Shown one piece after another: positions 1 to 32,000 of a stretch of DNA of 32,000 bases. The stretch's first letter is position 1; each line of letters opens with the position of its first letter. This DNA comes from Candidatus Hermodarchaeota archaeon. GTDB lineage: Archaea > Asgardarchaeota > Heimdallarchaeia > Hodarchaeales > Hodarchaeaceae. Made by a program: the position numbers and the translations under genes. A model generated the notes under the pieces. The model saw nothing but the letters and a program-made list of their open reading frames with translations, had not been told where the DNA came from and made no database searches. The DNA is taken from NCBI GenBank assembly GCA_048886185.1, contig JBHLKY010000019.1:30001-62000 (forward strand), read 5' to 3'.

Positions 1-2
1 TT

Positions 3-1073
3 CAGGTAGGAATCCGTAATGGGTTAATAATTATCAGCCGTGAAAATGATGTAGATGAATTAATGAGATCAGAAACTTTTAGCGGGCATAAACCACTAAT
101 AAAGGTAAATGAGCAGAATTTGCAAGGGCTTAATGAGCTAGCAAGTGAACTAGGAATAACTTCTGCTGACTTGGTAAATCAACGGATTTATGGTTATAAT
201 GGCAATCTTAGATTGGGAGAAAAAAGACGCAGAGCTATCATTCGCCGTCAACAAGTAATTGTGTTGAACCTCGATCTCATGAAGATTACTCATTTCCCTG
301 AAAATATCAATGGTGATCAATTCCCAACACTTAGGGGGTTAAGAATGGCTGGTTGTCAGTTGAGGGATGTTGATCTCTCCTCTCTGAGTTTAATCCCATC
401 TTTGGAGAAACTAGTGCTCACAAACAATGAAATTGATGAAATTGAGCTTTCAGCATTATCTAATCTCAAAAAATTGAGTGAATTACATATCGATAGTAAT
501 TTACTTGACCAAATTAACTTAAATCCCTTAAAGGATTTGAAATTGATAGAAACTCTAAATTTAAGTGGCAATGAACTAGAAGAAATTGACTTGAGTCCAT
601 TAAAAGATTTAAATTCCCTGAAGGAACTTTATCTCGATAATAACTATATTGAAAAGATCGATCTTGATCCTTTGAGTCAAAAAACAGGATTATTCCTATC
701 ATTGGAAAATAATCCTCTCCAGGATATCGATCTCGAACCACTATTTAATATTGACAATCTACACCTAGGTCTTCCTAGGGAACTTTCTCATAAAACACTA
801 GAACAAGTGCGAGCTCTCCAAGAAATGGGGGTTCAAATGTCCGTAAAACCACTGAGAAAATTAACTACTGGTGAAATATACAATTTACCATTCGAATTAC
901 AGGATTTAGCAATAACAATGCTCTCTTTAGTAGAGGGTACAGTAGATGAGATAGCTCAAGCTATCGATGTTCCCATAAACGAAGTGTTACCAAAAATTGA
1001 GACTCTTCAAATGATGGGATATATCGGAAAAATACAAAAAGGAGGAGAAACGGTCTATTTTCGATCACAATAG
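3..1073 (+). CDS. Leucine-rich-repeat protein with C-terminal winged helix-turn-helix domain (5'-truncated by window edge)
   Basis: The frame of ORF 63..1073 is open back to position 3 (QVGIRNGLIIISRENDVDELM...), so the true start probably lies outside the window. It has about 7 ~22-aa repeats of the form LxxLxLxxNxLxxIDLxPL and a C-terminal wHTH-like segment (LPFELQDLAITMLSLVEGTVDEIAQAIDVPINEVLPKIETLQMMGYIGKIQKGGETVYF). Confidence 0.85.
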   Translation, partial: QVGIRNGLIIISRENDVDELMRSETFSGHKPLIKVNEQNLQGLNELASELGITSADLVNQRIYGYNGNLRLGEKRRRAIIRRQQVIVLNLDLMKITHFPENINGDQFPTLRGLRMAGCQLRDVDLSSLSLIPSLEKLVLTNNEIDEIELSALSNLKKLSELHIDSNLLDQINLNPLKDLKLIETLNLSGNELEEIDLSPLKDLNSLKELYLDNNYIEKIDLDPLSQKTGLFLSLENNPLQDIDLEPLFNIDNLHLGLPRELSHKTLEQVRALQEMGVQMSVKPLRKLTTGEIYNLPFELQDLAITMLSLVEGTVDEIAQAIDVPINEVLPKIETLQMMGYIGKIQKGGETVYFRSQ

Positions 1074-1168
1074 AACTCCTTTGAATTTTCCTTTAAATGA
1101 ACATTTCACAAAATCAAATCAATAGTATTTTTCAAAAAATTTGTTACGATGAATAAGTCAGAAAGGTC

Positions 1169-2020
1169 ATGAATATGTCTAATAAACCTCTAAAAACATT
1201 ATCCATCATGTCTCACAAAGGAGGCGTGGGAAAAACTTCGATTGCTGTTAATATTGCTGTTTATTTAGCAAAAACAGGAAAAAACGTATGCTTGCTTGAG
1301 AATGATTTTCAAGGTCCTTCTCTGAATACTTGGTGGAAACCTGAAGTTACGTGGATAAACCATTACTTACTAGATAGTGCAAGTATAAATGATTGCCTGC
1401 AAAACATCTCTCCCAAATTGAATCTTCCAGGAAAGCTTCTTGTTGGATTTGCTGATCCTACTCCAGAGTCAATTCAAAGAAATATTCGAATAGATCAGGA
1501 AGATTCTATGAAAATGCTGCAAAATCTTGTAAGAGCTAAAACTACACTTAAAGAAGACCCTTATAAAATTGAATATCTTATCAATGACTGTTCTCCTGGT
1601 ATAGGCTATTCTGCTGTTAATGCAATGATAGCAGCAGATTCTAGTTTGTTTATTGTGAAGTTAAGCAATGCTGATATTATTGGTACTTCTCTAATGATTA
1701 AAGGTTTGTACAAGCAGCTAAAAAAACGAACTCTCGTATTAGCAAACCTAATTCCTAAAGAAGTCGTCAATGATGATGAAAAGAAGAAATTAGCTCAGGA
1801 ATTGGTGGAAAAGGCTTTAGTAGAACCCATTGGGGATTCTACTCACATTTTCCAGTTTACTGGGTGGATACCTACTGATAGCACTTTGATTTCCCTTGAG
1901 TTTGAACAAGCTTTAAAAACACTAAGTGGGGAGGACTCTTCTAGGATTATTTACACACTAGATCAGCCAGAGCATATTTTCTCAACAACACTCATGAAAA
2001 TGATCCCTGTGTTATTCTAA
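1169..2020 (+). CDS. MinD/ParA-family (SIMIBI) P-loop ATPase
   Basis: Deviant Walker A KGGVGKT with signature Lys, switch I LLENDFQGPSL, Walker B-like INDCSPG, and LANLIP near the NxV position. Confidence 0.9.
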   Translation: MNMSNKPLKTLSIMSHKGGVGKTSIAVNIAVYLAKTGKNVCLLENDFQGPSLNTWWKPEVTWINHYLLDSASINDCLQNISPKLNLPGKLLVGFADPTPESIQRNIRIDQEDSMKMLQNLVRAKTTLKEDPYKIEYLINDCSPGIGYSAVNAMIAADSSLFIVKLSNADIIGTSLMIKGLYKQLKKRTLVLANLIPKEVVNDDEKKKLAQELVEKALVEPIGDSTHIFQFTGWIPTDSTLISLEFEQALKTLSGEDSSRIIYTLDQPEHIFSTTLMKMIPVLF

Positions 2021-2023
2021 GAG

Positions 2024-2647
2024 TTATCCAGATTCATGATACGAAGGGATGAAATCCATCCATTTTGGCCTTTGAGTCAATGATTCTGATGACTTACTTA
2101 ATCGTTCTTCTTTGAAATCTTTGATAAAAACGATTATTTGTTTAAAAATGTTCTCCACTAATTCTACATCTTTTGAAGTACATTTAAAAGAGAGTTCACA
2201 CTCAAATCTCCGTGCAAAATTTTCAAGATAGACGTTACGTTCATCAATGGTTGCTATATCATACTTTGTCCCTATCAAAAACCGTGGCACATTCTTATCA
2301 AGAAACTCGATCCATTCAGGGAGTGCATACAATGACCCAATGTCAGTCAGATCAAAACATAGAAGAGCTCCATCAGCTCCCTCACAGAATCTCTTGAAAA
2401 CTACTCTCATGTTCTTGAATTGTTCTTGTCCTCCTAGGTCCCATAATTGTATTTTCGCATCAACCCCAATGCTTATTGAGAAGATCTTGGAGTGAAACTC
2501 GACTGCAATTGTCTGCCTAGCTTCGGAGTAAAACGAGTTATTAACAAAAGTTTTGGCAATGGTTGTTTTTCCCACTCCACCTTCACCCAGAATCACTAAT
2601 TTGAGGGGTTTATTTGGGTTTGACCGAATTGAATTGAAAAATCTCAT
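2024..2647 (-). CDS. Rab-like small GTPase (Ras superfamily)
   Basis: G1 GEGGVGKT, G2 QTIAVEF, G3 WDLGGQ, G4 GTKYD, G5-like CTSK. RabF-like motifs IAVEF, KIQLW and LCFDLT. No C-terminal Cys. Confidence 0.93.
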   Translation of the reverse strand: MRFFNSIRSNPNKPLKLVILGEGGVGKTTIAKTFVNNSFYSEARQTIAVEFHSKIFSISIGVDAKIQLWDLGGQEQFKNMRVVFKRFCEGADGALLCFDLTDIGSLYALPEWIEFLDKNVPRFLIGTKYDIATIDERNVYLENFARRFECELSFKCTSKDVELVENIFKQIIVFIKDFKEERLSKSSESLTQRPKWMDFIPSYHESG

Positions 2648-2672
2648 TACTTCAATACCCTTTCCTATGTTA

Positions 2673-3086
2673 TTAGATCAAACCAGCAAGCTTTTTTGCT
2701 GCTCGTTTCATATCAAGTAGAACCAGCCCTAATTTTGCATTTGTCTTTGCAATTCCTACTAAAACAGCATGTTCTCCTGCGTCACGAATGATTACTAGGC
2801 CATTTGTTCCTGAAATTATTACTTGATCCATTATACCTCGTTCCAATTCAAGCACAATTCGATCAGACAGAGACAGGCTGGCCGCTGTCATTGCACCAAT
2901 TCGATCTTCATCAACAGTAGTGAACAACATACTCGCAATAGATAATCCTTCTTTTGAAACAACAGCTAGTCCTTCTAAATCAGGAACCCGTGATTGGAGT
3001 TCCTGAAGAATTCTTTCAATTACTTGTAAACGACCTATCACATCAGAGTCGTGATTTGCTTCAAGATACATTAGAAATTCTTCCAT
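2673..3086 (-). CDS. Roadblock/LC7 (MglB-like) protein
   Basis: Typical pattern LAVVSKEGLSIAS...EDRIGAMTAASLSLSDRIVLELERGIMDQVIISGTNG...AGEHAVL...AKLGLVLLDMKRAAKKL. Lies 25 bp upstream of the GTPase on the same strand. Confidence 0.93.
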   Translation of the reverse strand: MEEFLMYLEANHDSDVIGRLQVIERILQELQSRVPDLEGLAVVSKEGLSIASMLFTTVDEDRIGAMTAASLSLSDRIVLELERGIMDQVIISGTNGLVIIRDAGEHAVLVGIAKTNAKLGLVLLDMKRAAKKLAGLI

Positions 3087-3201
3087 GAGTTGTAGGTATT
3101 ACTACTATGATTTGGAGGAATTTCTTTATAATAACCTAAAAATCAGTTAGCATCTAGTTTTCAATTAAAAAATGGTTAGGAACTGAAGAATAATGCTGAT
3201 A

Positions 3202-3741
3202 TTACTCTGAATCGGGGACTTTCAATCGTTCCCCGAGAGTGTAATAATTATAATCGCCTCCAATAGCCCAGATTATTGGATGTACTTTCCTTAGATCAAG
3301 CTTACCATCTGTAAGACTCTGTGGGTCTGCATATGATTTGATGACTCTTCCGATAATTCCCTCATTCCGCTCATAGTCGAGGATCTCCTTTACTTGACAT
3401 TCCATATTGATAGGACACTGACGAATCATGGGTGCGGTTTCTAATTCTCCGTAAAATGTATCAAAGAGCGAATCTTTATCATAATCTCTCCCAGATTTAC
3501 TTCCACAGATGTTAGTTTCAGCTAAAAGATCTACTGATGGAATATTTACACTAAATGTATTATTCTCGTGAATCCCAATTCTGGTATATCTTTTCTTGTA
3601 TAAGCTGAAGAAAATATACTTGCCAAAGTCAAATGGTGAAATATATCCTATAACTAAGTAGTTTGGTCGGCCATTGACTAAGGCGCCAACTAGCACGACT
3701 GGCAACGGACTCAACAAATTCCCTTTAAGTTCCTGCTTCAT
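3202..3741 (-). CDS. Flavin reductase-like / flavoredoxin family protein
   Basis: PLPVVLVG, FSVNIP, CGSKSGRDYDK and APMIRQCPINMECQV motifs of the FMN-binding split-barrel family. Confidence 0.85.
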   Translation of the reverse strand: MKQELKGNLLSPLPVVLVGALVNGRPNYLVIGYISPFDFGKYIFFSLYKKRYTRIGIHENNTFSVNIPSVDLLAETNICGSKSGRDYDKDSLFDTFYGELETAPMIRQCPINMECQVKEILDYERNEGIIGRVIKSYADPQSLTDGKLDLRKVHPIIWAIGGDYNYYTLGERLKVPDSE

Positions 3742-4105
3742 CAGACTCTTTTTTCCTTGTATGTCTTGATAATTGCGGGTGAAAATTCAATCATTCTACA
3801 TTATAGTAATAATAAAAGTTCCATCTACTAGGCAATGGTAGCAGAAAGGAAGAAAGAAAAAAAGTTAACAATACTAATTTCCTGTCTTATTAAGAAAAAA
3901 ACTCATAAAAGGAACTAGCGCATCTAAACTTTGAATTTTTATTGAAATCAAAGAGAAAAATACCTTTAGAATGCTTTGGGCTTTTATTTAAGTTTTAAGA
4001 GTTTTAATGGCTTACTGTGCTGAGGCAGATATTTCTTCGATGGGAAAAGTATTTGAATATAGGAGAAATATAATGGATATTCTGTAAATTTTAAGCATCT
4101 AAATA

Positions 4106-7100
4106 ATGGAAGTGAAAAAAATGAAGCTAAGAAGATTTTTCTTGACATTACTAATACTCCTGTTTTTATTTGGTATGAATTATTGGGATAGAGGACAAGA
4201 GTTTCAATCTCATGGTTTTGATTCACAAGAGTTTGATATCCAACTCTTCACACAACAACCTTCTAGAACCAAAGTTACTAAGATTAATGCCCCCATTAAT
4301 GTTGCATGTGTTTTTGCAATAGGTGGTCTTGGAGATTTAGGATTTAACGATATGGTTTATAGAGGTTTACAAAAAGCTGAGACTGATGGATTGTGTACCT
4401 TTACTTATTCAGAACCAAGTAATTTAGGTCAAATCCAAGGTTTTTTGGAAGGGTATGCTAGTTCCGGAAGTTATGATTTGATTGTAGCTGTTGGATTTGC
4501 GCAGAAAACCGCTGTAAATGAAACTGCAAAGGTGTATCCTACTCAAGCGATCGTTTTAATTGACGATATTGTTGAACAAGGGAATGTACGTTCAGTACTA
4601 TTTAAGGAGAACGAGGGATCATTCCTTGTTGGAGCCCTTGCTGGTCTAATGACCAACACAGGTAGAATTGGATTTCTAGGGGGAATGGACATTGAATTAA
4701 TTCGTAGATTTTGGGCCGGATATACTGCTGGAGCCATGTTTGTAAATAATAATAGCTGCATAGAAGTTATCGAAAACTTCGTTGGGTCATTCAATGATCC
4801 AACCACAGGTAAATCAATGGCTGAAGCTATGTGGAATGAAAGCGCTGACATTGTTTTTGCTGCTGCAGGAGAGAGTGGAACTGGTGCCCTAGAGTCAGTC
4901 AGTGAACAGGGAGAAGGATATTATGGCATTGGTATTGATGTCGATCAGGATTTTCTTTTTCCTGGAGATATTCTCTGTTCTATGATGAAAAGAATGGATA
5001 TTGCGGTTTACAAATCAATTAGAGATGTTTTTGAAGGTAGGTGGAGTTCTGATCCCCAATTATTAGGATTAGCTGATGATGGTGTGGGAATTAGCCCATT
5101 AGTGTACACCAAAGAAAAAATTGGTTCTGATTTCATTCAAGAAGTCAATGTCACTCTTCGAAATAAGATTATTAGTGGAGAAATTGTTGTTCCTATTAAT
5201 CATAGTACTTTGAGTCAATGGATAATGGATATGGGTATTAAGAATAAGACTTACTCTCCTCATGGGCCAATTTGGATTAGTTCAAGTGATCAATTTGGTA
5301 CCATGGGATTTAATGGTTCCGGTAGTATCAGTGATCCTTATGTGATTGAAGGATTATACATTAATGACTCAAGTGGACCTTTAATCGGGATAGATGGGAT
5401 AACTGATCATTTTCTGATCACGAATAATCTCTTAAATGGCTTAGATACAACAGGTCAAGGAATCTCTTTAACTTATTGTCAGAATGGTTTGATAACTGAC
5501 AACACCATTATCAGAACAAATGACGGAATCAGGCTTGATTACTCTGATTTTAACACCGTTACCGATAATGTCGTTTTTAACAACAGTTATGGCATTATGA
5601 TTGATAGTTCCTCCGATAGCAATACAATTTCATACAATACCCTTTTTCATAACAGACACGATGGTATTGCAGTGGGAGGCGCTGGAGGGTCTCATATGAA
5701 TACCATTTCTCACAATACCCTGTATAATAATGTTGATACTGGAATGTGGCTTTCAGATTCTACTGACAATCTCGTCCTTGCCAATGAAATTTTTGATAAT
5801 GGAAATGGAATAATACTTGGGGCTTCGAATCTCAACGTTATCGTGGCAAACAACATTTCCAAGAGTACTTGGAGTGGAATTCTTATTGGCGATTCGTCAA
5901 ATAGTAGCCTTATCCTGGAAAATAGGATTTTTAGGAATGGATACAATGGAATTCAAGTTGTAGGAAGTTCCTTTAATACAGAAATTGCCCTTAATACAAT
6001 ATATGATAACCTAGGTTGGGCGGGTATTGAACTTGGATCTTCTATCGGAGGTATTGTGGATGGTAATATTATCTATAATCATCCGAATGGAAACGGAGTT
6101 ACTCTTGGTTATTGGGACATGGTACTAGATTGGAGCGATTATCAGGTTATTAATAATGTGATTTTCAACAGCAGGTACCGAGGTATCCGTATTGAATTCT
6201 CTAACGGGAATTTAATTGAAGGAAATACCGCTCTTAATAATCAAGAGGAAGGAATATGGGCAGCCATGTCAACTGATTTAATTATCATAAGTAACATTGT
6301 AGAAAATAACCTTTGGAATGGTATTGGGCTAGAATCCAGCGCTAATTGCCTGATCGAGAATAATAACATCTCTAATAATATCCAATATGCGGTTATTCTT
6401 AGCCAATGTGGGTCTATTGAGATTTATAGAAATAATTTCATTGGAAATGGGGCAGGAAACATCCCTGCAGGTAGTCCTCAGGTTTTAAACGATGAAGGAT
6501 CAAATAATGCCTTTATGTTTAACTATTGGGATGACTGGACCAGTCCTGATAGCGATTTTGATGGTTATGTGGATAATCCATATTTTGTTGATGGAAGTGG
6601 TCGGGATTCTTATCCCCTTGCTACTTGGAATCCTCCCCTAAGTCATCTTATATCCAATCCGACAGTCTTACATCCTAGTGGTGGTGAGACAATTAGAGGT
6701 ATCGTAACCATTCGATGGGCAGCTTCAGTGGATTATTTCACTGACGACATTACCTACTCCGTATTTTACTCAGATGATGGAGGAACTGGATGGTCAATGA
6801 TAGCTTCAGGTTTAGAAACAACATCCTATCTCTGGGATACCAACGATGTTCTTGATAGTGCGTTCTATAAGATCAAAGTATTAGCAACTTGTTCCTTAGA
6901 GTATTCAAATGAAAATATTGGAGATCTTTTTTCTATCCAAAATGATGTTCCAATCACAACAATCCCTTCCTCAACAACAACTATTGCTGTTCCGCTTACA
7001 ACCACTACTGGGGTTCTAGAACCTACCACTTCAGCAGAGGTCCCCACAGTACCTACATCTGGAATGACTGGAATCATTGCTTTCTTAGGGATTTTCTCTG

Positions 7101-7135
7101 TACTTTTGTGGAAGAAAAAGAAACCGAAACTTTAA
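4106..7135 (+). CDS. Cell-surface fusion protein: BMP/PnrA-type solute-binding domain + CASH/NosD right-handed beta-helix + Ig/FnIII-like domain + Thr-rich linker + C-terminal TM anchor
   Basis: N-terminal signal peptide; BMP motifs GGLGDLGFN, FKENEGSFLVGALAG, IGFLGGM, GSFNDPTTGK, GIDVDQD and SMMKRMDIAV; many NxIxxNxxxGI beta-helix repeats; NYWDDW...DGYVDNPY...DSYPL; SVFYSDDGGTGW; TTT-rich linker; hydrophobic helix followed by KKKK. Confidence 0.88.
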   Translation: MEVKKMKLRRFFLTLLILLFLFGMNYWDRGQEFQSHGFDSQEFDIQLFTQQPSRTKVTKINAPINVACVFAIGGLGDLGFNDMVYRGLQKAETDGLCTFTYSEPSNLGQIQGFLEGYASSGSYDLIVAVGFAQKTAVNETAKVYPTQAIVLIDDIVEQGNVRSVLFKENEGSFLVGALAGLMTNTGRIGFLGGMDIELIRRFWAGYTAGAMFVNNNSCIEVIENFVGSFNDPTTGKSMAEAMWNESADIVFAAAGESGTGALESVSEQGEGYYGIGIDVDQDFLFPGDILCSMMKRMDIAVYKSIRDVFEGRWSSDPQLLGLADDGVGISPLVYTKEKIGSDFIQEVNVTLRNKIISGEIVVPINHSTLSQWIMDMGIKNKTYSPHGPIWISSSDQFGTMGFNGSGSISDPYVIEGLYINDSSGPLIGIDGITDHFLITNNLLNGLDTTGQGISLTYCQNGLITDNTIIRTNDGIRLDYSDFNTVTDNVVFNNSYGIMIDSSSDSNTISYNTLFHNRHDGIAVGGAGGSHMNTISHNTLYNNVDTGMWLSDSTDNLVLANEIFDNGNGIILGASNLNVIVANNISKSTWSGILIGDSSNSSLILENRIFRNGYNGIQVVGSSFNTEIALNTIYDNLGWAGIELGSSIGGIVDGNIIYNHPNGNGVTLGYWDMVLDWSDYQVINNVIFNSRYRGIRIEFSNGNLIEGNTALNNQEEGIWAAMSTDLIIISNIVENNLWNGIGLESSANCLIENNNISNNIQYAVILSQCGSIEIYRNNFIGNGAGNIPAGSPQVLNDEGSNNAFMFNYWDDWTSPDSDFDGYVDNPYFVDGSGRDSYPLATWNPPLSHLISNPTVLHPSGGETIRGIVTIRWAASVDYFTDDITYSVFYSDDGGTGWSMIASGLETTSYLWDTNDVLDSAFYKIKVLATCSLEYSNENIGDLFSIQNDVPITTIPSSTTTIAVPLTTTTGVLEPTTSAEVPTVPTSGMTGIIAFLGIFSVLLWKKKKPKL

Positions 7136-7200
7136 TGATCATAAGTGATCATTTTCTCTTTTTTTCCATGCTAAAGAATTATTAGCAAAGATTTCGCGGG

Positions 7201-7791
7201 CTAGATGGCTAATAGTTTATTCACACAGGTTTTAAACCGAAGATATATCTGTTCATCGGCGATTGTGTTTGTTCCTGACACAAAAGCACAAGAAAGCGAC
7301 TTATAATACCATTTTTGTTTTTCCTTTGGTGCATTGAATCTTTTCCATAATTTGTCTCCTACATTGTTGTAATCCTCTAGTATATCCTGAATATTTGATA
7401 ATTTATCAGCGCAAGCAAGTAGCTTTTGATCTTTATTTGCTCTTGAAATAAAATCTATGGTATATTGTTTTCGTTTTTGCCATGAAGTCTTGGGATTAAG
7501 CTTTCTCAGCTCTGCTGGCTCTGAAGCTCCTCCTACAAGCATATATACCTCTTCACCAAACTGATCCTTGATCTTTGATAATCCAATCCCTGCATCCTCT
7601 ATCACATCATGAAGAAGACCCGCTATTATTAGATCTTCAGAAGCATTGGCTTTCATAAGAATCAATGCAACTTCTAAGGGGTGAACAATATAGGGAATAT
7701 TCTTCGCTTTTCTTGTAGCATCCCCATGAACCTTAAACGCAAAATCAAATGCTTTTGGAATCTTGGAATTTATTTTGAACATTCCTTTCAC
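7201..7791 (-). CDS. Stand-alone HD-domain hydrolase of the RelA/SpoT hydrolase (MESH1/SAH-like) type
   Basis: HGDATRK...PYIVHPLEV, GLLHDVIED and ADKLSN motifs; no synthetase domain. Confidence 0.85.
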   Translation of the reverse strand: MKGMFKINSKIPKAFDFAFKVHGDATRKAKNIPYIVHPLEVALILMKANASEDLIIAGLLHDVIEDAGIGLSKIKDQFGEEVYMLVGGASEPAELRKLNPKTSWQKRKQYTIDFISRANKDQKLLACADKLSNIQDILEDYNNVGDKLWKRFNAPKEKQKWYYKSLSCAFVSGTNTIADEQIYLRFKTCVNKLLAI

Positions 7792-7804
7792 TTCTTTTAA
7801 GCTG

Positions 7805-8581
7805 TTACACCTGAATAACTTCGATTTCCAATTCTGATAACCAAGTTCTAATCTGTTGTTTGCGTTTCATACTCTTTTTGTCAAACAGAGCAAATTTAGG
7901 AGTAGGAAAAGTCTTCTGAATCATTTGGTGAATCAAAGCTTTAGTCAATGATGGAATTGCATATTTTGCACATATATGACCAAAAGCATATTCAGATTCC
8001 AGCATGTATTGTGTGAACTTTGTGGCATAATGATTCCCGCCAAAACCAATAACAGAAATCCATGTGGGGTCAAAATCCATTTTATTGAACATTATGTTGT
8101 TTATAGCATCTGCAATGAGACGACATGCTTCAAGGTCATTCCACTGAGGTTCAGAAGAGCCTATTTCAATAAAGACTATTGATGGTATGGAAAATGGACC
8201 ATGATGAGTAACTTCTAAGCTTGTTTCATAATCAAATAATGGTTTGTAAGCTTCCGTAATCCTCAACTCATTAATATTCAGTAAGAGTTTTTTCATAAGA
8301 AAGGAATGGCATCCGACCAGTGTACAATCTTTTCCCCCAAATTCTGCTTTTCTATAATTTCCAATCGAATGAACTGTGAAACTAGGGCGTAAGCTTTGAG
8401 CAGAATGACGAGAAAGGTAGATGATCAAAGCATTTGAGGGAATTCTGTCAGCAATTACTTCATCTGAATAAATTGATATAGCCTCAACAATTTTCACTTT
8501 GCTTTGCAGATTAGAATGGATATATCGAGCAATGTTCATCCCTGCGATATCCTTACGACTAGCTAATAGGCAGATATCCAT
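7805..8581 (-). CDS. dtdA: Archaeal-type D-aminoacyl-tRNA deacylase
   Basis: SxxDIAGMNI, LSRH, PSFTVHSIGN, LEVTHHGP, FIEIGSSEPQW, GFGGNHY and GHICAKY motifs. Confidence 0.9.
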   Translation of the reverse strand: MDICLLASRKDIAGMNIARYIHSNLQSKVKIVEAISIYSDEVIADRIPSNALIIYLSRHSAQSLRPSFTVHSIGNYRKAEFGGKDCTLVGCHSFLMKKLLLNINELRITEAYKPLFDYETSLEVTHHGPFSIPSIVFIEIGSSEPQWNDLEACRLIADAINNIMFNKMDFDPTWISVIGFGGNHYATKFTQYMLESEYAFGHICAKYAIPSLTKALIHQMIQKTFPTPKFALFDKKSMKRKQQIRTWLSELEIEVIQV

Positions 8582-8705
8582 TTTTATCCTCTAAAATTTG
8601 GATTACTTGTATTTTATCTCGATATATAAGTATGAAAACAAAGCTTTTAACAAATAACGATTAATTAAATTAATAGATTTCTGAATTCTATGATTTTAGA
8701 TTATA

Positions 8706-8858
8706 TTAAATCGTTTCCCAATTCAGGGAGACCATATTGCTCATTCCTTCTTTTTCTCTAATAATCAATCACTTTTGTTCGAGTTTAGCTAACATACGGG
8801 ACATAGTAGACTTTGAGAGGTCTAATTCATCTGCTATAGTTTATAAGGTTGCAACACC
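8706..8858 (-). pseudogene. Remnant of a winged helix-turn-helix (MarR-like) gene, not in the ORF track
   Basis: Minus-strand translation GVATL*TIADELDLSKSTMSRMLAKLEQK*LIIREKEGMSNMVSLNWETI*. In-frame TAA at 8841-8843 and TGA at 8769-8771; terminal TAA at 8706-8708. Confidence 0.75.
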
Positions 8859-8904
8859 TTAAGAATGTAAGGTTGCATTCAATGACAACTATATGTTTAG
8901 CTCG

Positions 8905-9405
8905 TTACTTCTTCTCTAGCCATTTTTTTATGTGTTGATTATGCGTTTTATAATGAAGTGATCGCCAATAAATAACATCCTTCCCCAAAAAGTGTTCTTT
9001 CCTCGCTTCCTTCGAGTAAAAGGTTTTTTCTAAGTATTCTTTAGGAAATTCTTGTAGTAATTTAATTAGATTATTGAAAGTTTCCGTTGATTCAGATATA
9101 ATCTCTTCTAGTGGCCGATTTCGATTTTTCTGATAGATCTCTTCATTTAACAGTTCAAAATCTTTCCAAGAGTATCCTTTTAATGGCACATCAGGATTGT
9201 CTCCTTTAGAAATTGCCTTTATCCATCCCATTCCATGTTGTTCCCACGTTGTAAGGTGAACAATAATATCTTTGATAGACCATTCACCCTGAACATTGGG
9301 TGATAACATTTGATCTTTTGATAAATCATTTATCATCAACTCTAAATTTTTCCGCTCTGCTTTGATTAACTCGATGAGCTTTTCTTTGATCTGAATTGAT
9401 TTCAT
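8905..9405 (-). CDS. DinB/ClbS-DfsB-like four-helix-bundle protein
   Basis: GEWSIKDIIVHLTTWE and C-terminal HYKTHNQHI (His cluster typical of the DinB superfamily). Confidence 0.8.
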   Translation of the reverse strand: MKSIQIKEKLIELIKAERKNLELMINDLSKDQMLSPNVQGEWSIKDIIVHLTTWEQHGMGWIKAISKGDNPDVPLKGYSWKDFELLNEEIYQKNRNRPLEEIISESTETFNNLIKLLQEFPKEYLEKTFYSKEARKEHFLGKDVIYWRSLHYKTHNQHIKKWLEKK

Positions 9406-9579
9406 AACAAAGAGTCTTTGAAAAAAATAGTTAAAAATTGTGGTAGGGGCAAGTGATTTTCATTACGGGGGATCTGGAACTAGTTTTTGAAATGTCATAA
9501 ATACTACTTTTAAAATTGGATATTAATAGATTGAAAAAAAAGGAGAAATTAGAAAAGGAAAAAATCTTAGTTAAATTCG

Positions 9580-9824
9580 TTAAGATTCCCGTTTCCTTCT
9601 ACAATATAACGGAATTACTCCAATGATCAATACTAGCAACTCAAAACCTGACGTTCTTCGTACTCCTTCTGTATCTGATGTTACCTAAAGCAGCTGTGTC
9701 GGGAGCGAAAAAAACGTTCCTTCTAGACTCTTGTTGAGTTTCGGTCACACCAATCGTTTTGATAGGAAAAGAATAATATATACAAAAATACCAGTAAAAG
9801 GGAAAGATCAACAATAAGTTTCAT
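9580..9824 (-). pseudogene. Possible remnant of a surface-protein gene (signal-peptide-like start plus C-terminal sorting signal)
   Basis: 9580-9684 translates as VTSDTEGVRRTSGFELLVLIIGVIPLYCRRKRES*, bounded upstream by TAG 9685-9687. An ATG at 9824 opens MKLIVDLSLLLVFLYILFFS... in another frame. Confidence 0.5.
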
Positions 9825-9907
9825 TATTAGCACAATCGTTCGCACTATGAAACCCTAGTTCATGATACGTCTATTTAACCACGATTTCACTTGTCATGAT
9901 AGCTAAT

Positions 9908-9963
9908 TTTATATAATAGATATCAGTACACCAATATATAGTCACGCGATCTATTGGTGTACT
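9908..9963 (+). promoter_or_regulatory. TATA box plus 12-bp inverted repeat (candidate operator) upstream of padR
   Basis: TTTATATA at 9908-9915. AGTACACCAATA (9925-9936) and TATTGGTGTACT (9952-9963) are exact reverse complements with a 15-nt spacer. Confidence 0.65.
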
Positions 9964-10050
9964 AGCCAAGCTACAAAAAGTCACTTATCAAGATAATTCC
10001 TGCAATTAAGCAAAGTAATGACAATGGATAGATCAAGGTAAGGAATTCTA

Positions 10051-10470
10051 ATGAGTGAGGACAAAACTAGAGATGACAAAGAACCAAGAAGGAAAGATGC
10101 TATAATTAAACATTGGAAACGGGATTTTCGTCGTGGTTTGCTACAATTGATGATTCTGATGTTAATAAAACTCAGAACTCAAGATGCACATGGCTATGGA
10201 TTAATCAAACTTATCCGGGAATCTGGAATTGGGATTCAGTTGAAAGCAGGGACAATTTATCCATTATTAAAGAGAATGGAAAATGATGAATTAATTTCAT
10301 CAGTAATAGCTGATGATAGCGATTCTCCAGGTATGCCCCGACGAATTTACACAATAGAAACTGCGGGTGAAAATATGATTGAAGAGATGATGAGTACATA
10401 TGAGGCCTATCATTCTTTCATCAAAAAATGGTATCAGGAAATTGAAGATCTATCGAGGAGAAGGATTTAA
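10051..10470 (+). CDS. PadR-family transcriptional regulator
   Basis: RRGLLQLMILMLI, AHGYGLIKLI, GTIYPLLKRMENDELI and PRRIYTIETAG motifs. Confidence 0.92.
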   Translation: MSEDKTRDDKEPRRKDAIIKHWKRDFRRGLLQLMILMLIKLRTQDAHGYGLIKLIRESGIGIQLKAGTIYPLLKRMENDELISSVIADDSDSPGMPRRIYTIETAGENMIEEMMSTYEAYHSFIKKWYQEIEDLSRRRI

Positions 10471-10475
10471 AGAAA

Positions 10476-12632
10476 ATGAAATCTATTGATATTGATGCTA
10501 AACACTTGATTCGAACATATATAGATGGTATTGAAGAGTATCTTCGTAATCGAACCCGATTACATCCTAATGAAATCGATTCGCTACTCAATGAAATAAA
10601 TGACTTTGTGTATCTTCGGAGTAGTGAACTAGCAGCTAAGGACCGAGTTAATTATAATGATGTTTTGAAAGCAATTGAAGAATGTGGATCTCCAAGTGAA
10701 ATTTGTGAACAATATTTGGAATTAGACAGGGAGGAGCAGCCAAGGCCATTTACACCAAAACTTACTTCCTCTAAACCATCTCCTAAAAAACTGCAAGAAA
10801 ATGATTCTCACCCTTTTAAACGTCCAGAAGGAGAGCTGAACCTTAAATCTATGAGATTACAGGATGGATTCCATGAATTCTGGTCAAATTTCTCGCATTT
10901 TCCTTTCTTCATTCTTTATCGATGTTTTTTTCTCTTCTTCATTATTTTCTTAAATGTTGGTATCTTCTTTTTTAATCCAATTCTAAACTTTAGCTTACTT
11001 CCTACCTCACTCACTTTTTCGTACCCATTTTATGTAAGAATAAATTCAAGTTTGGTTCATAGTGAAGGTTTCCTTCGCTGTTACGTATCAACCTTAGTGG
11101 CCTTCTTTCTTGTAATATTAGAAGGATGGTTAATAAGCAAATGGAAAACAAAACTTGGTGAGAAAGGATTCGATCGCTCCCTTGATGACTCCATAATCGT
11201 CATTATTTCACGCTTTACTTTTCTAATGCTCTTTTTTAAGACCTCATTACTATTTTTGCCAGCTTATTTGCTGTACACTCCAATTTGGCTCGTTCTAGCG
11301 TGTTTCATGGAACGTCAACTTAAATCACCATTTTGGGAGCAAAAACTCGGACCATGGATTACCTCCTTAGGATCATCATTGACTAATTCTAAAGATGACG
11401 GTTCCAAGATAATTGGATCTATTGATCTCACTACAATCAACGTAAAGCTCACAACTTCTGGGAAAGGAATAACAACAATCTTATTTGGAGTCCTTGCTTC
11501 GTCATTTCTATTTCCTTGGATAGCGATGCAGCCTTGGTTTGAACATGGGAATCTTTATTATGATCTTTCAGCTGTTCCAATGAGTGCAACTATCTTTGCA
11601 TTACTTTCTTTGATAACAATGTTAGGAACACTAGTCGTTCGAAGATATTATAAATTAGCAAAGCCTTCTACCGATTTAAAATCAGCTTTTGGGGATTCAA
11701 ACGTTATTATTTGGCTAATAAGACTATTAACTTTTAAAACTATTCTTATTCTCGGATTCACTGATGCTTTTATTAATATCTCTTTTTCTGCTGCTATTGT
11801 TTGTGTTTTAATAGTTTTTGAGATTACCTCTGATACTTCAGAGGGAAAATCCTTCATGACATGGTTTGGCCATGCTTTGGTTAAGATAGGTGGCACCGGT
11901 ACTGAAGTCATTGATAGCCGTAAAGAGGGAAAATCTACCCAAGAAGTTCGAATCAGAAAAAATGAGACACATACCTCTTTTTCTCGGATCCCACCTGTCA
12001 GATATCAGCCTAGGAAGGAACCAATTGAACCTAAAGCAATTGTTCACGAAAAAAAAGAGTCAAAATATGTCAAACATCCTTCCTTTGTAGTAAACTTTTT
12101 CAAAGGAATAGGAGACATCATTAAAGCCTTCATGATGGCAATCATCATGCTTTTGATTTCATTTTTCGAGATTTTTCTTGCTTTTTCCATTATTATGACG
12201 AGTTCAAGTTACAAAGGTGTTTATGAGATACCAGCTCTTAAGATGAATGGCTGGGGTTTCTCTGGATTTACGCTGAATCCATGGCGTACTATACTTTTCC
12301 TAGGTGTCCAAGTGTTTATTATTGTCACCTTCCATTGGTATGGGCTTACGACTAAAAAAACAGAAGGAATAATTTTGAAAGTATATCGAAATTTGACTAG
12401 GATTTTCTTGGTATTAGATACCTTTGGTATCTTTATTAATGCTTCTATTATGGGTTATGGACAAATTATATTGATACTTCTCATCGGGTTAATGTTTTTC
12501 AGTGAGCTAACTTATTGGAAAGCTCATTCTGAGAGAAAAACGGTTAAGCTTCCTGCTTCTGATCGAGAGCTTCCTGTTCATGATGATGAAGGTTTACTTT
12601 TAAATCGTTCAGATTTCTCAAAAGCCTCTTGA
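10476..12632 (+). CDS. Polytopic membrane protein with N-terminal HAAS-like helical domain
   Basis: N-terminus IRTYIDGIEEYL...EIDSLLNEINDFV...DVLKAIEECGSPSEICEQY matches the GxPxEIAxxY HAAS pattern. Many hydrophobic segments follow. Starts 5 bp after padR. Confidence 0.75.
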   Translation: MKSIDIDAKHLIRTYIDGIEEYLRNRTRLHPNEIDSLLNEINDFVYLRSSELAAKDRVNYNDVLKAIEECGSPSEICEQYLELDREEQPRPFTPKLTSSKPSPKKLQENDSHPFKRPEGELNLKSMRLQDGFHEFWSNFSHFPFFILYRCFFLFFIIFLNVGIFFFNPILNFSLLPTSLTFSYPFYVRINSSLVHSEGFLRCYVSTLVAFFLVILEGWLISKWKTKLGEKGFDRSLDDSIIVIISRFTFLMLFFKTSLLFLPAYLLYTPIWLVLACFMERQLKSPFWEQKLGPWITSLGSSLTNSKDDGSKIIGSIDLTTINVKLTTSGKGITTILFGVLASSFLFPWIAMQPWFEHGNLYYDLSAVPMSATIFALLSLITMLGTLVVRRYYKLAKPSTDLKSAFGDSNVIIWLIRLLTFKTILILGFTDAFINISFSAAIVCVLIVFEITSDTSEGKSFMTWFGHALVKIGGTGTEVIDSRKEGKSTQEVRIRKNETHTSFSRIPPVRYQPRKEPIEPKAIVHEKKESKYVKHPSFVVNFFKGIGDIIKAFMMAIIMLLISFFEIFLAFSIIMTSSSYKGVYEIPALKMNGWGFSGFTLNPWRTILFLGVQVFIIVTFHWYGLTTKKTEGIILKVYRNLTRIFLVLDTFGIFINASIMGYGQIILILLIGLMFFSELTYWKAHSERKTVKLPASDRELPVHDDEGLLLNRSDFSKAS

Positions 12633-12978
12633 GTTTGGAGAGACGATCTTTCATCTCACTGACCATCGCTTTAAATGATCACCTTAATGAAACATTTTTT
12701 AATAGGACTAAAATGTGGAGAAAATGGTTGGAAATCTCAATGACGAGTCCAAAAAATATATCTTATGCTATTTTTAGAGCACTTGTCACTCTCGTCCCCG
12801 TGTTCGCATGATGTTTGCGAAAGATTTGACTGAAATCCAACCAGCTGAGTTTTTCTCGTCATTGTTCGTTCAAATCTTCGATTAAATTCCTACAATATGC
12901 GTGTTCTTTTACGCATTGCAATTTCAGAGTTTTTTTAATGTTAAGAAGGTGATTAAAAGGTTATTAGTTAATTAAGAT

Positions 12979-14250
12979 GTGAATCCCATGACCCTAGAAA
13001 AAAATGAGAGTCCTCACTCTAAGCAGTTCACTCGAGCTCAATATCAGCGAAATATTCGGATCTTTCAAATTACTGGATTTGATATCACAGTTTTAGTCGT
13101 TCCTGTGATCGTTCTAGTCTGGTTAGAAGCTGGATTGGCTTTCCATGAGATATTATTACTTCAAGGGCTTTTTGTCCTTCCCACGTTAATATTGGAAGTC
13201 CCTTCTGGTTCAATAGCAGATTATTGGAGTCGGAAAGGCTGTTCTGTATTCTACTATGTTCTATTTGGCACTGCTTTAGGTATTTATGCAATTGGTGACA
13301 ATTTCTTTGTCTTCGCTCTTGCTGAAATGTTAGCAGGAACAGCAGTTGCTTTTCAAACTGGAAGTGAGACTGCACTTATTTACGATTCTTTACTCTCTTC
13401 CAAGGATGCTGATGTCAATAGCAGCTTTGGCAATCTCATTTCCAAACGAATGACAATCATGTTTCTTGGAGGAGCACTGGGTGCTCTTCTTGGTGGCTTC
13501 ATTGGTACAATATCAGTTATTCAAATGCCTCTCATAATTGCTGCTCTTGGTCATTTAACATTTGCATTCTTTGTTTTCTGGGGTTATACTGAACCTCCTC
13601 GATTGAAAGCTAAAAGTCCTCATGCTGCTATCAAGCAAGCATTGGGTTCCCTAAGGCACCAAACAGAATTGAAAGCGATCTTGATATTCAGTTTTGGAGG
13701 AATTGTCTTCAGTCGAATTGGTTTCTGGGCTGTACAACACATTATGGTCGAAGAATTTCTAGTTACCTCTCTTGGTATGGGTTTTGTCCTAACTGGATTT
13801 AATGTATGTGCTGCAATGAGTTCTATAGTTATCCGATCTCATGTCAACAAATTATCAAATCTATGGGCATTCTTGGTTATACTCGTAATAGAAGGATCTT
13901 ACTTCTTTGTTCTTGTTCAGGTTCCTGATCTTCTAGGGATCCTTATCATGTCTCTAATGGCACAAGTAACTCGTGGAATTCGTACGCCAATAATACAGGC
14001 ATTACTGCAGCAACGTCTTAGATCTGACGAGAGGGCAACGTTCATTTCTCTGATTTCCTTCGTAGGTTCCTTAATATACTTCATACTGTCATTAATAATT
14101 GATATATTCGATTTTTCACGAGTACAGACGTTGATGGTAAGTTTAATAGGAATACTTACAATCACTATATTCTTGCTAGGTTTCATTATGAAAAGTTCTC
14201 AGAAGACAGTTCAAACAACTACTAGCCAAGACATAGTAGGCAATGTGTAG
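12979..14250 (+). CDS. Major facilitator superfamily transporter
   Basis: LEVPSGSIADYWSRK (motif A-like), AFQTGSETALIYDSL and SDERATFISLISF; about 12 hydrophobic segments. Confidence 0.9.
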   Translation: MNPMTLEKNESPHSKQFTRAQYQRNIRIFQITGFDITVLVVPVIVLVWLEAGLAFHEILLLQGLFVLPTLILEVPSGSIADYWSRKGCSVFYYVLFGTALGIYAIGDNFFVFALAEMLAGTAVAFQTGSETALIYDSLLSSKDADVNSSFGNLISKRMTIMFLGGALGALLGGFIGTISVIQMPLIIAALGHLTFAFFVFWGYTEPPRLKAKSPHAAIKQALGSLRHQTELKAILIFSFGGIVFSRIGFWAVQHIMVEEFLVTSLGMGFVLTGFNVCAAMSSIVIRSHVNKLSNLWAFLVILVIEGSYFFVLVQVPDLLGILIMSLMAQVTRGIRTPIIQALLQQRLRSDERATFISLISFVGSLIYFILSLIIDIFDFSRVQTLMVSLIGILTITIFLLGFIMKSSQKTVQTTTSQDIVGNV

Positions 14251-14356
14251 GATTCGATCAGCAATGATAAACCGATCCTACCTCCCCTATTCTTTTTTAT
14301 TCCAAAAAAAATACGAAGGATTGAAGAAAAATATGTAGAATGAGATTTTGATCCAA

Positions 14357-14584
14357 TTAAAGTCCTAATTCTTTCTTTATTAGCGTTTTTAGAAGTTCTT
14401 TCTGTATTTTCTGTTTTGTGGGGATATTTTTATCTCCTAGAATCTTTTTTCCTGCATCAAGGACTTTTTCTTTGGCTATTTCCTTAGCTCCTGTTTCTTT
14501 TATAATTTCATTAACAGCTGTGTTTAATGCAGTTGACATTGCTTCCTTTCCCAATCCTTTTGCAACACCACCAATTTTTTTCAT
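14357..14584 (-). CDS. Small basic amphipathic hypothetical protein (75 aa)
   Basis: ATG preceded by an AGGAG-like element; co-oriented downstream of the zincin gene; Lys-rich helical periodicity. Confidence 0.6.
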   Translation of the reverse strand: MKKIGGVAKGLGKEAMSTALNTAVNEIIKETGAKEIAKEKVLDAGKKILGDKNIPTKQKIQKELLKTLIKKELGL

Positions 14585-14643
14585 GGATAATCAGCTCCTT
14601 TTTTGTAATGTTTGTAAGCTCTTCATCTTCATAAATTTTGTTC

Positions 14644-15189
14644 TTAGATGTAAGTGAATTCGCTGTCTGGATGTCTTAATAGGATATATTCTGGGTTTAA
14701 TATTTCTTCTCTGGTTGGCATATACCGTTCTTGATGAAATTTATATGGAAATAGAGACCCTAATCCGAAGACCGCTATTCGACCGACTGGATGACGTTTT
14801 CCAAATATCGCTAGAGATATATTCCTGGTTAATTCTCGTGTTTCTTTCTCATCCACGAAGTTATTTGAGTGAATATACTCATGAAGAAGTAAATGAAAAA
14901 GATAAGCTTTATAGAGATCCTCAGAGGATTCCTCACGCATAATACGGAGAGCTGATTTATTTAGATAAACTTCATTTGTCCCTAGTCTATGAAAGCCACC
15001 TACGAAATTTCCTCGATTATATCCAAGCTCAACTAAAGCCAACATAATTCCTGGGCGAGAAGTATCCAGAAATCGCCGAACTATTCGAATTATTAATTTA
15101 AACAGTCCTGAATAATCCTCAACATCTAAAGAATTGTATTCTTCTTGATATTGACGAATTTCATTTTTTGGAACCACAATTATCTCCAC
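14644..15189 (-). CDS. Zincin-like metallopeptidase, uncharacterised archaeal type
   Basis: LFHLLLHEYIHSNNFVDEKE (HExxH plus downstream acidic residues); VGGFH...VYLN upstream strands; GTG start. Confidence 0.75.
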   Translation of the reverse strand: MEIIVVPKNEIRQYQEEYNSLDVEDYSGLFKLIIRIVRRFLDTSRPGIMLALVELGYNRGNFVGGFHRLGTNEVYLNKSALRIMREESSEDLYKAYLFHLLLHEYIHSNNFVDEKETRELTRNISLAIFGKRHPVGRIAVFGLGSLFPYKFHQERYMPTREEILNPEYILLRHPDSEFTYI

Positions 15190-15282
15190 ATAAAAATAAA
15201 ATATAACTCCTTTAAGATGACTACTTTATTAAATTCGTGAAAAGAAAAAGAAGGAAGAGATTCAGAAAATCTCATTCCTAGC

Positions 15283-16842
15283 TTAGCTTTCTGTCCTCTC
15301 AAATATCGCTTTGGTTGCCACTGGACTGAATTGATAATTAACAGAGCCCCAATTAGTAACCACCCCTTTCTCCTCTGATTTTGTTCTGAGATATTCAATC
15401 GTATCTAAGTGGGAGGTCTGTAAGTAGTGTATGGCGAGAATTGAAGCTCCAACAAAAGTAGATCCTAAAAGGAGGAAAAATAGCCCAAGAGTCCATAACA
15501 CAAGTAAAAGTATGCTAAAAACATCAAAACTAAAACCAGCGACCTGTAATTGCCCAGTAGTCGTTGTTTGCCGTGCAACGATCGTTGTGACCTCCATTGC
15601 TAAAGCTCCTAGGGATAGTATGCCCGAAAAACCTACTACTATCCCTAAACCATCTCTTAAAATATTTCCTAATGGCTTTACAGCTACAATATCACCTTGT
15701 GGACTTATTTGCATGCGTTTAAATCCTCCCTCATTAAATGCAAATATTAGAGGATAATAGAACAAAACAAGAACCAGTACAATGGGAGTTAACAACGGAC
15801 TTAATGCAAGAGCCTCTACTTTATCTTCTCCTGGATATATTTGCACAAAAATAATTGTGAGAATTGACGCGAGCCCTGTGGGGAACACTAAAACATCATA
15901 CCAACGCTGTTTATACAATTCTGAAAGTGTTGAACGAACACTTGAGAAATTTATTACATTTATTAAATGCATATCTACAAAGAAATCTCCTATAAAGTCG
16001 AAAATAGGTATGAAGCTCATAATTTTTCCTAATCTACCATTTAATGCTCTTAAAATACCGAATGTTAAGTACTTTCCTCCAAGGAGTCTAGAGAGGCGTG
16101 TTATCATGAGAATAAATGCTGTGACTATTCCAGCTCCTCCTCCTATCGTGACGGTGACGAGGATGGTACGTCCAATCAGTAAGAATGCCTCCCATGAGTA
16201 TTCGTAGAGTGCCTGAAGAATTTGTTGGAACCAGGCAATCCAACCACGATTTTTAACTGAAAAGTAGGTTCCAATAATTTGAGATTTTTGTGTCTCATCT
16301 TCTGTAGTTCCAGTAAAAATGATGGTTCTTTTCCGAATTAAAAATTCCTCCCCTCGTTGATAACTCAATGTAAGTTGTTTGCTTGAGACGTCTAGCTTCA
16401 GATGTTCTTGTTTGGCATTCACTTCATATATTTCCCTGGAAGTCTCATTAAATATCTCAAAAACGAGATTTCTAGCGCCAGGATCATAAAGGATAAACCC
16501 AAACATGTGTATTTCTTCAAGGTTCCATGGTAAAAGTGGTCCAATAAAGGTATTATTTTCATCAAATAATTGATACTCTTCTAATCTTTCTTTAATGGTG
16601 ACATCCCCAAAAAAATCCCCTGTTTCAGGATTATGATAACCAAGAGTGTGAAATGGACCTAATTTTTGTCGGATTTGACCCACAAGAGGACTTGGTCCAA
16701 CATCATAGGGTGTTTGGGGTAAAATTGCGGCTGTTGCAATGAATACTGTGCCAAGAACAGCACAAATTGCAGAAAAAAACCATATAAGAAAGAAAAAAAG
16801 AATCTTCGTTTTCATAGTCATAGTTGTAAGGCGGTAAACCAT
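15283..16842 (-). CDS. Hypothetical polytopic membrane protein with an N-terminal extracytoplasmic domain
   Basis: 519-aa ORF with an N-terminal TM helix, a ~160-aa soluble segment and about 6 further hydrophobic segments. No family recognised. Confidence 0.75.
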   Translation of the reverse strand: MVYRLTTMTMKTKILFFFLIWFFSAICAVLGTVFIATAAILPQTPYDVGPSPLVGQIRQKLGPFHTLGYHNPETGDFFGDVTIKERLEEYQLFDENNTFIGPLLPWNLEEIHMFGFILYDPGARNLVFEIFNETSREIYEVNAKQEHLKLDVSSKQLTLSYQRGEEFLIRKRTIIFTGTTEDETQKSQIIGTYFSVKNRGWIAWFQQILQALYEYSWEAFLLIGRTILVTVTIGGGAGIVTAFILMITRLSRLLGGKYLTFGILRALNGRLGKIMSFIPIFDFIGDFFVDMHLINVINFSSVRSTLSELYKQRWYDVLVFPTGLASILTIIFVQIYPGEDKVEALALSPLLTPIVLVLVLFYYPLIFAFNEGGFKRMQISPQGDIVAVKPLGNILRDGLGIVVGFSGILSLGALAMEVTTIVARQTTTTGQLQVAGFSFDVFSILLLVLWTLGLFFLLLGSTFVGASILAIHYLQTSHLDTIEYLRTKSEEKGVVTNWGSVNYQFSPVATKAIFERTES

Positions 16843-16923
16843 TAGGAATCATTCCTTTTTTATGAAAAATAGTTCTCAAAATGCTTGCAAGATTTTTTAT
16901 CTTCTTAATTTTTTAATTTTCGC

Positions 16924-16965
16924 TTATATATTTTCACCAACATTGAAGATAATATATGGTGAAAA
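16924..16965 (-). promoter_or_regulatory. TATA-like box with adjacent 9-bp inverted repeat upstream of the 519-aa membrane gene
   Basis: Minus-strand AAAATATATAAG around 16924-16934. TTTTCACCA (16931-16939) and TGGTGAAAA (16957-16965) with a 17-nt spacer. Confidence 0.4.
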
Positions 16966-16991
16966 GAGTTTTTAAGTGAATATAAGTGAAC

Positions 16992-18161
16992 CTAAGCTCT
17001 ATGACTTAAAAATGGCATTAATGTTAGTTGGCCTTGCTTACTTTTCAGAGATGCAACACGGACACCTATTAATCGTACTTTTTTTGATGATGATCTAAAT
17101 TCATTTAGGAGTTTGTTCGCAGAATTCAAAATCACCATCTCATCGTCAATATAATTACTGAAGCTTGAACTTCTCATGAACGTCTCATAACCTTGAAATC
17201 GTATTTTAATTGATACGTTTCGGGTCATAAGATTATTTTTATGGAGTTTATCAGTAAGTCTAGAAATAATATCTCTCACTTTTGATTCAATAAGGTTCCA
17301 ATCACTTTGGTCTGTTCCAAAGGTTCTTTCAGAACCAATCGATTTTCGTTCTCCCCTTGTGTATCCTACTTCTTTATAATTAGTCCCCTGAGTCACTTTT
17401 CGTAAATACAATCCATAATCTCCAAGAAGAAGAAAAGCTCTTTCTCGAGACATTGTTGCAATGTCTCCAATGGAACTTATCTCTTTATTATGTAAGCGAT
17501 TCTCGGTTTTTTTACCGACCCCCACAATTTTCCTTACTGGTAAATGATATATTTTTTCTTCTAATTCTGAATTGTGAACGATTGTAATTCCACTGGGCTT
17601 ATTTAGATCAGAAGCTATTTTAGCTATTGATTTAGTCTCTGCCACTCCTATTGACACTGATAGTGCTAAATCTTTACGAATTTCTGTTTGAATGGCTTTA
17701 GCAATGGATTCTGGAGAGGATCCGTAGGCTTGCCATGAATTTGTTGCATCAATATAGGCCTCATCCACCCCTGCTTGTTGGAATTTGTCTCCATATTTTT
17801 GGAGTCTTGACATGACCGCTTTTGATTCCACATGATAATCTGAAAAAGAAATCTGGCTTCCAGAACATATGTATACACCATGTTTACATAAATTATATGC
17901 TTGAGAGATAGGCATACCTGAATGTAATCCAAATTTTCGAGCCTCATAAGAACAGGTTGATACTACACCACGTCCATTCCCCTTTTGGGGATCCGAACCG
18001 ATTATGACTGGGAATCCTTTAAGAAATGGATTATATTTTATATGGACACTCGCAAAAAAGGAATCTAGATCCACATGTAGAATTACATACTTCCATTCCA
18101 ATAAAGAATCACCATATTTTAAATGTCCGTATAGCATTAAATAACTTTGAACCACCATCAT
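16992..18161 (-). CDS. dinB: Y-family DNA polymerase IV (DinB/Dbh/Dpo4)
   Basis: HVDLDSFFAS, GVVSTCSYEARKFGLHSGMP, GVDEAYID, SIGVAETKSIAKIASDLNKPSG, KSIGSERTF and VRLIGVRV motifs; C-terminal QLTLMPFL clamp-binding motif. Confidence 0.95.
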   Translation of the reverse strand: MMVVQSYLMLYGHLKYGDSLLEWKYVILHVDLDSFFASVHIKYNPFLKGFPVIIGSDPQKGNGRGVVSTCSYEARKFGLHSGMPISQAYNLCKHGVYICSGSQISFSDYHVESKAVMSRLQKYGDKFQQAGVDEAYIDATNSWQAYGSSPESIAKAIQTEIRKDLALSVSIGVAETKSIAKIASDLNKPSGITIVHNSELEEKIYHLPVRKIVGVGKKTENRLHNKEISSIGDIATMSRERAFLLLGDYGLYLRKVTQGTNYKEVGYTRGERKSIGSERTFGTDQSDWNLIESKVRDIISRLTDKLHKNNLMTRNVSIKIRFQGYETFMRSSSFSNYIDDEMVILNSANKLLNEFRSSSKKVRLIGVRVASLKSKQGQLTLMPFLSHRA

Positions 18162-18253
18162 AAAAAATTTAACTGCCCTTTTACGCGTTTTATAGATCGT
18201 ATGGTCACAATCTGTAAAAGAATAATTAGCTTAAGTATGAGATTAGTATCACA

Positions 18254-18969
18254 TTAAGTATTCCGAGTTAATGGAACCTCATTAAGAATATTTAATTCTT
18301 TTGTTGAAATAGGATCGTAAAAACACTTTACTGCACAAACCTGAACTTCTCGACTAATTGCTTCCGTTAGTTTATTAGAAAATAAGGGATCAATTTGGTT
18401 GTTTAGTTTAAAAGCATCAACATCGCTTCTCTTAATTATAAAAACCAAGAATGATTGAAATTTCTTCATAGCTCTTGTCAAGTCATTTAAATGCTTTACT
18501 TCCCGTTTCGTGGGGCTATCTGGGAAAAGTGCAACTCTATTTTTAGCTAATGTGAGGCTTTTTACTTCAATCAGTGCTTTTTGATTGGTCTCTGTGTTAG
18601 CATTAGGAAGTCAAACCGACTTTTACCATAGTTATACCAAGATTGGATGATTCTTAATCCTTTGAAACGGGATATTCTATAAAATTCTTCTTTAAACAAT
18701 CGATTTGTTTGTTGTGAATCAATATTGACCCAAGTTTCTTTTGTTTTTACGCCAACTAATGAGTATTGAGTTTTACGAGTAGGATTAGATCTCTTCTGAA
18801 GGATAACTGGAGTATTCTGTAGTAATAATTCTTTTAATCTCCCTGGATCTGCGACATGTGCTTCCACAAGAAAAGTTGACTGATTTGCAGATCCGAGTTC
18901 AATTTTTGCCAAGAAGCGGGTTGGTCGTCCTATAAATTTTCCAAGTGCATAAGATCCTGTACACTTCAT
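18254..18969 (-). pseudogene. sfsA: Frameshifted sugar fermentation stimulation protein A (SfsA nuclease family)
   Basis: The 5' part gives RPTRFLA...AHVADPGRLKELL...RKTQYSL...WVNIDS...YGKSRFDFL. A second frame continues ...QKALIEVKSLTL...ALFPDSPTKREVKHL...IDPLF to TAA 18254-18256. One base is missing somewhere in 18574-18610. Confidence 0.85.
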
Positions 18970-19181
18970 TATATATACAACTTTGAGAATAATAGATGAA
19001 TCTTATAATTTTTTAGTGATACTTCGTGCAGTTGACACCGAAGGTTTGATAAACTAGAATCATTATCAATATGAAGTGATTGTCTTTTCCAGAAAAAGAT
19101 AAAAAAAAGAGACGAAAATAAGAAAATTATATCCATATACTCAACTGGAAAGTTATTATTTTCTCTGAATGACGTCATAGA

Positions 19182-19796
19182 GTGAATTTAGTGAGCAAAA
19201 TGGCCAAAGATGCTACCACGATTGATCCTAAAGTCCTTTCGAAGTTTCAAGATGTAGTAAAAAAAGCTAGCGCTTTGGCTGAAGATGGCGCCTTTGAAGA
19301 AGCAATAACTCTTCTTCAAGATGAATTAAAAGAAGCAGAAAAGCTAGAATTTGTGCAACCAGAGGTAAATATCCGGAATTCACTTGGGATTTTACTTTGG
19401 AAGAATAATTCATTTAATGATTTTCTGGAAATTACAGCACAATCTTTAGCTCTAGCTCGAGCACATAATTATAAGAAAGGAGTGGCTGAAGCTCTTTTAA
19501 ATTTAGCTTGGGTTCTTGCTATGGAGAAAAAGGACTTTATCAGGTCCTTTGATTTCACTGAAGAGGCTCTTCAGGTCACAGAGGATATTGGGTATGAGAA
19601 GGGAATAGCAACATCTATGTACATAATTTCTACAGCATACAAATTTAAAAAAATGGAAGATAAAGCCAAATATTACTTGGAAAGAAGTTTAGCTATCTCA
19701 ATGAGGTTAGCAGAGACTGATCTGTTGATTCCAAGTGAAACAGGATTAACTGAAGAAGAAAAGGAACAGTTGAAAGACGCACTCGATTTGTTATGA
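19182..19796 (+). CDS. Tetratricopeptide-repeat protein
   Basis: Repeats NSLGILLW...SLALARAHNYKKGVAEALLNLA...EALQVTEDIGYEKGIATSMYIIS...YLERSLAI. Confidence 0.82.
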   Translation: MNLVSKMAKDATTIDPKVLSKFQDVVKKASALAEDGAFEEAITLLQDELKEAEKLEFVQPEVNIRNSLGILLWKNNSFNDFLEITAQSLALARAHNYKKGVAEALLNLAWVLAMEKKDFIRSFDFTEEALQVTEDIGYEKGIATSMYIISTAYKFKKMEDKAKYYLERSLAISMRLAETDLLIPSETGLTEEEKEQLKDALDLL

Positions 19797-20189
19797 AAGC
19801 TTAACTCGAAACCTTTTCAATTATCCTTCTAATTGTATTTTTATTAATGAGGTATTGAACTCGGGAATATTACGGTTTAAAAGGGTATTTTTGCTGTCAG
19901 TACATTAATTCATTTGATTTTACATTTTATAGCCCCTTTAATAAGCCCTAGAATTATTGCTTCTTTGAATGAGATTTGGTTATAAATATAAAGAAAATGT
20001 TTGTAAATTAACGTAGTATAACAATCTTAATTAAACATCTTTATGAAAAAGTTGGATTGTATATTATAATAATGATTAGAGAAGTTCTTAAAATTTAAAA
20101 AAGATAACCGTGCAAATTTATAGTAGATTTTTTACTTCCTCTTGTAATCTGTTTACTTATCTTCCCCTTCCACTGAGGCGATCGTAAGA

Positions 20190-20591
20190 ATGGCACGAAT
20201 CCTTCTTGTCGATGATGAACGAGATCTTCTTATGATTTACACCAAGCTCTTGATGATGGAAGGCCATGACGTTGTTGATTCAGCCAGTAATGGTAGGGAA
20301 GCTATAAAAAAATTTTCTGAACTCCCTATCAAACCTGATATCATTATCATGGATTATAGAATGCCTGTTCTTGATGGTTTAGTGGCTATGAAGGAAATTT
20401 TGAATATGACTCCTGATGCAAAGGTTTTGTTTGTTAGTGCAGAGAAAAGAGTCGAGAAGGAAGCCGTTGAAGCAGGAGCCATTGGTTTCTTCACAAAACC
20501 GACCAGTATTCGTACTCTATTAACTGAAATAGATCGAATTCAACAACTTCAAACAGAAAGAATAAAGAAAAAGACAAAGGAAGCAGAATAA
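20190..20591 (+). CDS. Stand-alone response-regulator receiver (CheY-like)
   Basis: ILLVDDE, IIIMDYRMPVLDG (phosphoacceptor Asp), FVSA and FFTKP. Confidence 0.92.
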   Translation: MARILLVDDERDLLMIYTKLLMMEGHDVVDSASNGREAIKKFSELPIKPDIIIMDYRMPVLDGLVAMKEILNMTPDAKVLFVSAEKRVEKEAVEAGAIGFFTKPTSIRTLLTEIDRIQQLQTERIKKKTKEAE

Positions 20592-20682
20592 TAATAATCT
20601 GTATGCAGAGAGGAGGCAAAAATGGAGGAGATTGAATTGAGATTGGAATTCTATCTAAAAATCTACCTGTCTATTGATCATA

Positions 20683-21765
20683 TTATGATGTATTGAAAAA
20701 TTGGTCAAGATTCGTTTTTTGAGAGGTTTTTGTATTATTACGGTCTTTTTTAATGTTTATCATATGGTTAATCCATGATTTAGTCATTTTTTTCGGAAAA
20801 ATACGATTAAGTTCTCTTATGAGTGATTCTAGAGTTAAAGAGTCATCCTCTCTGATTCGGTTGTACGTATATTGCATAACCTGAAAGAATTGAGTCGTAC
20901 CAAAAACCTTGTATTGCGCTTCAATGGCGGGTTGTTTCCATTTTTCTCTAATTCGTGTATAAATTAGATCTGCATACTCCCTATTTATCTCGTAACCTAT
21001 TCCTTTTCTTAACGTCAGTCGGCATATTTTAAGAGTGGTTCCTGAGCCTAAGAAAGGATCTAAAACTGTTTCCCCTACCATGGTGTGCATTCTTATCAAT
21101 CTGTATGGAATATCTTCTGGGAAAGGCGCAGAATGTCCGAAACGATTTTCACCTTTTGAATCAATCTTAAAAACAGGAGTAATATCATCCCAGAAACATC
21201 GTACGGCCCAATGTCGCCATTCATTTTTCGAGAGTGAACTTTGAGCTAAAGCTTGTTTTGAAGCCTTTCTCGTTTTACCAGGTTTGACCCATACAAATAT
21301 TTGTTCGAAACCAGTATTAGAAGCAATATTCGTTGGCTTGGGATAACTGCCCCAAGATACATTAGAGACATATTCTGCTTTGTCCCAATAGTGCATACCT
21401 GATAAAAAAAATCGTTTTTGTCTCATGAACTTTTCAATATCCCACATAATGTTCTGGATTATTCGACGGTTAAATCCTGATCGGCTACTTTCAACTGGGA
21501 GTGGTTGAATATTAATAGCAATTTTACCATTGGGCTGTAAAACCCGAATACATTCTTTCCAAACATTGTTTAATGATTTAATATAATTATCATAGTTTTG
21601 TCCGAAACCTATCTGTTCTCCTCCATAATCACGAACATTCCAATAAGGAGGTGAGGTAACAACTAAAGTTACGGACTCAGATGGAATCTCTGTCATGCTT
21701 TCAGATGACTTGAAATAGACCAACTGGCCATCAATTTCTAATTTATCTGATTTATTATATTCCAT
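20683..21765 (-). CDS. Orphan amino-DNA methyltransferase (beta class, SPPY; likely N4-cytosine) with C-terminal extension
   Basis: Motif IV VTSPPY comes before HSAPFP and motif I LDPFLGSGTT (beta order). An ~80-aa extra C-terminal region ends QKTNLDQFF. No restriction endonuclease ORF is adjacent. Confidence 0.9.
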   Translation of the reverse strand: MEYNKSDKLEIDGQLVYFKSSESMTEIPSESVTLVVTSPPYWNVRDYGGEQIGFGQNYDNYIKSLNNVWKECIRVLQPNGKIAINIQPLPVESSRSGFNRRIIQNIMWDIEKFMRQKRFFLSGMHYWDKAEYVSNVSWGSYPKPTNIASNTGFEQIFVWVKPGKTRKASKQALAQSSLSKNEWRHWAVRCFWDDITPVFKIDSKGENRFGHSAPFPEDIPYRLIRMHTMVGETVLDPFLGSGTTLKICRLTLRKGIGYEINREYADLIYTRIREKWKQPAIEAQYKVFGTTQFFQVMQYTYNRIREDDSLTLESLIRELNRIFPKKMTKSWINHMINIKKDRNNTKTSQKTNLDQFFNTS

Positions 21766-21777
21766 TTGCCTTTCCTT

Positions 21778-22374
21778 TCATGTCTCTTTCAAATTAAGGG
21801 AATATGTTTCTTTTATTGATTTTGATTGCCGCCAATAAATGGGTTTAAATTTTCCTAGGTTAAATGCCCAATTATCTATTATTTTATCATCAATTAATAC
21901 CTCCACTACTTCTCCAATAAACAAATCGTGGTCCCCAGTGATGATAATTCTTTGTAATTCACATTCAAGATTAATGAGACATTCTTTTAATCGAGGGGCT
22001 TCAATCTTGTTTGATGCCTCAATGGTAAATCCAGCTTCTTTGATTTTCTGAGGTTTCTCGCGACCACTGTGACTACCAATATGATAACTTCCTTCGATCT
22101 GGGTTATATTCGGAATATTTACTACAAACTCTTCATTTTGCCTTATTAGTTCATGTGAATATCTATATCTACTTATAGAAACTCCTAGTAATGGTGGTGT
22201 GACTGATAATGGGCATGACCAAGCGATAGTTAATGCGTTTGGATTGATAACAGTTCCTGATGAGACTAAAACAGTAAGTCTAGGGTATAGATAGCGATAA
22301 GCAGTACTCAAATCTGAGATTGGATGTTTCATGATTCTATTTCCTTTATTATTAGCTCCAATAGTATTTTTCAA
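21778..22374 (-). CDS. Flavin reductase-like family protein
   Basis: YPRLTVLVSSG, EFVVNIP, GSHSGR, APRLKECLINLECEL and GDHDLFIGEV. The true start may be Met15. Confidence 0.88.
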   Translation of the reverse strand: MKNTIGANNKGNRIMKHPISDLSTAYRYLYPRLTVLVSSGTVINPNALTIAWSCPLSVTPPLLGVSISRYRYSHELIRQNEEFVVNIPNITQIEGSYHIGSHSGREKPQKIKEAGFTIEASNKIEAPRLKECLINLECELQRIIITGDHDLFIGEVVEVLIDDKIIDNWAFNLGKFKPIYWRQSKSIKETYSLNLKET

Positions 22375-22375
22375 T

Positions 22376-23257
22376 TTATAATCTAAAATTTCTTAATAGT
22401 TCTAAATTCTGTTGATCACTTATTTCTTGGTCTTTTGGGGTTTCTAGGATCATTGATAATTTCTTAAAGCGGGGATTTTGCATTAGTTCGATAAAACATT
22501 CTAATCCAATGTAACCTTTGCCAATATGTTCATGCTGATCAATTCCAGATCCAAGGGGGCCTTTAGAGTCATTAATGTGAAATATCTTGATTTTATTTTT
22601 CCCTATCACTTCTTCAATTTTATCTATAACCTCATTCAATCCTTCTGGAGAAGATATATCATAACCAGATGAAAAAGCATGAGCAGTGTCAAAGCAGATT
22701 CCGAAAAACTGTTCTTCCTCCATATTCCCAAAGATTCTTTCGAAATGTTCAACTTTACTTCCCCAAGTTTTTCTTTTGGCCGTTGAGTTCTCTAATAAAA
22801 TCATCGTGGAGATTTCCATGTGTTTCCTAGCTTTGTTTAAAGCTTTGCCAATCCGATCAGCAGCAAATTTTTCGTCCCGATTTTTTGGACTTCCTAGATG
22901 TGTAATAACATATGGAACTTTTAATATTACCATTTTTTCTACCTCTTGGATCAAGACTCTGACCGATTTTTCGTAAAGACTATCATCTGGAGAAGCAAGA
23001 TTTGGTAGGTACGGCATATGGATAGCAGTATCATAATAATTAGCAGCTACTGATTTTTGAATGAATCGTTTAATGATTTCAGGAGAAAGAGCTTGTTTCC
23101 CTGCCTCCCATCTTCTTGGTGGTCGTGTAAAAATTTGTAAGCATTCACATGTGCTTTGTAATCCGCGATCCACAGCAAGATCAATGGACTTGGCAATTGA
23201 TTTATGAGCACCTAATCTTGGTCCAATAGGATTTTCTTTGACCATATTAGTAATCAC
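22376..23257 (-). CDS. nfo: Endonuclease IV (AP endonuclease 2)
   Basis: LGAHKS, QIFT, HMPYLPNLAS, THLGS, LLENS, CFDTAH, FHINDSKGPLGSGIDQHEHIG and ILETP metal-ligand motifs. Confidence 0.93.
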   Translation of the reverse strand: MITNMVKENPIGPRLGAHKSIAKSIDLAVDRGLQSTCECLQIFTRPPRRWEAGKQALSPEIIKRFIQKSVAANYYDTAIHMPYLPNLASPDDSLYEKSVRVLIQEVEKMVILKVPYVITHLGSPKNRDEKFAADRIGKALNKARKHMEISTMILLENSTAKRKTWGSKVEHFERIFGNMEEEQFFGICFDTAHAFSSGYDISSPEGLNEVIDKIEEVIGKNKIKIFHINDSKGPLGSGIDQHEHIGKGYIGLECFIELMQNPRFKKLSMILETPKDQEISDQQNLELLRNFRL

Positions 23258-23344
23258 GCTCAGTATGATTAAAAATACTGAAATAAAATTTTTTTAAAAA
23301 TAGATATCTGTAAGAATCTCACTTTAATATGCTTCTGTGATAGC

Positions 23345-24301
23345 ATGAAACATCTTCAACCCAAGACAAAGTGTCAAATTAGCTTAATTGTTGCTACAGT
23401 AGCAGTATCTTGGGCTTCAATTTTAATTACGATCTTATTAAGTTCTCCTCACAATGTTCCAGCAGTTGTTATTGCTTTTTGGCGTTTGTTCTTATCTGTC
23501 CTATTTCTTGTTCCCTTTTTGTTACATGAAGAAATCAGAAATCAATTTAAACCGTTCTTTGACATTTCTTATCTTCGTATATTCGTTTTATCAGGTTTAT
23601 TTCTTTCTCTTCATTTTCTTTCATGGATTTCTAGTTTAGATCCATCATTTGGATTATCTGTAGCTGTGTCGGTGTTAGTTGTCAATTCTTCACCAATTTG
23701 GGTTGTAGTCATTTCATTCTTGTTATTACGTGAAAAGATAACCTTTTATCAATTAATTGGTTTACTTTTAGGATTCGGAGGTTTATTATTGATATCATTC
23801 CCCCCTAACTCCCCAAAATCCATCACTTTACTCCCAGAAGGGATTTCTCTGGCATTTTTTGGAGCTCTCATGGTTGCTTGCTATTTTATTATTGGAAAAC
23901 GAATGCGATCACATCATACTGTTCCCAATATCCCCTATGTTTTCTTTGTCAATTTTTTCTGTTCAGTATTTCTTTTTATTTATGCATTGATCTTAGGAGA
24001 AGATATTTTTCGCATCGGTTTAAGTGATGTAGTGCTGTTCGTTGCATTGGCTATTGGCCCAAGTCTTTTAGGACACGCAATGTATACTTATGCTATGAAG
24101 CAAATTTCGGCTCAAACAGTTTCTTTAGCAGTTATCGGGGAAACAGTGGGAGCTTCTCTATTAGCTTGGTTAATATTTTCTCAAGTACTGCCCCCAATTA
24201 CCCTTATTGGAGGTTTTCTCATTATAATAGGAATATTTTTGAATGTGAAGTTCGACATTTCGAGCCTACAGACAATTACATCCCCACAAAACACTGATTA
24301 A
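23345..24301 (+). CDS. DMT/EamA-family transporter
   Basis: IAFWRL, LSLHFLSWISSL, LVVNSSPIW, GPSLLGH and ETVGASLLAW motifs; about 10 TM segments. Confidence 0.9.
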   Translation: MKHLQPKTKCQISLIVATVAVSWASILITILLSSPHNVPAVVIAFWRLFLSVLFLVPFLLHEEIRNQFKPFFDISYLRIFVLSGLFLSLHFLSWISSLDPSFGLSVAVSVLVVNSSPIWVVVISFLLLREKITFYQLIGLLLGFGGLLLISFPPNSPKSITLLPEGISLAFFGALMVACYFIIGKRMRSHHTVPNIPYVFFVNFFCSVFLFIYALILGEDIFRIGLSDVVLFVALAIGPSLLGHAMYTYAMKQISAQTVSLAVIGETVGASLLAWLIFSQVLPPITLIGGFLIIIGIFLNVKFDISSLQTITSPQNTD

Positions 24302-24322
24302 CCAACTTGTTGGCATAAAAGT

Positions 24323-26692
24323 TTATTTTTTTTCCAAGTATTTTCTAGAAAAAAGTAGAAGAATGATTGAATAGACTGTCAACATTCCAATGAAGTGGAA
24401 TGCATCAATTCCACCTGTCCTTGGACTGGATTCATTTTGCGATGTTGAGCTTGTATTGTTTTCTATAAGAGTGGAATTATTCGGCTGGTCAAGGTATTTT
24501 AATGACATTTCTAAAAGCTGAGTTAAAACCTCCCCTGGAACCAATTCAGGTTGAAAAAGAAAATTGACAAGTTTATATTCTCCATTATCGACATAATAGC
24601 CCTTGGTATCATATCCAAGAAATTCTGGATCTTCATCACGAAGGATGGGAACAGCTCCAGATAATAAAGTAACAACCTCTCCATCACTACTTCGATTTTT
24701 GCGAAGTGAATCAATAGGGCCTAGTGTGAATGGAGCAATCGATTTTAAAAATTCCTGGCCTCTTAATAGAGAGACTGGAGCCCGAAAGTTTGTTGGACTT
24801 TGAGCTCGGAATATTCCTTTAATTTCATCATAGACGTCTCTATCTTGATTACTGAAATCAAAAATATTATAATTTGACAAGAAAATGATACGTGAAGGAT
24901 TAATTTCTGTAGATGATTCCAAATATTTCTTAATTTCTTTGAACTCATTGGAATTTATGTGAGAATTACTTATTGGAGTGATTTCTGGATTTCCCACCCA
25001 TATAACATATTTATAACGCCTTAATTCTTCCGCAGTAATTTCTGCTTCAGAAAGAGAACTTGTACTTAAGATGTCATATTGGCCAAAGTAGCCTAGATCA
25101 TCTAATGCGGAAAGAACAGAATTTTCTGATGTCCGTCCAAGATCATCATCTACTACAAGTATCGTTCCATTTGTATTATCTACTTCCATAAATAGAAAGG
25201 AAGAATAACCAACGTAAGGAATGTTTGAACTATCTGAGGCCCTAGCTCGTATTATGTGATCTCCCTCTCTCATTTGTGTGGTATCCCACACAAACTGATA
25301 AGTGCCTTCTAAGTTTGTGCTAGGGGTACATCTTTGCCAAGGGCCATTGTCAATAGAAATTTCTGTTTGAGAAATATTTAGCGAATATGTTCCTGAAATT
25401 GTGATCATTATATTGTAAATTCCTCTTATGGGCTGACTAGGTGGAATTATTTCTACTTTCGGAATGTTTTTTTCGTTTGTTACTCTTAAGCTGTAAGATA
25501 AATTATTATATTTCTCTATAAGCTGAACTGCCCACCCTTTTCCAGAGATATATGTACCAATATCTCCTTCAGATAAAGAAAATGCTGCATCTTCCTTATT
25601 TCCACTAGTTTCAGGATGAGCATCAATCACCTCCCATGAGGGATATACATTTGGGATCAATTGGTTTGTTTGAATCTGAGAGTTACGGGGGCCAACCTGT
25701 ATTTTAGAAATAACAACGCCATGTTTAGGGAGATTTCTGTCATAATCAAGATTCTCTCTGACACTTACTGTCCATCCTCTACCATATTGTGGCTCTGTGA
25801 ACCCTGAAGAGTTCCATCCCAATTCAAGCCACATGATACCGCTAGGTTCAGTGATAGCAATTGGATTAACAGTGATAAATGTATCATCTGAATAATTAGA
25901 GATTTGGAGCCTATGTGCATCTGTAAGAAACTGTGGTGAATCGGTACGGGAAACATGACTATAATATTTTTGCCATATAGAAATATGTCCTTCTCCATAG
26001 GCCATAAGACAGTATGGGCCTACAAAGATCTGCTTAAAATTATTCGCATGATCATAGAGGTCTGGAAAATAGAGTTCATGACCAAGTTCATGTGATGGGG
26101 TAACATATGAAATAAATTCGTGATTTATCGAATATTCGACACTTGTAAGTCCGAACCGACGTAAATCAAATTTATGAGACCAAATATCATCTGAATTTCC
26201 AGAGTATTCTTGGCCATCTCCAGAGTGAATTATCACAAAAAGATCATAATTTTCTGGATTTTTACCTTCTTTCAAGCAATATGTTCGCGATTCATTGACT
26301 AGATAATCAGGGCGAATATCTACATTCTCAAGCCTTCCACCTGCTCCATAGTAAGCAATTCCATGTTTAGCTCGAATCCAACCTAATACTTCACCCTCCA
26401 AGGTCACATCTCGATAAGTGACATTTTGGAAATACTGGTTCACACTATTAGTTTCAGTAGAAAAAAATAGATCTTCATAAAATTGAACTGTGTGTGTTGG
26501 ATGATGTGGATCATCAGGTAACTCTATTAAGACGATGAGTACACGAAGGTTTGTATTGGCTGAAATTTCGTTGGATTGAACTAGGTTGAGGAAATCTTCA
26601 TTTTCAATACTGTTAATAGGATATACATTCATTTGAATGACTGTACTAGCAATAATGATGGAAACTTGAAAGAAAATCCAAGATTTATTCAC
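24323..26692 (-). CDS. Surface-anchored M6 (immune inhibitor A-like) metalloprotease with Ig-like domain
   Basis: SVNQYFQNVTY, DLFVIIHSGDGQE, IWSH, SHELGHELYFPDLYD and GPYCLM; later EISIDNG...WDTTQMREGDHIIRARASD (Ig-like); C-terminal TM plus basic tail. Confidence 0.85.
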   Translation of the reverse strand: MNKSWIFFQVSIIIASTVIQMNVYPINSIENEDFLNLVQSNEISANTNLRVLIVLIELPDDPHHPTHTVQFYEDLFFSTETNSVNQYFQNVTYRDVTLEGEVLGWIRAKHGIAYYGAGGRLENVDIRPDYLVNESRTYCLKEGKNPENYDLFVIIHSGDGQEYSGNSDDIWSHKFDLRRFGLTSVEYSINHEFISYVTPSHELGHELYFPDLYDHANNFKQIFVGPYCLMAYGEGHISIWQKYYSHVSRTDSPQFLTDAHRLQISNYSDDTFITVNPIAITEPSGIMWLELGWNSSGFTEPQYGRGWTVSVRENLDYDRNLPKHGVVISKIQVGPRNSQIQTNQLIPNVYPSWEVIDAHPETSGNKEDAAFSLSEGDIGTYISGKGWAVQLIEKYNNLSYSLRVTNEKNIPKVEIIPPSQPIRGIYNIMITISGTYSLNISQTEISIDNGPWQRCTPSTNLEGTYQFVWDTTQMREGDHIIRARASDSSNIPYVGYSSFLFMEVDNTNGTILVVDDDLGRTSENSVLSALDDLGYFGQYDILSTSSLSEAEITAEELRRYKYVIWVGNPEITPISNSHINSNEFKEIKKYLESSTEINPSRIIFLSNYNIFDFSNQDRDVYDEIKGIFRAQSPTNFRAPVSLLRGQEFLKSIAPFTLGPIDSLRKNRSSDGEVVTLLSGAVPILRDEDPEFLGYDTKGYYVDNGEYKLVNFLFQPELVPGEVLTQLLEMSLKYLDQPNNSTLIENNTSSTSQNESSPRTGGIDAFHFIGMLTVYSIILLLFSRKYLEKK

Positions 26693-26779
26693 TCAATTCA
26701 CCGTTTGAATAACTAATAACAACATTTTAAATGAAAATTTAATAAATTCCTATTCCTTTTTGTTGTAATTGAGGATCAC

Positions 26780-27778
26780 TTGTTGGAAAAAGAAATCATT
26801 AATCAAATTATTGAAACTCTCTTGATGAAAATCGAAGCCAAAGACCAAGAACAAGGCCGACTTCTTGTTCATGACGATTTTGAGCAATTTGACTCTCGAG
26901 TTACTTTTTGGGCTATCCGTGAAAATGTGCATGATCTTAAGGAAACGACCATAACTGATTTAGTAGGTATTCCAAATGATTTAGAAATAAAAGTGACTTT
27001 TGCTCCTCCATCATTCTTTTTGGATGTTCTTGGAGGTAGAAAAAATGTTCCATATTGGCAGGTTGCTACTGTAATACGCATTTTACGTCATTCTGATATT
27101 GTTTTTGATCCTAAAGGGAAGATGCAACAGTGGATAGATCAAGCTCCTCTTATTGAATGGGATTCTTCCCTGATTGAATTGAAACGTCAAACAGCTACGA
27201 TGTTGCTGGATCGAATGAATAATAGGCTTAGAGAGGATATGTTAGCTGACGCTTACATATGGTTAATTAAAGCAGCAGAGGAAGCAATTTGTGTACCTTT
27301 GATGGAGGCGAATGCATTCAAAATTGGAACTCCCACATTGTTACTAGATGTATTAAGAGATTTTGATCTTGAACTGTATATTTTTTTTGCGAATTTACTT
27401 CGAATCCCAGCTTTCACTCCTGAAAAGCTTGATGATGCTAGAAAAGAGCTTGAAATATTGGCAGATCATCTATATAGTTTAAATATTAAAACAGATCGCG
27501 AGATGTGGATATTAGCGGCGTTCGTTTCCATTAATGAATCAGAACGAAGGTTAAAACAGAGTAAACTGGTCGATACCAAATTTAAGAGACGTCTTTTAGA
27601 AACAGCTGTTGGGGAATTGTGGCAGGGGTATTGGTTGGTTGCCCAAAATCCAAGAAAAGAAGTAAAACTAGACCCATGGGTGGTTGCCTCATTTTGGAAC
27701 TATTTTGGTTTTGATGAATTGGATGAAAAGTGGCTTTTAGAACAGGAGAAAAAAATAAGAGAATTGTTGCCTCATTAA
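26780..27778 (+). CDS. Hypothetical protein, possibly a degenerate Pol-beta-fold nucleotidyltransferase with helical (HEPN/KNTase-C-like) domain
   Basis: 332-aa ORF; IVFDPKG junction motif followed by helical bundles (ATMLLDRM...ADAYIWLIKAAEEAI). No intact GS...DxD motif. Confidence 0.5.
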   Translation: MLEKEIINQIIETLLMKIEAKDQEQGRLLVHDDFEQFDSRVTFWAIRENVHDLKETTITDLVGIPNDLEIKVTFAPPSFFLDVLGGRKNVPYWQVATVIRILRHSDIVFDPKGKMQQWIDQAPLIEWDSSLIELKRQTATMLLDRMNNRLREDMLADAYIWLIKAAEEAICVPLMEANAFKIGTPTLLLDVLRDFDLELYIFFANLLRIPAFTPEKLDDARKELEILADHLYSLNIKTDREMWILAAFVSINESERRLKQSKLVDTKFKRRLLETAVGELWQGYWLVAQNPRKEVKLDPWVVASFWNYFGFDELDEKWLLEQEKKIRELLPH

Positions 27779-27793
27779 GATCCAAAGTTTTGT

Positions 27794-28720
27794 TTAGTGG
27801 TTTGTCATAAACCAATCCCATGTTTTTTTAATTCCAGAAAACATATCCGTATTAGCTCTCCATCCTAATATTTCTAAAGCTTTTGATGAATCTAATGAGA
27901 TATGATTAACATCTCCAGGTCGTGAGTCACAAAATCTTTTACGAGCATTGATTTTAGTAACTTCTTCGATGATCTTGATTAAATCCAGTAAATTTGTTTG
28001 TATTCCAGTTCCAGCGTTAAATGTTTCTATATCCTTAGAATTCATTACTTTGATACAAATATCAGCGATATCAGTAACATAAACATAGTCTCGAGTATCA
28101 GTGCCATCACCAAAAATATCGAGGGGTTCATTATTCTTTATTCTACCTAGATAAATTGAGATTACTCCAGCCTCACCAAGGGGGTCTTGTCTTGGTCCGT
28201 AAATATTCGCAGGTCGAATTATAGAGTATGAAAGGCCATATGTTCGATGAAACCAATGTAGATATCTTTCAGCTGTCAGTTTACTGATTCCATAAGGTGA
28301 AATGGGATCTTCTTTAGTGGTTTCTGGAGCAGGAATGGATGTAGGTTCGCCATAAATCGCTCCACCTGTGGACATATATATGAAACGCTTGATTGAGCTG
28401 TTATTCATTGCTTCCAGCAAGTTTATTGTACCTCCAATATTCACAGCGGCATCGAATTGTGGATCACGGACAGATCGGTTAACAGAGATTTGAGCAGCTA
28501 AGTGAAAGATATAATCGATATTCTTAACAGCTTTTCTTATAATATCAGGATTTTGTATATCCCCTTTAATGATTTTGATCTCATTTTTAATATCATCAAG
28601 ATTTTTCCTCTTTCCAGTGCTGAAATCGTCTAAACAAACCACAGAATGATTATCTATGAGCAATCGTTCAATTAAATGACTACCTACAAAACCTGCGCCA
28701 CCAGTGACTAAACATTCCAT
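27794..28720 (-). CDS. NAD-dependent nucleotide-sugar epimerase/dehydratase (extended SDR, GalE/WbpP-like)
   Basis: LVTGGAGFVGSH, FHLAAQ, STGGAIYG, PYGISK (YxxxK), NIYGPRQ and TRDYVYV. Confidence 0.93.
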   Translation of the reverse strand: MECLVTGGAGFVGSHLIERLLIDNHSVVCLDDFSTGKRKNLDDIKNEIKIIKGDIQNPDIIRKAVKNIDYIFHLAAQISVNRSVRDPQFDAAVNIGGTINLLEAMNNSSIKRFIYMSTGGAIYGEPTSIPAPETTKEDPISPYGISKLTAERYLHWFHRTYGLSYSIIRPANIYGPRQDPLGEAGVISIYLGRIKNNEPLDIFGDGTDTRDYVYVTDIADICIKVMNSKDIETFNAGTGIQTNLLDLIKIIEEVTKINARKRFCDSRPGDVNHISLDSSKALEILGWRANTDMFSGIKKTWDWFMTNH

Positions 28721-28934
28721 TAATAGCCCTCTTAAGTAAAGTAAAAATAGAGATTTATATGATCTGATGATTTTTTAGTAATCAATCATAAGGTTTAATT
28801 TTTATCGTTATTTGGACTTATCAAATCCAAAAAAAAGGAAATTACATCGTCTTCCGATTTTTTACTGTTTTATAATAATATTGGAATCTTTTAAGGTATT
28901 TAGTGATATAAAAACTCTAATAGAGGAATCAAAT

Positions 28935-29729
28935 ATGAGAATTGGAATGAGTAAGGGTGCAATCGTTATTTGGGATAATAATCTCATTAAAAGGTACCCC
29001 AGTTTATCGGATATTGAACCGATCATACGTGACCGAACTTACATTGCTAATTTGGCGTTTGATGAGCTTGATGAGATGTCTTCTCTTGAGGTACCTATCC
29101 AATCTTCAACGATAATTTGTTTGGCAAGAAATTATCTTGATCATGCAAAAGAAATGGGAATTGAACCAAAAAATCTTCCTTCTAATCCTGTTCTCTTTTT
29201 AAAACCTAAATCTGCTTTAATTGGACCTGGTCAAAATATTGTTTTTCCTCCTCAGGCTAAGCAAGTTGATCATGAAGTAGAATTGGCAGTTGTTATTGGA
29301 AAGAAGGGGAAAAATATTTCTCAGGAAGAAAGTCTTGATTTTGTGTTTGGCTATACTATCTTACTGGATATAACAGCTCGAGACATCCAAGCTTTAGCAA
29401 AAAAGAAAGGACATCCTTGGTTTCCTTCTAAGGGCTTCGATACATTCTCCCCTATTGGTCCATTCATTGTAACTTCTGATGAGATTAAGGATCCTCATAA
29501 ATTAGATATAGAATTGAGAGTGAACGACCAAATTAAACAGAAAGGAAATACTAGAGATATGATTTTTAAGATTGGACAAATCCTCAGTTATTGTAGTACT
29601 ATCACGACATTACATCCTGGTGATCTAATAGCTACAGGTACCCCTGCAGGAGTTGGCCCTGTAAAGAAAGGAGATAAAATTAGCGCTACTATTGAATCAA
29701 TCGGAACGCTTGAGGTTGGCGTAATTTAA
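28935..29729 (+). CDS. Fumarylacetoacetate hydrolase (FAH) family protein
   Basis: IICLARNYLDHAKEM, PVLFLKP, DHEVELAVVIGK, DITARDIQ, KGFDTFSPIGP and GDLIATGTPAGVG. The start is more likely ATG 28935 (GAGGA at 28923-28927) than TTG 28812. Confidence 0.92.
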   Translation: MRIGMSKGAIVIWDNNLIKRYPSLSDIEPIIRDRTYIANLAFDELDEMSSLEVPIQSSTIICLARNYLDHAKEMGIEPKNLPSNPVLFLKPKSALIGPGQNIVFPPQAKQVDHEVELAVVIGKKGKNISQEESLDFVFGYTILLDITARDIQALAKKKGHPWFPSKGFDTFSPIGPFIVTSDEIKDPHKLDIELRVNDQIKQKGNTRDMIFKIGQILSYCSTITTLHPGDLIATGTPAGVGPVKKGDKISATIESIGTLEVGVI

Positions 29730-30068
29730 TTGACAAATCTTGATATACTCATGTCTATTTTAAAACCTAGTTGTACACCTGTGGCTGCATTTCAAATTAC
29801 ACCCCAAACTATTCTATTTGTTGTGACTCATGAGGATTTTAAGAAAAGTTTACAAATATTAAACAGGTACAACATTACTTTAAGATTTCTTGAGGAAAGA
29901 AAATCAGGTTTAGATGTTCACGTTTCCCTTATCATTCAAAAATTTCCTGTAGAGGTCACATTTAGAATCATTGATTATACATTTGATTTTGTTCAAGAAA
30001 TAGTAAAAATTTTTCCAAATGCTTCCGTTTTCATTCAGGAAATCGAAGAGGTAGATAAAATCCCTTAA
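29730..30068 (+). CDS. Hypothetical protein (112 aa)
   Basis: Directly abuts the FAH stop codon; protein-like alternating alpha/beta pattern; alternative ATG at 29751. Confidence 0.6.
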   Translation: MTNLDILMSILKPSCTPVAAFQITPQTILFVVTHEDFKKSLQILNRYNITLRFLEERKSGLDVHVSLIIQKFPVEVTFRIIDYTFDFVQEIVKIFPNASVFIQEIEEVDKIP

Positions 30069-30081
30069 ATATTTGATATAT

Positions 30082-30473
30082 TCATGCAAGATTCTTTGAT
30101 TTCTTAAGATGAGTTTTTATTAGATTGAGTAAGTCATCAGCGCTAAAAAGTTTGTTGATATAAGCATCTACACCCGCTTCCTCACCAGTGATCCTATTCT
30201 TCTTTCCCACTTTCACAGTAAAGAGTAAAACAGGGATTCTTTCAACTTTGGATCATCTTTAATCCATTTACATACTTCTAAGCCATTGACTTTAAGCAGA
30301 AGAACATCCAAAAGAATAATATCTGGTTTCTCGGAGTTTGATTCAAGAAATTGTATTCCTTCTTCTCCATTATTAGCTGAAAAAACGCGATATGCTTCAT
30401 ATTCCAAGACCATTCAGGCAAGTTCCACAGTATCTTCTTCATCGTCAACAACTAGAATTGAAACCTCTTCCAT
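30082..30473 (-). pseudogene. Response-regulator receiver pseudogene
   Basis: ATG 30473 MEEVSILVVDDEEDTVELA, TGA 30414-30416, then MVLEY...PDIILLDV..., a 1-nt frameshift near 30238-30239, then IPVLLFTVK...EAGVDAYINKLFSADDLL...TGA 30082-30084. The 392-nt span is one base short of a whole number of codons. Confidence 0.88.
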
Positions 30474-30649
30474 TATTTGAACATCGGGAGTAATCAAAAT
30501 ATTTCATTTAGTATCTTAATTTTAAAGAAATATTGGGATGTATTTTTTACAAATATTATCTTTGAACGATTATAGACTCTAATAAATTATTTTATTTGAT
30601 AATAAATAATTACGTTCTTAAACTGAAAGAATATAACTAAAAATCTGTT

Positions 30650-31528
30650 TCAAAATATGTTTAAAATACCTTGAATCAAAGATACGATTTGATCGCGTCC
30701 TATTGCAATTGAAAATAAGGCTAAAATCATCACAAATCCAAAGGTTTGTTGAAGTCGTTTAGTATTGATCTTCTTGATTAATCTAGGCCCAATCTGGGCT
30801 CCTAGTATAATCCCTAATATCAAGAAAAATGCTAAATCAGGAAAGATTTGGCCCATTGAAATTTTAACTGCAGCACCTGCAATACTTGTAGCTATCATGA
30901 TAAACATTGAGGTGGCCACTGCTTTATGCATACTCATTTTACCGACATGTACCAAGATTGGAACCATTATAACTCCACCACCTACCCCTAACAGACCAGA
31001 AGCAAACCCTGCAATTAGTCCTAGTAATGTACTCAACAATTCTCGCTGTTCAATGTTAAACAAAACAACTTTGTCATGTTCAATCTCTTCATTTACATCG
31101 ATTGATGTTTTCTTCTGTTTAGGAAAAAAAATCATTTTTATTGCAATTGGAAATAAACATATCGCGAAAACAAGCCGGAAAACCTGAGGTGCTTCAGTTG
31201 CTAGATACGAACTTGTAAAACTGCCTAGTAATGCTCCTATAACTGTTGTGATGGCAACTAAAAGACCAGTATGATATTCTATTCTCCTTGGTTGCTGTGC
31301 ATAGGCAATTGTTGAAGATAATGCCGTAAAGATGATCATAAAAAGGACTGTTCCAATAGCATAACTTTCCTCAATTCCGAGTAAAATTAATGCTGGGGTC
31401 GTAATAAAACCTCCTCCAACACCCAGTGAGGATGAAATAATTCCAATAAAAAAAGCAAAGATGGAGAAGAAAATTCCATCGAGAATACTTGAAAGGTACT
31501 GGTCACCAATTATCTGAAGGAATGACAT
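30650..31528 (-). CDS. TauE/SafE (TSUP) family sulfite/sulfur-compound exporter
   Basis: Duplicated glycine motifs SSLGVGGGFITTP and SGLLGVGGGVIMVP; AIGT/AVATS motifs; about 8 TM segments. Confidence 0.9.
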   Translation of the reverse strand: MSFLQIIGDQYLSSILDGIFFSIFAFFIGIISSSLGVGGGFITTPALILLGIEESYAIGTVLFMIIFTALSSTIAYAQQPRRIEYHTGLLVAITTVIGALLGSFTSSYLATEAPQVFRLVFAICLFPIAIKMIFFPKQKKTSIDVNEEIEHDKVVLFNIEQRELLSTLLGLIAGFASGLLGVGGGVIMVPILVHVGKMSMHKAVATSMFIMIATSIAGAAVKISMGQIFPDLAFFLILGIILGAQIGPRLIKKINTKRLQQTFGFVMILALFSIAIGRDQIVSLIQGILNIF

Positions 31529-31791
31529 TTTTCAAATCTCTATCTTTAATTGATGGAAGTACAATCTGATATTTATCATAAATCTTGCTATTTTTCTATT
31601 AAATCGCATTCTTATCTTACTTCACGCGTTTAACGACTTTTTTTGATGTAGTATTTTTACACCTATACTGTATATACTCCTACCACATTATAATACAAAA
31701 AGAATCGGTATAACCCTGATTCTTAAAAGTAAATAATTAAGTAATAAATCAAACAAAACAGAATTTGAGCTGTAATTAGGATACTGATATC

Positions 31792-32000
31792 ATGGGTGTA
31801 ACTGAAATATTTGGTACCAAAGGAACTCAATTAAAACATAAACGAATTTTAATTGGTGTTACAGGATCAATTGCGGCCATTGAAGTTCCCCATCTTATTA
31901 GAGAGATTTTACGTTATGAAGGTGATCCTGTTGTTGTTCTTTCAGAAGAAGCATCCCGTTTAGTAGCAACAGATGCATTAACATGGTGTATGGATAAACA
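31792..32000 (+). CDS. coaBC: Bifunctional phosphopantothenoylcysteine decarboxylase/synthase (Dfp/CoaBC), 3'-truncated by window edge
   Basis: Not in the ORF track. ATG 31792 gives MGVTEIFGTKGTQLKHKRILIGVTGSIAAIEVPHLIREILRYEGDPVVVLSEEASRLVATDALTWCMDK; GVTGSIAA is the HFCD flavoprotein motif. Confidence 0.85.
   Translation, partial: MGVTEIFGTKGTQLKHKRILIGVTGSIAAIEVPHLIREILRYEGDPVVVLSEEASRLVATDALTWCMDK

Follow-up and report, generated by a model that had tools for sequence, protein, structure and literature searches.

Two convergent gene pairs at a Hodarchaeales locus: a candidate AbrB-LRR-wHTH/ParA-like ATPase switch and a Roadblock–GTPase operon

Genes at the locus

The window, a stretch of 32,000 nucleotides (GCA_048886185.1, JBHLKY010000019.1:30001-62000), comes from a Hodarchaeales (Heimdallarchaeia) archaeon. 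A preliminary description of this DNA had placed four ORFs at its start, in two co-oriented pairs that meet tail to tail, and all four were present where it put them:

1..1073, plus strand: AbrB-like + LRR + wHTH adaptor protein (ORF; Pfam LRR; AF2 model; homologues)
267..779, plus strand: LRR solenoid, approximately residues 130-300 of the full protein (Pfam LRR_8/LRR_4; model pLDDT >90)
825..1070, plus strand: conserved tail, a Lys/Arg-rich linker motif followed by a winged helix (alignment A2; tblastn and HMM matches)
1169..2020, plus strand: ParA/MinD-like (SIMIBI) ATPase (ORF; Pfam; family model scores; residue conservation)
2024..2647, minus strand: Ras/Rab-like small GTPase (Pfam Ras, 98.8 bits; PDB relatives are Rabs)
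2673..3086, minus strand: Roadblock/LC7 protein, first gene of a Roadblock→GTPase operon (Pfam Robl_LC7, 55 bits)

The stop codon of the ATPase gene (TAA) occupies 2018-2020 and that of the GTPase gene, on the reverse strand, 2024-2026, so that exactly 3 bp (GAG) separate the convergent stops, as originally described. The gap between the Roadblock and GTPase genes is 25 bp. All four have close orthologues elsewhere, which marks them as genuine genes as opposed to ORFs that arose by chance. Their first assignments as LRR protein, deviant-Walker-A ATPase, GTPase and Roadblock protein were borne out by Pfam matches to LRR_4 and LRR_8 (54 and 50 bits), to AAA_31, ParA and CbiA (62, 49 and 48 bits), and to Ras and Robl_LC7 (scores above). 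Rfam and tRNA scans of 18 kb around the locus returned no RNA genes, and the locus is therefore without the signature of a tRNA-flanked island.

The LRR gene is truncated by the window edge. Its true start lies 114-120 nt upstream (C19:29880/29886 of the window genome, G000), giving a full-length protein of 395-397 aa, and the upstream contig revealed an N-terminal domain, not visible to the preliminary description, whose profile matched only AbrB/MazE/SpoVT chains in a PDB search. The AF2 model of the protein (pLDDT 83) has an LRR fold in its central part (Z 18 by fold search). The proposed wHTH tail was matched weakly by Pfam (TrmB, E 0.04) and was recovered as a winged helix by AF2 models and fold search (Z ~10 to TFE-alpha/MarR); it is preceded by a helix at residues 304-315 and, at approximately 840-890, by the linker motif S-V-K-P-L-R-K-L-T-T-G-E-I-Y-x-L-P. 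Nine full-length homologues, with 54-82% identity, come from named Hodarchaeales.

The ATPase carries a deviant Walker A motif, SHKGGVGKTS (1211-1237), and may alternatively start at an ATG at 1175. Among 28 relatives, S15, G18, G19, G21, K22, D46 and D140 are invariant and K17 is nearly so. Identification as MinD was rejected (TIGR01969, 45.9 versus a cut-off of 201.75; TIGR01968, 44.5 versus 212.9), as was identification as a canonical partition ParA (NF041546, 50.2 versus 180); the NCBIfam model for the KGGVGR variant scored 40.9 versus 90. No MinE or MinC gene adjoins the ATPase gene among the ORFs of the locus, and Pfam detected no ParB domain in its partner, the AbrB-LRR-wHTH protein. 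Read by eye, the C-terminus (...TTLMKMIPVLF) is hydrophobic and not basic-amphipathic.

The GTPase has the motifs G1 GEGGVGKT (2564-2587), DLGGQ and TKYD. Its best solved relatives are Rab43, Rab4, Rab33 and Rab11 (~78 bits), and almost all of the 60 PDB matches listed are Rab or Ypt proteins (best E 4e-21), so the label 'Rab-like' given to it earlier is fair as a statement of similarity. The protein ends in ...PSYHESG and has no C-terminal Cys prenylation motif. The best PDB relatives of the Roadblock protein are the Asgard Roadblocks 9jue and 7f8m, followed by CvnB5 (E 5e-9); its match to MglB is weak (E 0.002-0.003).

Conservation of the two pairs

The ATPase family comprises approximately 130 clusters, nearly all from Hodarchaeales/Heimdall archaea. 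Of 21 genomes of the genus, 15 have orthologues (48-66% identity), as do other Asgard families, with between one and three copies in each genome; no member was detected in the remaining six. Related loci (n = 33) were analysed for neighbouring genes, and in 26 of them a gene whose C-terminal tail (linker plus wHTH) is homologous to that of the LRR protein adjoins the ATPase gene. At 25 this neighbour encodes a longin-wHTH protein of ~210 aa, nearly always immediately downstream in the same orientation, with frequent overlap, and at one more it is another wHTH-tail gene; several loci have two wHTH-tail genes. AF2 models and fold searches gave the relatives' partner a longin domain (matching VAMP7, Sec22 and TRAPP at Z 12.8), then helices, then a winged helix. 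The adaptor tail is 20-40% identical to these tails and has motifs in common with them, and tblastn and HMM searches likewise placed its homologues next to ATPase orthologues.

The AbrB-LRR-wHTH → ATPase pair itself (hereafter unit A) was found in five distinct contexts, the window and four metagenomic ones, with different downstream genes in every case. LRR-linked ATPases form a single clade (SH-aLRT 99) nested among longin-linked ATPases. A paralogue in which a MinD fold, a longin domain and a wHTH are fused has hhalign matches to each of the two families (94%, E 9e-8; 97%, E 1e-10) and serves as a Rosetta stone connecting the ATPase with the adaptor. Complex prediction for the ATPase (A3) with the adaptor tail (A2) scored 0.02 (mark, 0.32); run without controls, it counts neither way. 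From its pairing in five contexts and the homology of its tail, the LRR-wHTH protein is probably the dedicated partner of the ATPase, which supports the preliminary interpretation in part. Among 5.8 billion proteins, the ATPase sub-family showed no fusions to LRR or wHTH domains, only ParA-Roc-DUF4145 forms. Such ParA-Roc fusions occur in four genomes of the genus and five database clusters; the Roc domain is followed by a weak COR-A-like match (15.7 versus 35.3 bits) and then DUF4145.

The Roadblock and GTPase genes (unit B) form a conserved operon of the MglB/MglA kind, as had been thought, in eight other genomes. Orthologues of the GTPase with 61-88% identity were found in nine genomes, with a Roadblock gene just upstream in eight. 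In seven of these, 8-27 bp separate an upstream Roadblock gene (82-89% identity) from the GTPase gene (71-88%), and an MFS transporter-sized gene (Pfam-confirmed in one genome) follows the pair; the eighth has a more distant pair (60%/64%).

The preliminary description suggested that the four genes could form one signalling or positioning system, in which the MinD-like switch would be coupled to the Rab-like one; the LRR-wHTH protein would act as adaptor or readout, and Roadblock would regulate the GTPase. In such a system the convergent layout would permit co-regulation via overlapping 3' ends. The 3-bp spacing of the stop codons is in keeping with this, as is a second locus with an X-wHTH → ATPase ←GTPase order (L054 in G005), but the GTPase there is Arf-like and not orthologous. 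The ATPase family is indeed fused to a GTPase in the ParA-Roc proteins, but that GTPase is of the Roc type, unlike the one in the window. Neighbourhood comparison spoke against the proposal: the arrangement was absent from all 33 related ATPase loci, the four other LRR-type contexts and the nine loci with GTPase orthologues (eight with Roadblock), and is unique to the window genome. In none of the eight other genomes does the Roadblock–GTPase pair adjoin the ATPase gene, and in G011, a complete genome, 110 kb lie between the two units. On the Roadblock side of the locus, where a Bmp-domain gene lies divergently upstream, the genes resemble those of relatives, and synteny ends exactly at the 3-bp junction, where relatives have the MFS gene. 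Since the arrangement is conserved in no related genome, the one-system reading is not borne out, and a coupling of the two switches at this locus is very unlikely. Of roughly 4,500 genes, ~62 pass the Pfam cut-off for the Ras family, a frequency at which one or two adjacencies are expected by chance among ~38 loci. The tempting four-gene 'Asgard polarity system' is unsupported, and two well-delimited units take its place. We consider it probable that these are separate transcription units abutting only in the window genome, unit A being an adaptor-swap variant and unit B an MglB/MglA-type switch.

Elsewhere in the window genome, on contig C6, a gene for a MinD-fold-longin-wHTH fusion is followed by genes for a Rab-like GTPase, two Roadblocks and Yip1. 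Of 19 loci, 17 have the fusion with the GTPase; the wider cluster occurs in all seven loci examined, with Yip1 undetected in one. This conserved cluster combines all four component types of the one-system model, and together with the ParA-Roc fusions it gives residual support to the theme of the preliminary description, not to the window locus. Both also weigh against the two units being fully independent. Hodarchaeales are the archaea held closest to eukaryotes. A broader reading, in which their MinD/ParA-type ATPases with longin/LRR wHTH adaptors form a regulatory layer with small GTPases and the window's pairs interact, is highly doubtful; equally so is the idea that the C6 cluster, the ParA-Roc fusions, the split 'LRR ... 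Roc' pattern and the window junction belong to one circuit. The C6 cluster may be a better place to test coupling of a MinD-type ATPase to a Rab-like GTPase.

Possible roles of the ATPase–adaptor pair

In our proposal, unit A represents a lineage-specific form of a two-gene ATPase–adaptor switch of Asgard archaea, in which a catalytically intact deviant-Walker-A ATPase would always be accompanied by a partner with a Lys/Arg-rich linker and a winged helix. The partner's N-terminal domain would ancestrally have been a longin domain, swapped in the window's clade for an AbrB-like DNA-binding/dimerising domain and an LRR solenoid. The ATP-bound ATPase may dimerise on a DNA or membrane surface; the linker/wHTH tail of the partner may dock on it and control its cycle; the LRR could be a surface for sensing a ligand or protein; and the AbrB-like domain might bind TGTWWWACA boxes (described below) in the promoter region common to a divergent AbiEii gene. 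The sensor domain of the adaptor is exchanged modularly (longin ↔ AbrB-LRR ↔ Roc fusion), with the presumed ATPase-docking tail kept constant. Longin domains in eukaryotes serve TRAFAC GTPases; the ATPase–adaptor switch ties a SIMIBI ATPase to longin domains and offers a compact, testable pair for studying the little-studied ParA-like switches of archaea. By analogy with MglB/MglA, the Roadblock dimer of unit B would be a GAP/GEF platform; this unit is kept in the genus with neighbours other than unit A.

The AbiEii nucleotidyltransferase gene (Pfam 84.6 bits, PADLOC 132.8 bits) lies just upstream of the window, on the minus strand (C19:28531-29385), and is divergent upstream in most LRR-type contexts; it is absent from contexts L069/L070 and 4 kb off in L068. 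The 495-bp region between the AbiEii and adaptor genes holds no ORF of at least 80 aa besides the AbrB-LRR-wHTH gene and contains six TGTWWWACA boxes, versus 0.8 expected in 18 kb. These boxes are kept in contexts L068, L069 and L072-74, have diverged in L071/L075, and are absent from the matching regions of longin-type loci. Three relatives have a longin-type pair between a helicase gene and a 1250-aa gene, exactly where G000 lacks it, and four more have one directly after the same repair/helicase operon. PADLOC assigned no defence family to the ATPase, adaptor or Roadblock; its matches to the ATPase, GTPase and Roc fusion were weak and at the level of the P-loop only. Unit A includes no nuclease-type effector. 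The unit A cassette behaves as an accessory element. Our tentative view, at slightly less than even odds, is that it is related to conflict or defence. Should the linkage to AbiEii prove functional, the cassette would represent a type of archaeal defence or toxin control that awaits bench testing.

Two alternatives were weighed against this view. In one, unit A would be a cellular pair that segregates DNA or positions cargo in the manner of ParA-ParB, SegA-SegB or AspA-ParB-ParA, unrelated to conflict: the wHTH would recognise a centromere-like site, with the linker stimulating the ATPase and the N-terminal domain (longin or LRR) tethering cargo. An intact deviant-Walker-A ATPase with a partner of predicted DNA-binding type is what such a pair would have. 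In six to seven genomes, moreover, longin-type pairs adjoin HerA-Mre11-Rad50-MrfA-like helicase genes, and a simpler, related helix-wHTH + ParA pair, with a highly conserved ATPase, was found in 9/9 loci examined across the order (the minimal helix-wHTH form of the partner is seen on contig C2 of G000). This linkage and the 9/9 pair are as compatible with a DNA-related housekeeping role as with defence. The sub-family is nevertheless patchy, with cassette-like presence and absence and one to three copies per genome; its partner's N-terminal domain differs between clades by swap; AbiEii is linked, with operator-like boxes in common; and the NCBIfam partition and MinD scores fall far under their cut-offs (50/180; 46/202). 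We therefore regard a segregation role as rather unlikely.

The other alternative makes the AbrB-LRR-wHTH protein chiefly an antitoxin or regulator of the divergent AbiEii, in a non-canonical AbiE pair with the ATPase as passenger. The strong identification of AbiEii, the AbrB/MazE-like N-terminal domain of the adaptor and the boxes common to both promoters are consistent with this, as is the fact that no AbiEi-type gene was noted among the ORFs beside AbiEii. The ATPase gene, however, always follows the LRR gene, even where AbiEii is missing or distant; the boxes remain in L069 without AbiEii; and the adaptor tail is homologous to ATPase partners with no AbiEii nearby. These observations make the antitoxin reading improbable, and the conflict- or defence-related accessory element remains our working view of unit A.

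Comparison with known systems

Unit B resembles MglA-MglB of Myxococcus and Thermus in combining a Roadblock/LC7 protein and a Ras-superfamily GTPase in one operon, but its GTPase is nearer to Rabs than to MglA and its MglB match is weak. Tran et al. (2024, PMC10933270) report that Roadblock–GTPase operons are not general in Prometheoarchaeum MK-D1. The window Roadblock is most similar to the solved Asgard Roadblocks. Rab GTPases are closest to the window GTPase, which has their G1-G5 motifs, but differ in having the C-terminal Cys prenylation motif that it lacks.

A conservon operon comprises a sensor kinase (CvnA), a Roadblock protein (CvnB), a DUF742 protein (CvnC) and a GTPase (CvnD). The window likewise has Roadblock, wHTH-type and small-GTPase components close together, and CvnB5 is a detectable relative of its Roadblock. 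The analogy drawn initially with actinobacterial conservons did not hold, however: no CvnA-type kinase and no DUF742 match were found at the locus, and its genes form two convergent units whose arrangement is not conserved. ROCO proteins, such as LRRK2 and bacterial Roco, have the architecture LRR-Roc-COR. Within the window's ATPase family, an LRR-bearing partner marks one clade and fusion to Roc a neighbouring one, but LRR and Roc never occur here in one locus or protein, the COR match is under threshold, and the window GTPase is not of the Roc type. AbiE is a type IV toxin-antitoxin/abortive infection system in which AbiEi is the cognate antitoxin of AbiEii; the likeness here is the AbiEii gene beside the adaptor gene.

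With MinD-MinE, ParA-ParB, SegA-SegB and pNOB8 AspA-ParB-ParA, unit A has in common a deviant-Walker-A SIMIBI ATPase and a dedicated small partner, probably with a basic ATPase-contacting segment and a DNA-binding fold. It differs in scoring far under the MinD and ParA cut-offs, in being without MinE, MinC and ParB, and in the longin or AbrB-LRR + wHTH architecture of the partner. A closer counterpart is the 'ParA-wHTH system', a mostly archaeal, predicted immune system described computationally by Li, Burroughs & Aravind in a preprint of October 2026 (bioRxiv 10.64898/2026.10.19.760177). It comprises a gene for a ParA-clade ATPase and at least one fast-evolving wHTH gene with a helix before the wHTH; certain partners carry a fused profilin-longin-like domain, and the core has two components, sensor and ATPase (bioRxiv 10.64898/2026.10.19.760177). 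The wHTH-tail genes adjoining 26 of 33 related ATPases and the five LRR-type contexts conform to this scheme, as do the longin-helices-wHTH partners of relatives and the helix before the wHTH in the window's protein. The ConB2 assemblage of that preprint has as its hallmark Arg for the second Walker A Lys (KGGVGR), whereas the window ATPase keeps the Lys (KGGVGKT), the K22 invariant in 28 members. The window's partner also differs in being an AbrB-LRR-wHTH protein, encoded upstream and linked to AbiEii, and the preprint makes no mention of LRR, AbrB, Roc or Asgard forms. Judged from sequence, unit A appears to match the predicted ParA-wHTH system, with its LRR/AbrB form as a variant absent from that preprint.

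Two gene pairs at the window edge

The four open reading frames at the start of the window (G000:C19:30001-62000, where G000 is the source genome, 4.84 Mb in 75 contigs, and C19 the contig) proved correctly described as to coordinates, strands, 3-bp gap and Pfam identities. They are listed here with the two genes that follow.

Genes at the window edge (window coordinates)
3..1073, + strand: LRR-wHTH protein gene (ORF; Pfam LRR_4/LRR_8)
1169..2020, + strand: ParA/MinD-like ATPase gene (ORF; Pfam AAA_31/ParA/CbiA; deviant Walker A SHKGGVGKTS)
2024..2647, - strand: small GTPase gene (ORF; Pfam Ras, 98.8 bits)
2673..3086, - strand: Roadblock gene (ORF; Pfam Robl_LC7, 55 bits)
3202-3741, - strand: flavin-reductase-like gene, directly upstream of the Roadblock operon
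4106-7135, + strand: Bmp/PnrA-type domain protein, 1009 aa, after the flavin-reductase-like gene

The convergent stop codons of the ATPase and GTPase genes are separated by three bases, GAG. The LRR gene is truncated by the window edge; on the contig its start lies 114-120 nt further upstream, giving a full product of 395-397 aa. No RNA families or tRNAs were found within 18 kb around the locus. The source genome has 67 Ras-family and 12 Roadblock matches, numbers that are usual for Asgard archaea.

The preliminary description had read the four genes as one candidate signalling/positioning module with the LRR-wHTH protein as adaptor or readout. The pairing inside each unit stands, but the four-gene system does not, as no other genome examined showed the arrangement. 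The ATPase was searched for in all 24 genomes of the order (including the source genome) and 400 genomes of the phylum, and gene neighbours were mapped for 33 related ATPase loci. In none of the 33 did the gene beside the ATPase prove orthologous to the window's GTPase or Roadblock, and the arrangement was likewise absent from the other LRR-type contexts and the GTPase-orthologue loci examined. In the window and in all four other distinct contexts, the ATPase gene lies directly downstream of an AbrB-LRR-wHTH homologue. What lies 3' of the ATPase gene varies: a luciferase-like gene, an LVIVD gene, a second ATPase gene or an unknown one. The complete genome G011 has its ATPase at 0.93 Mb and, separately, the Roadblock-GTPase operon at 1.04 Mb. 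The Bmp-domain gene (4106..7135) upstream on the Roadblock side is also found divergently upstream in the one relative checked; since it is common to the window and relatives, synteny breaks exactly at the 3-bp junction. The best reading of the region is two abutting switch modules.

The Roadblock-GTPase operon

Orthologues of the window's GTPase were found in nine genomes, at 61-88% identity. Seven of the nine have a Roadblock orthologue (82-89%) 8-27 bp before the GTPase orthologue (71-88%) and, after it in the same orientation, a gene of 415-462 aa; the one such gene checked encodes an MFS transporter. The eighth genome has a more distant GTPase/Roadblock pair (64%/60%), and in the ninth the sequence just before the GTPase gene (61%) is cut off by the contig end. 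The window's GTPase has intact G1, G3 and G4 motifs, the catalytic Gln and no prenylation Cys, and its best solved relatives are Rabs. The Roadblock protein is closest to the solved Asgard Roadblocks 9jue and 7f8m, followed by CvnB5, with MglB a weak match. The module is an ordinary member of the MglB/MglA-like kind. Because small GTPase genes of Prometheoarchaeum generally lie outside operons with Roadblock genes (Tran et al., PMC10933270), this tight, conserved operon is a useful matched pair, of known kind.

Paralogues of both genes occur elsewhere in the source genome. A GTPase paralogue (57-59% identity) heads a trio at G000:C3:145888-147680 (locus L003), followed by a KaiC-like ATPase (249 aa) and a weak Roadblock-like protein (157 aa); most genomes of the genus keep these three genes together, beside a 188-aa gene. 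A lone Roadblock paralogue (72% identity) at G000:C5:23742-24131 (locus L002) has no GTPase gene nearby.

The ATPase and its proposed adaptors

Features outside the window
G000:C19:28531-29385 (L004:10531-11385), - strand: AbiEii-type nucleotidyltransferase (Pfam 84.6 bits, PADLOC 132.8 bits)
G000:C19:29404-29840 (L004:11404-11840): six TGTWWWACA palindromic boxes in the 495-bp AbiEii/LRR-gene intergenic region
G000:C6:103379-108696 (L107:2379-7696): C6 cluster
L041-L044 (genomes G007, G006, G016, G001): ParA-Roc-DUF4145 fusions, ~900 aa (proteins P0232-P0236)

In 25 of the 33 loci the ATPase gene is adjoined by a ~210-aa gene, nearly always co-oriented and immediately 3' of it, in many cases with an overlap. 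The last 80 residues of this longin-type partner are homologous to the tail (C-terminal linker plus wHTH) of the window's LRR protein; in alignment A2 the tails have in common both the wHTH core and the motif S-[VI]-K-P-x-[KR]-K-L-x-T-G-E-I-[FY]-x-L-P. Modelling one of these partners with AF2 (27 sequences, pLDDT 81) gave an N-domain of topology β-β-α-β-β-β-α that resembles the longin domains of VAMP7, Sec22, TRAPP, AP σ/μ and SRX (Z 12.8 with VIA; E down to 2e-5 with Foldseek), and a C-domain resembling winged helices (Z about 10). Locus L054 of the related genome G005 is one more with a wHTH-tail gene, of a different type, beside the ATPase. This 235-aa protein is encoded upstream (G005:C173) and has the same tail and an N-domain without an assigned family; an in-frame TAG was reported in the L054 ATPase match.

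In a maximum-likelihood tree of 43 ATPases, the LRR-linked ATPases form a single clade (SH-aLRT 99) and the four Roc-GTPase-fused ATPases a separate one (SH-aLRT 100). Because both clades nest among longin-linked ATPases, the longin partner is ancestral, and the AbrB-LRR partner is a domain replacement on a constant tail. The ATPase retains its full set of catalytic residues: S15, G18, G19, G21, K22, D46 and D140 are invariant across the family and K17 nearly so. In a 567-aa paralogue of the source genome, hhalign matched residues 1-255 to the ATPase family (94%, E 9e-8) and residues 271-561 to that of the longin-wHTH partners (97%, E 1e-10). Since it fuses both in operon order, a Rosetta-stone argument suggests that ATPase and adaptor work together. 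A second ParA-like and wHTH pair lies at G000:C2:93093-94555, with a 209-aa partner, encoded upstream, in which the wHTH stands between a long N-terminal helix and an acidic tail. All nine loci examined across the order keep the pair, with a highly conserved ATPase and a fast-diverging partner.

The LRR protein was modelled with AF2 from ten homologues (pLDDT 83). The model begins with a β-β-α-β-β unit, predicted less confidently. A linker with a small cap leads on to the LRR solenoid (pLDDT >90; Z 18 to LRR receptors), and the C-terminal part consists of a helix and then a winged helix. In the PDB, the profile of residues 1-60 hit AbrB/MazE/SpoVT chains and no others (best E 0.009), and one homologue has a Pfam MazE_antitoxin match (E 2.5e-5). 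On the strength of the model and these two matches, the predicted architecture is AbrB-like, LRR and wHTH. Nine full-length homologues were found (54-82% identity); the names under which these homologues and the ATPase family are filed in databases put the source organism in Hodarchaeales, Heimdallarchaeia.

The AbiEii gene is divergently upstream of the LRR-type pair in most contexts; at G000:C19 no AbiEi-type neighbour was noted. The TGTWWWACA boxes number six in 495 bp, versus 0.8 expected in 18 kb, three at each end of the intergenic region and partly with 13-bp spacing; among them are TGTATAACA-N4-TGTATAACA boxes. Of the related metagenomic loci, L068, L069 and L072-74 have kept the tandem boxes just 5' of the LRR gene, while in L071/L075 these have diverged. 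The matching regions of longin-type loci lack them, a distribution that points to the AbrB-like domain as their putative binder.

Coupling, defence or positioning

Functional coupling of the two units, as the preliminary description proposed, is improbable, though three findings still speak for it. Four genus genomes and five database clusters have members of the ATPase family fused to a Roc GTPase, the Roc domain being followed by a weak COR-A-like match (15.7 versus 35.3 bits) and a C-terminal DUF4145; these fusions, known from Hodarchaeota only, group in a single clade and lack a wHTH partner gene. At L054, an X-wHTH gene and the ATPase gene converge on a GTPase gene; this GTPase, however, is Arf-like and unrelated to the window's, and as some 62 of the ~4,500 genes pass the Pfam cut-off for the Ras family, chance would be expected to give about one such adjacency in 38 loci. 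In the C6 cluster, a MinD-fold-longin-wHTH fusion (567 aa, degenerate, Walker A SRTPSCGKKT) is followed by a Rab-like GTPase (Ras, 165 bits), two Roadblock/LAMTOR5-like genes and a Yip1/Zn-ribbon gene, the run being interrupted by one 149-aa ORF on the opposite strand. Fusion and GTPase occur together in 17/19 genus loci, and all seven loci sampled for the wider cluster have it, although Yip1 escaped detection in one of them. Through this conserved cluster all four component kinds do co-occur in the lineage, elsewhere in the genome and as other paralogues. It raises the prior for a functional theme but leaves the window's ATPase/GTPase junction, unique to the source genome, unrescued.

The ATPase-adaptor pair may serve defence, at slightly less than even odds once its accessory traits, among them the AbiEii gene and the boxes described above, are set against three opposing observations. 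The family was not found in 6/21 genus genomes and has 1-3 copies in the others. A HerA-Mre11-Rad50-MrfA-like helicase operon directly precedes the longin-type pair in six to seven relatives: at L038-L040 (three relatives) the pair lies between this operon and a ~1250-aa gene, and at L035-L037 and L047 (four more) it comes straight after the operon. At G000:C26:34978-35308 the helicase and 1250-aa genes are 330 bp apart without a pair between them, a clean presence/absence difference of a cassette-like indel. Against defence, a defence-family search of the pair found no PADLOC model, no nuclease-type effector is present at it, and the helix-wHTH and ParA pair at G000:C2, in 9/9 loci across the order, looks like housekeeping. 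This last pair favours a cellular DNA- or cargo-positioning role, which we consider rather unlikely for the window's pair.

'ParA-wHTH systems', mostly archaeal, were defined in an October 2026 preprint by Li, Burroughs and Aravind (10.64898/2026.10.19.760177) as a ParA gene coupled to at least one fast-evolving wHTH gene with an N-terminal helix, the partner sometimes fused to a profilin-longin-like domain; their predicted role is interception of invading DNA. The window's ATPase-adaptor family fits this description, but lacks the ConB2 hallmark, Arg for the second Walker A Lys. Forms with LRR, AbrB or Roc domains, and Asgard forms, are not mentioned in the preprint. We read the ATPase-adaptor module as a new, AbrB-LRR version of this recently predicted ParA-wHTH kind.

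Follow-up and report, generated by a model that had tools for sequence, protein, structure and literature searches.

The window analysed here, a stretch of 32,000 nucleotides from a Candidatus Hermodarchaeota archaeon, encodes a beta-class DNA methyltransferase with a C-terminal motif that resembles the tails of the host's own RNase HII, RFC large subunit (RFC-L), and Fen1 (Table 1). On balance, and by a modest margin, the evidence favours the reading that this is a stand-alone methylase with a PCNA-docking tail, acting behind the replication fork. Within that reading, PCNA binding, N4-cytosine (m4C) chemistry, replication timing, and the function of an additional helical domain are inferred.

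Table 1. Positions of the methylase gene, its parts, and neighbouring genes in the window.
Feature	Coordinates	Strand	Basis
Orphan beta-class DNA methyltransferase gene, 360 aa	20683..21765 (including stop)	(-)	ORF list, translation, PF01555, Foldseek
Catalytic core, residues 1-276	20938..21765	(-)	Pfam match 32-268; identity among Asgard homologues
Motif IV, SPPY, residues 38-41	21643..21654	(-)	Two homologue alignments
Motif I, DPFLGSGTT, residues 236-244, AdoMet-binding loop	21034..21060	(-)	Two homologue alignments
Extra three-helix C-terminal domain, ~residues 284-346	20728..20916	(-)	AlphaFold2, clade alignment
Polar/basic variable linker, ~residues 341-352, DRNNTKTSQKTN	20710..20745	(-)	AlphaFold2 pLDDT, alignments
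PIP-like core L353-D-Q-F-F357	20695..20709	(-)	Pattern counts, likeness to host PCNA clients
Flavin reductase-like gene	21778..22374	(-)	PF01613, E 1.2e-31; 12 bp upstream of methylase start, same operon
Endonuclease IV-type AP endonuclease gene, first in apparent operon	22376..23257	(-)	PF01261, E 2.8e-36
DinB/Dpo4-type Y-family polymerase, canonical C-terminal PIP box QLTLMPFL	16992..18161	(-)	Pfam IMS, IMS_C, IMS_HHH

By family and by fold, the protein is a beta-class N6/N4 DNA methyltransferase; that it methylates DNA at a defined site is inferred. According to the ORF list of the window and its translation, the 360-aa frame opens with ATG and closes with TAA at 20683-20685. Residues 32-268 match PF01555 (N6_N4_Mtase) with an E-value of 1.3e-37 and 130.3 bits, against a curated Pfam cut-off of 26.7. 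Residues T37-S38-P39-P40-Y41-W42 are invariant in two alignments, of 37 and 54 homologues, as are D236, P237, F238, L239, G240, S241, G242, and T243, while T244 of motif I is invariant across the 37 and nearly so across the 54. Motif IV (SPPY) lies upstream of motif I (DPFLGSGTT), and the protein thus has the circular permutation of the beta class. The closest relatives are named as Hodarchaeales, Heimdall, and other Asgard archaea. Core identity among the Asgard homologues is 58-76%, with long invariant blocks, and this conservation is unusually high, with a single 50%-identity cluster. Among solved structures, Foldseek ranks TTHA0409 of Thermus thermophilus best (2zif, E 1e-19), followed by the rotifer N4CMT (6e-15) and CcrM (2e-14), with further matches to M.RsrI, M.PvuII, and M.MboIIA. 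TTHA0409 (2zie/2zif/2zig) is 30% identical over the whole core, superposes with a TM-score of 0.81 by target, and shares the TSPPYW motif IV and HxAPFP...DPFxGxGTT. However, it is a bacterial protein of 297 aa that stops shortly after the core, and it has neither the three-helix domain nor the PIP-like tail.

The enzyme is probably specific for N4-cytosine; this chemistry is inferred, and the short DNA target site is unidentified. SPPY/TSPPYW is common to the methylase and the solved rotifer N4-cytosine methyltransferase, TSPPY also aligns in TTHA0409, and SPPY is found in M.PvuII, whereas the m6A enzyme M.BceJIV carries DPPY in its place. Overall similarity does not separate the two chemistries, being about equal for M.BceJIV and the N4-cytosine enzyme (E 7e-12 vs 2e-12), and no specificity is given for TTHA0409. 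The label "cytosine-N4-specific" that JGI gives to several homologues is an automatic annotation only. Most persistent archaeal orphan methylases are m4C enzymes (PMC10609329, PMC6471742).

The gene is chromosomal and orphan, and it is inherited with kept synteny at the level of the genus, not of the phylum; orphan status is shown for the adjacent context, and an unlinked nuclease is not excluded. Its neighbours in the window encode a response regulator, the flavin reductase-like protein, endonuclease IV, an EamA transporter, a TPR protein, SfsA, and DinB, and no nuclease-like gene adjoins it there. Around homologues of 72% and 65% identity, the genes for endonuclease IV, flavin reductase, and methylase follow one another in the same order (contigs L002, L003, and P0032). 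In six contexts of methylase homologues, four of them from other lineages, neither a nuclease partner nor any shared partner gene was found beside the homologue; a Type IIG enzyme is encoded at a distance of 1 kb in one of them, from Helarchaeota. Orthologues are present in 16 of the 20 species genomes of the genus, and in 5/7 and 2/68 genomes of two other families, and were not found in the rest of the 301 phylum genomes searched. This patchy phylum-wide distribution could also fit horizontally moving methylases. As to expression, no RNA dataset containing the stretch was found among public runs, and it was seen only in four sediment metagenome runs (one study, possibly its source).

One rival explanation is that the methylase belongs to an ordinary restriction-modification system, with a nuclease that is elsewhere or unrecognisable, and that its PIP-like end is incidental or serves quick self-protection of new DNA. 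In its favour, the genome holds approximately 25 PF01555 ORFs, which leaves room for an unlinked restriction enzyme, and Type II nucleases are difficult to identify from sequence (PMC10609329). The patchy distribution and the Type IIG enzyme in the Helarchaeota context point the same way. Against it, several species keep the gene together with endonuclease IV and flavin reductase in a conserved housekeeping operon, no partner gene is shared across the six contexts, and the degree of core identity fits persistent orphan methylases (PMC10609329). This explanation is therefore considered unlikely.

After the core, AlphaFold2 predicts three helices (residues 290-306, 312-322, and 329-346) at a pLDDT of 83-95. 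The domain has a conserved pattern, QYKxFG...FPxKxTKSWIxHL, in which Q, Y, K, G, F, K, T, S, W, and H are invariant in 25 clade members. Foldseek found no PDB match for it at E <=0.001, and the best VIA-align score over 48,161 chains was a Z of 4.7, too low to mean anything for helical bundles. Matches in the ESM Atlas are weak (TM <=0.55), leaning towards HTH_28/HTH_23 and homeodomain-like folds, and a feature search of the same atlas with the domain gave no usable match. HTH-like DNA binding by this domain is thus a possible but mere lead from weak fold matches, and its function is inferred.

Beyond the helices, the pLDDT of the AlphaFold2 model drops to 58 and then 45 in the linker, the sequence of which is unconserved between orthologues. 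Residues 348-360 remain below 50, with a helical turn of three residues on L353-Q355, and this low-confidence tail ends in QKTNLDQFFNTS. QKTNLDQFF occupies positions 20695-20721 exactly, with only NTS between it and the stop codon, so that LDQFF stands three residues from the C-terminus. The strict consensus, Q-x-x-[LIM]-x-x-[FYW]-[FYWL], is not met, as the Gln stands four residues before the Leu and not three. Across 54 tails, that Gln position is occupied by Q in 13, K in 12, and R in 11, and the Gln is thus not conserved. The motif is therefore read as a Gln-less PIP, like those of host RNase HII and RFC-L; Dpo4 also binds PCNA without the Gln (PMC3504372). Archaeal PIP motifs are found at the extreme C-terminus, within disordered regions, and gain affinity from positive flanks (PMC6881253). 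This usage is met here, with a hydrophobic-x-x-aromatic-aromatic/hydrophobic core at a disordered, positively flanked terminus; the mean net charge over the 12 residues before the Leu is +2.2 in the 54 tail-bearing homologues. These homologues were collected with a loose search pattern that itself imposes the aromatic/hydrophobic residues at positions 4 and 5. The residues left free show preferences for L at position 1 (43/54) and D at position 2 (26/54). Terminus-anchored motifs such as HbYX were considered as an identity for the tail and rejected, since the motif is set at a variable distance of 0-7 residues from the C-terminus.

An earlier note, made from the sequence alone, had described most of these features, and its observations of coordinates, motifs, and tail position held. 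Its claim that some 80 extra residues after the core form a helical segment is borne out by the three predicted helices, and its terminal QKTNLDQFF was confirmed at the exact position, in a tail with a pLDDT below 50. The displacement of the Gln by one residue from the strict consensus was likewise correct. The assignment to an amino-methyltransferase of an Asgard archaeon stands (beta class, SPPY, Asgard relatives), and the absence of a cognate restriction enzyme nearby holds for the adjacent genes.

The host genome provides a reference for such endings. A strict search for C-terminal Gln-containing PIP boxes finds PolB, Fen1, DinB, an NreA-like radical-SAM protein, a Rad51-like protein, and DUF72. 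Fen1 ends in QQALDKFF and PolB in QVNLMEFFG, and the L002 orthologue of DinB has exactly the same tail. Two host tails are without the Gln: KKLTDYF of RFC-L and KTLENYF of RNase HII, the latter not being the terminal residues. Neither of the operon partners, endonuclease IV and flavin reductase, has a convincing PIP-like ending. Among approximately 25 PF01555 ORFs of the genome, six (the methylase and five others) end in a PIP-like tail (p 6e-4). For instance, an unrelated 254-aa DPPF methylase of the host (G000:C23:5727-6491), itself with a canonical QSTLESYLE tail, has QSTLExFL-type tails in 60/60 of its closest homologues.

A single LxxFF-type terminus is not improbable alone, and the simplest rival explanation is that it is a functionless chance feature of a low-complexity tail. 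In support of this, among host ORFs of >=120 aa 4.4% carry the tight pattern in their last 12 residues and 12.7% the loose one, and about half of the family is without the motif. However, the conservation of the tail and its enrichment among these methylases exceed chance. Termini matching the tight pattern are present in 51 of 117 family members, in comparison to 12 of 149 outgroup beta-methylases (approximately ninefold enrichment; Fisher p 1e-11), and the loose motif is found within the last 12 residues of 54/117. The tail is universal in the well-supported clade of the window's methylase (15 of 15) and is also carried by members of all four main subclades and by 12/15 complete orthologues of the genus. 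Within these tails the linker varies and is basic, while the Leu, aromatic, and hydrophobic positions stay fixed, and the tail appears again in subclades with C-terminal domains too diverged to be recognised. A chance origin is therefore very unlikely. Members without the motif include a 19-member Hodarchaeales clade and a complete 4.4-Mb Loki-type genome, no N-terminal PIP box was found in tail-less family members, and at least nine changes of state between presence and absence are forced on the family tree. Since about half of the family is tail-less, PCNA docking would be dispensable for the enzyme.

Co-folding of the host PCNA (L001:1492-2349; residues 1-258) with residues 311-360 of the methylase gave an ipSAE of 0.41 (runs of 0.45, 0.41, and 0.40), against 0.21 for the best control; a control in which PCNA was swapped for an unrelated protein still reached 0.21. 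The runs agreed in at least 82% of contacts, with a partner pLDDT of >=50. In calibration, the pass mark was met by 58 of 80 solved complexes and by 2 of 110 mismatched pairs; scores <=0.60 were, however, obtained by only 7 of the 80 solved complexes, yet by both passing mismatches. Additionally, solved PCNA-PIP complexes exist, and the pass may therefore partly reflect model memory. By the tool's own calibration, then, the support is weak: PCNA binding is possible, as predicted by a model and not as a measurement.

Alternatively, the tail could be a real, selected linear motif whose receptor is not PCNA, such as a different replisome or chromatin hub, a dimer partner, or, in autoinhibition, the core of the enzyme itself. 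The out-of-register and unconserved Gln, the weak co-fold with its score of 0.21 for an unrelated protein in place of PCNA, and the loss of the tail without loss of the gene all speak for this. On the other hand, the tails of host RNase HII, RFC-L, and Fen1 agree with it in position, spacing, basic flank, and residue preferences. Moreover, the same ending on unrelated methylase cores, one of them with the canonical QSTLExFL, argues for a common external receptor of DNA enzymes. A receptor other than PCNA is thus regarded as unlikely. As for the earlier note, it had held that lack of conservation of the LxxFF tail in orthologues would refute it, and it was not refuted: all 15 members of the methylase's own clade have the tail and it recurs in the four main subclades, with about half of the family lacking it. 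Co-folding with the host PCNA, a check that it had also proposed, lends weak support (0.41 vs 0.21). Its idea of replication- or repair-coupled maintenance is compatible with the results, but PCNA binding, m4C, and hemimethylated preference are only inferred.

In the preferred reading, that of PCNA docking, the conserved core would transfer a methyl group from AdoMet to a short DNA site, with the three-helix domain as a possible accessory module for DNA binding or positioning. The basic, flexible tail, carrying a Gln-less PIP peptide (L-D-x-F/Y-F/L), would most likely occupy the hydrophobic pocket of the one PCNA that the host has. This would concentrate the enzyme on clamps that remain on DNA just replicated or repaired, and hemimethylated sites would be remethylated soon after synthesis.

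Several known systems share parts of this arrangement. Archaeal clients with C-terminal PIP motifs (Fen1, RFC-L, RNase HII, PolB, Dpo4/DinB, NreA, and NucS) have the same short h-x-x-a-a terminal peptide on a disordered basic tail, and Dpo4, like the methylase, has no Gln in register (PMC3504372). In contrast to these, the methylase motif is absent from half of its family, and there is no DNA methyltransferase among the archaeal PCNA clients reviewed (PMC4929162, PMC3504372). No archaeal methylase with a PIP box or a PCNA link was found in the literature searched, the nearest item being a putative adenine methylase that co-purifies with NucS from P. abyssi extracts (PMC4929162). Persistent orphans (the group of the haloarchaeal CTAG m4C methyltransferase HVO_0794, other archaeal m4C orphans, Dam, and CcrM) are likewise stand-alone, without an adjacent nuclease and with synteny within a taxon. 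The persistence of the methylase is, however, only at genus level (16/20), and no clamp-docking peptide is reported for the persistent orphans in the literature examined on them. In CcrM, too, there is an additional C-terminal domain of some 80 residues.

The same proposed logic, in which a PIP box brings a methylase to PCNA on new DNA, is known from DNMT1, with a PIP box in its N-terminal region, and from the Tetrahymena AMT6 complex, which has a PIP box and is recruited by PCNA (PMC11761967). DNMT1 is nevertheless a C5 enzyme and AMT6 belongs to MT-A70, catalytic families that are unrelated or only distantly related to the methylase, and their PIP boxes are internal or N-terminal. Furthermore, PCNA binding and hemimethylated preference are proven for DNMT1 and AMT6, whereas both are inferred for the archaeal methylase; the likeness is therefore one of mechanism and not of membership.

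A bolder reading is that clamp-coupled DNA methylation is a general, selected property of Asgard orphan methylases. It rests on the presence, in one genome, of six methylases from several unrelated sequence families with PIP-like tails. With PCNA docking inferred, this reading may as easily prove wrong as right. PCNA-coupled restoration of DNA methylation is considered a device of eukaryotes, with DNMT1 and, more recently, the ciliate AMT6 complex as its examples, and bacterial and archaeal methylases are thought to reach hemimethylated DNA by diffusion. The closest lineage of the eukaryotes appears to add clamp-docking tails repeatedly to unrelated orphan methylase cores of prokaryote type. 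If this is true, the logic of DNMT1 (5mC) and AMT6 (6mA) would already be at work with prokaryote-type enzymes in archaeal relatives of eukaryotes, and clamp-coupled epigenetic maintenance would either predate eukaryotes or evolve readily wherever PCNA is a hub. It would also provide a concrete handle on the role of the many orphan methylases in Asgard genomes.

The core of the methylase is matched by PF01555 (N6_N4_Mtase) over residues 32-268 (Pfam, 130 bits, cut-off 26.7), and motif IV (T37-SPPY-W42) lies N-terminal to motif I (D236-PFLGSGTT), a circular permutation that identifies the core as beta-class. The nearest solved protein is TTHA0409 of Thermus (E 1e-32 by sequence; Foldseek E 1e-19, 30% identity), and the others, a bdelloid rotifer N4-cytosine methyltransferase, M.BceJIV, CcrM, M.RsrI, M.MboIIA, and M.PvuII, are like it beta-class DNA methylases; there is little doubt that the ORF encodes one as well. 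TSPPY is common to the window enzyme, TTHA0409, and the rotifer N4-cytosine enzyme, whereas M.BceJIV, an m6A enzyme, has DPPY instead. Therefore m4C, the product that the earlier note considered probable, is a reasonable guess, but one inferred from sequence alone and unproven.

An AlphaFold2 model (37 homologues in the alignment, mean pLDDT 78.8) places the catalytic core up to approximately residue 273, followed by a short connector and three confident helices (residues 290-306, 312-322, and 329-346). Confidence is below 50 over residues 348-360, where the sole structure is a three-residue helical turn (L353-D354-Q355), and the C-terminal domain modelled by itself gives the same picture. Because the helices have invariant residues of their own in the Hodarchaeales-type clade (QYKxFG...F...K.T.SW..H), they form a true domain and not a linker, and the helical segment proposed in the earlier note is upheld. 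Fold searches with this domain gave no convincing match to any known fold; weak matches lean toward three-helix HTH or homeodomain-like modules, such that accessory DNA binding is a model-based lead at most. The protein terminates ...SQKTNLDQFFNTS, and the placement of QKTNLDQFF at 20695-20721 by the earlier note is exact.

The methylase sits in a tight family: its 119 best-listed homologues share 58-84% identity with it, and when a library is clustered at 50% identity, one representative stands for the whole family and the next protein falls from 605 to 298 bits. Most homologues with a named source belong to bins of Hodarchaeales or of Heimdall-, Thor-, Loki-, Hel-, and Hermodarchaeota. A survey of 301 species genomes of the phylum (orthologue cut-off E < 1e-140) places orthologues in 16/20 genomes of the window's genus, 5/7 of one other family (one match partial, E 8e-84), and 2/68 of a further family, with none in any other family surveyed; in one large family the only relative is a ~280-aa protein, 42-44% identical and without the C-terminal extension. 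The gene is therefore persistent in the genus and patchy across the phylum.

If the terminal motif were judged in a single protein, it would not be beyond chance, since 4.4% of host ORFs of at least 120 aa have a tight LxxFF-type match within their 12 C-terminal residues, and 12.7% a loose one; conservation is what counts. The loose pattern occurs in 54/117 family members with a complete extension, and the tight pattern in 51/117 versus 12/149 outgroup beta-class methylases (Fisher p 1e-11), the latter including two fragments of the methylase's own family and one member of a Marsarchaeota methylase cluster. In a tree computed from the methylase core alone, the tail is found in 15/15 members of the well-supported clade that includes the window enzyme and in every one of the four main subclades, even where divergence has left the helical domains unrecognizable (...FKSFDEFL, ...KTLLDFV, ...SLLKFIK, and ...KSLDKFL). 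Within the genus it is present in 12/15 complete orthologues. It is missing from other clades (for instance, 19 Hodarchaeales sequences end directly after helix 3), and well-supported branches force at least nine changes of tail state. The 54 Leu-anchored tails follow [Q/K/R]-[K]-[K/T]-[S/V/I]-L-[D]-[K/E/N/D]-[F/Y]-[L/F/I/V], with 0-7 residues between motif and C-terminus. Their Leu-class, aromatic, and final hydrophobic positions are set by the search pattern and are not independent; the preferences for L (43/54) and D (26/54) and a basic upstream flank (net +2.2 over 12 residues) are not so imposed. Thus a disordered basic tail with a PIP-type ending is conserved in the window's clade and absent from about half of the family. 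Conservation, enrichment, distribution on the core tree, and the residue preferences together make it likely that the tail is a selected short linear motif on a freely evolving disordered segment, dispensable for some lineages.

The host genome has a single PCNA gene. Its product ends in a poly-acidic stretch of ~30 residues containing DWDE-type repeats, a feature that Hodarchaeales homologues share and that could draw in client tails through their basic flanks. A blind search of 3,539 host ORFs found strict Q-PIP endings in 16 proteins; the 11 checked against Pfam include PolB, Fen1, DinB, an NreA-like radical-SAM/HhH protein, a Rad51-like protein, and a DUF72 protein, indicating that the host employs C-terminal PIP boxes in the classical manner. 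If DUF72 is truly a PCNA client, this would offer a clue to what the uncharacterized DUF72 proteins do. The DinB tail is identical in the orthologue at L002, a syntenic locus of a related species. The earlier note recognized that the Gln of the methylase is displaced from the consensus, and this holds. However, host RNase HII (...SKTLENYFNNKLFTR) and the RFC large subunit (...AAEKKLTDYF) end much like the methylase without Gln, and the objection is therefore weak; the same point has been made for Dpo4 (PMC3504372). Terminal position, disorder, and positive flanks are stressed as features of archaeal PIP boxes (PMC6881253).

Coordinates of the features discussed (positions without a prefix are those of the window; C-numbers are contigs of the host genome, G000)
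Feature	Position	Strand	Remarks
Endonuclease IV gene	22376-23257	-	First of three packed co-directional genes
Flavin reductase-like gene	21778-22374	-	Between endonuclease IV and methylase
Methylase ORF	20683-21765	-	Intact; 360 codons; ATG start, TAA stop
SfsA, apparently split	18254-18969	-	132-aa ORF with SfsA_N (18571-18969); 75-aa ORF (18254-18481)
DinB/Dpo4-type polymerase	16992-18161	-	Canonical C-terminal PIP box QLTLMPFLSHRA; ~2.5 kb from methylase
Host PCNA	C9; L001:1492-2349	+	Adjoins RFC small and RFC large genes
Rad51-like 268-aa protein	C5:149349-150155	-	Strict PIP box ...KQQIPLTEFW
DUF72 protein	C4:74601-75428	-	Strict PIP box ...RQMSLKDFF
NreA-like radical-SAM/HhH protein	C18:28137-29294	+	Strict PIP box ...RQTRIREFFQ
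Second, unrelated orphan-looking beta-class methylase	C23:5727-6491 (L045)	+	254 aa; DPPF; ends KQSTLESYLE
PF01555 methylase	C1:179413-180219	-	PIP-like tail INLDSFL
PF01555 methylase	C5:5461-6408	+	PIP-like tail KLTDYLE
PF01555 methylase	C4:35833-36882	-	PIP-like tail KTLQNFF
PF01555 methylase	C9:191605-192402	+	PIP-like tail NLDSWLVTTKK

Other host methylases share the PIP-type ending with these bona fide clamp clients. PIP-like tails are present on 6 of ~25 host PF01555 ORFs versus 4.4% of all ORFs (p 6e-4), with endings INLDSFL, KLTDYLE, TLQNFF, TLESYLE, NLDQFFNTS, and NLDSWLVTTKK; the C4 enzyme, a paralogue at 30% identity, repeats the window enzyme's order of core, extension, and tail. 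The 254-aa DPPF methylase, for which m6A chemistry is inferred as likely, was found by the same strict Q-PIP search, and its PIP box is canonical. A terminal L-[D/E]-x-[F/Y]-[L/F] is kept in 60/60 of its closest homologues (at least 63% identity), mostly with an in-register Gln, and likewise in more distant Sigyn-, Loki-, and Helarchaeota relatives. Additionally, a distant beta-class cluster named from Candidatus Marsarchaeota (P0262/P0446) has the PIP-like ending ...ESLDRFLKSTLDGF; such tails are perhaps not restricted to Asgard archaea.

When PCNA residues 1-258 (43-row alignment) were co-folded with methylase residues 311-360 (54-row alignment), the score was 0.41 (runs 0.45, 0.41, and 0.40) versus 0.21 for the best control, with contact agreement between runs of at least 82% and partner pLDDT of at least 50. 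This passes the mark used, as do 58/80 solved complexes and 2/110 mismatched pairs, but the score falls in a weak band (0.60 or less) that holds just 7/80 solved complexes and both passing mismatches. Because PCNA-PIP complexes have already been solved, it may also partly reflect memory, and the prediction offers only mild, tentative support for docking. Several independent lines point to PCNA as the receptor, a reading modestly favored here, with binding itself inferred.

The methylase is the last of three co-directional genes (20683-23257, minus strand) separated by just 1 and 12 bases. The same trio surrounds homologues of 72% and 65% identity, flanked as in the window by an EamA transporter, response regulator, TPR protein, SfsA, and DinB. 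There is no explanation yet for the part played by a flavin reductase-like protein in a unit with a repair nuclease and a methylase on either side. SfsA is a single 240-aa protein at L002 and at L003, another syntenic locus; its split in the window could be a frameshift, pseudogene, or assembly error. The gene neighbourhood is wholly different in four more distant lineages, whose contexts have no candidate partner gene in common, although at one Helarchaeota locus a self-contained Type IIG enzyme lies 1 kb from the homologue. The orphan chromosomal context is thus shown, and the earlier claim that no cognate nuclease is nearby held in the contexts examined. This context fits the pattern of persistent orphan methylases reported for archaea (PMC10609329, PMC6471742), to which the enzyme likely belongs, but an unlinked nuclease is not excluded.

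Persistent archaeal orphan m4C methylases and archaeal PIP-box clients are already known. However, no paper on a PIP-tailed archaeal DNA methylase was found in the literature searched and none features in reviews of the PCNA partners of archaea (PMC4929162, PMC3504372), so the combination appears to be new; what comes nearest is the co-purification of a putative adenine methylase with NucS from extracts of Pyrococcus abyssi (PMC4929162). In function, the enzyme is best compared with DNMT1 and the Tetrahymena AMT6 complex. Without its PIP box, AMT6 re-methylates hemimethylated DNA with a delay, but re-methylation is not abolished (PMC11761967); a similarly kinetic, non-essential role could explain how half of the family manages without the tail. 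In the proposed mechanism, the tail would insert in the hydrophobic pocket of PCNA, and clamps remaining on nascent or repaired DNA would gather the methylase where hemimethylated sites form. Judged from gene position alone, with endonuclease IV in the operon and DinB nearby, a tie to repair synthesis besides replication would also be compatible with the locus. Overall, the evidence leans toward an orphan methylase that docks on PCNA, with binding and timing both inferred, and that, concentrated there, would quickly restore the methylation pattern.
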